Shown here piece by piece: positions 1 to 64,000 of a stretch of 64,000 nucleotides of DNA. Source of the stretch: Bacteroidota bacterium (lineage in GTDB: Bacteria; Bacteroidota; Ignavibacteria; Palsa-1295); assembly GCA_021324735.1 (NCBI GenBank), contig JAJPIO010000006.1, positions 15,667 to 79,666 of the forward strand, in the 5' to 3' direction. The translations under genes and the position numbers were made by a program. The notes under the pieces are model-generated. The model was not told where the DNA came from, ran no database searches, and saw nothing but the letters and a program-made list of their open reading frames with translations. Within the stretch, counting starts at the first letter, position 1, and each line of letters starts with the position of its first letter.

Positions 1-546
1 ATCGTTGTGCGTAGCCCAAACCTCGCCCATCGTCGTTACGACGTAGGTATCATCTCCTGCCGGATATGCAATATCGCCTTGCCAATTTGGCGATCCAGTA
101 CCAAGGTCCTTATTGCTCGTAAGCGAGCAGTCTCGTTCGCCCGTTTTGGAATCGTAAGTGGCAGTAAAGCCCATAATATGCATGTGCTTATCGGACGTCA
201 ACACATAATATAGCTGGGGACCGAAGAATGTCATTTTTGCCCATACTCCCTGCACTTCAATTCCGGAGCCTGGAGTCCAGAGACTGCTGGCATAAGCCTG
301 CCCATTTCTAGGATGAACCGTTCGATAGATGCCATTTACAGTTACAATGCAATCACTGCCGCCGAAATAATCGGCTGGACTTGGAAATGGGCCCGAAGGG
401 GGAATAGGCACAGTAAAGGAATTGACCGAGGGCTGACCTTGCGGCCCATCAAAACCCCACTGCGCATTCGTCGTGCGTACCATGAGCACAAAAAGTGATG
501 CGACTACTATAACTCTAAATTGCCGGGGAAAAGACGATGAAGACAT
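1..546 (-). CDS. secreted hypothetical protein, N-terminal part (gene runs off the window start)
   Basis: Minus-strand frame is open from an ATG (complement of 544-546) to position 1. Hand translation gives MSSSSFPRQFRVIVVASLFVLMVRTTNAQWGFDGPQ..., a typical signal peptide. It is absent from the ORF track only because no stop lies inside the window. Confidence 0.5.
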   Translation of the reverse strand, partial: MSSSSFPRQFRVIVVASLFVLMVRTTNAQWGFDGPQGQPSVNSFTVPIPPSGPFPSPADYFGGSDCIVTVNGIYRTVHPRNGQAYASSLWTPGSGIEVQGVWAKMTFFGPQLYYVLTSDKHMHIMGFTATYDSKTGERDCSLTSNKDLGTGSPNWQGDIAYPAGDDTYVVTTMGEVWATHND

Positions 547-685
547 AGCTATAGGGAAATATGATGATTAGGACACAGCTGATAATTGTAAGGGACCAAA
601 AATAACACGCTTTTATGATAATGCTTTAAAATCAAATAGGCCAGCTTAGCCCAGTGATAACGGCAAAGCGACGGAGGCGTAAATT

Positions 686-712
686 GCTTAAAGCAGATAA
701 AAAGACTGGGGA
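686..712 (-). terminator. intrinsic terminator-like hairpin after the Met-rich lipoprotein gene
   Basis: Seen in sequence: AAAAAGA-CTGGG-gagat-CCCAG-CCTTTTTAAT. It is a 5-6 bp GC stem with A/T runs on both sides, immediately downstream of the minus-strand gene that ends at 744. Confidence 0.4.
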
Positions 713-743
713 GATCCCAGCCTTTTTAATATAAATTCAACTT

Positions 744-1481
744 CTACATATCAAATCCATCCAGCTCGATCGTTGTCGTCTTAGCCGAAGCATCATAAGT
801 GATCTTGTAGGTAGCTGGGAATAAAGGCATCGGCATCCCGCTCATTCCGGACATCATCGTTGGCCGCTTTACAGCACCAGAAATATTCTTTTGTCCATCC
901 AGAGAGGCTTTGTCGCACATGAGCTCCATGAAATCCATAGAACCCATGGTAAAGCCATAGACGAAGGTACTGGTAAACGGATGGCCCGGCTGATATTCCG
1001 GTCCGCTCATATCGATCCAATGCACCCCCATCATCATTTCTGACATGCTATCCGTAGCATAGCCTGGTGGCATCGTCATCATCATCGGCGGCATCGTATC
1101 CTTTCCATCCATGATACCCATGCGTTGCGCCATATTATATAAGAAAAAATGTGGATCGATATGCGGATGATTGTAAGGCCAGGCGTCGTGTGTTGCATAA
1201 TCGAGAGCAATGCTCTTGAATTGTGTCGATACCCCAGACGGCATAGCAAGCTCGTACATGGAGTCGCTATTGCCAAGGCTCGTGAGCGCTGAATTTGTAA
1301 GAGTTACACCGACCGAGCTAATATTTCCTGAGCCATTCATTGTTATCCAGGTTGTAGCCGTGCCAGCGCCAACTACAGTTGGCGCGCTGGTGTACGTCTG
1401 TGATTGCGGGCCCGTCGAGCTTTTACAACCAAAGCTTGCGATAACTAAAATCAAATAGACTAAATAAACAGGTTTTTTCAT
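744..1481 (-). CDS. methionine-rich lipoprotein (putative periplasmic Cu/metal-binding protein)
   Basis: ORF of 245 aa. The lipoprotein signal is MKKPVYLVYLILVIASFGC. The C-terminal half is about 12% Met, with MxxM / MMM clusters (MPPMMMTMPPGY, SMSEMMMGVHWIDMSG, RPTMMSGMSGMPMP) and a His cluster (PYNHPHIDPHFF). Met-rich motifs of this kind occur in CopC, PcoA, CusF and CueO-type Cu(I) sites. Confidence 0.7.
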   Translation of the reverse strand: MKKPVYLVYLILVIASFGCKSSTGPQSQTYTSAPTVVGAGTATTWITMNGSGNISSVGVTLTNSALTSLGNSDSMYELAMPSGVSTQFKSIALDYATHDAWPYNHPHIDPHFFLYNMAQRMGIMDGKDTMPPMMMTMPPGYATDSMSEMMMGVHWIDMSGPEYQPGHPFTSTFVYGFTMGSMDFMELMCDKASLDGQKNISGAVKRPTMMSGMSGMPMPLFPATYKITYDASAKTTTIELDGFDM

Positions 1482-1529
1482 GGCTCTTACCGATTTGTAT
1501 TCGAACTTACATCACTTCCGTAAGTAATT

Positions 1530-3359
1530 TTACTGTACAACAAGTTTTATCCACTCGTTAGAAGTAATCGTCTGAACGTGGACGACATACACTCCTTGCG
1601 ACAATCCATTGCGGCATAGCAAACTAAACGACACCGTATTTACCGCTGGCGTTAAGAATCTGGAAGATCTGCAGTTGCCCAAGAGATCAAAGATCTCGAC
1701 TTGTTGAATGATATTGGAGGAGCAAATACTTTCTTTATCTAAATCAGCTACAGAAACAGGATTCGGAAAGATCTGCACTCTCGGTTGATTCCCCTGCTCT
1801 TTTGTAACGGCGCCTGTTGCTTCCGGATAAAGTGTTATACAAATTTCCTGAGACGCTGACGTTGAATCCCCAACACGAGAGACAGAATAGCAAACGGATG
1901 CCGTGTCATTTTGAGATGGCTCGTATGGATCGATCAAAATAGAAACAGGAAGAACAGAGTGAGGAGCAATACTTAAATTTTTACCCGAACCAAAAAGTCT
2001 GGTCGAATCCCCCAGCTTCTCCATGCTAAGGAACTGACCGCTCCTATTCTTTGCATCAAATGTAACCGAAAATGTGAAGAAAACCGAGTCGCTATTAGGA
2101 TTCGTGATCGCGCCGGAGAGGCTGTCCATCTTCACCCAGGACCACGTAAGCGGGCCTGTAGTATCGAGTGTAAACAATAGTGGCTGCGGACCCGCAGAAG
2201 TATCGAAGGTCGTTGGCACTCCATTCGAATCTACAATGAGACACCATAGATTTGAGTTTGCACCCGAATCCACACTACCAACGAGAATAAAATCGCTTCC
2301 CCGCTGGATCACGTCATATGCGTTAGTATTTATACCCGCCTGATACTTCTTCTGCCAACGAACATTCCCTTTAGAATCCGTGCGGATAAGATACGCCTGG
2401 GCTGGATCGGTGGCATTTGCAGAGTAATATCCAACTACCGCAAATCCGCCATCACTACACTCGATACCATTCCATCCCCAGGATGAACCATCACCATATA
2501 GCTTATCTACTATCTTGTTACCGACAGAGTCGATCACAAGCAGTCGTACTGCGCTCGTTGCAGGTGTTTGTTCGCCGCCAAAGATTGCAAAACCGCCTTC
2601 ATGTGTGGTGATCGCCCCGTATGGAGAATCACCTGTAGAGCTACTATATGCGAGCAGCTTTTTCCACATCACACGTCCATTGGAATCCACTCGTACCGCC
2701 CAGGTATTTTCGTTGCCACCCACTTCTGTGTGTCCGGCCAACATACAGCCGCCATCCGAGGTTAAGCTGCCACAGTGAGCATGTTCGTATGCATTAGAAT
2801 CCAACTCGTAAGTATGCTCCCACAGCTTATTCATACCGGTGTCAAGTCGTTGCAGGATCATTTCTCCGGTTGGGTCGCCTTCCGACTCTGTATGTCCGCC
2901 CCAGAAGTATCCGCCCTGCGGACGCTCAGCACACCAATGTGCGTGATCGGATCGAGCATAATCAACGTCGTATTGCTTCACGATTCGACCAACCGAATCG
3001 ATCTTAACGATCCATGCGGATTCATTGCCGGAAAATTGAACGCCCGTATATCCGGCGAGCAGGGCTCCTCCCTCCTTTGTTGGCTGGATCGACCAGAGAA
3101 AACTTTTATCGAAGCGCGTGTAAAGAGAATCCCATTTTATTACGCCATGCTTTGAGACTTTAACCACCCAAAAGACCGTATTGCCAAGCGTGTCATCACC
3201 GTGTCCTCCTATGAGGAAGCCACCGTCAGCAGTTGGTATTGCGCGGTACCCCTCGCTCGATGCTCCTCGGCTATAAATGAAACTTGACTGGGCCTTTAAA
3301 TTGCCAGACGCAATGATGATAAGAATAACGATCGCAAGAAAACGGGACAGGTACTTCAT
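1530..3359 (-). CDS. T9SS C-terminal-domain secreted protein with beta-propeller-like repeats
   Basis: 609 aa with signal peptide MKYLSRFLAIVILIIIASGNLKAQS. It has repeated GG(H/Y)T / W-containing blade-like motifs. The C-terminus (RVQIFPNPVSVADLD...VYVVHVQTITSNEWIKLVVQ) is a T9SS sorting domain. Confidence 0.75.
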   Translation of the reverse strand: MKYLSRFLAIVILIIIASGNLKAQSSFIYSRGASSEGYRAIPTADGGFLIGGHGDDTLGNTVFWVVKVSKHGVIKWDSLYTRFDKSFLWSIQPTKEGGALLAGYTGVQFSGNESAWIVKIDSVGRIVKQYDVDYARSDHAHWCAERPQGGYFWGGHTESEGDPTGEMILQRLDTGMNKLWEHTYELDSNAYEHAHCGSLTSDGGCMLAGHTEVGGNENTWAVRVDSNGRVMWKKLLAYSSSTGDSPYGAITTHEGGFAIFGGEQTPATSAVRLLVIDSVGNKIVDKLYGDGSSWGWNGIECSDGGFAVVGYYSANATDPAQAYLIRTDSKGNVRWQKKYQAGINTNAYDVIQRGSDFILVGSVDSGANSNLWCLIVDSNGVPTTFDTSAGPQPLLFTLDTTGPLTWSWVKMDSLSGAITNPNSDSVFFTFSVTFDAKNRSGQFLSMEKLGDSTRLFGSGKNLSIAPHSVLPVSILIDPYEPSQNDTASVCYSVSRVGDSTSASQEICITLYPEATGAVTKEQGNQPRVQIFPNPVSVADLDKESICSSNIIQQVEIFDLLGNCRSSRFLTPAVNTVSFSLLCRNGLSQGVYVVHVQTITSNEWIKLVVQ

Positions 3360-3469
3360 TGGACAAGAAGTTAGTTTAACGACAGGTTTGAAACAGGCCG
3401 TTTCATGATGCCGTGCCCTCCCATTTTCTTCCGCACTTAGAAGGCAAATTCGTCGTTCTATGCGGCAAT

Positions 3470-4330
3470 ATGGCTTGGTTTACACGATCGAAGCAGAATA
3501 TCGAGGCGAAACCCGTCGCTGGAGCGGAGGCTTCTTCGCGCCTGCCGGATGGCGTTTGGGCTAAGTGCTCGGAATGCAAAGAGATGCTCTACAAAAAGGT
3601 CATTGAAGAGAATCTCTTTACGTGCCCTAATTGCAATAAGCATTTCCGAATCGGCAGCCGAGAATATTTTTCAATATTGCTTGACAACGGCCTCGAAGAA
3701 GAGATCGCATCGGAACTCCGTCCGGCCGATCCATTATCGTTTGTTGATTCGAAGCCGTACAAGGCGCGTATCGCAGAAGCGGAGCGGAAAACTCATTTGA
3801 AAGAAGCTCTTCGCGTAGGACTCGGTCATATCGAGAGCCGGCCAGTCGCAATGGGTGTCATGGATTTTGCCTATGTTGGTGGCTCCATGGGCGCAGTGAT
3901 CGGAGAAAAATTTTCCCGCGCGATCGATAGGGCGATCGCAGACCGTCGACCATATATTATGGTCTCGAGTTCTGGCGGAGCGCGTATGCAGGAGGCAGCA
4001 ATATCCCTTATGCAGATGGCAAAGACCAGCGCAAAGTTGGCGCAATTTGCCGAAGCGCGACTTCCCTATATCTCCGTTCTCACCGATCCTACGACCGGTG
4101 GTGTTACTGCCAGCTTTGCGATGCTCGGTGATGTGAATATCGCGGAGCCAAAAGCACTTATTGCTTTTGCCGGACCACGTGTTGTTGAGCAAACAATTCG
4201 CAAAAAACTTCCACCAGGATTCCAGCGCTCCGAGTTTTTGCTCGAGCATGGATTCGTCGATATTATCTCGCACCGTAAAGAATTGAAGCGCACCATTGCG
4301 AACGTCCTTTCGCATATGGCCACTGACTGA
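3470..4330 (+). CDS. accD: acetyl-CoA carboxylase carboxyltransferase subunit beta
   Basis: Zn-ribbon CxxC...CxxC (CSECKEMLY...CPNCNKH) plus the carboxyltransferase motif MDFAYVGGSMGAVIGEKF. The start is set at MAWFTRSKQN, which matches the AccD N-terminus MSWIERIK; the track ORF starts 57 nt upstream. Confidence 0.9.
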   Translation: MAWFTRSKQNIEAKPVAGAEASSRLPDGVWAKCSECKEMLYKKVIEENLFTCPNCNKHFRIGSREYFSILLDNGLEEEIASELRPADPLSFVDSKPYKARIAEAERKTHLKEALRVGLGHIESRPVAMGVMDFAYVGGSMGAVIGEKFSRAIDRAIADRRPYIMVSSSGGARMQEAAISLMQMAKTSAKLAQFAEARLPYISVLTDPTTGGVTASFAMLGDVNIAEPKALIAFAGPRVVEQTIRKKLPPGFQRSEFLLEHGFVDIISHRKELKRTIANVLSHMATD

Positions 4331-4339
4331 AGTACCTGT

Positions 4340-5425
4340 ATGCAGCAAAATGAAGCTCGTAGAATCCGAATTATCGGATTCCCTATGGACCTTGGCGTAG
4401 AACGGAAGATATCACCAGATACGGGCACAGACGTTAACCTTAAACGACGTGGTGTCGATATGGGCCCATCCGCACTTCGCATGGCCGGACTTTCGGAGCA
4501 GCTTCGGCATCTGGGGCACACCGTTATCGATATGGAGGTCGGTGCTGCAAATGGTGATAGCGGAAAAAGGCCTGCCCAGATTATTGATATTCCCATCGAG
4601 ACGGCCGAAACATTAGCAGCTCAAGGCAATATCGATCACCGAGATGCGATCGCCGATGCCTGCAACAAGCTATGCCGGACGGTAGAAGACTGTCTGTCTC
4701 ACGGCGAATTTCCTCTGGTGCTTGGCGGCGATCATGCGATGGCGATCGGCACGGTCGCCGGTATTGCGAATCATTGCCGACAAACGAATCAGAAACTCGG
4801 CGTATTATGGGTGGATGCCCACGCTGATATTAATACCCCGCAGTCATCAAAATCGCAGAATGTCCATGGTATGCCGGTAGCGGTGATCATAGGGCAAGGC
4901 GATTTGCGGCTGACCTCTGTCGGCGGCAATTTTCCGAAGCTCGATCCCGAATGTCTTGTCTATATAGGCTTGCGAGATGTGGAGCATGAATCCGAATGGC
5001 AAAAGAATCATCCGGGACAAAAGCCGAACACCGAAGAAATGAGCGAGGTAGACCGTCTGAAGGCCCTTGGTCTGCATGGTGATTCAGAGACCCGATCCTT
5101 TACCATGTCTAAAGTGGATGAGTTAGGCATCAGCGAAGTAATTAGCCGCTCACTCGAACACATGCAAAAGATCGGCGTGACATATTTGCACGTTAGCTTC
5201 GACCTCGATTCTGTCGACCCGATATATGCCCCGGGTGTTGGTACACCGGTACCGGGCGGGTTGACCAATCGTGAAGCGCATTCTATTATGGAGGCCATTG
5301 CTCTTTCCCCCATCTTCAAATCTCTTGAAATTGCGGAGGTCAATCCCATTCTCGATGAGCGAAATAAAAGTGCGGAATTAGCGGTCGATCTCATTGCCAG
5401 CAGTATGGGAAAGAAAATTCTTTAG
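4340..5425 (+). CDS. rocF: arginase-family hydrolase (arginase/agmatinase-like)
   Basis: All three ureohydrolase metal-binding motifs are present: GGDHAMAIG, DAHADINTP and SFDLDSVDP. 361 aa with an insertion relative to canonical arginase. Confidence 0.78.
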   Translation: MQQNEARRIRIIGFPMDLGVERKISPDTGTDVNLKRRGVDMGPSALRMAGLSEQLRHLGHTVIDMEVGAANGDSGKRPAQIIDIPIETAETLAAQGNIDHRDAIADACNKLCRTVEDCLSHGEFPLVLGGDHAMAIGTVAGIANHCRQTNQKLGVLWVDAHADINTPQSSKSQNVHGMPVAVIIGQGDLRLTSVGGNFPKLDPECLVYIGLRDVEHESEWQKNHPGQKPNTEEMSEVDRLKALGLHGDSETRSFTMSKVDELGISEVISRSLEHMQKIGVTYLHVSFDLDSVDPIYAPGVGTPVPGGLTNREAHSIMEAIALSPIFKSLEIAEVNPILDERNKSAELAVDLIASSMGKKIL

Positions 5426-5428
5426 GCG

Positions 5429-6286
5429 ATGCGCACCATCACTACTATCACTGAACTGCGTCGTGCACTTGCTCTTCAACGGGAGCAAGGTAAACGTATT
5501 GGTTTTGTACCGACAATGGGTGCGCTTCACGATGGACATCTCTCTCTCGTTCGCCAGTCGAAGCAGCAGCTGGATGTTACCGTCGTTAGCGTCTTCGTCA
5601 ATCCAACACAATTTGGTCCGAACGAAGACTTCTCTCGATACCCTCGCACCCTCGATGCAGACGCCGGACTTTTGGTCGATGAGGACGTTGAATTTCTATT
5701 TCTCCCCTCGGTCGAGGAAATGTATCCACCGGGTAATGCGACTCGAATCCATGTTGGGCAACTAGGGAGCATTTTTGAAGGGGCCATTCGGCCCGGCCAT
5801 TTTGATGGAGTGGCTACCGTAGTTACCCTTTTGTTCAATGCCGTCCAACCCGATACTGCGTACTTCGGCCAAAAGGATCTGCAGCAAGTTGCGGTCATTC
5901 GGCAACTGGTTCGTGATCTTGCCTTTCCTATCGAGATCAAAATTGGAGCAACCATCCGAGAGCCGGATGGCCTCGCCATGAGTTCGAGGAATCGATACCT
6001 AAGCGTGCGTGAGCGAGAGGAATCGCTTGCGCTTTCGAAAACGCTCTTCCTTGTGCGAGATCTCATCCATAAGGGTGCCTCGATCGATGAAGCGAAAATC
6101 ATTGGAAATCGTGAGTTTCAGCGCATTTCGCCCAGTGGAAGGCTCGATTATCTTGCAGTAGTGGATATCGAAACATTTCGAGAAGTGACCTCGTTTGAGC
6201 GCGAAGATAGGCCAGAATGGCCCAGTGCGATCATTATTGCAGCCCAAATTGGATCAACCCGGCTGATCGATAATGTCCTAATTTGA
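5429..6286 (+). CDS. panC: pantoate--beta-alanine ligase
   Basis: GFVPTMGALHDGHLSL (the HIGH-like motif of pantothenate synthetase) and overall PanC architecture, 285 aa. Confidence 0.9.
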   Translation: MRTITTITELRRALALQREQGKRIGFVPTMGALHDGHLSLVRQSKQQLDVTVVSVFVNPTQFGPNEDFSRYPRTLDADAGLLVDEDVEFLFLPSVEEMYPPGNATRIHVGQLGSIFEGAIRPGHFDGVATVVTLLFNAVQPDTAYFGQKDLQQVAVIRQLVRDLAFPIEIKIGATIREPDGLAMSSRNRYLSVREREESLALSKTLFLVRDLIHKGASIDEAKIIGNREFQRISPSGRLDYLAVVDIETFREVTSFEREDRPEWPSAIIIAAQIGSTRLIDNVLI

Positions 6287-6300
6287 AAGGAGCCCAATAC

Positions 6301-6690
6301 ATGAAGCGAATTTTGTTCAAATCGAAGGTCCACCGCGCCACTGTGACGCAGGCGGAGCTTTACTATGAAGGCTCGCTTACGTTGGACGCCGATCTCATGC
6401 GTGCAGCCGATATGCTGCCCTACGAAAAAGTAGCTATCGTCAACAATAACAATGGCGAGCGCTTCGAGACCTATCTGATCGAAGGACCCGCCGGCTCCGG
6501 TGTCGTATGCCTGAATGGTGCTGCCGCTCGTAAGGGAGCTGTAGGCGATGAGATCATCATCATTACCTATGGCGAGTACGAGGATGCTGAAGAACTTCGG
6601 TACCATCAGCCGACCATAGTTCAAGTCGATAAGTCTAATAAAGTTAAGAAGATAACGAACGCAACTCCAGCGTTTTCTCTGGCCAATTAA
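6301..6690 (+). CDS. panD: aspartate 1-decarboxylase
   Basis: MKRILFKSKVHRATVTQAELYYEGSLTLD matches the PanD N-terminus, including the Gly-Ser self-cleavage site context (YEGS). The start is taken at the internal MKRILF. Confidence 0.85.
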   Translation: MKRILFKSKVHRATVTQAELYYEGSLTLDADLMRAADMLPYEKVAIVNNNNGERFETYLIEGPAGSGVVCLNGAAARKGAVGDEIIIITYGEYEDAEELRYHQPTIVQVDKSNKVKKITNATPAFSLAN

Positions 6691-6714
6691 GCTACTAAGA
6701 CCTCTCTTCCAAGC

Positions 6715-7488
6715 TTGCCGACCGATACCACTACTCGCCCGCTCGCCGCAGTTATTATGGCTGCAGGACAAGGCAAGCGGATGCAAGATCCATCCAAAGC
6801 TAAGGTTCTTTATACCGTAGGCAGTGTGCCGATGGTAGGGCATGTTGTTCACCTCTGCAAGGAGATCGGCGCCGAGCCGGTCGTTTGCATTATTGGCTTC
6901 GGCCGCGAGCAGGTTTCCGCATATCTCTCCTCCACCTTCACGAATGTCAGGACCGCCGTTCAGGAGGAGCAGTTGGGTACCGCTCATGCCGTTCAACAGG
7001 CTCGTCGCGCGCTCGAGGGATTCGACGGTGATGTGCTCATTCTCTCCGGTGATGTTCCCCTTCTCACGAAAGCCACCACCGAGAAGCTCATTGGCGAACA
7101 CCGTGCGAAGCAAGCGATCGCTACCGTACTTGCCGTGAAGTTGGATAACCCAACCGGCTATGGCCGCATCATTCGCTCGGCAGGTGGAAGCCTGGAGAAG
7201 ATCGTGGAGGAGCGAGATGCAACCGATGAGGAGCGTAAAGTACAGGAGATTAATACCGGTATTTACATCTTCGATTCCGGCGTGCTCTTTTCCGTGCTCG
7301 ACCGCATCGGCAAGAAAAATGCACAGGGCGAATACTACCTGACCGACGCCTTCGAACTTCTCATTGCGCAGTTCGGAGTTGGCTCCATTGCCGTGGTTAC
7401 GACGCAAGACCCAATTGAAGCGAGCGGCGTAAATACGAAAGACCAACTCGCGGCCCTCGAAGCCGAATATCTTCGCCGGGCTCACTGA
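6715..7488 (+). CDS. sugar-1-phosphate nucleotidyltransferase (GlmU N-terminal uridylyltransferase-like domain only)
   Basis: AVIMAAGQGKRM (the G-x-G-x-R-M NTP-transferase signature), TAHAV, LSGDVPLL and EYYLTD mirror the GlmU pyrophosphorylase domain. There are no left-handed beta-helix hexapeptide repeats; the ORF stops at 257 aa. Confidence 0.7.
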   Translation: MPTDTTTRPLAAVIMAAGQGKRMQDPSKAKVLYTVGSVPMVGHVVHLCKEIGAEPVVCIIGFGREQVSAYLSSTFTNVRTAVQEEQLGTAHAVQQARRALEGFDGDVLILSGDVPLLTKATTEKLIGEHRAKQAIATVLAVKLDNPTGYGRIIRSAGGSLEKIVEERDATDEERKVQEINTGIYIFDSGVLFSVLDRIGKKNAQGEYYLTDAFELLIAQFGVGSIAVVTTQDPIEASGVNTKDQLAALEAEYLRRAH

Positions 7489-7614
7489 TCGCACAAACGG
7501 CGAATTTCTCTCTCGTCCCACGCTCGCGATTCCCTCACACCCAAAGGCACACTTCTTGGCCTTTACGACCGATCGTAAACTTTAGGCAACTGTAGGTTAA
7601 CTCTGAATCATTTT

Positions 7615-8142
7615 ATGAAGCATAATTTATCGCACTACTTTCGTACGCCTCTCTTCTTCAGCACTTCACTGTTACTGGTTCTTGCAATGGCCGGCTGTTC
7701 CGCCACCACATCCCCTACCGGGACGACGGAGACGGAAAGCAGTATGGTCGCAATGGTCAATGGGTTCGATTGGTCATCGACCGTGATCCCTCCTGATATT
7801 TCGGGTGGTGCATCGGCTACAATGGATGGCACGGGCGCTCTCACGGTAACCGGTACCTCGACCTCACATGGCTCGATCGCGCTCGTACTCCTTCACCCGC
7901 ACGTGGGTCTGGACACGCTGGGCATAGGAAGTTCAGGCTCGTATATTTCAGAGGACAACCACGCATACCTCACCGTGGGCCAGAACCAAGGCATCGTGAA
8001 TCTGACCACGTTCGATCCGGTCCATCACCTGGCGAGCGGGACATTCTACTTTACGGCTCAACGCACCGATTCGGCCGCCAATCCCGCCACCACACAAGTG
8101 ACGAACGGCTCCTTTTTCAATGTGGAGTGGAAGGCGCAGTAG
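7615..8142 (+). CDS. hypothetical lipoprotein
   Basis: Signal peptide with lipobox (LLLVLAMAGCS). Thr/Ser/Gly-rich, 175 aa. Confidence 0.6.
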   Translation: MKHNLSHYFRTPLFFSTSLLLVLAMAGCSATTSPTGTTETESSMVAMVNGFDWSSTVIPPDISGGASATMDGTGALTVTGTSTSHGSIALVLLHPHVGLDTLGIGSSGSYISEDNHAYLTVGQNQGIVNLTTFDPVHHLASGTFYFTAQRTDSAANPATTQVTNGSFFNVEWKAQ

Positions 8143-8190
8143 GTTTTATAACTTCGCTATATCCCTCGCAATCGGCGCAAAATTCAACCA

Positions 8191-8290
8191 GCCGTACCCT
8201 GAAGGGTACGGCTACGAAATTTGAGAGGCCGTACCCTAAAGGGTACGGCTACGAAATTTGAGAGGCCGTACCCTAAAGGGTACGGCTACA
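8191..8290. repeat. tandem 37-bp hairpin repeat (2.7 copies) between convergent genes
   Basis: The unit is gCCGTACCCt(g/a)aaGGGTACGGctacgaaatttgagag at 8191-8227 and 8228-8264, with a partial third copy at 8265-8290. Each unit holds a perfect 8-bp stem CCGTACCC/GGGTACGG. The units are contiguous with no spacers, so this is not a CRISPR array. Confidence 0.8.
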
Positions 8291-8295
8291 GATGT

Positions 8296-10032
8296 TCATT
8301 CCTTGTCTAGGCGCTCGAACCGAATATTCCGTACTCGCCCCATAGAGATGAGCATTGCTTGCACATTCCCTTTAGCGGCTCGTTCAAACACAATATCGTT
8401 CAAGAACGGTATGTTAGAATAGAACTTGTCCTTCGCGGACACGACCAACATTCCGGTATCGAACTTTGGATGACTGGCGTAGAGTGCACTGTCCTTAACG
8501 AATAGCGAGTAGGTAGACTGTAGTTCGGGGCTATAGTACTTACCAGTATATTCCTGCAATTGTTTAAGGGTCAATTGGGGCGCTGCTTGAACGCGGTGTG
8601 CTAAATGATCGCCGTGTTGGTGAAGTGTAATAGTGTTGACGTACCCATCCGAACCTCTATGAAATGTGACAGAGGCATTTACAACTTTGAGAAAAAACGT
8701 ACTATCGGATGACGGGAAAATTGGAATCGCTGCCTGCTCCGTTGCCTGACTCCAATATGTTTCTCCTTCGCGCCAGTACTTGAGCACGAAGGTTGGCTCT
8801 TCATCCATTGAATAACTACCTTCGAAAGGCGCAAAGGCCGCCGTGTCAAATTTGACCGGAGTAGTTGGTGGTGGTGCCGGTCCCTTGGGTAATTTATTTC
8901 CAAGCACCATTGAAGCGATCTTCGTAGCTACCGTTGGGATCGAACTCAGATTACTTAAGATAACGACCGCAAGATGTTCGGTAGGAAGCCACATGAATTC
9001 CGTTTGATAGCCAGCCCATGAACCGTCGTGCTCTACAACGGGAAGGGTGTGCCATGTCGGAAATTCGAGTCCGAGGCCATAATCGGTTTCGGTGCCGTTA
9101 TTGAGTTTGCCGGGAGTGCGCAGCAAGTGCATTAGCTGCTGAGCGGACGATGGATCGCTCGTACCGCCGAGGGTTGGATGTTCGAAGTTCGCGATCCATT
9201 TCTCGAAATCTTCCACGGAAGTAGACACGGCCCCATCGCCGGTCTGCTCCCAATAGGACATGTCTCGGTGGAGAAGGCCGTCCTCTGCCGGACTATAGCC
9301 GATCGCTCGGTTTGGAACGATCATCGTATGATCGTCCACGACCTGCGTGTGCGTCATCCCAAGCGGCTTAAAAATATGTTCTTGCTCAAAGGTACGGAGC
9401 GACACGCCGCTCACACGCTCCACGATCACGGATAATAGCATGTATCCGCTATTGCTATAAAGCATTTCTGAGCCGGGGACAAAGTTGAGAGCTTGTTGCC
9501 TGGCAATTGCGGCGAGCGCATCCTTGGTGGTGGTTACGTCATCAATATTGACACCGCTGGCACACATCAGTTGGAGATAATCCCGGATACCACTTGTGTG
9601 ATTGAGCAGATGCCGAATGGTAATAGTATGACCATAATTAGGAATTTCTGGAAGATACTTTCGAATGTCATCGTCTAACGAAAGTTTGTTTTGCTGTGCG
9701 AGCATGACGATACTCGTGGCTGTGAACTGTTTCGATGTTGATCCGATATCGAATACGGTCTGTGGCGTGATCGAAACGCCGTGTTCAAGATCGGCCATTC
9801 CATAGCTCTTTTTGAAAATGAGTTTTCCATCTTTATAAACGCCGACAGCACAGCCGGCAGAACTTGCGTTATCATAACCGGCAAGGAGTGAGTCGATACG
9901 GCTGCTCGTCCCGGGATCGAGTGATTGGGCGAAGCAGGGGCTTACGAAGGACGTAAGAATAATTAAAAGTATGATATAACGAGTTGGAACTGTGAACGAC
10001 ATAAGGCGAGTGATTGAGACGAATGAGTGCAA
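8296..10032 (-). CDS. beta-lactamase-family serine hydrolase (class C / PBP-like) with C-terminal extension
   Basis: S-x-x-K active-site motif in FDIGSTSKQFTA and a signal peptide, 578 aa. An alternative start at MSFTVPTRYIILL (10002) is possible. Confidence 0.8.
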   Translation of the reverse strand: MHSFVSITRLMSFTVPTRYIILLIILTSFVSPCFAQSLDPGTSSRIDSLLAGYDNASSAGCAVGVYKDGKLIFKKSYGMADLEHGVSITPQTVFDIGSTSKQFTATSIVMLAQQNKLSLDDDIRKYLPEIPNYGHTITIRHLLNHTSGIRDYLQLMCASGVNIDDVTTTKDALAAIARQQALNFVPGSEMLYSNSGYMLLSVIVERVSGVSLRTFEQEHIFKPLGMTHTQVVDDHTMIVPNRAIGYSPAEDGLLHRDMSYWEQTGDGAVSTSVEDFEKWIANFEHPTLGGTSDPSSAQQLMHLLRTPGKLNNGTETDYGLGLEFPTWHTLPVVEHDGSWAGYQTEFMWLPTEHLAVVILSNLSSIPTVATKIASMVLGNKLPKGPAPPPTTPVKFDTAAFAPFEGSYSMDEEPTFVLKYWREGETYWSQATEQAAIPIFPSSDSTFFLKVVNASVTFHRGSDGYVNTITLHQHGDHLAHRVQAAPQLTLKQLQEYTGKYYSPELQSTYSLFVKDSALYASHPKFDTGMLVVSAKDKFYSNIPFLNDIVFERAAKGNVQAMLISMGRVRNIRFERLDKE

Positions 10033-10294
10033 CAGTACAGCAGGGCTCTGACTGTAGTTTCACTCGGGTGTACTGGCGATCTCCAAGAACAATTCGCGGG
10101 TTCACGGACCCTTTCTCTTCACTATCTCACAAAACCCTCTCCGAAGAGGAGATTTTTATTACTTCTTTGCCCGATTCCAAACTCGACCATATTAATACCC
10201 CGTATTGATCGCCATAGTTATAGCATAATGCCCATTTTTGAAACTTCTGGCCCAATTTGCGGTTTAATCTTATAGGAAATTAGGTCCAGATTGT

Positions 10295-10837
10295 ATGAAA
10301 TACGTAATAGCTGCACTGGTCGTTCTTACTCTCACAAGTACGGCATCGTTCTCTCAATTTCGGAGCGATCTTTCGAAAAGTGAACCGTCGCTCAATACCG
10401 TCGGCGCAATGAAAGGCGACGGCGATTCATTCTGGTCGCGCCTGTTCGATCCGCAGCGCTTCAGTATGCACCAGACCTACTCCATGAGTTTCCTTTCGGG
10501 TGGCGGTGGCTCGACGAGCCTCGGAATGTTTACCAATACGTTCAGCTATCGCGCCTCGGATGATCTCTTTATTTCAGCCGATGTGTCGGCTGTGTACTCT
10601 CCGTATAGTTCGTTTGGCAGCGCCTTCTCGAATTCGCTGAATGGCATTTACCTTACCAACGCGCGCCTCGATTGGAAATTGGGAGACAACACCTTTATGC
10701 GTGTCGAATATGTTGGCGGCCCGGCTGCAGGAATGTATGGCGGCTATAGCCCCTATTACAATAATCCGTTTTATACCCCGACTCCACTAGCGTCGTCACC
10801 AACCGGAATACCGGCCGCTAAACTGCCGGGGCATTAA
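10295..10837 (+). CDS. secreted Gly/Ser/Tyr-rich hypothetical protein (possible outer-membrane beta-barrel)
   Basis: Signal peptide MKYVIAALVVLTLTSTASFSQ and alternating aromatic/small residues, 180 aa. Confidence 0.55.
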   Translation: MKYVIAALVVLTLTSTASFSQFRSDLSKSEPSLNTVGAMKGDGDSFWSRLFDPQRFSMHQTYSMSFLSGGGGSTSLGMFTNTFSYRASDDLFISADVSAVYSPYSSFGSAFSNSLNGIYLTNARLDWKLGDNTFMRVEYVGGPAAGMYGGYSPYYNNPFYTPTPLASSPTGIPAAKLPGH

Positions 10838-10951
10838 GCTGCGCACGCCGCGACACACTACTTCCGAATTGAACCAGACAGAAACCACAATACCGGCCGC
10901 GAGCAGACTACCGAAGTCTCTTACGGCCCGTTGCTCTTTCTATAGTTAAGA

Positions 10952-11464
10952 TTGGCCAAACGCGGGTTTCTCGAAACGATCATAGGCTCTGGTGAGCGCG
11001 AACGTAAACGCCGCAAGCACATGGCGCTGCAAGTAGTGTCCTGGGGATTTGTCGCCGTGGTGGTATTATTTGTCGCGATGCTCGCTGGTCAGTTTGTAAC
11101 CCGCACGGTGCTTACGCACCCGGTCAGCGGCGAGATCGATCGGCCGGACATGTTGGTGCGTAAAGGTGAGCGCATCCAGATCAACGTATTGAACGGCTCT
11201 GGCAAAGCGCGGCTTGGGCAGCGGTTTACCGATTATTTGCGTGCTCGCAAGTTCGACGTCGTTCATACCGATAATTACAAGGATACGAGTGTCGAACATT
11301 CGTTTATTATCGATCGCGTGGGCGATAGCGCTTCGTCCAAGAAGATAGCGTATGCATTGGGTATCAGTAATGCCTATATCCAACGCGACATCGACACCGA
11401 AGAATATGTAAAAGCCGATCTTATCATCGGCAAAGATTTTATGATGCTGAACCCCATGAAGTAA
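10952..11464 (+). CDS. LytR C-terminal domain (LytR_C) membrane-anchored protein
   Basis: Single TM (VVSWGFVAVVVLFVAMLAGQFV) followed by the LytR_C-like segment IQINVLNGSGKARLGQRFTDYLRARKFDVV. The track start is a TTG; the first ATG is at 11021. Confidence 0.6.
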   Translation: MAKRGFLETIIGSGERERKRRKHMALQVVSWGFVAVVVLFVAMLAGQFVTRTVLTHPVSGEIDRPDMLVRKGERIQINVLNGSGKARLGQRFTDYLRARKFDVVHTDNYKDTSVEHSFIIDRVGDSASSKKIAYALGISNAYIQRDIDTEEYVKADLIIGKDFMMLNPMK

Positions 11465-11482
11465 GGTATCAGCAATACGTGA

Positions 11483-12142
11483 ATGACAAAGACAACAAAA
11501 TCGAAGACGACCACACGAAAGAGTTCTGAACGCGAACCGGCAAAGCGCCGCACAGCAGTTAAAGCAAAAGCATCGCCGGCGAAAGCTAAGGTTTCGCCGG
11601 TGAAGATAAAATCTTCTGATGAAACATCGGAAGCAAAACGGCCGCGGCGTAAAGCTGCGCCTACTGACGATGCAGCGAAGGAGATCGCCTTAAAGGCGGC
11701 ACGCTACGCGCTCGAAAAGAAAGCGGATGACGTGCATGTGCTCGATCTGCGTGGTGTTACCAGTATGACCGATTTCTTTGTTATCGCGACGGGTTCGAGC
11801 GACAGACAAGTTAAGGCGATTGCAGAAAATGTGATCGCCGAAATGCGCGATAAAGAAGGCGTTACGGCATGGCGTAGCGAAGGCTGGGATGGCCTGCGCT
11901 GGGTCATTATCGATTTTGTCGATTTCGTTGTTCATGTGTTTCAGTCCGATGCTCGCCAATATTACAATGTGGAGCGCCTGTGGGCCGACGCACCGATGAT
12001 CGAGGTGAAGGATGAGCCTACAAAATCCCCTGCCACTCGGACCAGGAGATCTGCCAGATCAGACGAGACAGAGAAGGATCATAAAGCAGCATCGAAGATC
12101 AAGGTCGTAAGCGACTTTAAGCAAGTAGGATCAGCATCATAA
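11483..12142 (+). CDS. rsfS: ribosome silencing factor RsfS (Iojap) with Lys/Ala-rich N-terminal tail
   Basis: Core DDVHVLDLRGVTSMTDFFVIATGSSDRQVKAIAENV...WVIIDFVDFVVHVFQ matches the RsfS/Iojap fold. The ~55-aa KA-rich N-tail and C-tail are extensions. Confidence 0.8.
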   Translation: MTKTTKSKTTTRKSSEREPAKRRTAVKAKASPAKAKVSPVKIKSSDETSEAKRPRRKAAPTDDAAKEIALKAARYALEKKADDVHVLDLRGVTSMTDFFVIATGSSDRQVKAIAENVIAEMRDKEGVTAWRSEGWDGLRWVIIDFVDFVVHVFQSDARQYYNVERLWADAPMIEVKDEPTKSPATRTRRSARSDETEKDHKAASKIKVVSDFKQVGSAS

Positions 12143-13795
12143 ATGGAGAGAACGCTACAACGAGTTTTCGAATCGGCGCTGGAAAAGATCGGCGCCCCTG
12201 CGAGCACGTCCATTAAATTCGAAGTGCCGCAAAATGAAGGGCATGGTGATCTATCCACCAATGTCGCGATGACGTTGGCAAAAGAGTTAAAGCGCGCGCC
12301 CCGCGATCTTGCCAAAGATATTATCGGCCACATCAATCTCGATAACGGATTCTTGAAATCGGTCGAGATCGCTGGTCCTGGTTTTATCAATATTACGTTC
12401 AGCCGGCAGCACATCATCGGCGAGTTGCGCAATCTGTTGTTAGCCGGTGCCGAGTACGGGCACGTTCACTCGAATGCGGAGAAGTCGGTCAATCTTGAAT
12501 GGGTCAGTGCAAACCCAACCGGACGGCTTCACGCTGGGCATGGCCGGCAGGTCTGTTTAGGTCAGGCGATCGCTAATTTATTGGAATGGACCGGGGCGAA
12601 GATCACTCGCGAATACTATTTCAATAATGCCGGCAACCAGATGAACAATCTGGCTAAGTCGGTACGAGTGCGGTACTTGCAGGAGTTGGGCGATGATATC
12701 GAACTTGATGAGGATGGGTATCACGGCACCGAGATCATCGATATTGCTCGCACGATCGTTAAGGAGTTCGGCGAATCCAAGCGCAGCGCTCCCCTCTCCT
12801 TTTTCCAGTCCTATGGTGAGCAGGAGAATTTTAAGAACATCAAGTTAACGCTCGAACGGCTCGGCGTACATCACGATGTGTTCTTCAACGAGAACTCGCT
12901 ATATGATTCGGGTGCGATCGCGGCAACGATCGAAGAGTTCAAATCGAAGGGCTTAGCCTACGAAAAAGATGGCGCCCTGTGGCTCAAGCTTTCGGAGATG
13001 GGAGGAAAGGACGATCGATCGGCCTTAGAGGACCGGGTTATCGTTCGCTCGAATGGCGAGCCGACGTATCGCCTGCCAGATATTTGCTATCACCGCAACA
13101 AGCTTTCGCGTGGCTACGATGAGATTATCGATATTTTCGGTGCCGATCACATCGCTACCATTGCTGACGTACTTGCGGCCCTGCGCTCCTTAGGATATGA
13201 TACCGAAAAGGTCAAGGTCGTGATCCATCAGATGGTCTCCTTTGTTTCCGGTAAAGAACTCATCAAGTTCTCGAAGCGAAGCGGCGGAGCCTATACGCTG
13301 GAGGAGTTGCTCGATGACGTCGGTGTCGACGCCGCGAAGTTCTTTTTCAACATGCGGGCGGCGGGTACTCATCTTGAGTTCGATGTCGCCTTAGCGCGCG
13401 AGCAATCGGAGAAGAACCCCGTCTACTACGTGCAATATGCCCACGCGCGAATTGCCAGCATTTTACGCTTCGCCGTTCAGCAGGGCCTTACGCTTGCGGA
13501 CGCCGATGATGCATCACTCGATGCTTTGGAGCACGACGAAGAGCTTCGCTTAATAAAGTTACTGCTCCGTTTCCCGCAAGTCGTCGAAAAATCCGCAGCT
13601 GCACTGGCGCCGCATCACATTTGCGAATATCTTCGCGATGTCGCAGGGCAATTCCATAAGTTCTATCAGGAGTGCCGCATCGTGGGTAGTCCGAAGCCGT
13701 TGGAAGCCTCGCGTCTCTTACTTGCTCTTGCTACAAAGCGTGTTATCGCAAACGGCTGCACCATACTTGGTGTGAATGCGCCGGAAAGCATGTAA
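12143..13795 (+). CDS. argS: arginine--tRNA ligase
   Basis: HGDLSTNVAM, SANPTGRLHAGHGR (HIGH region) and overall ArgS length of 550 aa. Confidence 0.95.
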   Translation: MERTLQRVFESALEKIGAPASTSIKFEVPQNEGHGDLSTNVAMTLAKELKRAPRDLAKDIIGHINLDNGFLKSVEIAGPGFINITFSRQHIIGELRNLLLAGAEYGHVHSNAEKSVNLEWVSANPTGRLHAGHGRQVCLGQAIANLLEWTGAKITREYYFNNAGNQMNNLAKSVRVRYLQELGDDIELDEDGYHGTEIIDIARTIVKEFGESKRSAPLSFFQSYGEQENFKNIKLTLERLGVHHDVFFNENSLYDSGAIAATIEEFKSKGLAYEKDGALWLKLSEMGGKDDRSALEDRVIVRSNGEPTYRLPDICYHRNKLSRGYDEIIDIFGADHIATIADVLAALRSLGYDTEKVKVVIHQMVSFVSGKELIKFSKRSGGAYTLEELLDDVGVDAAKFFFNMRAAGTHLEFDVALAREQSEKNPVYYVQYAHARIASILRFAVQQGLTLADADDASLDALEHDEELRLIKLLLRFPQVVEKSAAALAPHHICEYLRDVAGQFHKFYQECRIVGSPKPLEASRLLLALATKRVIANGCTILGVNAPESM

Positions 13796-13902
13796 GGTAA
13801 CGTTGAACGATGAATTATGAATGGTGAGATATATTCTTCATTCGTTATGCAAGGCCAAATTAATTCCTTCATAATTCATCATTCCTAATTCATTCTTGCC
13901 CG

Positions 13903-15270
13903 ATGATCCCGCTTGGGGCTGAAATATTTCTCGTAATCGTCTTCCTGCTTCTGCATGCGTTCTTTTCGCTTGCAGAAACGAGCGTGCTGAACGTGCGCAA
14001 AAGCCGGCTGCGTGAAATGCTGGACGACGAAGAAACACCGGAATGGTCCGCGCGGCGTGCTCGGATCATTCTTTCCATGAAGCTTGCCCCCGAGAATTTT
14101 CTTGCCGCCGTTCAATTAGGCTCTGTCTTCTTTAGCTTCCTTGCCGCGACCTACACAACATTTATTGCATACGAGCACTTATGGCCCCTCGTTCGTACCA
14201 CTCTCGGACTTTCGAGCGAAATTAGCCTTGCCTTAGCCTTTATTGTCATGATCCTTATTGTGACGATATTGGATCTGACGTTCGGAGGCTTGGTGCCAAA
14301 GTCGATCGCCTTGCATCGCAGTGAACGCATTGCGTTCAGTATTGCCCCGCTCATCGATCTCCTGATGAAGGCCTTTAAGCCGATCACACACTTGCCCGTT
14401 ATGATGTCGAACCTCATTCTGGGTCCATTTCGTGACCAGACGAGCTTTACCGAGAGCCGTATTTCAGAAGAGGAATTTCGCGTCATGCTTGAGGAAGGCG
14501 CACGTAGCGGCACGATCGATAAGACCGAGAACGAGCTCATCGAGAACATTTTCGATTTCAACGAGCGCACTGCCCGCGAGGTCATGATCCCCCGCATCAA
14601 GATGGTCGCCATCGATGCCGATATGCCGAGAGAGCAACTGGTCGATCGGATCATTTCGGAAGGCTTTACCCGGCTGCCGGTCTTTCGCGAGACTCAGGAT
14701 AATATACTGGGTGTCATATACTCTAAGGATGTCCTCGCCCTCATCGAGCACCCGGAGCTTATTATATTGGAAGATATCATCCGCCCGGTACCCTTTGTAC
14801 CGGAAACCAAGCTTTTGGGAGAGCTTTTGCGTGAATTTCAGCGGGAGAAACTCCATATGGCCATTGTCGTAGATGAATTTGGCGGCACTGCCGGGCTTAT
14901 TACGCTCGAGGATATTCTGGAGGAGATCGTCGGCGAAATTCACGATGAATACGACGAAGAGCAGCGCAGCCTCGAGGTCGATACCGAGCATAAAGCGATA
15001 AGCCTCTCGGCCAATTATTCCATCGGCGACGCCAATCGCGAGCTTGAAAAAATATTCACTGATTTTCATATTCCGGACGATGAGGAATATGAGTCTGTTA
15101 GTGGTTATGTCAATAAGCTATTCGGGCATATTCCGGAGATCGGTGAAGAACGCGAAACACAGGGCGTCCGAGTAGTTGTTACCGATAAAGGGCCAATGAG
15201 CGTATCGGAGGTTCGCTTCGAGCACGCGGACCATCACGAGGAGCCAGTAACCGAAACCAAGACTGCATGA
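13903..15270 (+). CDS. HlyC/CorC family transporter (DUF21 + tandem CBS + CorC_HlyC)
   Basis: N-terminal 4-TM DUF21 region, a CBS pair (MIPRIKMVAID ... FGGTAGLITLEDILEEIVGEI) and a C-terminal CorC/HlyC transporter-associated domain, 455 aa. Confidence 0.85.
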   Translation: MIPLGAEIFLVIVFLLLHAFFSLAETSVLNVRKSRLREMLDDEETPEWSARRARIILSMKLAPENFLAAVQLGSVFFSFLAATYTTFIAYEHLWPLVRTTLGLSSEISLALAFIVMILIVTILDLTFGGLVPKSIALHRSERIAFSIAPLIDLLMKAFKPITHLPVMMSNLILGPFRDQTSFTESRISEEEFRVMLEEGARSGTIDKTENELIENIFDFNERTAREVMIPRIKMVAIDADMPREQLVDRIISEGFTRLPVFRETQDNILGVIYSKDVLALIEHPELIILEDIIRPVPFVPETKLLGELLREFQREKLHMAIVVDEFGGTAGLITLEDILEEIVGEIHDEYDEEQRSLEVDTEHKAISLSANYSIGDANRELEKIFTDFHIPDDEEYESVSGYVNKLFGHIPEIGEERETQGVRVVVTDKGPMSVSEVRFEHADHHEEPVTETKTA

Positions 15271-15322
15271 TCGATCGCTACTGATTTTAGAATTTCATCC
15301 AACAACCGGTCTGCGATTATTC

Positions 15323-17530
15323 ATGCGCTTATTCCTGTGCACGGCTTGTGCACTTTTACTCGTTTTAGCAACTCGCACTCTCTTTGCTCAGAATAGCGAA
15401 GCGCTCAAACACGCCCGTGCCGGATTCGACTACGAGCAGAAAAACGAATTCCGATACGCGATCTACGAATACGATACCGCCGCCAAGCTCGACCCGAAGT
15501 ATCCATACCCTATCGAGCGCATCGCGGGTATGTACCAGACGCTCAAAAATTATCCGCTCGCGATCACAAACTACGAGCGCGCCATTCGCCTCGACTCCAA
15601 CTTCGACGTTTATAACTACTATAATCTTGGTCTCTCCTTCCGTATTGTTGAAAAGCATGATAGTGCGGTCGTAGCGCTTCGAGAGTTCTTACGGCGAATG
15701 GATCCCGTAACGCATACCGATTCGATGGCTATGCGGGATGCTGATTGGTGGATCAAGTTTAATTTAGGCTGTATCGTCGAACGAGCGAAAGTGCCCAACA
15801 CCGAGGAGCCAAAGCCGCTCAACGAGATCAATAGCGCGTACGATGACTTCGGTCCCAGTATTACGGCGGATGGCAATACCCTTTACTTTACATCGACCCG
15901 GCCCGGCACGAATACCAAACAAGTGATCGAAACGGGTAATTATGGTGAAGACCTGTTCGTAACTCATCGCGATTCGCTTGGCCGATGGGGTAACCCAACA
16001 TCGTTACCAGCTCCGCTTAACTCCCTCGATGATGAAGGCTCTGCTTCTATCAGTGCCGATGGTCAAACAATGTATATCAGCCTGTGCCGGCGACCCGATG
16101 GTGCGGGCGATTGCGATATCTATGTCTCGCAACTTGTCGGCGACCAATGGACAAGGCCACAGAACATGGGGCGTCCGCTCAACTCGCCGGCCTGGGATGC
16201 TCAGCCAAGCGTTACCGCCGATGGATTGACAATGTACTTCTCGAGCCGCCGGTTTGGCTCCATGGGCGATAGCTCAGAAGATATTTACGTCTGTTATAAA
16301 AATACCGACGGCTCCTGGACGCCGCCGCACAACCTTGGTGAACCTGTGAATACGCGTTTTAACGAACGCTCTCCGTTTATCTCGGCGGATGGCAGAACGC
16401 TGTACTTCTCTTCCAACGGGCATCCTGGGATGGGTAACCACGATCTTTTTATGTCGCGCAAACTGGATGATGGTACCTGGAGCGTACCAGTCAATCTTGG
16501 CAAGCCCATCAATTCATTTGGCGACGATGCCTTCCTGACGATCCCTGCGAGCGGCGATAAGATCGTCTATGCTTCACAGCGGAAGAATCCTAAATCGCCA
16601 TTGCATTTGTATGAGGCAAAACTGCCGCTTGAATTTCGTCCGGGGCCGGTTACGCTGGTAGCAGGCACGGTATATGATCGCGAAACACATAAGCCGGTCG
16701 GTGCGCGCGTCGATGTCAACGACCTAAAGACGGATCAACTGGTTGCCGTTTACCACGCCAATAAGCTAACCGGTAAATACTATGTGACCCTTGGTACCGG
16801 TAAGATGTACGGCATCACTGCGACCGCGGAAGGATATGCACCGTATTCGGACCACTATACCGTTCCGGATACTATTCCCTATCGTGAGATCACTCATGAC
16901 CTGCCGCTGACCCCAATCCCGAATTTTGCAACAAGCGAAGGCAGAGATACGACCGGCGACTGGGCACGTAACCATCCGAGCGGAACAGACACCACGGGGC
17001 TTTGGGCTCGGACACATCCGCAAGGCAGAGATACTACGGGACTATGGGCTAAGACTCATCGGCATGGTAAAGATACCACTGGACTGTGGGCCAGGACCCA
17101 TCCGCATGGTAAGGACACAACGGGACAATGGGCTCTACGTCATCCTGTAAAAGACACTACGGGTCAGTGGGCGCTAAATCATCCTGACACCTCTGGTACC
17201 GAGATCCACAATATCTTCTTCGATTTTGATAAAGCCACGCTTCGGCCGGAATCGCACACGGAGCTTAAATATTGGATCGCACTCCTAAAGAAATATCCAA
17301 AGCTTAAGATCGAGATTGGCGGCCATACCGATTCGGTCGGTACCACGAATTATAATCACCGGCTCTCGCAACAGCGCGCGGATGCAGTACGGCAATATAT
17401 GATCGACAACGGGATCGCCGCTAGACGCTTAATTGCCATCGGCTACGGCGCAACAAAGCCCAAAGCCAGCAATGAAACGCCAGAAGGACGCCAGCAAAAC
17501 CGTCGAACGGAATTCCGGTTTATAAAATAA
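15323..17530 (+). CDS. OmpA-family outer membrane protein with TPR, PD40 (TolB-like) repeats, CarboxypepD_reg-like domain and 14-aa tandem repeats
   Basis: Signal peptide. Five PD40-like repeats (e.g. ISADGQTMYIS, VTADGLTMYFSS, ISADGRTLYFSS). The C-terminal OmpA domain is FDFDKATLRPESHTELKYW...GGHTDSVGTTNYNHRLSQQRADAV. An internal repeat DTTG(L/Q)WA(R/K)(T/N)HP occurs about 6 times at 16936-17195. Confidence 0.85.
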   Translation: MRLFLCTACALLLVLATRTLFAQNSEALKHARAGFDYEQKNEFRYAIYEYDTAAKLDPKYPYPIERIAGMYQTLKNYPLAITNYERAIRLDSNFDVYNYYNLGLSFRIVEKHDSAVVALREFLRRMDPVTHTDSMAMRDADWWIKFNLGCIVERAKVPNTEEPKPLNEINSAYDDFGPSITADGNTLYFTSTRPGTNTKQVIETGNYGEDLFVTHRDSLGRWGNPTSLPAPLNSLDDEGSASISADGQTMYISLCRRPDGAGDCDIYVSQLVGDQWTRPQNMGRPLNSPAWDAQPSVTADGLTMYFSSRRFGSMGDSSEDIYVCYKNTDGSWTPPHNLGEPVNTRFNERSPFISADGRTLYFSSNGHPGMGNHDLFMSRKLDDGTWSVPVNLGKPINSFGDDAFLTIPASGDKIVYASQRKNPKSPLHLYEAKLPLEFRPGPVTLVAGTVYDRETHKPVGARVDVNDLKTDQLVAVYHANKLTGKYYVTLGTGKMYGITATAEGYAPYSDHYTVPDTIPYREITHDLPLTPIPNFATSEGRDTTGDWARNHPSGTDTTGLWARTHPQGRDTTGLWAKTHRHGKDTTGLWARTHPHGKDTTGQWALRHPVKDTTGQWALNHPDTSGTEIHNIFFDFDKATLRPESHTELKYWIALLKKYPKLKIEIGGHTDSVGTTNYNHRLSQQRADAVRQYMIDNGIAARRLIAIGYGATKPKASNETPEGRQQNRRTEFRFIK

Positions 17531-17548
17531 AAGCGAGTTTGTAAATAG

Positions 17549-17585
17549 AGTGCTTGAGCTGTTAAAGTCCAAGCACTACTTTTTG
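17549..17585. terminator. bidirectional terminator-like hairpin between convergent genes
   Basis: AGTGCTTG-agctgttaaagtc-CAAGCACT followed by ACTTTTTG. The loop contains the stop codon of the minus-strand gene. Confidence 0.45.
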
Positions 17586-19382
17586 CGTTTGGGACTTGCC
17601 CTCCGAAGATATTCGTAAGAAATATACTCCCGATATTTCTTGCGGTAATAGTACTTCCGATCCGCCGCTACCTTGAATTGTTTGATCGAAGCAGGTGCTG
17701 CCAAGAAGATTGAGCAGTTCAATTCGTACCGGCCCAAGATCAGTTAACGTTACGCTCAGTCTTTTTCCGATCAGGGAGAATTGTATCTTACTCTGGACGG
17801 GGTTCTCGGTGACCTTTGAGAGTGGCGCTAATGAGATAGATACGTTGTGAGAGTTTGTTTTGTGGATCACTGCAATCCCACCTGTCGCAAGAGGCCGCCA
17901 CGACCACCCATCTGCTCCGAGAATGTCCGAACTTACTCCGGAAAATAGTGGCAGGGCGCCCGTATCGATTGTAATAACGGAAGGCTCATTCGGCAAGCGG
18001 ATAAGCTCCGTCGAGTTAGTGTCCCACGTAGTATATTTTAGCGTGCCGCTCGAAAGGTCAACGGTAGTAACGACCGAACTCGATCGCAGAATATGAGGAG
18101 CGTCTGCTGGAGCCAGCACCGGATCTGCTGCCATCGCATTCAAATAATGACGTACATAATCGCCGTAGCCATCCGTAAACCAAACGTAGTCAAACGGATA
18201 ACGGTTGGAGCCATCGGAATCGACAGAATAGGTTGCCCAATTAAGCTGGAGAATAGACTCAGCCACTCGGGAAGTGTCGCCGGTTGCTTCGGCATAGAGC
18301 AGCTCGGTGGCAGCATAATCTGCCGTATGGCTATTACCGACCACCATATATTGCGTCTGCTCCATGATGGGATAGACGTTATAGTCGGACCAATCAGAAT
18401 CAGCGAAGGTAGTATAGGTCCAGTCTAAAACGGCACGAGCATGTTGCTGCCATTGGGGATCGCGCTCGGGATGAGCGATTAAATATCGCACGAACGCAGT
18501 AGCGTTGATCTGGGTATTGCTATATCCAACGACATCCTCATAGAACGGTCCCCATTCCTCCGTTTGTACAGGCGCGGTTAGTAACCAGTTGAATAATAAC
18601 GAATCGGCGTGCAACAGTGTACCGGAAGTATCTAACCCCATTCCAGAAAGACGCTCGAACAACTGCATCGTGGGCGTCCAGTTGGTAGTGTAAGGATTAG
18701 AAGTTTCGAGATCGGGAAGTTCGCCGGTTAATGCGTAAACACGGAATGGCATGGGCGATGTAGCCGTGTCCCCTATTTGTGTGTGATATGCTAAGGTAGT
18801 CGCAATGCCGGAAGCAATTCGTAAATAGGTAGAATCGCCGGTCATCTCGAATAGCGTTATTAATTGATTGCCGAACGACCCCGCTTTATCCGGCTGCAGG
18901 TAGCCTTCTCCGGCGATAAGGTCACCATCATATATAGCGTTGGCGGTAGTATTGCAGGGATACGGAAGATTTGACCAGTCGGCGATTGCTTGGGAAAGCG
19001 GACTTTGAAGATACGTTTCGGCTATCATCCTCATATTATCAACGATGCGCCTATCACCTGTATAGGCATAGAGCCGTGACCAAGAGTCGAGGATCATCGC
19101 AAACTCGTCGCCTGCGATGCCAAGATGATCGGTAGTATCGTCCCAGGTTCGATAGACCATATAGATCGGAGCACCACCGGGACACGTATCGACCGTTCGC
19201 CAAAAATCCCATAAACGATGGAGGCAATAATCGTAAGAAATGGCAGGATCGTCCGTCACCCATGGCAAAATATTACCATTAAGATCGGTCCGGACGTCGT
19301 GATCGCCTAACGACTGGGAAAACCCGGACGAAAAAGCGGCGACTAACAAAAAAATGGCAAAAACAGCCTCTCTTAGCCCCAC
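17562..19382 (-). CDS. T9SS C-terminal-domain secreted protein (alpha-rich catalytic-like body, function unknown)
   Basis: 606 aa with a signal peptide. The C-terminus KVTENPVQSKIQFSL...GVYFLRISSEGKSQTQKVVLGL is a T9SS sorting domain. Confidence 0.7.
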   Translation of the reverse strand: MGLREAVFAIFLLVAAFSSGFSQSLGDHDVRTDLNGNILPWVTDDPAISYDYCLHRLWDFWRTVDTCPGGAPIYMVYRTWDDTTDHLGIAGDEFAMILDSWSRLYAYTGDRRIVDNMRMIAETYLQSPLSQAIADWSNLPYPCNTTANAIYDGDLIAGEGYLQPDKAGSFGNQLITLFEMTGDSTYLRIASGIATTLAYHTQIGDTATSPMPFRVYALTGELPDLETSNPYTTNWTPTMQLFERLSGMGLDTSGTLLHADSLLFNWLLTAPVQTEEWGPFYEDVVGYSNTQINATAFVRYLIAHPERDPQWQQHARAVLDWTYTTFADSDWSDYNVYPIMEQTQYMVVGNSHTADYAATELLYAEATGDTSRVAESILQLNWATYSVDSDGSNRYPFDYVWFTDGYGDYVRHYLNAMAADPVLAPADAPHILRSSSVVTTVDLSSGTLKYTTWDTNSTELIRLPNEPSVITIDTGALPLFSGVSSDILGADGWSWRPLATGGIAVIHKTNSHNVSISLAPLSKVTENPVQSKIQFSLIGKRLSVTLTDLGPVRIELLNLLGSTCFDQTIQGSGGSEVLLPQEISGVYFLRISSEGKSQTQKVVLGL

Positions 19383-19706
19383 GTGAAGATACCTTTTCCT
19401 ATAGAGTCTTAACGGTCCTAATAGTTGAACCCGCAGAAGACAATATTATCACACAAATCAGATTCTTAATTTGACGGATATATTACCATAACATGAAATC
19501 AAAGCCAATTAGTTAATTTTGCAAAACCTTATACGAGACACTGCGTTCTTCTATCGGTAAGTAATTTTACGCCTGAGAAGAAAAGACTGTTGCTGTCTTG
19601 CGTCGTACCTCGAGCTACTTCCACAAAAATCGCACAAATTTACACGAAGTCCCAATGGCACAGAAATGAACTGTGCCGGGACATGATATGACCTGATCCC
19701 TTTATT

Positions 19707-22163
19707 ATGCGGCGTTTCCCCTTCCTGTTCTCACTACTTCCCTTTTTCGTTATTTCGCTTTCCTTTTTCGTTTCGTCGTTGTCTTCGGTCTGTTATGGGC
19801 AAGCTTCGGCCAATCCGGCTCAGCACACCTTGCGGTTCGATTCGAACGGGTACATTCGCGCCAATATGGTAGCCCGTGGCGATACGGCTTATACGGTCGA
19901 GTGCTGGGTCAAACCGGACGCAAAAGACCAAAAAGCTCGCATTTTTTCGTTTGCCGCTTCGGATACGGTCATGTCCTATGGATTGTACATGCACAATGGT
20001 ACCGGCAGACCAGGGATGTGCGCCTCGATCTCCCTTCGCGATCCCGATAATAACTTATGGAATAACTGTGTAACGGGGACTACCGCGCGTCTTCGTTCCG
20101 ACCGATGGACTCATGTTGCTCTTACGCGTAGTGGCCTCATCTGGAAGCTCTATCGGAATGGCGAATATGTCGGTTATGCCTCACGCCCAGTCGGTACTCC
20201 GGCATTCAAGGTCTTGATCGGCAAGCACTTTTCGGGTAAGATCGCGGACCTGCGCGTCTGGACGGTTGCCCGCTCCCAGGATTCGATCCGCTCTCGAATG
20301 TATACACGGCTTTCCGCCAATGAACCGGGATTGCTCATCTACTATGACGGATCGGTCCGCGCGTATGGAAGTAAAATTTGCAATGCTTCGAAACTGGGTA
20401 ATCCGGATTCGCTCGATGGCGTATTAACCGGCAATGTGGTCGTTGATTCGATCTCAAACGATGCTCCTCCGCTGCGAATGTCGGTACCGAACATTACGAT
20501 ACTGAGCATGCCGCGTCCGCTCCAATTTTTCGCACGGGACGCAAACGATTCGGCACATATTACGATCGCTGGTACTGCTAGAAGTGGGGTGTACGATAGT
20601 GCCATTGTAGAGATCGAACGAAACGACACACTCGTTCGGACCTTACGATCGCATTTGGACGAGTCAATGTCGTTTCAATTAACGGCGTCCATTCATGCCG
20701 AGCTTTCGCAATATTCTCTTCGACTGTTGCTAAAACACGGTGATACGACGTGGGTGGTACGGGAAGCGAACGACCTCGTGTGTGGCGATGCCTTCCTTGT
20801 TACCGGCCAGTCGAACTCCCATCCCGCCGATACCGCCATCATTCAGCAATCCCCATATCTGCGGACGTTCGGTGTACAGACCACGAATTCCAATCTCGAT
20901 CCCTATGATCCAGCCGATACATTATGGGGAATCGCTAACGGTCATGGGTTTGGTCAGACGCTTTCGGGTCCGTATTTAACAGGTGTGTGGGGATATCATA
21001 TTCAGGAACGGTTGATGCAAAAGTATCACCTCCCTATCTTCATTCTTAATGGAGGCGCCGGCAACTCGACGATCGAAGCGAACCTCCCGCCAGGCGACCC
21101 CACAGATCTCAAAACGATCTACGGCCGTACCCGATATCGTGCCCTCAAGAGCGGCCTCGATAATTACTTCAAAGCGATCTTTTGGTACCAGGGCGAATCG
21201 AATACGATCTCGAACTACTATAAGAATTTCCAGACCTTATACAGCGGTTGGTTGGCACATTATCCCAATGCGAAGAAATTCTATGTGTTTCAGGTGCGGC
21301 CAAGCTGGTGCGGAGCCGGACTAACCGGCGCACTTCGCAACCTTCAACGTACCCTGGCCGATAGCCTGCCGAACATTCGTGTTATGTCCACTGCCAGCAC
21401 GCCGGGACATAATGGATGCCATTTTAGTGCTGATGGCTATATCGCTATTGGCGAATCGATCCTTCCCTGGGTCGAGCATGATTTTTACGGCGGTACCGAT
21501 ACAGTAAATGCCGATGCACCGATGATCAAATCGGCGGCGTTCACCACAGTAAAACGCAATTGTATTGCTCTTACATTTAAAGGCAATAATCTCGGGCTTC
21601 ACATCATTGGCGATACATTAGCCTCAGGAGAATCCCTAAAGAATTACATCTTTCTGGATAGTACGCAAGCTTCGATCCAGTCGGTCACGATCTCGCAGGA
21701 CACGGTCTATCTTAATCTGAGTGGCCCGAGCAGCGCAACTTCCGTTACGTACTTGCCCGAGCAATATTTCAACGGAACGATCAAGACCTATGAAGGCCCC
21801 ACCATCGTTAACTCACGAAATATTGGGATCTTCACTTTCTATAAAGTGCGGATCAGCATTCCTCCTACTCCGCAAAATAGCGATGTCGACCAGGTATTCC
21901 CGAGCGACTTTGAAGTGTATCCGAATCCATTCTCGAGTAAGTTACATATCCACTTCAGCCTGCACGATTTTTCTTTCATCGACTTAACCCTTATTGACGC
22001 CGTTGGGAGAAGCATCTCGAATATTTATCACGGTGAATTCGAGCCGGGCACCCATACCTTAGAGTGGAGCTTGCAAGACCATTTGCCAAATCAAGCACTG
22101 TTCCTGCGCTTTTCGGTGGGCGGTGTTTCGAAAACGATCCGCCTCCTTCAGCACGAAGATTAA
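19707..22163 (+). CDS. T9SS secreted protein: LamG/concanavalin-like domain + SGNH/DUF303 sialate-O-acetylesterase-like carbohydrate esterase domain
   Basis: LamG-like N-terminal region (YTVECWVKPD...LRVW). GQSN motif in LVTGQSNSHPAD, typical of the SASA/DUF303 esterase family. C-terminal FEVYPNPFSSKLHIHF...TIRLLQHED is a T9SS CTD. Confidence 0.72.
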   Translation: MRRFPFLFSLLPFFVISLSFFVSSLSSVCYGQASANPAQHTLRFDSNGYIRANMVARGDTAYTVECWVKPDAKDQKARIFSFAASDTVMSYGLYMHNGTGRPGMCASISLRDPDNNLWNNCVTGTTARLRSDRWTHVALTRSGLIWKLYRNGEYVGYASRPVGTPAFKVLIGKHFSGKIADLRVWTVARSQDSIRSRMYTRLSANEPGLLIYYDGSVRAYGSKICNASKLGNPDSLDGVLTGNVVVDSISNDAPPLRMSVPNITILSMPRPLQFFARDANDSAHITIAGTARSGVYDSAIVEIERNDTLVRTLRSHLDESMSFQLTASIHAELSQYSLRLLLKHGDTTWVVREANDLVCGDAFLVTGQSNSHPADTAIIQQSPYLRTFGVQTTNSNLDPYDPADTLWGIANGHGFGQTLSGPYLTGVWGYHIQERLMQKYHLPIFILNGGAGNSTIEANLPPGDPTDLKTIYGRTRYRALKSGLDNYFKAIFWYQGESNTISNYYKNFQTLYSGWLAHYPNAKKFYVFQVRPSWCGAGLTGALRNLQRTLADSLPNIRVMSTASTPGHNGCHFSADGYIAIGESILPWVEHDFYGGTDTVNADAPMIKSAAFTTVKRNCIALTFKGNNLGLHIIGDTLASGESLKNYIFLDSTQASIQSVTISQDTVYLNLSGPSSATSVTYLPEQYFNGTIKTYEGPTIVNSRNIGIFTFYKVRISIPPTPQNSDVDQVFPSDFEVYPNPFSSKLHIHFSLHDFSFIDLTLIDAVGRSISNIYHGEFEPGTHTLEWSLQDHLPNQALFLRFSVGGVSKTIRLLQHED

Positions 22164-22321
22164 CGCCTTCCTTTCACTCGTTTCTGTATCAATGCAGATA
22201 CGGGGCTATTCTATAGCCACACATCGAAGATCGCCTGCTTCGATTGCGTATTTTTGAATGATATATAACGTTAGCGTTAAGCACGCATTTGTGTTAGTTC
22301 GTCTCCAATCTGGTATTAGTA

Positions 22322-23596
22322 ATGGAAGTTCGCTCGCCCGAAAGTATTGCACGGCATTCGGTTATTAGTAATCTGCTAAGCGCAGCAGTTGTCGTCTCTG
22401 CGCTTGGATATTTCGTCGACATCTACGATCTGGTCCTGTTCTCGATCATTCGAGTACCCAGCCTTCAATCGCTCGGACTGAAAGGCTCGGCAATACTGGA
22501 CACGGGCATTTATCTTCTCAATGTACAGATGGCCGGCATGCTGCTCGGCGGAATTGCATGGGGAATTCTCGGTGATAAGAAAGGCCGGCTTTCCGTACTC
22601 TTCGGCTCTATCCTCCTTTACTCGCTTGCCAATATCGCCAATGGATTTGTACAGACCGTCGAACAATATGCGGTACTGCGTTTCATTGCCGGGCTGGGTC
22701 TTGCCGGCGAACTTGGTGCGGGTGTTACCCTCGTCTCGGAATTACTGCCTAAAGAATATCGTGGTTACGGCACTGCGCTCATCACTTCAGTGGGCGTTGC
22801 CGGCGCTACCTTAGCATGGTTCATCGCTCAGGAGTTTGGATGGCAAACCTGTTTTTGGATCGGTGGCGGATTGGGCTTAGTGCTTCTCATTTTAAGGATC
22901 GGCATTTTGGAGTCTGGCATGTTCGTCAAGGTAGCGGCAACGACGGTTCGTCGCGGCAGTTTCTTCTCGCTCTTCACCAGCCGCTCTCGATTCACAAAAT
23001 ATCTGCGGTGTATCTTGATCGGACTGCCTACCTGGTACCTCGTCGGTATCCTGATGACATTAGCTCCGGAGCTTTCCAAAGCTCTCGATGTGACTGGAAA
23101 TATTTCCGGTGGTGAATCGATCTTCTGGTTCTATATTGGGCTTACGATTGGCAATCTTGCGAGCGGCGTTATCAGCCAACTCTTAAAAAGCCGTCGAAAA
23201 GTGGTGCTGATCTTCCTCGTAAGTACTGCGACATTTGTTGGGGCTTACTTTTTACAGCATGGCACAACACCTGAAATATTCTACAGTATATGTCTCTTCA
23301 TGGGCATTTCGAGCGGATACTGGGCGCTCTTCGTAACGATCGCCGCCGAACAATTTGGCACGAACGTTCGCGCCACGGTCGCGACGACGGTACCCAATTT
23401 TGTACGTGGCGCGCTTGTACCAATAGCGCTCGTCTTTCAGTGGATGAAGGGCATTCTGGCCTCAAGTTACTCTTCCAGTCAAGCACTTATTTATTCGGGA
23501 GTGATCGTGGGAGTTGTTACGATCGGCATTGCACTCTTTGCACTATCCGGTTTGCACGAAACGTTCGGGAAGGACCTGGATTACGTCGAGACCTAA
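22322..23596 (+). CDS. MFS transporter (12-TM), paralog 1
   Basis: 424 aa, hydrophobic throughout, with MFS-like loop motifs (GILGDKKGRLSV). Nearly identical N-terminal half to the next gene. Confidence 0.85.
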   Translation: MEVRSPESIARHSVISNLLSAAVVVSALGYFVDIYDLVLFSIIRVPSLQSLGLKGSAILDTGIYLLNVQMAGMLLGGIAWGILGDKKGRLSVLFGSILLYSLANIANGFVQTVEQYAVLRFIAGLGLAGELGAGVTLVSELLPKEYRGYGTALITSVGVAGATLAWFIAQEFGWQTCFWIGGGLGLVLLILRIGILESGMFVKVAATTVRRGSFFSLFTSRSRFTKYLRCILIGLPTWYLVGILMTLAPELSKALDVTGNISGGESIFWFYIGLTIGNLASGVISQLLKSRRKVVLIFLVSTATFVGAYFLQHGTTPEIFYSICLFMGISSGYWALFVTIAAEQFGTNVRATVATTVPNFVRGALVPIALVFQWMKGILASSYSSSQALIYSGVIVGVVTIGIALFALSGLHETFGKDLDYVET

Positions 23597-23691
23597 ATTC
23601 GCCCATCCTATTCACCATTCATCACTCACCGTTCACCATTCATCAATAATCATTCTCTCCTGGTTCGTTTGTATTTTTGTAGTGTCTTCCT

Positions 23692-24954
23692 ATGGATATT
23701 CTCGCTCCCGAACGACCTAATATTCGCGCTCTCTTTAGCGCCGCGGTTATCGTCTCTTCCCTCGGATATTTCGTCGATATTTACGATCTCGTTCTCTTTT
23801 CGATCATTAGGGTGCCGAGCCTCAAGTCGATCGGCCTTTCGGGAAGCGCGCTTTTAGATACCGGTATCTATCTCCTCAATGTACAAATGGCTGGCATGCT
23901 GCTTGGCGGGATCGCATGGGGCATCCTCGGGGATAAGAAGGGGCGTCTCTCCGTCCTCTTCGGTTCGATCGTACTGTATTCCCTTGCCAACATTGCCAAC
24001 GGCTTTGTGCAATCGGTCGGGCAATATGCCGTGCTTCGATTCATTGCTGGTATCGGACTGGCTGGTGAATTAGGCGCCGGAGTAACGCTCGTTAGCGAAC
24101 TTCTGCCAAAAGAAGTCCGTGGTTATGGTACCGCGATGATAACGGCGGTGGGTATGGCAGGTGCGCTGCTCGCCTGGACGATCGCCAATAACTTTGGATG
24201 GCAAACGTGCTTCTTTATTGGCGGTGCGCTTGGACTATTATTGCTGACACTTCGCTTTGGCGTCCTCGAATCCAGCATGTTTGAAAAGATGGCGTCGATC
24301 GATGTGACTCGTGGTCGGATCATTAGTCTCTTCACCGATCGTCGGCGCTTCGGAAAGTACATCCGCTGTATTCTCATCGGTTTGCCGACTTGGTATCTCA
24401 TCGGTATACTCATGACCTTTGCGCCTGAATTTGGCAAAGCACTCGGAGTAACAGGCGCTGTAACGGGTGGCGAAGCGATCTTCTGGTATTACCTCGGGCA
24501 GGTCTTTGGCGATATAACGAGCGGCACGTTAAGCCAGGTGATGAGGAGTCGTAAAAAAGTACTTCTCATGTTCCTGGTCGCTGTCGGTGTATTCGCGACG
24601 GTGTACTTTATGCAGGGTGCAACAACACCGCAAATGTTCTACGCTATCTGCGCGATACTCGGCGTCTCCAATGGATATTGGGCCCTCTTCGTAACCATAG
24701 CGGCGGAGCAGTTCGGCACGAACCTAAGGAATACCGTCGCAACCACGGTGCCGAACTTTGTCCGTGGCGCGCTCGTCCCGATCAATCTTCTCTTTCTGTG
24801 GCTTCGTGAGACAGTGTTTGCGAATCTGCCGGGTAATCAGGCATTGATCTATGCCGGTGTCATCGTTGGTAGCTTGACGCTAATCATCGCAATCCTTTCG
24901 CTTTCGGGCCTGGATGAGACCTTCGGCAAAGAGCTGGATTATATGGAATTGTAG
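23692..24954 (+). CDS. MFS transporter (12-TM), paralog 2 (tandem duplicate)
   Basis: 420 aa, roughly 75-80% identical to 22322-23596 (e.g. GYFVDIYDLVLFSIIRVPSL...GILGDKKGRLSVLFGSI). Confidence 0.85.
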   Translation: MDILAPERPNIRALFSAAVIVSSLGYFVDIYDLVLFSIIRVPSLKSIGLSGSALLDTGIYLLNVQMAGMLLGGIAWGILGDKKGRLSVLFGSIVLYSLANIANGFVQSVGQYAVLRFIAGIGLAGELGAGVTLVSELLPKEVRGYGTAMITAVGMAGALLAWTIANNFGWQTCFFIGGALGLLLLTLRFGVLESSMFEKMASIDVTRGRIISLFTDRRRFGKYIRCILIGLPTWYLIGILMTFAPEFGKALGVTGAVTGGEAIFWYYLGQVFGDITSGTLSQVMRSRKKVLLMFLVAVGVFATVYFMQGATTPQMFYAICAILGVSNGYWALFVTIAAEQFGTNLRNTVATTVPNFVRGALVPINLLFLWLRETVFANLPGNQALIYAGVIVGSLTLIIAILSLSGLDETFGKELDYMEL

Positions 24955-25032
24955 CTGTCGAACGAGTGCAACTTTAATTAGGCGGCACTTGTCCGATAGG
25001 TAAGGGCATATCTCTCAAACGCCCGTTGTGTC

Positions 25033-26631
25033 ATGTTACAAAGGATCACTCTCGGCCTGGTAAGGCATTTGGTCGTCCTTACCACCGTTTCCGTCTTCTT
25101 CTGTGCTAATAGCGTTGCACAAACCGCTACCTGGACAAAGGTTTGTCAGCTAAATACTTCCGGGTACGTTACTTCGGCGTACTTTTTTAATTCCACCTCT
25201 GGGCTTATCGGTTATTATGGGACCGGTTATTCATCCCCCATTCTTCGCACCACCGACGGTGGACTTACATGGCTGCCAACCGTTTCACCGACTGCATCGG
25301 GTACCCCCTGGATTACTGACATTTGGTTTATGAACGATCGTGTTGGTTGGGCAACGATGATCTACGCCGCTACGACACCATCCTACCTTTGGAAGACCAC
25401 CGATGGTGGACTGACCTGGTCCCCAACCGGTTTTCCCACCAAGAATCCTTCCGGCGTTCGAGCGACGAACCGTGCTCTTTGTGTCACTCAGTATCAAGGG
25501 GCTGGTATTTCCGTTTCGACAGACCAGGGAGCAACATTCAGCGCATTCTTTGGTAATAATAAAGATCATCTTGGTTTCGTCGATAGCCTGCATGGTGCAG
25601 CAACCGGCTTCCGTGACGAATTTTACTATACCAGCGATGGTGGATTAACCTGGCAGCAATCACCCACCAGTATTAAGAATGAGTGTTGGGGTATTTATGG
25701 AATGCCTGGAAGCACGGTGTTTGTCGCTGCACATGAAGCTCCGGGAGGTGGAATGGCGAGCATCTTCCGTTCTTTGGACTATGGAATGGATTGGGTACAG
25801 ATAGTAAATGCACCCAATGCACTTACCGGTGGAATAGGCGGGAATGGTAAATTCCTATACATTCAAACGCTATCAAAAGGCTTCTACATTTCTGTAGATA
25901 GTGGAATGACCTGGACACCTATCAACGGTCCGTCCAATCAGCTTGACTCCCGCTTTGCGGTGATCGATTGCGCGATCTATGCATTCGATCACGTTGGTGG
26001 GGTATATGTCGCGACCAATGTAACTGGCATCCATTCTATCTGCGGAATAAAGCAGGTCGATCTTGTGGCTTCCCCTTGTAGCGTGGCAAGAAACATCGAG
26101 TATTTGGACAATACGATGGTCGATAGCATCGATATTATCGATCTCAGCCTCATCGATTCCTCCGTGCCACCCGCTATTGCAGGTTCTCTTTCGATCGATA
26201 GTTTGCCTAAATTAGTAAACACTATTCCTCCCGGACGTTCGATGGGTTACATCCTGCGTTGGGCGCCGAGCTCGTTACGTGATACCGGACTTTATGGAGC
26301 TAATCTTCGCCTGATCTATCGAGATCATAACACCCAAACGCTCGATACCACCACCATCACCGTTAGCCTCACGGGACAAGCAGCTAAAGTACAGATCAGT
26401 ACTCCAAAGCGCTTTGCAACTCCCAGGCTCCCTTCCTGTAAAGGAATCGATACCACCCTTCTATTTCAAAATCGGAGTTGCGATACGCTGACGATCAAAA
26501 GCGCGTGGCTTACAAAAGATAAAGAGTGGCTGATAAGTGATACTTCCGGTCGCAGCTTGACATTTCCGATCTTGTTGCCCCCCCGATTCCGTCCTACAAA
26601 TACCTCTTCGATATTTACCATCCACGGCTAA
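25033..26631 (+). CDS. BNR/Asp-box repeat beta-propeller protein, N-terminal part of a frameshifted large T9SS cargo gene
   Basis: Signal peptide. Four S/T-x-D-x-G-x-T-W Asp-box repeats (TTDGGLTWLPT, TTDGGLTWSPT, TSDGGLTWQQS, SVDSGMTWTPI). It ends 1 nt before the next ORF in the +1 frame, immediately after a C7 run at 26578-26584. Confidence 0.7.
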   Translation: MLQRITLGLVRHLVVLTTVSVFFCANSVAQTATWTKVCQLNTSGYVTSAYFFNSTSGLIGYYGTGYSSPILRTTDGGLTWLPTVSPTASGTPWITDIWFMNDRVGWATMIYAATTPSYLWKTTDGGLTWSPTGFPTKNPSGVRATNRALCVTQYQGAGISVSTDQGATFSAFFGNNKDHLGFVDSLHGAATGFRDEFYYTSDGGLTWQQSPTSIKNECWGIYGMPGSTVFVAAHEAPGGGMASIFRSLDYGMDWVQIVNAPNALTGGIGGNGKFLYIQTLSKGFYISVDSGMTWTPINGPSNQLDSRFAVIDCAIYAFDHVGGVYVATNVTGIHSICGIKQVDLVASPCSVARNIEYLDNTMVDSIDIIDLSLIDSSVPPAIAGSLSIDSLPKLVNTIPPGRSMGYILRWAPSSLRDTGLYGANLRLIYRDHNTQTLDTTTITVSLTGQAAKVQISTPKRFATPRLPSCKGIDTTLLFQNRSCDTLTIKSAWLTKDKEWLISDTSGRSLTFPILLPPRFRPTNTSSIFTIHG

Positions 26632-26632
26632 C

Positions 26633-28792
26633 ATGTCTGTGGATACACTGCACGTGAGCGCCTCCTTCATTGGCGTTGATACTATTCACCGTATTCCGCT
26701 CATCGGTTCTTCCCAAGTCACAATGCCGTTTACGCCGCCAATCCCAATGCAGTTCGACTCCGTAGCGACATGCTCTCATGAGGACACCATACTGCAGATC
26801 AGGAATCTGGGCTGCAGTATCATGGCGATAACCAATCTATACTCACTTTCGAAAGACTGGATCATCACCGATACTTCCGGCAATCCACTGCAACTTCCGA
26901 TCAGTATACCGATAGATTCTGCCGTAAGTATTCGTATCCGTTTCAAGCCACAATCCTTCGGATACGAGAACAGTCGAATCACGATTCAATATCACTATTA
27001 TGGTGTGGATTCGCTCGCGACCTTTGCCATCTACGGTACTGGAACAACGCCTGGCGAACTTACTTATTCCAGAAGACTCGATTTCGGTCCAGTCTCCCTT
27101 TGCAGTAGCCTTGATACTGTTCTCACATTCCATAATGGAAGTTGCCAACCAGACCGAATCGATACTATAATGGTGAACAGCCCGTTCTACATTCTCGACT
27201 CGACCAGTTTCCCGATAGTTGTAGACGAAGGCAAGACAGTACGTATCAGAGTGCGGTATTCACCTTCACACAAAGGAGGCGATTCATACGCCGCAACGCT
27301 GAAAATGATGATGAATGGATTACTCTTATTTGATTCACTCAATCTATCGGGCGTGGCAACTGCAGGGCTCTCTTCCTTTTCCACTACCTTATCACACGAT
27401 TCCATATCATTCAAGCCGCGCTCCGAGTGTGATGCACCGGATTCCGTAATATTCTTTATTAACAATCCCGGCTGCGACTCTCTTACCATCAACAGCCTAA
27501 CTCTCGAAGGCAACACGACTCCTGCTCTCGTATTAGAGCAAGGAATATCGCTTCCAACTAAGATCCAAGGTAGTGACTCCATTCGAGTTGCGATCTCTAT
27601 CGAAAGATTGGTACCAGGCGGTTACAAGGGGACATTGCACGCCTCTTTTACGCTGGCCGACGGCACCTCAAAAGATACCCTCATTCCTGTCAGTGCCGTC
27701 ATTACAGCAGGCACACGCACGATCTCGATCGATACCACGGGTGTGAACCTCGGCTCCGGCTCGATCTGTGCTGTGCACGACACGGTACTGCATTACACGA
27801 ATACCGGCTGCTTACCGGTTACTATCCTCGGGTGGCGAATGACGCATTGGAATGGATTTAATGTCGCCGGCAGCGGAAAGTATCCGCCTCTTACGCTTCA
27901 GCCAAACGAGAGCGATTCCATCTATATCACTTATTCAGGCACGATGCCGGGCTCATACTACGATACGGTCTTCTTCTCGTGCGGTACCGATAAAGATTCT
28001 GGCCGTTCAATACCGGTCAGTGTTATCATACGACCGGTTGACTCGCTTCACTTCGAATTAATAGCACCACCCGCAATAAAAGCCGGTCAGAGCTTTACGA
28101 CGGAAATTCGACCGGCGAAAAATATTGCAACGGAAGATCTTCGCCAGATCGCAGGTGTGCTTTCCTATCCCGATAACAATTTTGTTTTCGAATCTCTGAC
28201 CGCGACATCACCGCTTCAACTTCAATATCAGGGACCCTTTGTAAGCGCTCACACCGCTCACATCCCGTTTACGCTTACGAGCACTTCTCCGATCACGTTC
28301 GACACGCTTTTGCCAGTCCTTACCTTAACCAGAGAAGCGATGATCACGGATACCATCGATTACTCTGTCTTGCTCGATTCCATACTGTTTAACGGAGATC
28401 CGAACTACCAACGCTGTACACTGGCAACAGGCGAGGTCACAACTGTTTTGTCGCTCAACGCAGCATGCCCAGACCCGCTCATTATTAATAGCTTATCCGG
28501 CCATCCGCTGCTATTGGCGGGCCTCGTGAAGCCTAACCCAGTTACATCGGACGCTCAGTATCGCACCGAATTATCGCTGCAAGCTCTCGAGAATGGCATG
28601 GTAACGATCGTGCTTTCGGATGCGGTGGGGCGAATTGTTTATACGACGAATAGATATTTGCAAAAAAATACCGTTGACACCGAGCTCTTCGATCTTATGC
28701 AAGAGCCTGCAGGATGCTACTTCTATTCCGTCCGATTTAATTCTCTCCTTGGCAGTGCGGCGAATAGCGGAACACTGATCTTGAAACGGTAA
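26633..28792 (+). CDS. repeated Ig-like/beta-sandwich domain protein with T9SS C-terminal domain, C-terminal part of the same frameshifted gene
   Basis: About 100-aa repeats with conserved Cys and (I/L)TDTSG...L..PI motifs. The C-terminal VKPNPVTSDAQYRT...SGTLILKR is a T9SS CTD. The frame is open upstream back to 26561, overlapping the 3' end of the preceding ORF. Confidence 0.7.
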   Translation: MSVDTLHVSASFIGVDTIHRIPLIGSSQVTMPFTPPIPMQFDSVATCSHEDTILQIRNLGCSIMAITNLYSLSKDWIITDTSGNPLQLPISIPIDSAVSIRIRFKPQSFGYENSRITIQYHYYGVDSLATFAIYGTGTTPGELTYSRRLDFGPVSLCSSLDTVLTFHNGSCQPDRIDTIMVNSPFYILDSTSFPIVVDEGKTVRIRVRYSPSHKGGDSYAATLKMMMNGLLLFDSLNLSGVATAGLSSFSTTLSHDSISFKPRSECDAPDSVIFFINNPGCDSLTINSLTLEGNTTPALVLEQGISLPTKIQGSDSIRVAISIERLVPGGYKGTLHASFTLADGTSKDTLIPVSAVITAGTRTISIDTTGVNLGSGSICAVHDTVLHYTNTGCLPVTILGWRMTHWNGFNVAGSGKYPPLTLQPNESDSIYITYSGTMPGSYYDTVFFSCGTDKDSGRSIPVSVIIRPVDSLHFELIAPPAIKAGQSFTTEIRPAKNIATEDLRQIAGVLSYPDNNFVFESLTATSPLQLQYQGPFVSAHTAHIPFTLTSTSPITFDTLLPVLTLTREAMITDTIDYSVLLDSILFNGDPNYQRCTLATGEVTTVLSLNAACPDPLIINSLSGHPLLLAGLVKPNPVTSDAQYRTELSLQALENGMVTIVLSDAVGRIVYTTNRYLQKNTVDTELFDLMQEPAGCYFYSVRFNSLLGSAANSGTLILKR

Positions 28793-28839
28793 ATGCAATA
28801 GAGGCCCCCTCTCTCAGTGCCTCTATCGCCTTTTGTTCT

Positions 28840-30084
28840 TTATCGAACGACGCTAAAGCGAAGTGTTGAAACTCGGTTGCTAAAGTGAAGGTCAACATAG
28901 TAAACACCTGCCGAGTATTTTGAGACGTCGAACTGGATATGATTCGCTATCCTGGCATCATCGTGCCATACCGTCGCTCCAAGATCATTCCGAAGTGTGA
29001 TCGAGCTGGGGTTCTCAGGAACATCGATGGTTACGATTCCCGTCGCAGGATTCGGATAAATGAGAGATCGGGAGGCGGATTCTGAACCCGACACTCCTGC
29101 CGCCATAATTTTGTACGGTGGCGCATTCGTGTAGTCGAACGACAGCGAAGAACATCCGAGCGCCTGCGAATATTGAAGGCCGCTCATCCCTGCTCCGGGA
29201 CTGTGAATGATGACGCCAGATCCGCCGGTAACCGTCGCACCGTCTTTCAAGTATATGACATTGTTGCTCGGATTGATAATAGTCGAACCTGCTTCCGCAT
29301 AAATAGTCCTGCCTCCGTATGCACCAGCGTAGAGCTTACCTCCCGGCACGACCCAGATATCATGCTGATTTGGGAAATTAGTCGCATGATAATCCGCTGA
29401 TGCATCGATAGAATCAATGTATACGTCACTGGGAATGGCAGGGAAACAATCATACACATTAATATAGGCATTAGAATCGGCGTTGCTGCCGGCACATCCC
29501 ACCGGGCTTGCTGCGGTTATGCTGATCTTCTTTTGGCCCGTAGAATTATACACAACACTTACGGCAGAATCCGTTGATGTTGCGGGACTTGCTCCGTCGC
29601 CCAAATTCCATGCATAAGTACAGCCTTGTACCCCATTATATACTTCTGGAACAAACCGTACTGTATCCCCAACCAGATAAGCACTCCGGTAAACGTAGCT
29701 ACCGAGATCGCAACGAACTTGTGGGATATCACCGATCGTGATATCGCTGCCGTTGTTATTACCGACAACATAGGGATTAGAGGAGGTCACCCGTAATCGG
29801 TAGTGATTTCCCGGTGCCGCATTTATCGTAGCGGTTATACTACCTGTGGTTGTAGATTTGACCTGGCCGACATTTGTGAACGTGGGCGAAAAACTGCCGT
29901 CCGGCCCTGAAAGCTGAACGGTAAAGACGTTCTTTGTGCCGAACGATCCGCTGGCAGTGTAGTCAATGGTAATAGAGCTTCCATTACAGATCGACGTTGA
30001 ACTCACGGCACCCGTGCTAACCGTTTGCGCGGATAATGCACATGGAGTAAGAAAAAGACCGAAGAACACAGCTATTCTCTTCAT
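28840..30084 (-). CDS. T9SS C-terminal-domain secreted hypothetical protein
   Basis: Start taken at MKRIAVFFGLFLTPCALSAQ (signal peptide); the track ORF starts 39 nt upstream. The C-terminus LIYPNPATGIVTIDV...STLRFSVVR is a T9SS CTD. Confidence 0.7.
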   Translation of the reverse strand: MKRIAVFFGLFLTPCALSAQTVSTGAVSSTSICNGSSITIDYTASGSFGTKNVFTVQLSGPDGSFSPTFTNVGQVKSTTTGSITATINAAPGNHYRLRVTSSNPYVVGNNNGSDITIGDIPQVRCDLGSYVYRSAYLVGDTVRFVPEVYNGVQGCTYAWNLGDGASPATSTDSAVSVVYNSTGQKKISITAASPVGCAGSNADSNAYINVYDCFPAIPSDVYIDSIDASADYHATNFPNQHDIWVVPGGKLYAGAYGGRTIYAEAGSTIINPSNNVIYLKDGATVTGGSGVIIHSPGAGMSGLQYSQALGCSSLSFDYTNAPPYKIMAAGVSGSESASRSLIYPNPATGIVTIDVPENPSSITLRNDLGATVWHDDARIANHIQFDVSKYSAGVYYVDLHFSNRVSTLRFSVVR

Positions 30085-30156
30085 GGACGTAAATTGGTTT
30101 ATGACGCTCTTAAAACACGGCACATAACCCGAAGTTACAACTGCGGATATTCGGTT

Positions 30157-30735
30157 TTAGAATCGGTCCATTAATTCCACAATCTCATTTTTCGTTAACT
30201 CCCGCCATTCTCCTGGTTCTAACGAGCCGAGTGTGATCTTCCCGATCGATATGCGGACGAGTCGTAACGTCGGATAACCGACCGCCGCCGTCATTCGCCG
30301 GACCTGCCGATTCTTACCCTCCCTAAGCGTGAGTTCGATCCATCCCGTAGGAATATTCTTGCGTACACGAATCGGCGGAGTGCGTGGTGGAAGCATGGGG
30401 TCACTGTTCAGCATTCGCGCTTTCGCAGGCAGAGTCCGATAGCCCTGGATCACAACACCGCGCTCGAGTTCTTGAAGCGCCTCGCTTGTTGGGGTGCCTT
30501 CCACTTGTGCAAGGTAGGTCCGTGTGTGTCCTTTGCCAGGCTCGAGCAATTTCTTTATTAGCGGACCATCGTTCGTAAGCAATAACAGCCCTTCGGAATC
30601 GCTATCTAATCGGCCAGCGGCATATAGATCTTTGGGCAGGCCGAATTCTGCGAGCGTACGCTGCCCTTCCACTTCGGCAGTGAATTGGCTCAGTACGCCA
30701 TACGGTTTGTAAAAAACAATATACTTATTGCCCAA
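30157..30735 (-). CDS. rluE: rRNA pseudouridine synthase, RsuA/RluE family (no S4 domain)
   Basis: Catalytic motif GRLDSDSEGLLLLTNDG and 192 aa length are typical of RluE-like enzymes. Confidence 0.8.
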   Translation of the reverse strand: MGNKYIVFYKPYGVLSQFTAEVEGQRTLAEFGLPKDLYAAGRLDSDSEGLLLLTNDGPLIKKLLEPGKGHTRTYLAQVEGTPTSEALQELERGVVIQGYRTLPAKARMLNSDPMLPPRTPPIRVRKNIPTGWIELTLREGKNRQVRRMTAAVGYPTLRLVRISIGKITLGSLEPGEWRELTKNEIVELMDRF

Positions 30736-30958
30736 TTCTTACAAAGGAATTATGAATAATCCGGCAAATATCATTAACAACGCGCGCTCATTATTTTCGG
30801 CACCGTTCTTTAGGCGATAACGGTTTTATCATTAAGAGTATTAACTCTGTTTACCCTGCGCGATGTGGTTAGACATCGCGAGGTTCGTCAAAAATCATTG
30901 CTACTTCTGCATACAATGCTTCCCAAGGCAGGTATGCTATTCTTGTCGCTTGTTAAAA

Positions 30959-31591
30959 ATGAGAAAGCCTTTCTTGATCTCGCTTGCGAGCTGTGTGCTA
31001 ATTTTTATTCTTTTCTTACGGCCGATCTCCGCTTTTAGTCAAACCTATACTCAGGATGATGCAACGGAAGTAATATTGGCGGGTGGCGGGACGGATCCCT
31101 CACATACGTTAAGCATTAAGGCGCCCTCTCTTGCATCGAGTACGACCCTCACGATGCCGAGCAGTAATGCAAGCGGCTACCTTACCAACGATGGCTCGGG
31201 GAATCTCTCCTGGAGCGCGCTCTCTTCTGGTGTTACTGAAGTACACAACGTTAACGATTCCACCACGACCAGCACCAGCGAGACAGCCGTCGGCTTGCGG
31301 GATTTTGATATTGTACCTGGTGCAGGCGATTACCTGGTCCTATTCAATTCCTATATCGAGAACAGCGGCGCGAATAATCGGAGCCAAATTTCTATTTATG
31401 CTAACGGGACACAGGTTGCGCAGTCGGTTCGCGCCGCGGACATTTCGTCGTCCAGCAGATATTACCCTATTTCAACAATGGCCTATATTTCGGGCCTCAG
31501 CGCCGGTCAGCACATCTCTATGGAGTGGCACACTAGCGCCAGCACTTTAAAAATCCACGAACGGACGATGATTGTGATGAAGTTGAAGTAG
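30959..31591 (+). CDS. secreted hypothetical protein
   Basis: The internal ATG gives signal peptide MRKPFLISLASCVLIFILFLRPISAFSQ. The body is Ser/Thr-rich, 210 aa. Confidence 0.5.
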   Translation: MRKPFLISLASCVLIFILFLRPISAFSQTYTQDDATEVILAGGGTDPSHTLSIKAPSLASSTTLTMPSSNASGYLTNDGSGNLSWSALSSGVTEVHNVNDSTTTSTSETAVGLRDFDIVPGAGDYLVLFNSYIENSGANNRSQISIYANGTQVAQSVRAADISSSSRYYPISTMAYISGLSAGQHISMEWHTSASTLKIHERTMIVMKLK

Positions 31592-31662
31592 TTTGTTTCA
31601 GATTCACTCGCTTCTCCAAATCGATCGGGACTGCGCTTACAATCGCAAATTCAATCCTATAT

Positions 31663-32595
31663 TCAAATGGAATGATAGCGAATGCCCCTATAATCGTAGA
31701 GGTTAAAATCCGTCAGGCCCGAAAAATACTGGAGAGATATATAGGATACGTCCCCTGCCCACCCTATCGCAGCACCTGCTTCGTTAAATGTGTTGAGCCG
31801 TGGCAAATTGGATGATACATTTCCAAAGTAATAATAATCGTAATAGTATGGATAGTAGCCGCCATCCACGGTTGCCTGGCCAAACATACCTTGCACGAAA
31901 TAATGCGGCGTAACGAAATAGCGCAACCCAAAATCCGATGCGGTTACTGTTGATCTGCTAGTACTCATTCCTGCTGATACCGGATAATTTGCCTCCGAAC
32001 GTGTTTGGTAAAAGAACTCGAACTCATGCATAAAGTCGAGGCCAAAACCACCCTGAAATGAGAGTTCCGGATCGGGGAAACTACTGCCGGAAGCCGGAAA
32101 TACCTTATTACCATTCATCATAAAGGTCAATCCAGGGCCGCCGAAGAGGAGCAATTGCAGCGCACGATCGTGGTGCGTTTCGCCGACCATATTCGGTATT
32201 GTCGCCGCAATTCCCTCGAGACCATGCACTCGAGAAGAATCGACAGACACGAGCACCGGTGCATAATTGAACCACGTACCGGTCATATCATCGATCAAAT
32301 TTCCAACTCCGAGAAATAGGAGATTTGGGATTTCACCACTCCACAACCATTTTACAAGACCAACAGTGGTCGTTTTATCTCGATAAACGAGCCGTACTGA
32401 ATCCATATGACGATCGAGATAAACACCATGCTCATCGTTCTCAAGCTCATACGTCGGCAACCGGCGGCCCTGCATATCCTGCACTTCGGCATCCCGCGGG
32501 CCAAGCACTTGAAGCCGTGGGTTTGTGTGAAACAACGTCCCGCATCCTGCAAACGCAAGCGCTGAAACCACTAAGAACATTTTTGCAGAGGACAT
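31663..32595 (-). CDS. hypothetical lipoprotein (possible outer membrane protein, aromatic-rich C-terminus)
   Basis: Start taken at MSSAKMFLVVSALAFAGCG (lipobox); the longer track ORF would overlap the upstream gene. 310 aa. Confidence 0.55.
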   Translation of the reverse strand: MSSAKMFLVVSALAFAGCGTLFHTNPRLQVLGPRDAEVQDMQGRRLPTYELENDEHGVYLDRHMDSVRLVYRDKTTTVGLVKWLWSGEIPNLLFLGVGNLIDDMTGTWFNYAPVLVSVDSSRVHGLEGIAATIPNMVGETHHDRALQLLLFGGPGLTFMMNGNKVFPASGSSFPDPELSFQGGFGLDFMHEFEFFYQTRSEANYPVSAGMSTSRSTVTASDFGLRYFVTPHYFVQGMFGQATVDGGYYPYYYDYYYFGNVSSNLPRLNTFNEAGAAIGWAGDVSYISLQYFSGLTDFNLYDYRGIRYHSI

Positions 32596-32597
32596 AA

Positions 32598-33299
32598 CTA
32601 TTTGAGAGGATAAGCAACAATGCGGTCGATCGTTACATGGCCACGATTGTGAGGCGCAGTACCATAACCAAAAAAGTTTTCGTCGAGCTGGATGTTTGCC
32701 CATAGCGTCGCCCCTCGAAAAGCAGACATTTGGTCTGATGGAATTTCGAAGCTGTCAAAGCCCAGGTTAATAAACTGCTTGAGGAGTAAATTTGAATCGG
32801 TTACCAAGATCTGTGCTTGTATATTACTCTGTGCTTCCGCGTCCTGAGTATGACAAGTGAATGAAGTTGCAGTATCACGCAGGAGTGTGTCGCCGGGTCT
32901 CGGTGATGTTATGACAGCCGTGAAGCCTGTTTCAAAAGATGTATCGATCTGAAGGTGATATGGGAAAACAAGTGTAACAATGTTCTGCTTGCCATCCAAA
33001 TGGTAAGGCGCAGCTGAATTATAAATAGCGGGCACAGTGCTGCCTAAATTACGATACACCGTATCACCATTGACAATTATATACTGGAGCGAATCCAGAG
33101 TGACGTAGGGATCTAAGTCATAGAGATCCGGCGAGACGATAGTCGACGCATGTTCGGAGCCATCGGGCCACCGTTGCGAAACATAATGGACATCGTATAG
33201 CATGACGCCGTTCGGCGGAAACTCCTGTGGATTCGGCGGCCACACACAACCGCCATAAACCACTATAACTGCAAGTAAGAGTAGGGACTGGAGACGCAT
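32598..33299 (-). CDS. secreted hypothetical protein
   Basis: Signal peptide MRLQSLLLLAVIVVYGG, 233 aa. It ends 2 nt before the start of the next gene on the same strand. Confidence 0.55.
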   Translation of the reverse strand: MRLQSLLLLAVIVVYGGCVWPPNPQEFPPNGVMLYDVHYVSQRWPDGSEHASTIVSPDLYDLDPYVTLDSLQYIIVNGDTVYRNLGSTVPAIYNSAAPYHLDGKQNIVTLVFPYHLQIDTSFETGFTAVITSPRPGDTLLRDTATSFTCHTQDAEAQSNIQAQILVTDSNLLLKQFINLGFDSFEIPSDQMSAFRGATLWANIQLDENFFGYGTAPHNRGHVTIDRIVAYPLK

Positions 33300-33414
33300 T
33301 TATTCACATAAAGTACAACTACATATACAATAACGCGAAACTGGCGCTTCGGTTACAGTATTTCTTGATTTACAGATAAAAGCCGGCTTCGACCATTAAC
33401 GCGCAATCAAAGGA

Positions 33415-33756
33415 CTAACTTTGCGCGTGACCATCTTGCCACACTTCGGTTGCGTTGAGCGCAAAATCCTCTTGGGAATCGGTAATAAAGCGCACAACAT
33501 AAAAGCATAGTATAGCTGCAACGATCTCTATCGAGGCAACGGTAATTCTTAAATACAGCCTGGCGAGTAACTCCACTGCCGGATTTTGAAAGCGCATAGC
33601 TAACGCGAGCAAGTTAGTAACCACATTCGTTGCGATCCAAAAGCCCCACCACCAACCGAGTAGCCGTCTTTTTTCTCGGTAAGAGCACCTGCTCTCTCGG
33701 CTATCCAACGTATCATCTGAAGAGGCCGCCACAAGTTGATAATAGGTACAAACCAA
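33415..33756 (-). CDS. C-terminal continuation of the DUF4328-like protein in the -1 frame (pseudogene fragment or assembly error)
   Basis: After the A6 run (plus-strand T6 at 33669-33674) this frame reads RRLLGWWWGFWIATNVVTNLLALAMRF...IVAAILCFYVVRFI, which is TM-helix-like. Its first ~25 codons upstream of the run are junk-like. Confidence 0.35.
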   Translation of the reverse strand: MVCTYYQLVAASSDDTLDSRESRCSYREKRRLLGWWWGFWIATNVVTNLLALAMRFQNPAVELLARLYLRITVASIEIVAAILCFYVVRFITDSQEDFALNATEVWQDGHAQS

Positions 33757-34166
33757 GCGCCCAGTGCCCAGCCTTGTTCGTAAGGTGGTGGCTCCGTATC
33801 AAATGCGATAGTATTATTATACGCATACCAGAACCAGGCGAGAAATGTCACGATGCTCGCAAGAAATGCGACCACACGTAACAATCCGAATACCGCGGCA
33901 TATTGATCCACCAAACTCGGATGCAAAAAATCTTGCAATAATTGCATCATATCGCCTACCTTTGAGATACTTAAGAACGTTGTGATGATAATGCCGATAT
34001 CGCCAATGATAAGTGCGAAAAGGAATATCTGCCCCCAGGATTGCAGCGTACGCAACGAATGAAAGAAACGTGGTGACCAATCATTCGCGATGATAGTCAT
34101 TGGTGGCGTTTCATTTGTGTCTTGTTCAATTTCCATTGCGGACATTATCCTAAACCAATAATGCAA
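33600..34166 (-). CDS. DUF4328-like membrane protein, N-terminal portion (frameshifted at a homopolymer)
   Basis: Contains WFWYAYNN...GWALGAWFVPIINLWRPLQMIRWI, the W..P..NL.RP.Q motif I associate with DUF4328 proteins. The last ~25 aa look out of frame (low complexity GGGAFGSQRMWLLTCSR). Confidence 0.55.
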   Translation of the reverse strand: MHYWFRIMSAMEIEQDTNETPPMTIIANDWSPRFFHSLRTLQSWGQIFLFALIIGDIGIIITTFLSISKVGDMMQLLQDFLHPSLVDQYAAVFGLLRVVAFLASIVTFLAWFWYAYNNTIAFDTEPPPYEQGWALGAWFVPIINLWRPLQMIRWIAERAGALTEKKDGYSVGGGAFGSQRMWLLTCSR

Positions 34167-34290
34167 ATATAAATGCCGCCAGGCTCATGTGCGGAAGATT
34201 CTGACGCGTTGAAGTAAACTCGGAGATCGGTTGAATCCACTGATCGTGTGGAATGCGGGAGGTACGCTTTTCCATAAATGCAAAACTACT

Positions 34291-34310
34291 ACATTCTATT
34301 AGTAGAATGT
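34291..34310. promoter_or_regulatory. perfect 20-bp palindrome (8+4+8) in a divergent intergenic region, candidate operator
   Basis: ACATTCTA-TTAG-TAGAATGT. It lies between the divergently transcribed 33600-34166 (-) and 34453-34971 (+) genes. Further GC palindromes follow: TGTCCGGC..GCCGGACA and GTCGCC..GGCGAC. Confidence 0.3.
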
Positions 34311-34452
34311 GAAAGTGACCGCGTGGTGTCCGGCCCCTGCGCCGGACAGAGCTGACGCGACAGAGAGCTGTAACGTTGCATTGGTCGCCGCAGTGGGCGA
34401 CCACCACGCTCACGAGCCCGAATTCATCCCTCCGTACTCATGTTTACCTCGC

Positions 34453-34971
34453 ATGGGACCACGACTCCCTCTCATCATACTATTGCTCTTTTTCCCTCTC
34501 GCTGCTCACGCGCAGCTAAGAGTAAACAATGTTGCGCCGGCCTGTAACTGGCTTGCGGTAGGGCTTGGCGCCGTCTCGCCGGGATTCGGCGGCCTCGCGG
34601 AGTATACGCACGCCGAAAATAAGTGGGCGATCGGACTAAAGGCTCAGGGTGGCGGTAGCTTTGGGATCTTCGGCGCTCAGGAAGGCATCGAGTGGTACAC
34701 GCTCCATGGCGGATATCAGTTCTGGTCACTGAAACGGAGCCTGCGAATTGTTGCCGGCCCGGCGTACTACGTGCACCACATGGATACCACGTATCTCTTC
34801 AGCAGCGCACAACGTCACGCCGATGATGGCATTGGCGTCGACGTCGAAGTTGAAAGCATTCTCGTGCACTGGAAATATTTTGGCATGGGTGCGGCAGCCA
34901 CTGCGCTCGTCTCCCGAAAGTATTTCTTCGGCGGCGTTATATTGAACTTGTATGTTGGCTTACTCGAGTAA
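34453..34971 (+). CDS. secreted small beta-barrel-like hypothetical protein
   Basis: The internal ATG gives signal peptide MGPRLPLIILLLFFPLAAHAQ. Gly/aromatic alternation, 172 aa. Confidence 0.55.
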   Translation: MGPRLPLIILLLFFPLAAHAQLRVNNVAPACNWLAVGLGAVSPGFGGLAEYTHAENKWAIGLKAQGGGSFGIFGAQEGIEWYTLHGGYQFWSLKRSLRIVAGPAYYVHHMDTTYLFSSAQRHADDGIGVDVEVESILVHWKYFGMGAAATALVSRKYFFGGVILNLYVGLLE

Positions 34972-35110
34972 CGCATCCCCAATCCTCTGCTCTGATTTTT
35001 CTTCAGTTTTTGAAGCATCGCTCGTACTATATCATCTACTGCTCTTATCTACCGCTGGCTTAGAATTGGATTAATGACGGCACGTTTTTGGGTCTCATAC
35101 GGACCGGAAT

Positions 35111-36253
35111 ATGACTCCCGAAAATCGGAAACGCCTTGCAGACATTATCGAAGCCCAGAAAGATGAGATTCTGGAGGAGTGGCGCACGCGCGTACGGCCA
35201 CTGCTATCAAAGTACGATATCTCCACGCCCATTCTCAACAATGAAATGCCCGATTTCCTTGATGAACTGACGCGCCGCATTCGAGATATAGACGTGCCGT
35301 ACTCATGGGATGCCACCAAAGAAGATGATCGTGAAATTGAGACCACTGCTGTTAATCATGGCCGGCAGCGATTCGAAGCAGGTTATGATATTGTTGAGGT
35401 CATTAAGGAGTATGGGCTGCTACGCGAAGTGGTTATCGATCGTGCGGAATCCGAAGGCGTCGTGATCGGCGGCAAAGGCGGTCATGTGTTCAACTATGTC
35501 TTCAATCACGCCGCAGCAACGGCAGTGGAAACCTTCGAATCGGAAAAGCGAAACGAGACGCTCCGCCGCAGGAAAGAATATCTTGCGGTTGTGATGCATG
35601 ACCTCAAGACGCCGCTTAACGCCATCATGATTGCTGCTCACGTTATCGAGGAAGCGGTCGATAAGCCCGACGTAGTGACCGAAATGGCACAGATCATTGT
35701 CCGCAGCGGTGAGCGGCTCGACGAATTTCTTCAGGATACGATCCGAAAAGAAAAAAGCGGTCTCAATGAAGGCATTGAAGATCTTATTATTCGGCCCTTC
35801 GAATTATGGCCGCTCGTTCAATCCGTAATGGATGAGCACAGGGTGCTTGCCGAGGAATCGCACACGAGCCTGCTTAACCTGGTACCGGCAAACTTCACGA
35901 TGTCAGCCGACGCGGTCGCGCTCAAGACCGTCTTTCGAAATCTGATCTCGAATGCGATCAAATATACCGCGGGTGGCAAGATCACTACGGGTGTATCGAC
36001 ATCCCGAAAAGGTATGGTCGAGTGTTGGGTACGCGATACCGGTTCGGGTATTCCGACCGAGCGGATCGGGACGCTCTTTGAAGGTAAGACGGATCCTTCG
36101 CATAAAGGCAGCACCGGACTCGGACTCATCACCGTCAAGAAATTGGTCGAAGCACATGGCGGATGCATGACCGTCGAAAGCATGCCCGGCGAAGGAACGA
36201 CCGTCCGGATATTTTTGCCCTGCAAACCTCGGCCAGAAAATGGTGGTGTCTGA
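35111..36253 (+). CDS. cytoplasmic sensor histidine kinase (HisKA + HATPase_c), orphan
   Basis: H-box VVMHDLKTPLNAI, N-box ISNAIKYT, and G-boxes VRDTGSGIP / GTGLGLITVKKLVEAHGG. No TM segments and no response regulator nearby. The stop codon lies inside a GTCTGAAC repeat motif. Confidence 0.85.
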   Translation: MTPENRKRLADIIEAQKDEILEEWRTRVRPLLSKYDISTPILNNEMPDFLDELTRRIRDIDVPYSWDATKEDDREIETTAVNHGRQRFEAGYDIVEVIKEYGLLREVVIDRAESEGVVIGGKGGHVFNYVFNHAAATAVETFESEKRNETLRRRKEYLAVVMHDLKTPLNAIMIAAHVIEEAVDKPDVVTEMAQIIVRSGERLDEFLQDTIRKEKSGLNEGIEDLIIRPFELWPLVQSVMDEHRVLAEESHTSLLNLVPANFTMSADAVALKTVFRNLISNAIKYTAGGKITTGVSTSRKGMVECWVRDTGSGIPTERIGTLFEGKTDPSHKGSTGLGLITVKKLVEAHGGCMTVESMPGEGTTVRIFLPCKPRPENGGV

Positions 36254-36560
36254 ACGGGGATTTATGAGATGGGGAGGATGTCTGGGATAGACGAGCATCA
36301 TCCCAAACATTCCATGCAACCCATCCCAGTGGTCGGAGCCGTCTGAATGGGAAATTATGGGAATGTCTGAACTAAGATTTTGGGGATGGAGGGGATGTCT
36401 GGGATAAGAAAGCATCATCCCAAACATTCCATGCATCCCACCCATCCCAGTTCAGACACCTTCCCAGTCGTAGAGGTCTGAACGGGATTTATGCGAAAGG
36501 ATGGATGTTTGACGGGTAGGAAATCCCATCTACCCTCATTATCCTCCTTCTTCCGTTCAG
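36248..36560. repeat. cluster of MITE-like elements with TIR GTCTGAAC(T/C)GGGAT (upstream of the GxxExxY gene)
   Basis: Two ~62-bp direct repeats, GATG(G)GGAGGATGTCTGGGATA..AGCATCATCCCAAACATTCCATGCA..CCCATCCCAG at 36268-36329 and 36384-36449. GTCTGAAC(G/T)GGG occurs at 36248, 36341 and 36476, and CCCAGTTCAGAC at 36444-36457. One unit at 36341-36457 (~117 bp) has both inverted ends. Confidence 0.6.
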
Positions 36561-36573
36561 CTTTCTAAGCAAT

Positions 36574-36954
36574 ATGGATAAACACTTCGACGACAAAAAG
36601 CTGACCTATGATATTATTGGTTGCGCTATGCGTGTCCACACCGAACTTGGTTGCGGATTTCAGGAAGTGATCTATCAACGTGCATTGGAAATCGAACTGC
36701 AAGAAGCTGGAATGGAATACCGTCGCGAATTTGAAATGCCAATTCGCTACAAAGGACAATTCATTGGCGGGCGACGAGTTGACTTTCTTATTAGCGGCAT
36801 ATCTGTCGAACTCAAAGCGCTCACTCAATTGGAGGACGTCCACTTAGCTCAAGCAATGAACTACCTTGAAGCGTACGAACTCAAGACCGGCTTACTCATT
36901 AACTTCGGTGCAAAGAAGCTGCAGTTCCATCGATTGACAAACACGCATATCTGA
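36574..36954 (+). CDS. GxxExxY protein (PD-(D/E)XK nuclease-fold, PDDEXK_3 family)
   Basis: 126 aa. KLTYDIIGCAMRVHTELGCGFQEVIYQRALEIELQEAGMEYRREFEMPIRYKG...VDFLISGISVELKAL matches the GxxExxY family layout, including the ExK-like core. Flanked on both sides by the GTCTGAAC repeats. Confidence 0.8.
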   Translation: MDKHFDDKKLTYDIIGCAMRVHTELGCGFQEVIYQRALEIELQEAGMEYRREFEMPIRYKGQFIGGRRVDFLISGISVELKALTQLEDVHLAQAMNYLEAYELKTGLLINFGAKKLQFHRLTNTHI

Positions 36955-37120
36955 ACTGGAAAACATCTGAACTGGGATGGGTGGGATAATGGGGGTTATT
37001 GGGATTCTCCCAGCCATTCCCCGCTTTTCGCTGACACAATTCAGACGACATTCCACCCATTCAAGAATAGAGTTCATCCCATCCATCCCCGCATCCCATC
37101 AATCCCAGTTCAGACATCAC
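36951..37120. repeat. MITE-like element copies downstream of the GxxExxY gene
   Basis: TCTGAACTGG at 36951 and ATCTGAACTGGGATGGG at 36964 form the left TIR. AATCCCAGTTCAGACATC at 37101-37118 forms the right TIR, giving a ~155 bp unit. Confidence 0.55.
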
Positions 37121-37135
37121 AATGAAGCACCCTGC

Positions 37136-38203
37136 CTAATTTTCCACGCTGGCGCTACTTGTAAATCCCTTCTCTTTCGCCCATGATAGCATCGTAGTGT
37201 AGTACTCGGGAGGTGACACAGCATTGGTGAGATCTTCCCGTATGCCCCCGGTCTTACACTGTAGCATCCCATGATCGCAATTCGGAAGGACCTTCGTAGT
37301 TAAGCTTGCAGCCGAGTTTTTTCCGATAGTCCGCTTATATAACGCCCGCGTTTTTTTCCAATCGATATTACAATCTTTGTCGCCAAAAATGGCAAGGACG
37401 GGACAATTGATCTTGCTAAGCACTTTGTCAAAGTCCGGCACGTAGATCTGTAGCCCTGTTTTATCGTCGAAGGTAATCTCTCCCGTTTCAATTTTCTTTT
37501 GCCATGCCAGATATCCTTCTCGCGTCGGTTTGCTGCCGCCCGTTAAATAAATGTCGAACGAATCGCGCCGAAGGTCTTCCGTCGCTTTTAAGTTTTCCTC
37601 GAATGTTCCGCCGTGCCGCGCGATCGCGATCCCTTTTCGCCATTCGTTTACCAGCTTTCTTGTTTGCGATTTACTTCGTCCCTCGATCGCAAAATTCTTT
37701 TCAAGCAAATACTGAAAGTTTTCTTCACCGTCCGGGCCGCTGACGGAAATCCAAAAAGCGATCGGATACTGGGTTATCACTAATGGACAGATCCATCCCG
37801 CTCTGCTAATGCCCCATAATCCGATCTTCTCCGCACCCGTTATGTGCCTGGACTTCACTTCCGTAATGGCAGCGATAACTTCGCTTGCGCTGTTTTGGAC
37901 CGTCTGGTTGTAATCGAAAACACCTTCGCTCTTGCCACAGCCGGCTTTATCCCACAGTAGGCAGGCAATGCCCTGCTCCGCGAAGCGTGTTCTAAGCTTG
38001 TAGTATCCGTTGCTTTCAACAAAATTCGTTCGTCCGCTACCGGGCACAAGGATGACCAAAGCGCTGGCTTTTGTTTGAGTCGGCGAATCGAGTAGACCAC
38101 TATAGCGCTTACCCTCAAAAGAGAATGTAAAGGTATCCGTTTTTATTTGCGCCTGTATTCGTTCGCAAGAAAGAAGAAGGACAACCAACAGGACTTTATG
38201 CAT
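37136..38203 (-). CDS. secreted alpha/beta hydrolase
   Basis: Signal peptide MHKVLLVVLLLSCERIQAQ and GxSxG nucleophile elbow in LWGISRAGW. 355 aa with dienelactone-hydrolase/S9-like spacing. Confidence 0.75.
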   Translation of the reverse strand: MHKVLLVVLLLSCERIQAQIKTDTFTFSFEGKRYSGLLDSPTQTKASALVILVPGSGRTNFVESNGYYKLRTRFAEQGIACLLWDKAGCGKSEGVFDYNQTVQNSASEVIAAITEVKSRHITGAEKIGLWGISRAGWICPLVITQYPIAFWISVSGPDGEENFQYLLEKNFAIEGRSKSQTRKLVNEWRKGIAIARHGGTFEENLKATEDLRRDSFDIYLTGGSKPTREGYLAWQKKIETGEITFDDKTGLQIYVPDFDKVLSKINCPVLAIFGDKDCNIDWKKTRALYKRTIGKNSAASLTTKVLPNCDHGMLQCKTGGIREDLTNAVSPPEYYTTMLSWAKEKGFTSSASVEN

Positions 38204-38450
38204 GGCGAGATTACTCTTTTGCGGTGATGTGGCTCGTTTCGAACGACGCTTGTGTCATCTACGCCCGTGCTTCTCGATTGTTACCCAGTTAGGGATTGCT
38301 TCGTCGGAGTCATCTCCCTTGCGGTCGATGCCTCCTTCTCGCAATGACGGCGCTTTTGGGGTGTTGGCCCGGAGCCCGGACTTCGGTCCCCGAACCCCGA
38401 GCCCAAAGGAAACTTCCTGAAACCAAGTTCATGTTTGCGCGTAGCACTCG

Positions 38451-38477
38451 CCACGCGAGAGTGCTAACAGCCGAGTA
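38451..38477 (+). promoter_or_regulatory. CIRCE (HrcA operator) inverted repeat upstream of groES
   Basis: gTAGCACTC-gccacgcga-GAGTGCTAA matches the consensus TTAGCACTC-N9-GAGTGCTAA at 17 of 18 positions. It lies about 170 bp upstream of the groES ATG. Confidence 0.7.
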
Positions 38478-38493
38478 AGAATCGGCGATTATG

Positions 38494-38600
38494 GCCGATT
38501 TTAGTGGATAGTTGATAGTGGAGAACGGATAGAGTGAATGCGAAATCTGTCGCCTATGCGCCAACTTCTATCCTCTTTCCACTATCCGTTATCCACTCGT
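38494..38600 (+). promoter_or_regulatory. long imperfect inverted repeat (~30-bp arms) in the groESL leader
   Basis: Left arm AGTGGATAGTTGATAGTGGAGAACGGATAGAG, right arm CTATCCTCTTTCCACTATCCGTTATCCACT. About 24 of 30 positions are complementary, with a ~35-nt loop. Located between CIRCE and the groES RBS. Confidence 0.4.
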
Positions 38601-38644
38601 GACCAGATTTTTCAATTCGTAACCAATTCTTAAAAAAGAGAACT

Positions 38645-38953
38645 ATGAACCTAAAACCATTGCACGATCGCCTGATCGTCCGTCCGGCAAAGCCAGAGGA
38701 AGTGACGAAGGGCGGAATCATCCTTCCGGATACGGCGAAAGAGAAGCCAGTCCAGGGCGAAGTGCTCGCTTGCGGACCGGGCAAGTACGACGAAAGCGGC
38801 AAACTCACCCCGATCGGCGTGAAAGTCGGCGATAAAGTCCTCTATGGTAAGTACTCCGGCACCGAGATCTCTCTCGATGGCGAGGACGTGCTCATCATGC
38901 GCGAAAGCGATGTCTTCGCGATCGTAGAGACGAACGGCAAAGCCAAGAAGTAA
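38645..38953 (+). CDS. groES: co-chaperonin GroES
   Basis: [46 protein letters not shown], 102 aa. Confidence 0.95.
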
Positions 38954-39067
38954 TTAATAATTAAGAAAGAAGAATTAATAGGAAGAAGGATCGGAAGCGA
39001 AGCAGCTCAAACCTATTCTTTATTAATTGTTAATTCTTAATTTGTCTCACTAACGGAAAAATTTTAG

Positions 39068-40723
<1,656 letters not shown>

Positions 40724-40731
40724 TATCTACA

Positions 40732-40763
40732 AGGCCCGCCGCACGGCGGGCCTTTATATTTTT
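40732..40763 (+). terminator. groESL intrinsic terminator
   Basis: GGCCCGCC-gcac-GGCGGGCC is a perfect 8-bp GC stem followed by TTTATATTTTT. Confidence 0.8.
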
Positions 40764-40776
40764 GTGGAGGTTTGGT

Positions 40777-41676
40777 ATGGCATCAATGGTTCTGGCATTA
40801 CAACAGGCCGCACGAGATCCATCGTATCCAGTCTCAAGGCTTCTTCGAGATGCCGCTACACTCGCATTCAAGGTGCGTATCTCGGGCATGGATGACTTTT
40901 TTGATGGGGAAAGGAATGGCTATGAGGGTAAAGAATTGCCTGATTACAGATGGCTCTCAGGTACTCCTGTCGCGCAAACAACCTTCGGGCGGTGGGTACC
41001 TCTGACCCTGGTTGGTTTCGATCAGGAGGGCTTCTACAAAAGGCCTCTCGTCCATTCCGTATCGGAAATAGAAGAAATGATTGCGCGTGCAGGAGGCACT
41101 ACGCTTGTAATGCCATACCCGAACAAAATTGTTGAAATGTTCCGACCACAAGATCCGGATCTTGGTAGTGCAGGGATTCAAGTCGGAATTCATCAATTCA
41201 AAGGCGTGCTTGAACACGTTAGGGATATGATTCTCAACTTCGCGCTTTCCCTTGAAAAGAAAGGACGCGATGTAAATGAGGAGACGATTGAAATCATAAA
41301 ACGAGATGATCTCAATATTTCAAAAAGCGAGGTCAAAGAAGCAACGACTGTAATAAATATTGAAAATCTTCAAGGGATTGCAGGCACTGTGGCTTCTTCA
41401 TCGGTACGGTTCGGCGATTTTTCTTCAATTTTAAACGTACTGAAAAATGCAAACGTCCCGCAGTCCGAGCGCAATGAACTTGAAAATATTGTGGATGAAG
41501 CTACGACGTTGCCCTCAGACGAACGGAAAGGACTTGCATCGCGCGCAACAGCCTGGCTTGATAGAAACAAATCCTTCCTTTTGACCGCCGGCACTGAGGT
41601 TACGAAGCTACTGCAACGAGCTTCACGTTCTCTAAGCCACACTGATGGACACTGTAGCCGTTCGTATGCTCGATAA
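40777..41676 (+). CDS. AbiTii-like abortive-infection domain protein
   Basis: The start ATG has GGAGG 6 nt upstream. The N-terminus MASMVLALQQAARDPSYPVSRLLRDAATLAFKV...DGERNGYEGKELPDYRWLSG follows the AbiTii N-domain pattern (LILELQ...ELNGY..PeYR.L.G). Region GC is lower than in flanking groEL. Confidence 0.55.
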   Translation: MASMVLALQQAARDPSYPVSRLLRDAATLAFKVRISGMDDFFDGERNGYEGKELPDYRWLSGTPVAQTTFGRWVPLTLVGFDQEGFYKRPLVHSVSEIEEMIARAGGTTLVMPYPNKIVEMFRPQDPDLGSAGIQVGIHQFKGVLEHVRDMILNFALSLEKKGRDVNEETIEIIKRDDLNISKSEVKEATTVINIENLQGIAGTVASSSVRFGDFSSILNVLKNANVPQSERNELENIVDEATTLPSDERKGLASRATAWLDRNKSFLLTAGTEVTKLLQRASRSLSHTDGHCSRSYAR

Positions 41677-42127
41677 TGCAAACGGCCCATATTCATGGGT
41701 TCCTTTGGCATCGTTAGTCGTTGCAGCTCTTGCATCGATCGCGGCCATAATCAGCCCGATTATGTCAAGGAGAACTACGAGACAGCAGATTATCTCTACA
41801 AGCCGCCAAGATTGGCTTAACAAAGTGCGGCTCAAAGTTGCGAAGCACCTCCAACTTACAACGATACTTCACGGGAAGACCTCCCTGTCAAGGCCGTACC
41901 GAGTGCGACAACTAGAAGCACTGGTACTTCTAGAATATCAATTAGAATTACTTTTAAATACGAGCGAGGCGAATCAAGCGAGCATACTCCTTCATCTCCG
42001 CGAATTACGCGATATATGCATTGACAAGCAGCGACTCGCTCAATATGTGCTGTATCGTGATCGTTTTACGAAGGAGTTCGCCTCCTTCCGTGATGGTCTG
42101 TGGAAAGAGATTAAGAAAGGGAGATAG
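41645..42127 (+). CDS. small single-pass membrane protein (candidate partner of the AbiTii-like gene)
   Basis: 160 aa with one TM helix (WVPLASLVVAALASIAAIISPIM), then a charged coiled-coil-like region. The ATG overlaps the upstream gene by 32 nt. Confidence 0.45.
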   Translation: MDTVAVRMLDNANGPYSWVPLASLVVAALASIAAIISPIMSRRTTRQQIISTSRQDWLNKVRLKVAKHLQLTTILHGKTSLSRPYRVRQLEALVLLEYQLELLLNTSEANQASILLHLRELRDICIDKQRLAQYVLYRDRFTKEFASFRDGLWKEIKKGR

Positions 42128-42235
42128 CTTCGATCACAAGCGCAGAGCGGTGAAGTACTCGCAGCCCAGCATGAAGCGAAACGGAATGCTGGGTGGCAAA
42201 GCAAAATAGTGTCGAAGCCCTGAAAGGGCGTTGTA

Positions 42236-42345
42236 CTCCGCCCCTTCAGGGCTAATATTTTTCACGCGTTGCTAACCCAGGGCTATCGTCCCTCGATCAG
42301 GTCGAGGGCAGGCTCCGGGCTGCGAGCACTGCGTCACTTCGTGAC
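42236..42345. repeat. GC-rich palindromic repeat element (copy L) 5' of the hypothetical ORF
   Basis: CCCCTTCAGGGCTAATATTTTTCACGCGTTGCTAACCCAGGGCTA...GGGCTGCGAGCACTGCGTCACTTCGTGACT, with an internal hairpin CCCTCGA-tcagg-TCGAGGG. A partial inverted copy lies at 42150-42178. Confidence 0.6.
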
Positions 42346-42433
42346 TTGCAGCGGGATTTTTGAGGTAGGCCGGCTGTTCTGGTTTACGCATACCTTCAGA
42401 AAATAGAAACAGGCTTTGAGCCGCACAGACCCC

Positions 42434-42919
42434 ATGTCCTCTCGCATCGAAATAACACCGCAGGGACTTGCACTCTCGATCTACTCGGAGATGATCGACG
42501 TCGATTCGTATATCGAGGAGATTGAGACCGAGCTTAATAACGACGAGCGCGAAAGGTTTCTCCGTGTGCTCCGAACTTACTACCTTGCCAGCATTTCTAT
42601 AGCTATCGAAATTGTTGCGAAAACAGAATCCGGCATGAGCGCGGTGCTGACGGAGATAATTGGCCTCGAGCAAGAACGCGGTATAGGTCTGACACTTCTG
42701 GAGATCCGAACAGTATTCTCCGATATGGTCGAGCTTCTCACTGACCAGGCACAGCCACTGGAGTGGGGACTTGCCTGGGGAAGCCGTCATAATTTCTCCA
42801 CCTTGAATATCGAGCAGCTTCTGGTAATTTCCGTTTGGGCTGAGACGACCTTCCAGGCTTCACTCGAATTTCTATCTCGGTTCAAAATTCTCGCTGGCTT
42901 CCCCGCATCTCGAAATTGA
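42434..42919 (+). CDS. acidic hypothetical protein bracketed by palindromic direct repeats
   Basis: ORF of 161 aa from the first ATG (the track ORF begins at a TTG at 42416). No recognisable domain. The antisense ORF 42272-42790 has a Cys/His/Arg-rich junk-like composition. Confidence 0.45.
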   Translation: MSSRIEITPQGLALSIYSEMIDVDSYIEEIETELNNDERERFLRVLRTYYLASISIAIEIVAKTESGMSAVLTEIIGLEQERGIGLTLLEIRTVFSDMVELLTDQAQPLEWGLAWGSRHNFSTLNIEQLLVISVWAETTFQASLEFLSRFKILAGFPASRN

Positions 42920-42941
42920 TCTTCAATGGCGGCGTACCCCG

Positions 42942-43028
42942 CACATCGCCCCCAGGGCTAATCTTTTTCAAACATTGCTAACCCAGGGCTAACGCCCTGG
43001 GCTGCGAGTACTTCGTCACTCCGTGACT
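42942..43028. repeat. GC-rich palindromic repeat element (copy R) 3' of the hypothetical ORF
   Basis: CCCCCAGGGCTAATCTTTTTCAAACATTGCTAACCCAGGGCTAACGCCCTGGGCTGCGAGTACTTCGTCACTCCGTGACT is about 90% identical to copy L, minus a 31-bp internal segment. It contains the perfect hairpin CCCAGGGC-taac-GCCCTGGG. Confidence 0.6.
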
Positions 43029-43172
43029 AAACTGACACTGTTATCTCCCTAATCCAATAATCTCCCCAAATCCACGTTCAGACGACTTGCTAATTCAGGC
43101 AATCATCTCTCCGAGGATCCACCGCAGCTAATCGGTTCGCGACACAAAACACCTCCCGGTTGTTTATAGTAT

Positions 43173-43853
43173 ATGCCACGCTCATTGCGCACTCGCGCTT
43201 TCGCAGGTCTCACTCAATTTGTTATTGCACTTGCGGTACTCATCTTCGGTGCCGCGTGGACCTTCGATTATTGGCAGGGCTGGATTTTCCTCTTCGCCTT
43301 CTTTACCATCGTCACTTACATCACGTTTCACTTTCTTAAATCCGATCCGGGACTCATCGAACGGCGACTTAAAGCAGGCTCGGCGGCTGAAAAGGAGAAG
43401 AGCCAGAAGATCATACAGGCTTTTGCTAATCTCTTCTTTCTTGCTATCATAGTATTTCCGGTGCTCGACCATCGATTCGGTTGGTCCGACGTCACGGCGA
43501 TCGAGTCGCTCATCGGCGATCTATTGGTTGTCGTTGGTCTCTTGATCGTGTTTCTCGTCTTTCGGGAGAATAGCTATACGTCGGCAATTATTGAAGTCGG
43601 GAGCGAGCAAAAGGTTATTACGACAGGACCATATCGGCTCGTCCGTCATCCGATGTATTCGGGGGCTTTGCTGATGCTGCTTGGCGTCCCGCTTGCGCAC
43701 GGTTCGCTGTGGGGATTACTCTTTTGGCTACCGATGCTCGTGGTGATCGTACTGCGCTTAAAAGATGAGGAGAGATTTTTAAAAGCGAACTTACAAGGAT
43801 ATCCTGATTACACTACTCAAACTCGCTTTCGGCTTATCCCAGGAATTTACTGA
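43173..43853 (+). CDS. isoprenylcysteine carboxyl methyltransferase (ICMT)/PEMT-family membrane methyltransferase
   Basis: Multi-TM protein, 226 aa. The C-terminal motif LVRHPMYSGALLMLLGVPLAHGS...LKDEERFL is the ICMT-family signature (RHPxY...EE). Confidence 0.75.
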   Translation: MPRSLRTRAFAGLTQFVIALAVLIFGAAWTFDYWQGWIFLFAFFTIVTYITFHFLKSDPGLIERRLKAGSAAEKEKSQKIIQAFANLFFLAIIVFPVLDHRFGWSDVTAIESLIGDLLVVVGLLIVFLVFRENSYTSAIIEVGSEQKVITTGPYRLVRHPMYSGALLMLLGVPLAHGSLWGLLFWLPMLVVIVLRLKDEERFLKANLQGYPDYTTQTRFRLIPGIY

Positions 43854-43880
43854 TCGGGATGATCTTGCTTAGGCGCGACC

Positions 43881-44087
43881 TCACTCCGTAAACTCAAAGA
43901 GTATTTTTGATTTCCCAAACCTATCGATTCGAATAATATTCGATGGCCGCTCTGACTCAGCAATAGGACGAACGATTCGAAGCGCCTCCTCTTCCGTAGG
44001 GACGCCGGCTGCCACTTGAGTGACCATGGTATCGTGACGACTTACATTCCAGTGGTTCTCAAATTCCGAGAGTACGAATCGTACCAT
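43881..44087 (-). CDS. small hypothetical protein (possibly DUF2188-like)
   Basis: 68 aa. The HWNVSRHDT...EEEALRIVRPIAE pattern loosely resembles DUF2188 (W-x-V-x-R...eA). Weak call. Confidence 0.3.
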   Translation of the reverse strand: MVRFVLSEFENHWNVSRHDTMVTQVAAGVPTEEEALRIVRPIAESERPSNIIRIDRFGKSKILFEFTE

Positions 44088-44184
44088 TCGAAGGATGCTC
44101 TACAATTCACGTGCCGCATGAGCCGAAAAACTGCGTCATAGTAAGGGTTTATATTGCGCTATTATCGCATAGTAGCACATTGAT

Positions 44185-45462
44185 ATGCTGGTGGTAAGCC
44201 ATTTGCACTACGGCATTGCCATGAGTGACCAGCCTTCCATACCAGCCCCATCCTATCATGGTGCTCAGAAATTCTTGTTTTCGACTGGTATCGAATGCAG
44301 TTACCCTACTATTACAGTCAATGGCAAGCGGGTGCGGGTCGATGAGATGGAAAAGTGCTGCCACTATACTCATTGGCGGGAGGACTTTAAGCTGGTTAAA
44401 GAGTTAGGCGTGGATGCTTTGCGATATGGCCCTCCGCTCTATCGCACCCATGTCGGGCCCGGTAAATATGACTGGTCTTTTGCGGACGAGACCTTCGCCG
44501 AGCTAAAGAAGATGAACGTGATCCCAATAGTGGATCTGTGTCATTTTGGCGTGCCGGACTGGATCGGGGATTTCCAGAATGCCGACTGGCCATATTACTT
44601 CGCGGAATATGCTCGAGCGTTCGCGACACGATTTCCGTGGGTGCAATTCTATACTCCGGTGAATGAAGTATACGTTGCTGCGACGGCCTCCGCTCAACGT
44701 GGATTATGGAACGAGCAGCTTCAAAGCGATGAAGCATTCGTTCGAGCACTAAAGCATCTTTGTATGGCGAATCTGCTGGCGATGAACGCAATCTACGATC
44801 TTCGCCATGACGCTGTGTTCGTGCAGAGCGAATCGTCGGAATATTATCATCCGAGCGAACCGAAGTCGATCGACAAAGCCAATTTCCTGAATGAGAAGCG
44901 ATTCCTTCCACTCGATCTTATTTATGGCTATCCGATCAATGCCATGATGTATGAATACCTCCTCGATCGAGGGATGACGAGAGAGGAATACCACTGGTTC
45001 GCTCAGCATCAGTCGCACTCGACTTGCATTATGGGCAACGATTATTATGTAACGAACGAGCACCTCGTTCACCCGAACGGCTCGACCACGGATGCCGGCG
45101 AAATATTTGGGTACTATGTTATCACCCACCAATACTACGAGCGATATCATTTACCCGTGATGCATACCGAGACAAACTTTCGGGAGCCAGGATCGGTAGG
45201 CTGGCTGTGGAAAGAATGGGCAAACGTCCACCGGCTACGTCAGGATGGTGTTCCCATCGTTGGCTTTACATGGTATAGTCTTACGGATCAAATGGACTGG
45301 GACACGATGCTAACAAGAATGGACGGTCATGTCGATGTTCTCGGTCTCTACGATCTCGATCGAAAAATTCATCCCGTTGGCGAAGCCTTCAAAAAGTTAA
45401 TAAGTCAGTGGAAAGAAATTCTGCCGCTCGAAGCACTGCATCCGAGAAATAGGAACCAGTGA
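44185..45462 (+). CDS. family 1 glycosylhydrolase-like TIM-barrel protein
   Basis: N-terminal FLFSTGIECSYPTI..GKRVRVDEM...HWREDFKLVKELGVDALRYGPP and PVNEVYV / MHTETNF (candidate acid/base and nucleophile Glu). These resemble the ~415-aa family 1 glycosylhydrolase group of proteins. Confidence 0.5.
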   Translation: MLVVSHLHYGIAMSDQPSIPAPSYHGAQKFLFSTGIECSYPTITVNGKRVRVDEMEKCCHYTHWREDFKLVKELGVDALRYGPPLYRTHVGPGKYDWSFADETFAELKKMNVIPIVDLCHFGVPDWIGDFQNADWPYYFAEYARAFATRFPWVQFYTPVNEVYVAATASAQRGLWNEQLQSDEAFVRALKHLCMANLLAMNAIYDLRHDAVFVQSESSEYYHPSEPKSIDKANFLNEKRFLPLDLIYGYPINAMMYEYLLDRGMTREEYHWFAQHQSHSTCIMGNDYYVTNEHLVHPNGSTTDAGEIFGYYVITHQYYERYHLPVMHTETNFREPGSVGWLWKEWANVHRLRQDGVPIVGFTWYSLTDQMDWDTMLTRMDGHVDVLGLYDLDRKIHPVGEAFKKLISQWKEILPLEALHPRNRNQ

Positions 45463-45533
45463 GTTTTGCCTTGTACCGTTGTTCTTTGAATGAATCGTTT
45501 TTCTGACTGGCCGTTGAATCGGGTGACAATGTT

Positions 45534-45968
45534 ATGTGTTTCAGTAGAGACATGCTCAGCCTGCACGTATCGTTAGCGCTCTTGCTCTCGACGCTCCTCA
45601 CAGCTCCCCAACCAGCCAAAGGAAGCCTCGCGCAAGAAGTGCATAAGCTCACGGAAGCGATCAACCGTCGCGACCTGAATGCCCTTAAAGCTGAGGTGAG
45701 TCCGAGCCGAATTTATGTCGAGATCGCAGATAAGCCGGGTGCTTATCTTACGAGCAGTCAGACGGTCGTTGTTATGGAGAGCTTCATGCAAAACCGGACA
45801 TCGCTTAACTCATCCTTCGAGTTTGTTACGGACGACGGCGAGCGAGGAAGCGCCTCCGGGCAATTAGCAGCCCGCTATGATGGGAGGCCCGTCACCTATC
45901 GGCTGAATTTTGGCTTTCTGAAAAATGACCAGGGAAAATGGCAGCTCACTAAAATATCGATGAAATGA
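45534..45968 (+). CDS. secreted hypothetical protein (NTF2/SnoaL-like size)
   Basis: Signal peptide MCFSRDMLSLHVSLALLLSTLLTAPQPAKG, 144 aa. Confidence 0.5.
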   Translation: MCFSRDMLSLHVSLALLLSTLLTAPQPAKGSLAQEVHKLTEAINRRDLNALKAEVSPSRIYVEIADKPGAYLTSSQTVVVMESFMQNRTSLNSSFEFVTDDGERGSASGQLAARYDGRPVTYRLNFGFLKNDQGKWQLTKISMK

Positions 45969-46265
45969 AGCATGGGTGTTAAATTCACGTAATATGGTCA
46001 AAAATCGTGACCTTGTGGTAACAATCTTCACTCCTAAGCGTTATTAGTAGCGTATCTGGTTTAGTTTTTTGCAGGCATATTTTCAGTTGGCCTGCTAATT
46101 GCTTAACAGCTACCCAAACGTCTCCTATTGTACACACAAACTTAGCGATTCTCAGAGAAATAAAAAGAAAAAATCCTGAAATTTCTAACGAATAGCGTAA
46201 CAATCAGAGAGACACTCCGTACAAGTTTAAGAAAGCAGTAGAGAAACTCATAGCTTAATAGGTTT

Positions 46266-46297
46266 AGCCGGGGTCTAGGGACAACCTCCGGCTTTTT
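46266..46297 (+). terminator. intrinsic terminator 1 in the intergenic leader upstream of cbs
   Basis: AGCCGG-ggtctagggacaacct-CCGGCT followed by TTTTT. Confidence 0.5.
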
Positions 46298-46321
46298 GAA
46301 GACACAACACAACTCAATCAG

Positions 46322-46355
46322 ACCTCGGGTAACTCTCACCACCCGGGGTTTTTTA
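46322..46355 (+). terminator. intrinsic terminator 2 in the intergenic leader upstream of cbs
   Basis: CCTCGGG-taactctcacca-CCCGGGG is a 7-bp stem with one G-U pair, followed by TTTTTTATT. Confidence 0.5.
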
Positions 46356-46485
46356 TTCCACTCGCTCCCTATCGCCCTTGACAGTCTCTCAGCGAAGTTA
46401 TCGTACCGGAAGAATCAAATATTGAATAATCATGACGAGAATAGTGTTTTGATATTCGTATTACCTGTTACTCCAAACTCACCGC

Positions 46486-47847
46486 ATGAAGTACGCGAAT
46501 TCGATCCTCGATTTTATTGGAAATACCCCGCTTCTAAAACTTAATAAAGTCATTCCGAAAGGTCTTAAAAGCACGGTCCTCGTAAAGCTTGAAGAATTTA
46601 ATCCTGGTGGCTCCGTAAAAGACCGTATCGGTATTCGAATGATCGAGGATGCCGAACGCTCCGGTCGCCTCAAGCCCGGCGGTACTATCGTTGAGCCGAC
46701 GAGTGGCAACACCGGTATTGGACTCATGCTGGCCGCCACACAGAAGGGTTACAAGTGTGTATTTGTAATGACCGATAAAGCCTCTATCGAGCGTGTACGT
46801 TACTTAAAGGCAATGGGCGCTGAGATCGTTGTAGTATCGAGCGCAGCGAAATCCACTTCGCCGGAATACTATTACAACACCGCCGTTCGCCTTTCGCAGG
46901 AAATTCCAGGCGCTATCATGCTCAACCAGTATGATAATCCGATAAACCCCGAAACACATTATACGACGACGGGCCCGGAGATCTGGCGCGATACCGAAGG
47001 AAAGCTTACACATTTTATCGCCGGTATGGGCACGGGTGGTACGATCAGCGGTAATGCACGCTACTTAAAAGAAAAGAATAAAAATATTAAAGTTATCGGT
47101 GCGGACCCTGCCGGCTCTTCTATTAAAACCTTCTTCGAGACAGGCCGGCTCGTAGAAGCGCTTCCTTATATGGTCGAAGGTGTCGGACAAGAGCGTATTC
47201 CGGTCAACCTTCATCTTAAGTATGTCGATGAGGTGATAAACGTTGCTGATAAGGATTCCTTCCTCATGGCGCGCCGCTTGGCGCGCGAAGAAGGTATTCT
47301 TTGCGGCGGCTCCTCCGGTATGAATGTATGGGCAGCGATCAAGGTGGCTGAGAAAGCACCCGAAGGCAGCATCATTGTAACGATCATTTGCGACACCGGA
47401 GAGCGCTATCTTACCAAGCACCATTCGGATGAATGGCTGAAAGAGAAGCGACTGCTCGAAACAGAGAGATTGTCCATCGGCGTAATGGCCGGACTTAAGA
47501 AAAGCCGAATCCAAAAGCTTCTCAGCATTGCACCGCATGACACCGTTCGTGAAGCGATCCGTATCATGGATGAGTCGGGTATTTCGCAATTACCAGTCCT
47601 CGACTCGGAAGGTAAGTCTGTGGGCTCGGTACGGGAATCGAAACTGATGTCTAAGGCGCTGGAGGATCGTGACATTCTTGAACGGCCGATCATCGACGTT
47701 ATGGACCCCTCATTCCCAGTCATTGATGAAAGCAAGGACACGAAGACCGCCGTTTCGCTTCTCCGGGATTCTCCTGCGATCCTTGTCGAAGAATTCGGCA
47801 AAGTCACGGCAATCGTAACGCGGCATGATGTGCTGGAATATATCTGA
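46486..47847 (+). CDS. cbs: cystathionine beta-synthase (PLP CysK-fold + tandem CBS domains)
   Basis: The N-terminus has GNTPL and the PLP lysine context ([11 protein letters not shown]); GTGGT is also present. The C-terminal ~120 aa form a CBS pair ([11 protein letters not shown]...LPVLD ... [14 protein letters not shown]). Confidence 0.85.
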
Positions 47848-47940
47848 CCTTGATCTTCGGGTTAGTATGCAGTCAACACTATTAAAGTTTTCTTAGCTTC
47901 TGATCTCGTCGATCCGATTTAATTACATTCACCACGTTAA

Positions 47941-49083
47941 ATGCCAGGCTTTAACACCACAGCAATTCACGCCGGACAAGAACCCGAAAAATTAACCGGC
48001 GCCGTTACCGTACCGATCTATCAATCCACTACCTACGCACAGCAGGAGTTGGGCGAGCATGTGAAGTACGATTACGGCCGTACGATCAACCCGACGCGTG
48101 AGGCCTGGGAAACGAGCCTTGCCGCTCTGGAAAATGGTATTGCCGGATTCGCCTTCTCTTCCGGTATGTCGGCGATCGCGGCGGCAATGTCCATTATTGG
48201 CCCCGGCGATCATGTGATCGCCGGCAATGATATGTATGGTGGCACTTATCGTTATTTCTCGAAAATACTCGAGCCGCTGGGCGTAAAGTTCAGTTATGTG
48301 GACATGCGCAATCCCGCCAACGTACAGAACGCTATCAAGGACAATACTCGCCTCATTTATTGCGAAACACCGACCAACCCGATGATGAATCTTACGGATC
48401 TTGGCGCAATTGCTAAGATAGCACGAGAAGAAGGATTGATCACGGTCGTCGATAATACGTTCATGTCACCGTACCTGCAGAACCCGCTCGATTTCGGTAT
48501 CGAGATCGTAGTGCATTCTGCAACTAAATATCTCGGTGGACATTCCGATGTTATCGGTGGTGCCTTGGTTACTTCGAAGCAGGAACATGCTGAGAAGATC
48601 AAATTTTATCAAAATTCCTATGGCGCTGTCCCTTCCCCGTTCGATTGCTGGCTGCTTCTACGAAGCGTAAAGACGCTCGGTCTTCGCATGCGTGCACACT
48701 CCGATAATGCACAAGTGATCGCAGAACGATTACATAGCGATCCGAGAGTAGCAAAAGTGTTCTATCCTGGACTCGCATCGCATCCGCAGCATGAACTTGC
48801 CAAGTCGCAAATGAAAGCATTCGGTGGCATGATCTCGCTGGAAACGGGCAGTATCGATAACGCGAAGAAGTTCACAAAAACACTTCGGTATTTTACCCTG
48901 GGAGAAAGCTTAGGAGGAGTGGAATCCCTCGTGTGTCATCCGGTAACCATGACACATGGCTCTGTACCAGAAGAACGGCGCAAAGAACTCGGCATCACTC
49001 CAGGGTTGGTCCGATTAAGTGTTGGTGTAGAAGATGTCGAAGACTTGCTCGAAGATATCGAGCGGGGCTTAGAGGCCTTATGA
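47941..49083 (+). CDS. cystathionine gamma-lyase / methionine gamma-lyase family PLP enzyme
   Basis: Cys/Met-metabolism PLP signature HSATKYLGGHSDVIGG with the PLP Lys, 380 aa. Adjacent to cbs, so it forms a reverse-transsulfuration pair. Confidence 0.85.
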   Translation: MPGFNTTAIHAGQEPEKLTGAVTVPIYQSTTYAQQELGEHVKYDYGRTINPTREAWETSLAALENGIAGFAFSSGMSAIAAAMSIIGPGDHVIAGNDMYGGTYRYFSKILEPLGVKFSYVDMRNPANVQNAIKDNTRLIYCETPTNPMMNLTDLGAIAKIAREEGLITVVDNTFMSPYLQNPLDFGIEIVVHSATKYLGGHSDVIGGALVTSKQEHAEKIKFYQNSYGAVPSPFDCWLLLRSVKTLGLRMRAHSDNAQVIAERLHSDPRVAKVFYPGLASHPQHELAKSQMKAFGGMISLETGSIDNAKKFTKTLRYFTLGESLGGVESLVCHPVTMTHGSVPEERRKELGITPGLVRLSVGVEDVEDLLEDIERGLEAL

Positions 49084-49397
49084 GCAAGACAGCATTATTC
49101 TTACTTCTTGCAGTTGCTACGATCGGTTGCAAGAATAATTCTGCAATGCAATCGGAAGATGCAAAGTATGTGAACACTGCGGTCGATCTTATTCGCACGC
49201 GTGCGACTATTTCTGCGTCAAAGGATACATTGCGAATGGATTCTACACATGTTCTTTCGGCGCTCGATTCTGTTTATAAACGCCATGCGACAACCCGGCA
49301 GCAGTTTATCGATTGGACACTTCGGTTGTCCGAAGACCCAAAGAAGGCAAATGCCTTTTTCGATGCTGTAAACGATTCAATTAAGAAGACACCTTAA
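49080..49397 (+). CDS. small lipoprotein, translationally coupled to the upstream gene (ATGA overlap)
   Basis: The internal ATG at 49080 overlaps the TGA stop of the upstream gene. MSKTALFLLLAVATIGCKNN carries a lipobox. 105 aa. Confidence 0.6.
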   Translation: MSKTALFLLLAVATIGCKNNSAMQSEDAKYVNTAVDLIRTRATISASKDTLRMDSTHVLSALDSVYKRHATTRQQFIDWTLRLSEDPKKANAFFDAVNDSIKKTP

Positions 49398-51190
49398 GCA
49401 GATACTTCCCGCGCCGAGCAAACATCGCAAATACCACAGCGAGCGGTCAGTGGGTGCTCTCCGAAATAGCGAAGGATCATATTACGCCGACATTCCCAGG
49501 CGGTTGCATAACTTACCATTGCGTCCAGCCGGGCCATGTTGGCCTCATATCGTGCCTGTAACGCCGCCCCGCCAACGTCGAGATATTTTATCGGCATCCG
49601 CTCGGCGACCAAAGAAAGCTGAAACACCTCAGTACCTGCTCGTGCCCGTAAGGCCGGCGAAAAACGGACGAGTCCAAGCCCTTCAATTGTGCGGATCGCG
49701 ATCTTGAATTCTTCGGCATCCAAATTATGCCGTTCGATCAAGGCCTCTTCATCGACAAAGACATCCCGCTCGAAGGCTTCCGAGTCTACCGTCCTAAGTA
49801 GCGCAGAGATCGTTTGCTTTACGCTTCGACTGGCCGATTTATATGAGACTTCGTCCAATCGTGCACGAGTAGCTATAAATCGAATTCGAGAACGACCATC
49901 ATTCGAAAGCCCGCGATGCCGTTTGACATGGCCGGCACTTACGAGCGCTTCTATGATCTGTTCGAGCCCCGCGCGTGGTCGTACGATCCGAGTAAGCACT
50001 TGATCGCTTGGCACAGTAAGAACACCTTGAAAGACCGAACCTACCGCTGTTCCCGCGATCTCATGCAGCGCCGTGTAGACCGATTTCACTTCTTCTTCGG
50101 TCGGCGAATTAGACCGGATTAGTGACTCCTGAAGCGTTCGGTCTCCTTCATTGTATATGAGTACGGCATTTGCCCGCTCACCATCACGCCCGGCGCGGCC
50201 TGCCTCCTGATAATAAGCTTCGAGCGAACCGGGAATATCATAGTGAATAACGGCCCTGACATCGGGCTTATCCACACCCATACCGAAAGCGCTGGTAGCG
50301 ATCATCACTTTCGTGCGACCCGATTGAAATCGCTCCTGGACCTGACGCCGTAACGGCAGCGGTGCACCGGCATGATAAGCTTCAGCTAAACAGCCGTCCT
50401 TCTTTAACCATGACGCTATGCGATCGACCGATTTGCGAGTAGCGGCATAAACGATCACAGAGCTATCGGGCAGTGAGCGAATAATATCCTTTACCCGTGC
50501 ATCCTTATCCGATTCGCGAATAACACCATAACCAAGATTAGGTCGTTCAAAACCGGTAATAACTTCCGCGTGATTTTGGAGTCCTAAAAGCTGGACGATA
50601 TCTTCCCGAACATCGGGAGTAGCTGTTGCAGTGAGCGCAACTATAGGTGGACGCTTACCATTAGCGAAGTGACTATAGACTTCCGGGATCCGACGATACG
50701 AAGTACGGAAGTCGTGCCCCCATTGGCTTATGCAATGTGCCTCGTCGATCGCTAACAGTGAGATCGGCAAATACGCAAGCTCCTCTTTGAATGGATGGGA
50801 TTCCAACCGTTCTGGTGCAGCAAAAAGTACCTTAATGCGACCATCCTGAGCGCTTCTTACCAGCGCGCGATTTTCTGCATAACTCAAAGTGCTATTGAGC
50901 GCGACAGCGGATATTCCTAATTTTCGCAGCCGATCAACCTGATCTTTCATAAGCGCGATCAGCGGCGAAATAACGAGAGTAATACCGGGCAACAGTGTGG
51001 CGGGCAACTGATAACAGAGCGATTTTCCGCCTCCGGTCGGCATAATAACCAAGGTATCACGACCTACTAAGACACTTTCAATAGCTTCACGTTGATGTGG
51101 ACGAAAACCAGGCAGATGGAAGCATTCTTTAAGGGTGCGATCTAATGGATCGCCGTTGCTAAAAAGATCACTTTCGGACAACATGTCCAA
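49394..51190 (-). CDS. recQ: ATP-dependent DNA helicase RecQ
   Basis: Motif I, PTGGGKSLCYQLP. Motif II, DEAHCISQWGHDFR. A zinc-binding CGICDVC lies in the RQC region. 598 aa. Confidence 0.9.
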   Translation of the reverse strand: MDMLSESDLFSNGDPLDRTLKECFHLPGFRPHQREAIESVLVGRDTLVIMPTGGGKSLCYQLPATLLPGITLVISPLIALMKDQVDRLRKLGISAVALNSTLSYAENRALVRSAQDGRIKVLFAAPERLESHPFKEELAYLPISLLAIDEAHCISQWGHDFRTSYRRIPEVYSHFANGKRPPIVALTATATPDVREDIVQLLGLQNHAEVITGFERPNLGYGVIRESDKDARVKDIIRSLPDSSVIVYAATRKSVDRIASWLKKDGCLAEAYHAGAPLPLRRQVQERFQSGRTKVMIATSAFGMGVDKPDVRAVIHYDIPGSLEAYYQEAGRAGRDGERANAVLIYNEGDRTLQESLIRSNSPTEEEVKSVYTALHEIAGTAVGSVFQGVLTVPSDQVLTRIVRPRAGLEQIIEALVSAGHVKRHRGLSNDGRSRIRFIATRARLDEVSYKSASRSVKQTISALLRTVDSEAFERDVFVDEEALIERHNLDAEEFKIAIRTIEGLGLVRFSPALRARAGTEVFQLSLVAERMPIKYLDVGGAALQARYEANMARLDAMVSYATAWECRRNMILRYFGEHPLTARCGICDVCSAREVSA

Positions 51191-52217
51191 TCCTTACCGG
51201 TTTTTCTCCGATATTCTTTAATGCATCCTCGACAGCCTCGGAAGTGGAAGAAGGCACTAATAAAATCAGTCCGATACCAAGGTTGAACGTACGGCGCATA
51301 TCTTCTTCCGGTACCATACCAGCTTCTTGTATCAAGCTGAAAATTGCCGGGCGTTTCCAGGCATTCCAATTAATATCCAGTTCAAGTTCGTCGGAAAGTA
51401 CGCGTGAGGTATTCCCCACAATCCCGCCGCCGGTAATATGACTAAGCGCGTGAATATCTTTTCCAGGTTCGAAACGCTCCAGGAGCTTTGAAATAGGATC
51501 TAAGTAAGAACGATGCACTTTGAGCAACGCATCGGCAACCGTTCCGCCGTTCAGTACGGCCGGTTTCGAGTCGAGAGGATAACGCTCCAGCAATGCTCGG
51601 CGTGCAAGGCTATATCCGTTTGTATGAAGACCCGTGCTTGGAAGACCAATTAGGACATCTCCTGCCACCACGTTCTCCCGACGGAACATACGGTCACGAT
51701 CGACGACACCGACGATGGTGCCAGCCAGATCGTAATCATCTTCCGCATACATGCCCGGCATTTCCGCCGTCTCGCCACCGATAAGTGCACAACCATTTTC
51801 CTGGCTTGCTTTGACAAAGCCTGAGATGACTGACTCTCCTACTTCCACATGCAGTTTACCGCACGCAAAGTAATCTAAAAAGAACAGAGGCCGCGCACCG
51901 CAAACAAGAATGTCATTCACGCAGTGGTTAACGAGGTCCTGCCCTACCGTGTCATGTTTGTTGGCTTCGATCGCCACTTTGATCTTCGTACCGACGCCAT
52001 CCGTGCTTGAAACAAGTACCGGAAATTTCATGTCCGGAAAACGGGCATCGAACAGTCCGCCAAAACCACCAATATCAGTTAGAACTCGCTCGCTAAAAGT
52101 TTTGCGAACGAGTGGCTTTATCCGTCGGACCAGTTCTTCTCCAGCGTCGATACTGACACCGGCAGCTTCATATGTTAATCCGTACGCTTCCTGGGGGCGA
52201 ACTTCTTCTACTTTCAT
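51168..52217 (-). CDS. purM: phosphoribosylformylglycinamidine cyclo-ligase (AIR synthetase)
   Basis: DGVGTKIKVA and GLPSTGLHTNGYSLAR motifs, 349 aa. Overlaps recQ by 23 nt. Confidence 0.9.
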   Translation of the reverse strand: MKVEEVRPQEAYGLTYEAAGVSIDAGEELVRRIKPLVRKTFSERVLTDIGGFGGLFDARFPDMKFPVLVSSTDGVGTKIKVAIEANKHDTVGQDLVNHCVNDILVCGARPLFFLDYFACGKLHVEVGESVISGFVKASQENGCALIGGETAEMPGMYAEDDYDLAGTIVGVVDRDRMFRRENVVAGDVLIGLPSTGLHTNGYSLARRALLERYPLDSKPAVLNGGTVADALLKVHRSYLDPISKLLERFEPGKDIHALSHITGGGIVGNTSRVLSDELELDINWNAWKRPAIFSLIQEAGMVPEEDMRRTFNLGIGLILLVPSSTSEAVEDALKNIGEKPVRIGHVVRK

Positions 52218-52224
52218 TCAGGGA

Positions 52225-52731
52225 TTATTGTGCGAGCGCCGTATAAATAACGGTCATACCGCAGGTCAATGTGGTTGGATTCTTAGGAGCGCTCAAAAAA
52301 TTACATTGCAAACTGGCAGTAAACGAAGTATCTTTCATAAACTGCGTCACATCCTTCTTAGTAAGGATAAAATTGAGATCGGTCGAACCTTGCGGCAACG
52401 TATCGATCGCTACCGTATCAGTACCGATGAGTAACCGAGCGTATGCGAGATTATCAAGGGTATACGATGGATCGTTCGACTGAAGATAGACGCGCCACAC
52501 CTCTGATGTCCGCAGCAAATAGGCCGATGTTTGGTTTTTCGTATAATCGTTTATCGTATCGATCTTTCCCGTGGTTACAAGCATCGTATCCTTGTTCAGA
52601 CTAACGGAGTTCGAAAGACCAAAGGTAACCGTTCGCATGACGTTAAAGCTCAGGTATGAGTCGATCGGCGGATAATTGGAGCATCCGGCGAAAGCTGCGA
52701 GTATTAGAAGTATCGGCGCGTAACGGATCAT
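52225..52731 (-). CDS. hypothetical lipoprotein
   Basis: MIRYAPILLILAAFAGCS lipobox, 168 aa. Its start codon overlaps the track start of the divergent ORF (CATG). Confidence 0.6.
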   Translation of the reverse strand: MIRYAPILLILAAFAGCSNYPPIDSYLSFNVMRTVTFGLSNSVSLNKDTMLVTTGKIDTINDYTKNQTSAYLLRTSEVWRVYLQSNDPSYTLDNLAYARLLIGTDTVAIDTLPQGSTDLNFILTKKDVTQFMKDTSFTASLQCNFLSAPKNPTTLTCGMTVIYTALAQ

Positions 52732-52831
52732 GCGGTTTTGTTCTGGCCTGAACGGTGAGCTAACAAATGGCGGTTCCGTGCTGTTGCCAAAGAATTCGGT
52801 AATTATCCCGGCCTTAGCAACTTCAATAACT

Positions 52832-54013
52832 GTGACATCTTACCCTCACCTTCGAATCCGTAATAAGGAAGAGCGCCGCCTTATGGGTGGACACCTTTGG
52901 GCCTTTAGCAATGAACTGGTTGATATTCCCAAGGATCTGCCCGCTGGAACAATAGTGACGCTGGTCCGTGAGCGGGACGATTCCCCTATCGGACATGGCT
53001 TCTTCCACCCTCACTCACTGATTGCCTTCCGATCACTAACTCAAAATATAAACGAGGTGGTCGATGAAGCTTTTTTTGAGAGAAGAATCCGTGCCTCAGC
53101 CTCCCGCCGAGAGTTGTTGCTTAAACGGCGAAATGCAGTTCGTCTGATCCATGGTGAAAGCGATCTCTTGCCAGGTCTGATCGTAGACAAATTTGGAGAT
53201 ATTATTTCCTACCAGATCGTCTCGGCAGGCTTTGAGGTCCGAAAAGATATTATGATCGATATCCTGAAGCGGACGTTCGAGCCAACGGCGATCGTTGAAA
53301 AGAACAACTCACATTTACGCAAACGCGAAGAGCTGCCATTAGGCGAATCCATAATATACGGTTCTGATACAAGAACCGAGATCCACGATGCAGCAGGGAC
53401 TCGGTATAGTGTGGATGTTCTCAGTGGCCAGAAGACCGGCTTTTTCCTGGACCAAATGGATAACCGCACTCGGTTACGGGATTTTGTCCCATTTGGCGCG
53501 CGCGTTCTCGATCTATTCGCCAACGATGGCGGGTTTGGATTGAATGCCGCCCTTGCTGGCGCTACCTCCGTTATTGCGGTTGACGAGTCACGATCGGCCC
53601 TCGAACGGATTCACAAAAACGCCGAACTCAATGGCATTGCAGATCAAATCTCGACGGTAGAAGCGGATTGTTTTCAGTACCTTCGAGAAGCGAAGGATGA
53701 AATGGATGTCATCATTGTCGATCCGCCGGCATTAGCGAAATCTAAAAAAGATATTCCCCAAGCGCGAAAAGGCTATTTGACACTCAATACCAATGCGATG
53801 AGACTCGTTAAGTCCGGCGGCATTCTCATAACTTGTTCGTGTTCACATCACTTGAGCTATGAAAACCTGCTGGAAGTTGTGCAGGAAGCGGCACGACGAT
53901 CGCAACGGACAGTTACGCTGCTTGAGCGCCGTGGCGCGGGAATTGATCATCCTATTCTTACGGCAATGCCAGAAACTGAGTACTTAAAAGTGCTTATTCT
54001 GGGCGTCTTATAA
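52832..54013 (+). CDS. rlmI: 23S rRNA (cytosine1962-C5)-methyltransferase RlmI (PUA + class I SAM MTase)
   Basis: NKEERRLMGGHLWAFSNEL aligns with the RlmI N-terminus GREKSLLRRHPWVFS. AVRLIHGESDLLPGLIVDKFGD and the MTase motif VLDLFANDGGFG are present. I chose the GTG at 52832. The ATG at 52883 would truncate the conserved N-terminus. The track ATG at 52730 overlaps the divergent gene start. Confidence 0.75.
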   Translation: MTSYPHLRIRNKEERRLMGGHLWAFSNELVDIPKDLPAGTIVTLVRERDDSPIGHGFFHPHSLIAFRSLTQNINEVVDEAFFERRIRASASRRELLLKRRNAVRLIHGESDLLPGLIVDKFGDIISYQIVSAGFEVRKDIMIDILKRTFEPTAIVEKNNSHLRKREELPLGESIIYGSDTRTEIHDAAGTRYSVDVLSGQKTGFFLDQMDNRTRLRDFVPFGARVLDLFANDGGFGLNAALAGATSVIAVDESRSALERIHKNAELNGIADQISTVEADCFQYLREAKDEMDVIIVDPPALAKSKKDIPQARKGYLTLNTNAMRLVKSGGILITCSCSHHLSYENLLEVVQEAARRSQRTVTLLERRGAGIDHPILTAMPETEYLKVLILGVL

Positions 54014-54203
54014 GGGCTTTAGGCGAGCGTCTGTAAGCGCATCGCAGCTCACGTTGACAGCTTAAAATAACTTAATGGGTACCTACGTGTGCTCTACGAA
54101 CTGTTGTCCATAGGTCACGGTTGCCTTTAAGGGAGCTGTTACGTTTGCCACGATAGAGTGTTTAGATAATAAAGGGTTCAGGATAGGTTTAGTTGGAGGA
54201 TTT

Positions 54204-54920
54204 ATGCGGTCGCCAGGTCATGCGAGAGCGTTTAACATGATAAAAATTGCCATCTTCACGCTGGTCTTTGGAGGGTTTGCGATATCATCGCAAGCTCAGT
54301 CGCCGATCGGCTCGACGAAACCGAGCACTAGTTCGGATACCGCGATGGTATTTCAGCCTGCGCAGCCGCTTATTAAGAGCCCACAAGAACTCGCGCGGGA
54401 ATTCCCGAATACCTGGGGGTTTGATGCCTCCTTTAGCGACTATGGATTCGGCGGCGGCGTATTCATCGGACATAATTTTTCGTCCGATGTCAGTGGAATG
54501 ATCTCCGCTGATATCGGTACTGCGAAAGGCTCGCGCGAATTCGACCTGATCGATGTCAATAAGATCAATCGAATCTTCGTGATACCGATCATGGCAAGCG
54601 TACAATACCGTCTTTTCCGGGAAGGTCTCAGCGATAATTTACGTCCGTATGTTACTGCAGGCGCAGGTCCGGTGGTAGCAATGACGACTCCCTACAACGA
54701 AGACTTTTTCGCAGCCTTTGCCGATGCTAAATCGAAGATCGTCCCTGGTGGATTTGTCGGCCTGGGTGCGAAATTCGGTCTCGATCCGAAGAGCAGTTTT
54801 GGTGCAAGCCTTCGGTACTTCATCATTCCCTATCCTGGCAGCCTCCAGAGTACCACGACAGAATCGCTCACGAACTTGAGTGGCCTCTTCCTGACCGTCA
54901 GTTACGGTTTTAATTTCTAA
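54204..54920 (+). CDS. outer-membrane beta-barrel protein (OmpW/porin-like)
   Basis: GGAGGA RBS 3-4 nt upstream of the ATG at 54204. Signal peptide ...MIKIAIFTLVFGGFAISSQAQ. Alternating amphipathic strands and a C-terminal SYGFNF with terminal Phe. Confidence 0.7.
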   Translation: MRSPGHARAFNMIKIAIFTLVFGGFAISSQAQSPIGSTKPSTSSDTAMVFQPAQPLIKSPQELAREFPNTWGFDASFSDYGFGGGVFIGHNFSSDVSGMISADIGTAKGSREFDLIDVNKINRIFVIPIMASVQYRLFREGLSDNLRPYVTAGAGPVVAMTTPYNEDFFAAFADAKSKIVPGGFVGLGAKFGLDPKSSFGASLRYFIIPYPGSLQSTTTESLTNLSGLFLTVSYGFNF

Positions 54921-54940
54921 GCAGAATTTACAAGCGCGAG

Positions 54941-55093
54941 TTAATGGTGGTACTTAAAGTACTGTATCTCGCGCTCATGTTTTTCGGCCGCTTCTTTCGT
55001 TTTGAACGTCCCTAAGTTTCGCCGCTTTCCTGTTTTAGGGTCCTTCTTGCGTGAATAAATCCGATATTCGCCGGAGCGTAATTTCCTGATCAT
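54941..55093 (-). CDS. conserved-looking small basic protein (50 aa) missed by the >=60-aa ORF track
   Basis: Hand translation of the minus strand gives MIRKLRSGEYRIYSRKKDPKTGKRRNLGTFKTKEAAEKHEREIQYFKYHH. It resembles a small protein family I recall (GEYRLYSRK...GKRRNLGTF...AEKHER..QYFK). The coding region contains a palindrome, GCGCGAG...CTCGCGC. Confidence 0.45.
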   Translation of the reverse strand: MIRKLRSGEYRIYSRKKDPKTGKRRNLGTFKTKEAAEKHEREIQYFKYHH

Positions 55094-55214
55094 GGTGAGA
55101 ATTGTTTGAATGTTGTGTTTTTACAACTAAAATGCCAGATCTTTTCATTTGCCTTCTCTGGAATTTTGGCCTTGTTATTTGGTTTTAGTCACAATCTAAC
55201 GAGTTGTTTTCCTG

Positions 55215-57515
55215 ATGATCCTCCGCTTGCTTTCTGTTCTCTTATTGCTAAGCTTTTCCGGTCTTGGCTACTCTCAAAGTTTAACCTTCGACTGGGTACA
55301 ACGACAAACCGGTAAAGCTGCGGTCACGACGACTTCGATCGTTTGCGATTCTGCTGGTAATATCTATATCGGTGGGGCCTTCAGTGGCATGGTCAACCTG
55401 GGCGGAATAACACTCACCAGTATTGGACAATCCGATGCTTACGTTGCTCGATTCTCATCGAATGGGTCGCTTATCTGGGCAAAACAGATCGGAGCACTTC
55501 ATACGGGGCAAACCACTTCGATAGCGCTCAGCCCAACAGGCGATCTTTACGCTATCGGTTACGTCTATGACACATCGCTCTTTCAGCTTCCCCCCTTGGT
55601 AAACAGAGCTTTCATTGCTCGTTTTACTGCAACGGGTAAACTTAAATGGCTTTTACGAAGCCAGAATGCCGGCTCGGCCACTCCCAATGGAATAGCGGTA
55701 AATCACACCGGCTCTTCTGTTTACATTGCTGGTACAGAGGCCGATTCCATGTCTCTTGGGACTGTTGGGGTCGGAGGTTGGCCCGCGTTTTCCACACCTG
55801 TAAATTCCATTTTTATCTCGAGGATCGATTCTTCTGGGAGGGTAAGATGGATTCGCAGTACCCACTCCGGCTCTCGCTCGGGTAATTATAACGCGGGGCT
55901 TTGTGCTACCGTTGATGATTCAGAAAATGTCTTTGTAGGTGGGTCATTTGCAGACTCCTTGAACCTCGGCGGTTTGCATCTCACAGGGCTTTATACACCT
56001 ACTGCTGTTCTGCTGAGCCTCGATAGTAGCGGCCAGGCTCGATGGGTCAAAAACTTTGCGGTTCTCGGCACATCGGTACAAGCACTGTGCGCTTCATTTG
56101 GATCATTGTATGCAGCAGGACAATCGGCGTTGGCGATGCGCTTCCGATCTTCCAGTGCAGTCGATAAGATCGTTACAAATGTTGGTACACCACTTGGTGC
56201 CCAAGCCATCACTTCCGATGGCGCCGGAGGAATTTTCCTTGCCGGCAATTTCTCCGGCTCGCTCGCACTCGATTCCGTTAAGATCGGAAATCTCTCCGCA
56301 AAGTTATTTATCCTGAAATTAGATACGGGATTGCACGCCCGATGGGCAGCATATACAATGGTAAATCATGTTACGTACCCTGCCATTGCCGCGAATGCCG
56401 CTGGCCAACGGTTTGTGTCTGCTACGTATACCGATAGCATTCGAATTGGTCCCTATCTAATCGGTACGACTTATGGCTACACCAGTGGGTTCGTGACATT
56501 GCTTTCTGAGTTGGATATTGCCTGCCCTTTCAAACCGGCCACAGCATATTGCCCGGGCGATTCGATCGTTGTACCGGTCGATGTCATTGGACACTTCGGC
56601 AGCGATAATGTTTTCTATGCAGAGCTTTCGGACTCTCTCAGTCAATTTCGAGGACCGAAGCAAATAGGAATGTTGGCCGGCACGTCCAATGGATTTATCC
56701 GGGCGGTGATCCCCAAATCTACCTTACCCGGTTCTCATTACCGTGTGCGGGTTACTTCTACCGTACCTCCTTATGCAGGCGATGATAATGGAGTGAACGT
56801 TATGATAAGCGCCGCTCCCAAAGCGATCATGACGCCTAATGGCGCGATCGACCTTTGCGAAGATGACTCTCTCACTCTTACTGCTTCTGGAGGCGCTCAC
56901 TATCAATGGTCGACCGGTGATACAACGCCCGCTATTCGAGTCGGTGCAAGTGGAGACTATTCGGTCTTTGTCGCGGGTAGCAGCGGTTGTGGGGTTTCAC
57001 TACCACCTGCAACGGTCGTCATGAGGTTAAAACCACCCATTCCTCCCGTGACACGGTCCGGTAACACCATATACGCTAACGTAACCGGCGTTCAATATCA
57101 ATGGTATTACAATCACAAGCCGTTATCGGGCGCTGTAAACTCCAGCCTTGATATCACCTATAATGGGACGTACAACGTAACGGTTACGAATCCATATCAT
57201 TGTACTTCTACTTCCGAGGATTATAGTGTTACTGACCTGCTTCCATCCGCTGTGTCTCAAAATTCGATCTTGCCAATTGTTATTACTGCCGTTAACGGCG
57301 ACAATATTAAGATATTGAATGCAGCCGACGAAAGTACTTTTATCGAGATCGACGATGTTTCAGGGCGGCCGCTCCTTAGCCACGCGGATCGAATAGCCGA
57401 TAACGAAGCTACGATCTCGTTACCCCAATTTGAAGCACTCCCGTCAGGAATATATTATGTTCGTGTCGAAATTGCTGGTCAAGTAAAGACGCTTAAGCTA
57501 ATTCATTCTCACTAA
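55215..57515 (+). CDS. T9SS-type secreted protein with beta-propeller-like repeats
   Basis: 766 aa. Signal peptide MILRLLSVLLLLSFSGLGYSQ, repeated G(G/T)xxS/YxAG blades, and a C-terminal sorting-domain-like ~80 aa (…GIYYVRVEIAGQVKTLKLIHSH). Confidence 0.72.
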   Translation: MILRLLSVLLLLSFSGLGYSQSLTFDWVQRQTGKAAVTTTSIVCDSAGNIYIGGAFSGMVNLGGITLTSIGQSDAYVARFSSNGSLIWAKQIGALHTGQTTSIALSPTGDLYAIGYVYDTSLFQLPPLVNRAFIARFTATGKLKWLLRSQNAGSATPNGIAVNHTGSSVYIAGTEADSMSLGTVGVGGWPAFSTPVNSIFISRIDSSGRVRWIRSTHSGSRSGNYNAGLCATVDDSENVFVGGSFADSLNLGGLHLTGLYTPTAVLLSLDSSGQARWVKNFAVLGTSVQALCASFGSLYAAGQSALAMRFRSSSAVDKIVTNVGTPLGAQAITSDGAGGIFLAGNFSGSLALDSVKIGNLSAKLFILKLDTGLHARWAAYTMVNHVTYPAIAANAAGQRFVSATYTDSIRIGPYLIGTTYGYTSGFVTLLSELDIACPFKPATAYCPGDSIVVPVDVIGHFGSDNVFYAELSDSLSQFRGPKQIGMLAGTSNGFIRAVIPKSTLPGSHYRVRVTSTVPPYAGDDNGVNVMISAAPKAIMTPNGAIDLCEDDSLTLTASGGAHYQWSTGDTTPAIRVGASGDYSVFVAGSSGCGVSLPPATVVMRLKPPIPPVTRSGNTIYANVTGVQYQWYYNHKPLSGAVNSSLDITYNGTYNVTVTNPYHCTSTSEDYSVTDLLPSAVSQNSILPIVITAVNGDNIKILNAADESTFIEIDDVSGRPLLSHADRIADNEATISLPQFEALPSGIYYVRVEIAGQVKTLKLIHSH

Positions 57516-57520
57516 GGGCT

Positions 57521-60289
57521 ATGAAAAAGGTCATCCCACTCATCCTGTTTACAAGTTCTCTCCTCATTCTGCTTGGTCTCACTGTTCGATTCGATCGCCA
57601 ACGTGGCCGAGTGCCAGAGCAATTATTGGATGAGAACATAGGTGCGTTGCAATATCGCAATTACCTCATGCTTCGCGATCCGGCTACCGGCGAAATCCCT
57701 CGCGGTATTCATGTGCGCGAATTGGCATACGCCCGCTCGCTTCAGCATTCGTATCAGTCCCAGTCGGGTATGGCGACGATCCGAACGGATAATTGGACCT
57801 CGGCCGGGCCGATCAATCTCGGCGGAAGAACGCGGGCGATCGGGCTCGATATAACCAATGAGGCAACGATCCTCATTGCGACCGCCCAAGGTGGCGTTTG
57901 GCGTTCGACCGACAGCGGTAAAAGCTGGTCTCGGTCCACCGCGCCGGGACAGTTAAAAGATATGACCTGCATCACTCAGGATCATCGCAGTGGAAAGACG
58001 AACACATGGTATGCAGGTACCGGTGAACTGCTCAGCACAACGTGGCGGCGATCGTCGGTGGTGGATCAACCGTACTATCGAACGACTGATGTTGGCAATG
58101 GGATTTACAAATCGACCGACAATGGGGTAAGTTGGTTCGTGCTTCAATCCACAGTAGATCCTACACAAACGGTGCTGGATAGTGCCTTCGATGGCGTGTG
58201 GAATATTGTGGTCGATAATATTCATACGAATCAGGACATCGTGTTTGCGGCAGGCTACGGCGCGATCATGCGGTCGACGAACGGTGGTGTGTCGTGGTCA
58301 CGCATACTTGGCGATCCGACTCATCCATCGCTTGCTACCGATATTGCAATGACTTCGACCGGCGTCCTGTACGCTTACTTTAGCCAGCAAACACTGGGTA
58401 CTGGTGTTCCCACGACGGCAGGAGTCTGGCGCTCTCCGGACGGAGTTACCTGGAATAGAATTTCTCCCAGCGGTTGGGCGACCGGACTTGGCAGAATGCG
58501 TATCGCTATAGCGCCGTCAGATGAAAATACCGTCTACTTCGGAGGCTACTCTTCAACTCTTTCCACCAGTGCAGAACTTTCAAAATATACGTATGTATCA
58601 GGCGATGGTTCGGGTGCTGGAGGAACGTGGGAGGACCGATCGGGAAATTTACCGGATATTACCTATCCGATCGATCCGGAAGGATTAAATGTCTTCGATG
58701 GCTACACCATTGCGCTGAAGGTACACCCCACCAATCCGAATTTATTGTTTTTCGGCGGCACAAATTTATACCGAGATACCTCTGCCTTTGGTAACCAATT
58801 CGATTGGGTCTGGATCGGCGGCTATTATTCGCCGTGGGTCATCGCTTCGAAAATGAGCATCCCGACCGATAGCAGTCAAAGCTATCCGAACCACCACCCT
58901 GACAATCACGATATGGTCTTCAGTCCGCTAAATCCACGCACCTTGTACTCGGCAACGGATGCCGGTATTTTCGTCACTCGTAATTGCCTTGCTACCTTCA
59001 ATGGAATTCGGCCAATAGAATGGACCAACCTAAATCACGGTGATGTGGCCAGCATGACGTATGTCGTCGGGCTCGACCATGCAACGAATGGCGATGGTAC
59101 GCTCGTAGCGGGCTTCCAGGATCAAGGTTCGTGGCTCGGTAAAGCAGGCTCTCCGTGGACTCAATGGGATGGCGGTGATGGCTGCTACTGTGCTATTGCC
59201 GATCATGGCACCGCATATTACATGTCGAGTCAGGTTGGTTACGTAGCACGATTTGTACCCCCGAGCCAGCAAGGTACGGAGATTCGTCCTCCGCTCGAGG
59301 CTGGCACCAACCCGCAGTTTGTCACACCATGGATGCTTAATCCAGCGAATAACGAGCAGATGTTCTTTGCAGAGAATGACTCGTTGTGGCGGAATAATTC
59401 GCTCTCTCAGGCTAACGTTAGTTGGCAGCGATTAACACATTGTGTCGTCCCGGATGGAATTTACATTTCTGCTCTCGGAATGTCGGTATCCCCTGCCAAC
59501 CGGCTTTATTATGGCACAAGCTATGGACAGTTATATCGCGTCGATAATGCTAACACCGGGGATCCGACCCCACGAGAAGTGACCAGCTCGATCTTCCCCA
59601 AAGGCGCGTTTATCTCTTGCGTTGCAGTCGACCCGCAGAATGCCGACAATGTGATCGCCTGCTTTTCGAATTATCATGTCGTAAGTCTATTTGCTTCGAA
59701 CGATGGCGGCTCTACCTGGCGCAATATTAGCGGAAACCTCGAGCAGAATCCCGACGGCTCCGGTGATGGCCCGTCCACCCGTTGGGTAACCATCGTTCAC
59801 CAAAGCGGACAGACCCTCTATCTGGTCGGCACCAGCGTGGGATTGTTCTCTGCTACCGATATTTCTTCGTCCAATGTTACGTGGACGCAGGAAGGCGTGA
59901 ATAACATCGGTTATATTACAGTCGAAAATATCGATGCCAGACAATCCGATGGTTTTGTTGCGATCGCAACGCAGGGTGCTGGTATCTATACCGCGCATGT
60001 AACCGCTTCTGCCGGAGTGAGATCGGCGGCTGACGACATCACTCATTTATCCATCTACCCCAATCCGGCTTCCAACGTAACGACGATATCGTTTAAAACC
60101 ACTTCCGAGAGCCGCCCCGAACTCTCTATACTTGATATTACTGGTAAGCGCGTGTTTTCGACTACCGGCGCTGATCTTGGAACCGGTAGCTATTCATTCG
60201 ATTGTTCACGGCTCCCAATTGGGTCATATTTTGTTCAGCTACAAGTCGGAGAGGCTGTCGAAACACGGCGGTTCATAATACAGCGATAA
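57521..60289 (+). CDS. BNR/Asp-box repeat beta-propeller protein with T9SS C-terminal domain
   Basis: 922 aa. Asp-boxes STDSGKSW, STDNGVSW, STNGGVSW, SPDGVTW and SNDGGSTW. The C-terminal HLSIYPNPASNVTTISF...ETRRFIIQR is a T9SS CTD. No FRIP motif, so it is not callable as a sialidase. Confidence 0.8.
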   Translation: MKKVIPLILFTSSLLILLGLTVRFDRQRGRVPEQLLDENIGALQYRNYLMLRDPATGEIPRGIHVRELAYARSLQHSYQSQSGMATIRTDNWTSAGPINLGGRTRAIGLDITNEATILIATAQGGVWRSTDSGKSWSRSTAPGQLKDMTCITQDHRSGKTNTWYAGTGELLSTTWRRSSVVDQPYYRTTDVGNGIYKSTDNGVSWFVLQSTVDPTQTVLDSAFDGVWNIVVDNIHTNQDIVFAAGYGAIMRSTNGGVSWSRILGDPTHPSLATDIAMTSTGVLYAYFSQQTLGTGVPTTAGVWRSPDGVTWNRISPSGWATGLGRMRIAIAPSDENTVYFGGYSSTLSTSAELSKYTYVSGDGSGAGGTWEDRSGNLPDITYPIDPEGLNVFDGYTIALKVHPTNPNLLFFGGTNLYRDTSAFGNQFDWVWIGGYYSPWVIASKMSIPTDSSQSYPNHHPDNHDMVFSPLNPRTLYSATDAGIFVTRNCLATFNGIRPIEWTNLNHGDVASMTYVVGLDHATNGDGTLVAGFQDQGSWLGKAGSPWTQWDGGDGCYCAIADHGTAYYMSSQVGYVARFVPPSQQGTEIRPPLEAGTNPQFVTPWMLNPANNEQMFFAENDSLWRNNSLSQANVSWQRLTHCVVPDGIYISALGMSVSPANRLYYGTSYGQLYRVDNANTGDPTPREVTSSIFPKGAFISCVAVDPQNADNVIACFSNYHVVSLFASNDGGSTWRNISGNLEQNPDGSGDGPSTRWVTIVHQSGQTLYLVGTSVGLFSATDISSSNVTWTQEGVNNIGYITVENIDARQSDGFVAIATQGAGIYTAHVTASAGVRSAADDITHLSIYPNPASNVTTISFKTTSESRPELSILDITGKRVFSTTGADLGTGSYSFDCSRLPIGSYFVQLQVGEAVETRRFIIQR

Positions 60290-60302
60290 TACGCATACGA
60301 TC

Positions 60303-60596
60303 ATGGGTGATAAGGAAGTTTTTTCGATCCCGCAGGACGATAGTGATGAGCAGGAACGCGAACGACGTATCCAGGAAGCATTTACATCGCTGCGGAATAA
60401 AACCGGCAAACCTTTAAGCGAAGAAGAAGAGCGCCGTATTCGCAACATCCATGAAGCCGTTGCTTCCGGTGACAAAAAAGCGGCCGAAGAACATCTCTCC
60501 ACCGTTCGGCAGGAATCGAGCTGGCTCTATGAAGAGCTAATGAAGCATCCCGAGATCTCTGCGATCTTGCGAGAGCTATCCATTATGGGGTTCTAA
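60303..60596 (+). CDS. hypothetical charged small protein
   Basis: 97 aa and highly charged (EE/RR-rich). Followed by a pair of hairpins (GCAAGC-cgaa-GCTTGC and GCGCATGC..GCTTGCGC) before the convergent yjbQ. Confidence 0.5.
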   Translation: MGDKEVFSIPQDDSDEQERERRIQEAFTSLRNKTGKPLSEEEERRIRNIHEAVASGDKKAAEEHLSTVRQESSWLYEELMKHPEISAILRELSIMGF

Positions 60597-60727
60597 ATGT
60601 AGTGCAAGCCGAAGCTTGCGCCTAAGTGTAGCGCATGCTTCAGCTTGCGCAGCCAGTATTAAACTATCCTTCTTTTCAGGATCAATTCTTCCGGCATCGA
60701 CTCCCGATCGTGCCGTTTTCAAGCGCG

Positions 60728-61147
60728 TTATTCCCCGATAATTTTGATCAGCACTCGCTTTCTTCTTCGGCCATCATATTCACCGTAGAATATCTGCTCC
60801 CACGGACCAAAATCGAGCTTACCATTCGTGATAGCGACGGTCACTTCCCGCCCCATAAGCTGTCGCTTTAAGTGGGCGTCCGCGTTATCTTCACCGGTCT
60901 TATTGTGATCGTATTGCGAGATCGGTGCATGTGGTGCAAGTTTTTCGAGCCAACGCTCGAAATCCTTGTGCAGGCCGTGTTCATCATCATTGATAAAACA
61001 GGACGCGGTAATATGCATCGGATTCACAAGCACAAGCCCTTCCTTCACACCGCTTTCGTCAATAGCCTGTTGTACCTCATCCGATATATTGACATAACCC
61101 CACTCCGTTGGCAGGTGCATCCACAGTTCTTTACGGTATGTCTTCAT
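60728..61147 (-). CDS. yjbQ: YjbQ/UPF0047 family secondary thiamine-phosphate synthase-like protein
   Basis: 139 aa. [11 protein letters not shown]...[36 protein letters not shown]...[35 protein letters not shown] is the YjbQ signature. Confidence 0.85.
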
Positions 61148-61177
61148 GGTGAGTGGTGATGAATTATGAAAGTTGAG

Positions 61178-62038
61178 CTATGAATGTTCTATTGCGGCAA
61201 GCACCGCAAGTGCTTCCCTGGTTGGCTTAACATCGTGAGTACGAATAATTTTCGCGCCATGCTGCACGCCATAGCAGGCCGCGGCGATACTTCCAATTAC
61301 CCGCTCTTTGGGCGGTGGATTACTCCCCATCGCTCGCCCGATCGATGATTTACGAGAGACTCCCAGTACCAGCGGTACTCGTAACGATTCAAATTCAGCG
61401 TGATGTTTTAACAGTTTGAGGTTGTCCTGATAAACTTTACCGAATCCAATTCCGACATCCGCCAGGATGGTCACTACCCCAGCCCTGCGCGCCGCTTGAA
61501 TTCGCTCTTCCAAATATCGCTTTACCTCAAAAACGACGTCATCATACTCATAGTCTTCGATACGCGGCTTCTGAAAGTGAGGACCATGCCCATGCATGAG
61601 AATTATTGGAGCTTGCCGATTCGCAGCAGTTCGAAAAATTGCGGGATCGGTCGTTCCTGCGCTCACATCATTGATGATGTCGGCGCCTTCTTCTATTGCA
61701 AGCTCCGCAACCTCGGATTTCTGGGTATCCACTGAAATAAGGACATCCTGATTCTTTTCTCTAATCGCCTTTATTACTGGAATTACTCGCTCCAATTCTT
61801 CTGTCACGGATAAGGTCTGGGCTCCCACTCCATACGCCGCTCCGGGTGGACGAGTCGACTCACCGCCAACATCAATGATCTCTGCACCATCGGCTGCCAT
61901 TTTAAGGGCATGGGTTACTGCCACATCGATAGAGAGGTAATCTCCCCCGTCACTGAAGGAATCAGGAGTGACGTTCAGTATCCCCATAATTATAGGGCCG
62001 GGACGGTGGAGAATGTCGTGTAGCGAGCGGTGAGTCAT
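61178..62038 (-). CDS. folP: dihydropteroate synthase
   Basis: ILNVTPDSFSDGG, EIIDVGGESTRPG and pterin-binding fold motifs, 286 aa. Confidence 0.9.
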   Translation of the reverse strand: MTHRSLHDILHRPGPIIMGILNVTPDSFSDGGDYLSIDVAVTHALKMAADGAEIIDVGGESTRPPGAAYGVGAQTLSVTEELERVIPVIKAIREKNQDVLISVDTQKSEVAELAIEEGADIINDVSAGTTDPAIFRTAANRQAPIILMHGHGPHFQKPRIEDYEYDDVVFEVKRYLEERIQAARRAGVVTILADVGIGFGKVYQDNLKLLKHHAEFESLRVPLVLGVSRKSSIGRAMGSNPPPKERVIGSIAAACYGVQHGAKIIRTHDVKPTREALAVLAAIEHS

Positions 62039-62060
62039 AAGAAATAGCTACAAACAGCAA

Positions 62061-62084
62061 CGGGCGGCCCTATAGGCCGCCCGC
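62061..62084 (-). terminator. perfect GC hairpin between the small basic ORF and folP (terminator/attenuator-like)
   Basis: CGGGCGGCC-ctatag-GGCCGCCCG is a perfect 9-bp stem. On the minus strand it is followed by TTGCTGTTTGTAGCTATTTC, only moderately U-rich. Confidence 0.4.
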
Positions 62085-62106
62085 AGTTAAATATTTGCTA
62101 CACAAA

Positions 62107-62271
62107 TTATTCGGCAGCCGCTTCAGGGGCCGCCGCTGGAGCAGCCTTCTTCGGACGCGTCGCGGTGCGGCGTGTCGATTTTGCCGAGGCCTTGGCCTCA
62201 CGTGTTCTGCGCTTTACACGCTCTACTGCCTTTTTATGCTTCTTGCGGACTTTTTTGGTCTTCTTGTTCAT
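62107..62271 (-). CDS. small Lys/Arg-rich basic protein (54 aa)
   Basis: Hand translation gives MNKKTKKVRKKHKKAVERVKRRTREAKASAKSTRRTATRPKKAAPAAAPEAAAE. About 45% K+R, below the ORF-track size cutoff, and antisense to a junk-like 102-aa track ORF. Confidence 0.35.
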   Translation of the reverse strand: MNKKTKKVRKKHKKAVERVKRRTREAKASAKSTRRTATRPKKAAPAAAPEAAAE

Positions 62272-62283
62272 GCAATGATTGAA

Positions 62284-62973
62284 TTAACTCTTATTGGCGC
62301 CGTCTGTATCGCCAGAACCGCTCTTTTTGTTCCAGGTGACAATATATCCGTCATTTCGGATAAGGTTCTGGACGGTCTCGAACTCCTTGACCTTGGGCAG
62401 TAATTGCGATAGAAATTTGTTCAGCATTGCAAGCCGCTCATTCTCACTGGTGACGCTTAACAGCGCTTGGCGCTGCGGTGCCTCCAAGCCAGACTTCTGA
62501 GCTATCTTAAACGATGGAAAGCGGTCCTCCGCATTCCAGATCGATTCATCCAGCGGGTCGATCGAGCCCTTATAGGCTAATTCCGTCAGCTCGTTAAAGA
62601 GATTGATCGTATCCCCTGCTAATTTGGTATCTCGTTCCTCTGGTTCGTCATCTAACCAGCGGACCGTTGCGAACGAGATCTGGTCCGGACCATTCTGCTC
62701 GAACTCGAGCACTTCATAGCGGCGCTCGCCTTCGGTTACGATATCCAATTCACCGTCTGGATAGCGCTCTGTTACCTCCACGACCCGGGCGGAACAACCA
62801 ACGGCATGCAGTCGGTCTTCTTCCACATAGTTAATGCCGAAGGTCGAGTGATCTTTGACAACCTCGTCGATCAGTTTCTTATATCGATCCTCAAATATGT
62901 GGAGGGGAATGCGACTCTCAGGAAAGAGAACCACCCCTAATGGAAAAACCGGAATACGTGTACTATTTGCCAT
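62284..62973 (-). CDS. Lon N-terminal (substrate-binding) domain protein
   Basis: IPVFPLGVVLFPESRIPLHIFEDRYKKLI matches the LON N-domain start (PLFPL...LHIFEPRY). 229 aa with no ATPase or protease domain. Confidence 0.8.
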   Translation of the reverse strand: MANSTRIPVFPLGVVLFPESRIPLHIFEDRYKKLIDEVVKDHSTFGINYVEEDRLHAVGCSARVVEVTERYPDGELDIVTEGERRYEVLEFEQNGPDQISFATVRWLDDEPEERDTKLAGDTINLFNELTELAYKGSIDPLDESIWNAEDRFPSFKIAQKSGLEAPQRQALLSVTSENERLAMLNKFLSQLLPKVKEFETVQNLIRNDGYIVTWNKKSGSGDTDGANKS

Positions 62974-63054
62974 GACTGCTATACAAATCTACGAAAGGAT
63001 GAGCCAAATCATCGAAAAGCAACGAGGAGTACTTTTCGAAGACGCTGGGAGCGA

Positions 63055-63261
63055 CTATCCGTTATGTTCTTTCCATAATTCATACCACATCATTTGCACA
63101 GCTTCCAGCTTTTTCTCATTGGAACTGTGAAGGTCATCCTGAAAGGATGGTAATTCACCGATCCATTTTAGCAGGTCCGTAAATCGGACCGTAAGAGGAT
63201 CGACATCTGGATGAGCAGCTAAAAGCTCTTCAGCAATATCTTCAAGGTCAGTCCATCTCAT
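63055..63261 (-). CDS. iscX: Fe-S cluster assembly protein IscX-like
   Basis: 68 aa. MRWTDLEDIAEELLAAHPDVDPLTVRFTDLLKWIGELPSFQDDLHSSNEKKLEAVQMMW parallels IscX/YfhJ ([52 protein letters not shown]). Confidence 0.75.
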   Translation of the reverse strand: MRWTDLEDIAEELLAAHPDVDPLTVRFTDLLKWIGELPSFQDDLHSSNEKKLEAVQMMWYELWKEHNG

Positions 63262-63272
63262 AGTTCTTAGCT

Positions 63273-63608
63273 CTAATGTGCACCTTCGTGGAATAACTTA
63301 GCAATGGCCGGATTAAGCTGCGGTATCTCGACGATATAATCGGCGTCCTCCTGGATCTTGCACTGGCAGCCCAGTCGCGATTCCAATGCTAATCCTTCGG
63401 CCTCATCCAACTGATCCGCTTCATCGTCTTCCATCTCGGGAAGTAATTCCATTCCTTGCTTGACCTTTACATGACAGGTGGAGCAGGCGCAAACGCCGCC
63501 ACAATTATGCTGCAGATCAATATTATGTGCAAGGGCAACATCGAGGAAACTCTCGCCAACGAGAGCTTCACAGGTAATGCCCATCGGAAGAAACGTTACA
63601 GTCGGCAA
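63273..63608 (-). CDS. fdx: 2Fe-2S ferredoxin (ISC-type Fdx)
   Basis: Cys ligands in CGGVCACSTCHV and ...GCQC. 111 aa with adrenodoxin-like spacing. Confidence 0.85.
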   Translation of the reverse strand: MPTVTFLPMGITCEALVGESFLDVALAHNIDLQHNCGGVCACSTCHVKVKQGMELLPEMEDDEADQLDEAEGLALESRLGCQCKIQEDADYIVEIPQLNPAIAKLFHEGAH

Positions 63609-63677
63609 GTGCGGGAGGGTTAGAGTTTAGGATTCGGGTTTAGTGTACCTATGCACCTAAACCCGAATCCATAAAAG

Positions 63678-64000
63678 TTATCGCGCTATATACTTTAAGA
63701 ATCGCTCGTTAATGCGTCCCCAGTGCAAGCCATTGATGAAGTTATCAATATAGGCCGCACGTTTTGGGCCGTCCTTATGGTAATAGGCATGTTCGAATAC
63801 ATCGCATGCGATGAGCGGAACCGCGCCCCATACAGCACCATAATGATGCTCGTCGACGAGCACGTTTTTAAGCTGGCCAGAACCGAGCGTATCGAATACC
63901 AACAAGCCCCAACCGGAAAGCTTCGCTGCAAGCGACGTTGCTTTGAAATCGGTTTTCCATTCTTCGAACGAGCCGAAATCGCGAGTGATCTGCTCGTGAA
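63678..64000 (-). CDS. sod: Fe/Mn superoxide dismutase, C-terminal part (gene continues past the window end)
   Basis: The frame is open to the window end. ...AAKLSGWGLLVFDTLGSGQLKNVLVDEHHYG...DVFEHAYYHKDGPKRAAYIDNFINGLHWGRINERF matches the SOD C-terminal domain, including the D-x-W/F-E-H-A-Y-Y metal-ligand motif. The track's 'M' at 63905 is an internal TTG. Confidence 0.85.
   Translation of the reverse strand, partial: HEQITRDFGSFEEWKTDFKATSLAAKLSGWGLLVFDTLGSGQLKNVLVDEHHYGAVWGAVPLIACDVFEHAYYHKDGPKRAAYIDNFINGLHWGRINERFLKYIAR

Follow-up and report, generated by a model that had tools for sequence, protein, structure and literature searches.

Hairpin repeats downstream of groESL in a Bacteroidota genome are probably REP/REPIN-like elements tied to a Y1 transposase in relatives

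What are the GC-rich palindromic repeats that lie close together downstream of groESL in this genome, and what kind of system do they belong to? The window analysed here, a stretch of 64,000 nucleotides, contains three units in all, which the covariance model R1 places at 42136-42233 on the minus strand and at 42236-42348 and 42944-43030 on the plus strand (units A, B and C, respectively). A fourth unit was not found in the window, either with R1 or with Rfam at E <= 10. Quite likely, all three units represent non-autonomous copies of one REP/REPIN-like DNA element, which in related organisms is tied to a Y1 transposase.

The direct repeats and the two hairpins quoted in the initial annotation are indeed present. 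Unit C, its right-hand copy, is a singlet beyond a 161-aa ORF and opens with a degenerate hairpin H0 whose loop is 2 nt short (CGCCCCCAGGGCT, 42947-42959), followed by a spacer, the hairpin H1 (CCCAGGGC-TAAC-GCCCTGGG, 42982-43001), a linker (CTGCGAGTACTTC, 43002-43014) and the hairpin H2 (GTCAC-TCC-GTGAC, 43015-43027). Unit B, the left-hand copy, runs in the same order from H0 (CGCCCCTTCAGGGCT, 42239-42253) through an AT-rich spacer (42254-42275) to an H1 whose arms (CCCAGGGC, 42276-42283; GCTCCGGG, 42312-42319) enclose the second quoted hairpin, CCCTCGA-TCAGG-TCGAGGG (42290-42308), and from there through a linker (CTGCGAGCACTGC, 42320-42332) to H2 (GTCAC-TTC-GTGAC, 42333-42345). Two direct-repeat blocks connect the copies (42247-42291 with 42953-42997, 45 nt, 87%; 42312-42346 with 42994-43028, 35 nt, 86%), and a 24-nt extra segment in unit B splits them. 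The repeat stands; aligned to the covariance model, B and C share 84% identity over 87 positions, and the earlier figure of about 90% was thus slightly generous. Three sub-motifs each have two exact matches in the window, where shuffled sequence would give 0.00-0.07.

The inverted copy reported at 42150-42178 is inverted as claimed, but it is not partial: it belongs to the complete unit A. Read on the plus strand, unit A carries an H1 of CCCAGCAT (42165-42172), a 13-nt loop and ATGCTGGG (42186-42193), and an H0 of AGCCCTGAAAGGGCG (42216-42230), whereas its H2 is degenerate. The inverted repeats I1, I3 and I4 support it, and its H1 stem covaries with those of units B and C. R1 scores unit A highest of the three (92 bits, E 6e-16, against 74.5 bits, E 2e-12 for unit C and 71.7 bits, E 6e-12 for unit B), with the provisos that these E-values are rough and that the alignment A3 was fitted to the model. 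Units A and B abut as the left and right halves of a head-to-head doublet (42136-42348), which as single-stranded DNA folds into one long hairpin (-58.6 kcal/mol, z = -6.4). Unit B was also supported by a single-stranded DNA fold, and unit C folds with z = -3.45.

Compared across the family, a unit is about 100 nt long and consists of three short hairpins in the order H0, spacer, H1, linker, H2. The H0 consensus (CGCCCYTTCAGGGCT) is followed by an AT-rich spacer of about 24 nt; H1 is an 8-bp stem with a variable top, H2 is a 5-bp stem with a YUC loop, and 13 nt separate the two. In the consensus, CT follows directly after each hairpin and CG precedes it. The layout of an 8-bp and a 5-bp hairpin that covary, joined across a 12-13-nt linker, with CU behind the first and CG...CU around the second, fits the three window units and 51 others. 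In the hairpin alignments 96.6-97.7% of cells are paired, and 11 of 20 pairs among 22 units, or 17 of 20 among 54 units, have changed on both sides. The observed covariation was reached by none of 500 shuffles, and controls in which the stems were slid drop to 25-55% paired.

The simplest account of so compact an arrangement would be that a stretch was duplicated locally and belongs to no wider family, a reading that the initial annotation had itself allowed for. The repeat is confined to one locus of the window, but units lie on 21 contigs of 12 Kapaibacterium/Ignavibacteria/'Bacteroidetes' metagenome-assembled genomes (MAGs) and, in many metagenomes, on either side of transposase genes, so this reading can practically be dismissed. 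The contigs come from a search of one genome per species with a 22-nt linker-plus-H2 pattern, which returned 35 matching stretches, of which 21 are full units; the remaining 14 fall inside genes, a number close to the chance estimate. A single MAG has up to four unit-bearing contigs. The sole viral match lies inside a phage gene and is a chance match, and a phage origin was rejected. R1 finds 54 units in the window and 25 further loci, with a median nearest-neighbour identity of 82%. They are mostly paired head-to-head and inverted, such doublets occurring in 13 loci including the window, and a rough ORF survey places them between ORFs. This bears out the initial reading as REP/BIME-like elements: the family is dispersed, intergenic and palindromic, and its layout is that of REP, BIME or REPIN elements.

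A link to a RAYT or IS200-like transposase had also been suggested. No Y1 transposase or integrase occurs among the scanned ORFs of the window, but in relatives the link holds. In one locus, L028, a Y1_Tnp gene (PF01797, 2.5e-25) at 7090-7551 lies between units at 6991-7089 (-) and 7559-7658 (+), and L012, L013 and L031 likewise have a Y1 gene between two inverted units. To these are added L040, L041, L043, L044, L046, L047 and L049, loci found by protein only, where inverted units also surround the gene. The H0 ends of both inverted units face the start and stop codons of the transposase gene. Furthermore, 80 additional homologous transposase loci were ascertained by protein alone and then scored for units: in 52 of them a unit lies no more than 150 nt from the gene, and 73 of the 81 adjacent units turn the same end toward it. 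Upstream-adjacent units number 40 on the minus strand and 4 on the plus strand, downstream-adjacent units 33 on the plus and 4 on the minus, and the median gaps between gene and unit are 17 and 14 nt upstream and downstream, respectively. Unit density is 2.14 per kb near the gene and 0.20 per kb farther off, a roughly tenfold difference, and this tight, oriented association extends across several phyla. In 24 of the 80 loci there is no unit at E <= 0.01 by R1, a model trained on Kapaibacterium-type units only, and these loci may reflect either limited model sensitivity or true absence. At the gene-proximal position the H0 15-mer is identical letter for letter between loci with transposases of only 40-50% identity.

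What kind of enzyme is this? It is a protein of about 150 aa of the HUH/Y1 type, IS200 superfamily, with the motifs DHVH, WQxGYG and Y(I/L)xxQEEHH. Across 12 sequences of 146-162 aa, DHVH, WQ and Y(I/L)xxQE(E/Q)HH are invariant, and the tail TFQEEF...GVEYDERYxW is conserved. Subclass 1.2 of TnpAY1 is recognised by DH[IV]H, WQ, Y---Q--HH, a length of about 148 aa and a conserved C-terminal tail (Quentin et al., 2018, PMC6006769). Judged from its sequence, the transposase matches this subclass by the Y---Q--HH signature and is not a canonical RAYT. Supporting this, it passes the NCBI IS200 model NF033573 (66 bits, cut-off 55) and fails the NCBI RAYT model NF047646 (25.6 and 24.6 bits, cut-off 80). 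Thus, of the suggested link, the association with a Y1 enzyme stands in relatives, and the identification of that enzyme as a canonical RAYT does not. The name 'RayT' given to some JGI clusters is a generic COG label and was excluded from the evidence; cluster names were also of little taxonomic use.

A passing score with the IS200/IS605 model invites a different interpretation, in which the units would form the ends of an ordinary, still active insertion sequence of the IS200 type and the doublets would be MITE-like internal deletions of it, and not parts of a domesticated, single-copy RAYT-like system. The closest solved relative of the transposase is indeed that of ISHp608, decayed gene copies occur in L013 (frameshifted), L004 (split) and L034 (partial), and a doublet is exactly a transposase gene locus minus the gene. 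A Y1_Tnp domain, hairpin ends, gene-less derivatives and a probable single-strand mechanism are all features shared with IS200/IS605 elements and their MITE-like derivatives. However, an IS200/IS605 element ends in two subterminal hairpins that differ from each other, lie on the same strand and come without terminal inverted repeats, whereas here the ends are long inverted repeats, inverted copies of one unit of about 100 nt, and there is no tnpB. In the Kapaibacterium-type loci, 54 units stand against 6 transposase genes or remnants; each transposase protein cluster was found on few contigs, and gene copy number is apparently low; and the gene neighbours are constant across L044, L045 and L046, which are related but distinct genomes. 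Subclass 1.2 enzymes are described as low in copy number and without IS properties, IS ends or REPs (Quentin et al., 2018, PMC6006769). An active insertion sequence with MITEs is therefore fairly unlikely.

The resemblance to REP/REPIN-RAYT systems, such as E. coli REP/BIME with TnpA-REP or the REPINs of Pseudomonas, is closer. Both have short, palindromic, intergenic, multi-copy repeats, mostly in inverted doublets whose fold is a long hairpin, units that far outnumber the genes, and a Y1/HUH gene bracketed by inverted copies, as in a REPtron. Unlike a REP, which is one palindrome of 20-40 nt, the unit described here has three separate hairpins, and the GT[AG]G foot of canonical REPs is missing, with neither GTAG nor GTGG in the unit consensus. 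The enzyme is of class 1 (subclass 1.2) and not a class 2 RAYT with its YIxxNP motif, and the hosts are Kapaibacterium/Ignavibacteria, Planctomycetota and Calditrichota and not Proteobacteria. Two further systems form moderately abundant repeat families, in dimers or clusters, with examples that include Acidobacteria and Planctomycetes: the TIRtrons with their TIRYTs (Di Nocera et al., 2013, PMC3733652) and the 'atypical secondary structures' of class 3 TnpAY1 (PMC6006769). Unlike the transposase here, the TIRYTs mostly belong to subclass 2.1, have HTH tails and go with GGGGWSAS repeats, and class 3 enzymes have NHVH and YV..EQ motifs and a CnGA foot, where the present enzyme has DHVH, WQ and YIxNQEEHH.

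With IS608 TnpA and E. coli TnpA-REP as analogues, one would expect the enzyme to bind the unit hairpins in single-stranded DNA at the replication fork, and it might cut beside them, thereby copying or maintaining the doublets; a candidate cleavage site is the CT that invariably follows each hairpin. No presence/absence polymorphism or target duplication of units was seen, so it is by this analogy that I infer mobilisation of the units by the transposase. The subclass 1.2 enzymes would thus gain a probable substrate and, should this be confirmed, class 2 enzymes and GTAG REPs would no longer mark the limits of REPIN-RAYT-like partnerships, which would reach into Kapaibacterium/Ignavibacteria, Planctomycetota and Calditrichota. 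With an enzyme of 150 aa and a 15-nt hairpin that stays constant while the enzyme diverges to 40% identity, it would also make a compact test system.

How do the three units sit among the genes of the window? They lie in two adjacent gaps between genes, within a variable region downstream of groESL. The neighbouring gene that had been called Abi-like is AbiTii (40762-41676; PF18864, 8.4e-27), so that label was well chosen. Its end is overlapped by ORF160 (41645-42127, plus strand), which is taken from the ORF list as context only and has no family match, and unit A begins 8 nt past the ORF160 stop codon. Between units B and C lies ORF161 (161 aa, 42434-42919, plus strand), a neighbour of the element and not a demonstrated member of it. 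It has no Pfam or NCBIfam match, and a search of 5.8 billion protein clusters returned only itself; three other assemblies of the same organism carry it in the identical arrangement. A minus-strand frame, ORF172 (42272-42790), whose 3' end (its C-terminal codons) runs into unit B, was judged spurious.

The initial annotation saw in this segment a cassette-like unit, and one can imagine B and C as the boundaries of a mobile gene cassette, either integron-like or a passenger of the IS200/IS605 type. The two point the same way and resemble each other more than they resemble any other unit, ORF161 sits neatly between them, and gene content downstream of groEL differs in L006, the sole relative with the same groEL (91% aa identity), which has unrelated genes there. 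However, the identity of B and C is close to the family median, ORF161 has no homologue elsewhere and hence no second location, and the arrangement is identical on all recovered ORF161 contigs. The comparison with L006 gave no alignable orthologous junction, and neither an empty site nor a second location was found for the B-ORF161-C segment. Two same-orientation units in adjacent intergenic gaps are in any case expected from a REP family, and with no integrase or transposase among the scanned ORFs a cassette is very unlikely; that claim of the annotation did not hold up.

In an integron, the R'' (RYYYAAC) and R' (GTTRRRY) cores of attC close one imperfect hairpin of 57-141 nt, with an integrase nearby. 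The units resemble attC sites as structured repeats separating small ORFs, but they have three short perfect hairpins in place of a single imperfect one with extrahelical bases, they form inverted doublets, and the core pair is missing. The attC reading was thus rejected, in agreement with the initial annotation.

A related proposal is that B and C, in the same orientation around ORF161, play the part of left and right end in an IS200/IS605-type element, with the Y1 enzyme excising the ORF and moving it as a single-stranded passenger. This is distinctly unlikely, but if true, it would give a REP-type system a route to mobilising host genes within this variable islet downstream of groESL.

Rfam already lists part of the unit as family RF01687 (Acido-Lenti-1), a point missing from the initial annotation. 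The model matches unit C at 42982-43028 with 38.1 bits, against a gathering score of 37, and other Rfam families and riboswitches (neisseria_FSE, mir-671 and the like) fall far under threshold and reflect palindromes. Units A and B stay below the RF01687 threshold because their H1 loops are enlarged, in unit B by the 24-nt insertion, and the only other match in the window is one of 14.5 bits at 42218-42253, on the pair of H0 hairpins at the A/B junction. The Acido-Lenti-1 motif corresponds to H1, linker and H2, that is, to the 3' half of a unit. Common to both are these two hairpins with the 12-13-nt linker, a conserved CU after H1 and CG...CU around H2, and in the published RF01687 flanks, too, a hairpin resembling H0 lies upstream and there are arrays, either tandem or alternating. 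The RF01687 model, in contrast, is limited to 46 nt at the 3' end and to a single strand, and it describes an sRNA gene of Acidobacteria and Lentisphaerae, whereas the units are longer, often have an H1 top of 13 nt or more, include a third hairpin and come from other hosts.

Could the repeats then be paralogous genes for a trans-acting structured small RNA? The match of unit C is above the Rfam threshold, stem covariation is strong, H2 loops are UUCG-like, and Weinberg et al. (2010, PMC2864571) rated the motif as likely RNA. However, the units occur in both orientations, in abutting inverted doublets and mirror-wise around a transposase gene, and the conserved unit, third hairpin included, is twice the length of the Rfam model. 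G-U pairs account for only 3 of 436 paired cells in the unit alignment, and the published RF01687 seed has 38 A.C mismatches against 8 G.U pairs on the annotated strand, both of which point to DNA-type pairing. A consensus scan found no promoter-like or terminator-like site inside the units; the one promoter-like match nearby, at 43032-43061, starts just past unit C. An sRNA gene is thus unlikely, and REP-type repeats may be transcribed as parts of mRNAs.

The terminator scan recovers the groEL terminator (40731-40754) and none at the units, where the central hairpin of the doublet is followed only by a weak ATATTTTT. With no consensus hairpin and T tract at the units, their reading as intrinsic terminators was rejected; the window units may nevertheless act locally as transcript-end structures.

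RF01687 itself is probably a marker of DNA repeats, corresponding to the 3' half of a REP-like unit, and not of sRNA genes. An 'sRNA' without an assigned function since 2010 would thus gain a probable identity, and in genome annotation RF01687 matches should not be counted as sRNA genes. The gene context in the 2010 supplement contains no transposase annotation. In the first 20 protein-ascertained loci (49 kb), the Rfam model gives 12 matches above the gathering score, and in L044 and L046 such matches adjoin the transposase gene.

The window carries three copies of a palindromic repeat of about 100 nt, each of which folds by itself into three hairpins (H0, H1 and H2): unit A at 42136-42233 (-), unit B at 42236-42348 (+) and unit C at 42944-43030 (+). 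They score 92, 71.7 and 74.5 bits, respectively, with R1, a covariance model of the full unit that was trained on one lineage only and whose E-values are rough, and an R1 search of the whole 64 kb found no further unit. A repeat finder and a reading of 41700-43500 recovered the direct repeats described in the initial annotation as two blocks, 42247-42291 versus 42953-42997 (87%) and 42312-42346 versus 42994-43028 (86%), with 24 extra bases between the blocks of the left copy; three sub-motifs occur exactly twice each in the window against a chance expectation of 0.00-0.07. Both hairpins quoted there are also found in the sequence, but what was considered a 'partial' inverted copy is actually the complete unit A.

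In unit C, H1 is CCCAGGGC-TAAC-GCCCTGGG, followed by a 13-nt linker and H2, GTCAC-TCC-GTGAC. Unit B has the same parts plus a 24-nt insertion in the H1 loop; in unit A, a covarying H1 stem, CCCAGCAT...ATGCTGGG, closes a loop of 13 nt. The H0 15-mer CGCCCYTTCAGGGCT lies at 42239-42253 with an inverted copy at 42216-42230. Units A and B adjoin in head-to-head orientation, and folding this doublet as single-stranded DNA gives a single long hairpin (-58.6 kcal/mol, z = -6.4). The insertion in unit B (42290-42311) shares a core, GATCAGGTCGAGGG, with two loci compared on other contigs, L017 (5991-6004) and L034 (2168-2181), the latter site being a much larger nested H1, and may represent a second small palindromic module lodging in the H1 loop.

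A scan for the pattern GGGCTGCGAGYACTKCNNCNCT in contigs from one genome per species matched 35 stretches, 21 of which contain full units, on 12 Kapaibacterium, Ignavibacteria and 'Bacteroidetes' MAGs with up to four unit-bearing contigs each. The other 14 are matches within genes of unrelated bacteria, approximately the number estimated by chance. In the consensus, about 24 nt of AT-rich spacer separate H0 (CGCCCTTTCAGGGCT) from H1 (ACCCAGGGTTCCGCTTCGCTCCACCCTGGG), which carries an apical insertion that varies; a linker (CTGCGAGTACTKCG) then leads to H2 (YCSCTYCGSGRC), which is followed by TA. Among 22 units, 97.7% of cells are paired and 11 of 20 pairs have changes on both sides, values reached by none of 500 shuffles; in 54 units aligned by, and hence fitted to, the model, the figures are 96.6% and 17 of 20. 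G-U pairs are nearly lacking in the stems. The majority of units form head-to-head inverted doublets with their H0 ends face to face across a gap of 2-70 nt (L004, L006, L010, L014, L018, L019, L022, L024, L025, L026, L028, L033 and the window), which is the layout of REPINs.

At L028, units at 6991-7089 (-) and 7559-7658 (+) precisely bracket a 153-aa ORF (7090-7551) encoding a Y1_Tnp protein (PF01797, 2.5e-25). At L012, a Y1 gene (4031-4483) is likewise enclosed by units at 3928-4026 (-) and 4490-4588 (+); L031 has the same layout, as does L013 with a frameshifted gene, and remnants of the gene are present in L004 and L034. Because these four complete layouts had been found via the repeat, loci were also sampled by protein alone. 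Clear adjacent units, several exceeding Rfam's own threshold, occur at seven of eight loci encoding homologues of 45-53% identity (the named sources are Phycisphaerae, Gemmataceae and Calditrichaeota MAGs), and the eighth, L048, has weak unit matches only. A metagenome scan by protein alignment then yielded 80 further loci, which were searched with R1: in 52, a unit lies 150 nt or less from the Y1 gene, and 23 of 74 have units on both sides. Upstream-adjacent units are on the minus strand in 40 cases versus 4 on the plus strand, whereas downstream-adjacent units are on the plus strand in 33 versus 4 on the minus, with median gaps of 17 and 14 nt, respectively. Unit density is 2.14 per kb within 250 nt of the gene and 0.20 per kb farther away. 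The Rfam model alone gave 12 above-threshold matches in the first 20 loci. Furthermore, CGCCCYTTCAGGGCT is letter-for-letter constant at the gene-proximal position while the proteins are just 40-50% identical, making it unusually well conserved for flanking non-coding DNA; identical copies stand beside Y1 genes at L049 (2470-2484 and 2961-2975), L104, L089, L067, L086 and others. Together with the REPIN-type doublets, this oriented association in relatives supports the REP/RAYT reading of the initial annotation. The window itself has no Y1 gene or remnant, and the gene for the enzyme of its units must lie beyond the 64 kb, unless it has been lost.

Several features of these loci were also recorded. 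Damaged transposase copies (frameshifted, split or truncated) with intact flanking units lie at L013 4114-4468, L004 1768-2212 and L034 525-650. The L028 gene and its two units sit between a weakly Mrr/restriction-endonuclease-like ORF (6432-7235) and an N6/N4 DNA methylase-like fragment (7585-7932); the former passes through unit L028c and is thus probably overcalled or disrupted. In a Phycisphaerae/Gemmataceae pair, the Y1 gene adjoins an isoleucyl-tRNA-synthetase-like gene (tRNA-synt_1/DUF5915) on opposite sides (L040, 3665 onward; L042, 1-815). Three distinct assemblies (L044, L045, L046) share the Y1 neighbours GD_AH dehydratase, ATP-grasp_3 and Pkinase, and L046 has an additional TIR_2/FGE-sulfatase gene inserted next to the unit cluster.

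What kind of transposase is this? The motifs DHVH, WQxGYGxFS and Y(I/L)xxQE(E/Q)HH are common to twelve sequences, whose C-terminal tails are also conserved. The protein passed the NCBI IS200 model (66 bits versus 55) and failed the RAYT model (25.6 bits versus 80), and the closest solved structure is the ISHp608 transposase. These motifs and a length of about 150 aa match TnpAY1 subclass 1.2 ( Quentin et al., 2018, PMC6006769). The arrangement of a transposase between inverted repeats already has a precedent in TIRtrons ( Di Nocera et al., 2013, PMC3733652), tyrosine transposases with long inverted repeat flanks, one such repeated family being from Koribacter.

The sole above-threshold Rfam match in the window, RF01687 (Acido-Lenti-1 RNA; 42982-43028, 38.1 bits, gathering score 37), spans H1, the linker and H2 of unit C; the 13-nt H1 loop of unit A and the insertion of unit B explain why the model misses both. 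Acido-Lenti-1 was first described from 89 examples, most from Lentisphaera araneosa, frequently in tandem or alternating arrays, and the remainder from Koribacter, Rhodopirellula, Geobacter and metagenomes ( Weinberg et al., 2010, PMC2864571). An extra upstream H2-type hairpin is visible in the flanks of these published sequences. On the annotated strand, the published seed stems (supplementary file 183) contain 38 A.C mismatches, mostly at one H1 position in Lentisphaera, and only 8 G.U pairs. As A.C mismatches become G.U wobbles on the opposite strand, the strand assignment is doubtful, and this excess, along with the few G-U pairs of the units, is more consistent with palindromic DNA, or with the other strand, than with an annotated-strand RNA. 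I found no published link between Acido-Lenti-1 and a transposase. This transposase subclass, believed to have no repeat partner, probably has one in an Rfam 'sRNA' family.

The unit family, its structure, its doublets and its oriented association with the Y1 gene are established. By analogy with IS608 TnpA and E. coli TnpA-REP, whose established single-strand mechanisms are named in PMC6006769, the transposase would recognise the unit hairpins in single-stranded DNA and cut beside them, thereby copying or maintaining the doublets. CT directly follows every hairpin and is a candidate cleavage site. No mobility event was seen among the loci examined.

The suggestion that the repeats delimit a cassette-like unit is not supported. 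ORF161 (42434-42919), between units B and C, matches only itself among 5.8 billion clusters, every contig that contains it has the same layout, and there is no sign that the segment moves. Units B and C are mutually nearest relatives (84%; the family median nearest-neighbour identity is 82%), and no empty site could be aligned in the comparison with L006, from a Candidatus Kapaibacterium MAG whose groEL protein is 91% identical to that of the window. This groEL match makes the source organism a probable member of that group. The surroundings are ordinary chromosome (accD, arginase, panC, argS, groES/groEL, cysteine/methionine enzymes, recQ, folP and T9SS-tailed proteins), and no integrase or transposase was found in the window. 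Here groES (38645-38953) and groEL (39080-40723; terminator 40731-40754) are followed by AbiTii (40762-41676), the overlapping 160-aa ORF160 (41645-42127), units A and B, ORF161, unit C and a PEMT/ICMT-type methyltransferase (43173-43853). In L006 (4093-5968), three unrelated ORFs instead occupy this place downstream of groEL, and a unit cluster comes next. Gene content here thus varies, and the stretch after groESL (40762-42127 in the window) resembles a variable islet, possibly one for defence. Elsewhere in the window, a histidine kinase and a hydrolase flank a stand-alone PD-(D/E)XK nuclease family gene (36574-36954; PDDEXK_3, 2.5e-36), and two neighbouring similar MFS transporter genes of 424 and 420 aa (22322-24954) are located where the AT skew of the window is most strongly negative (-0.19).
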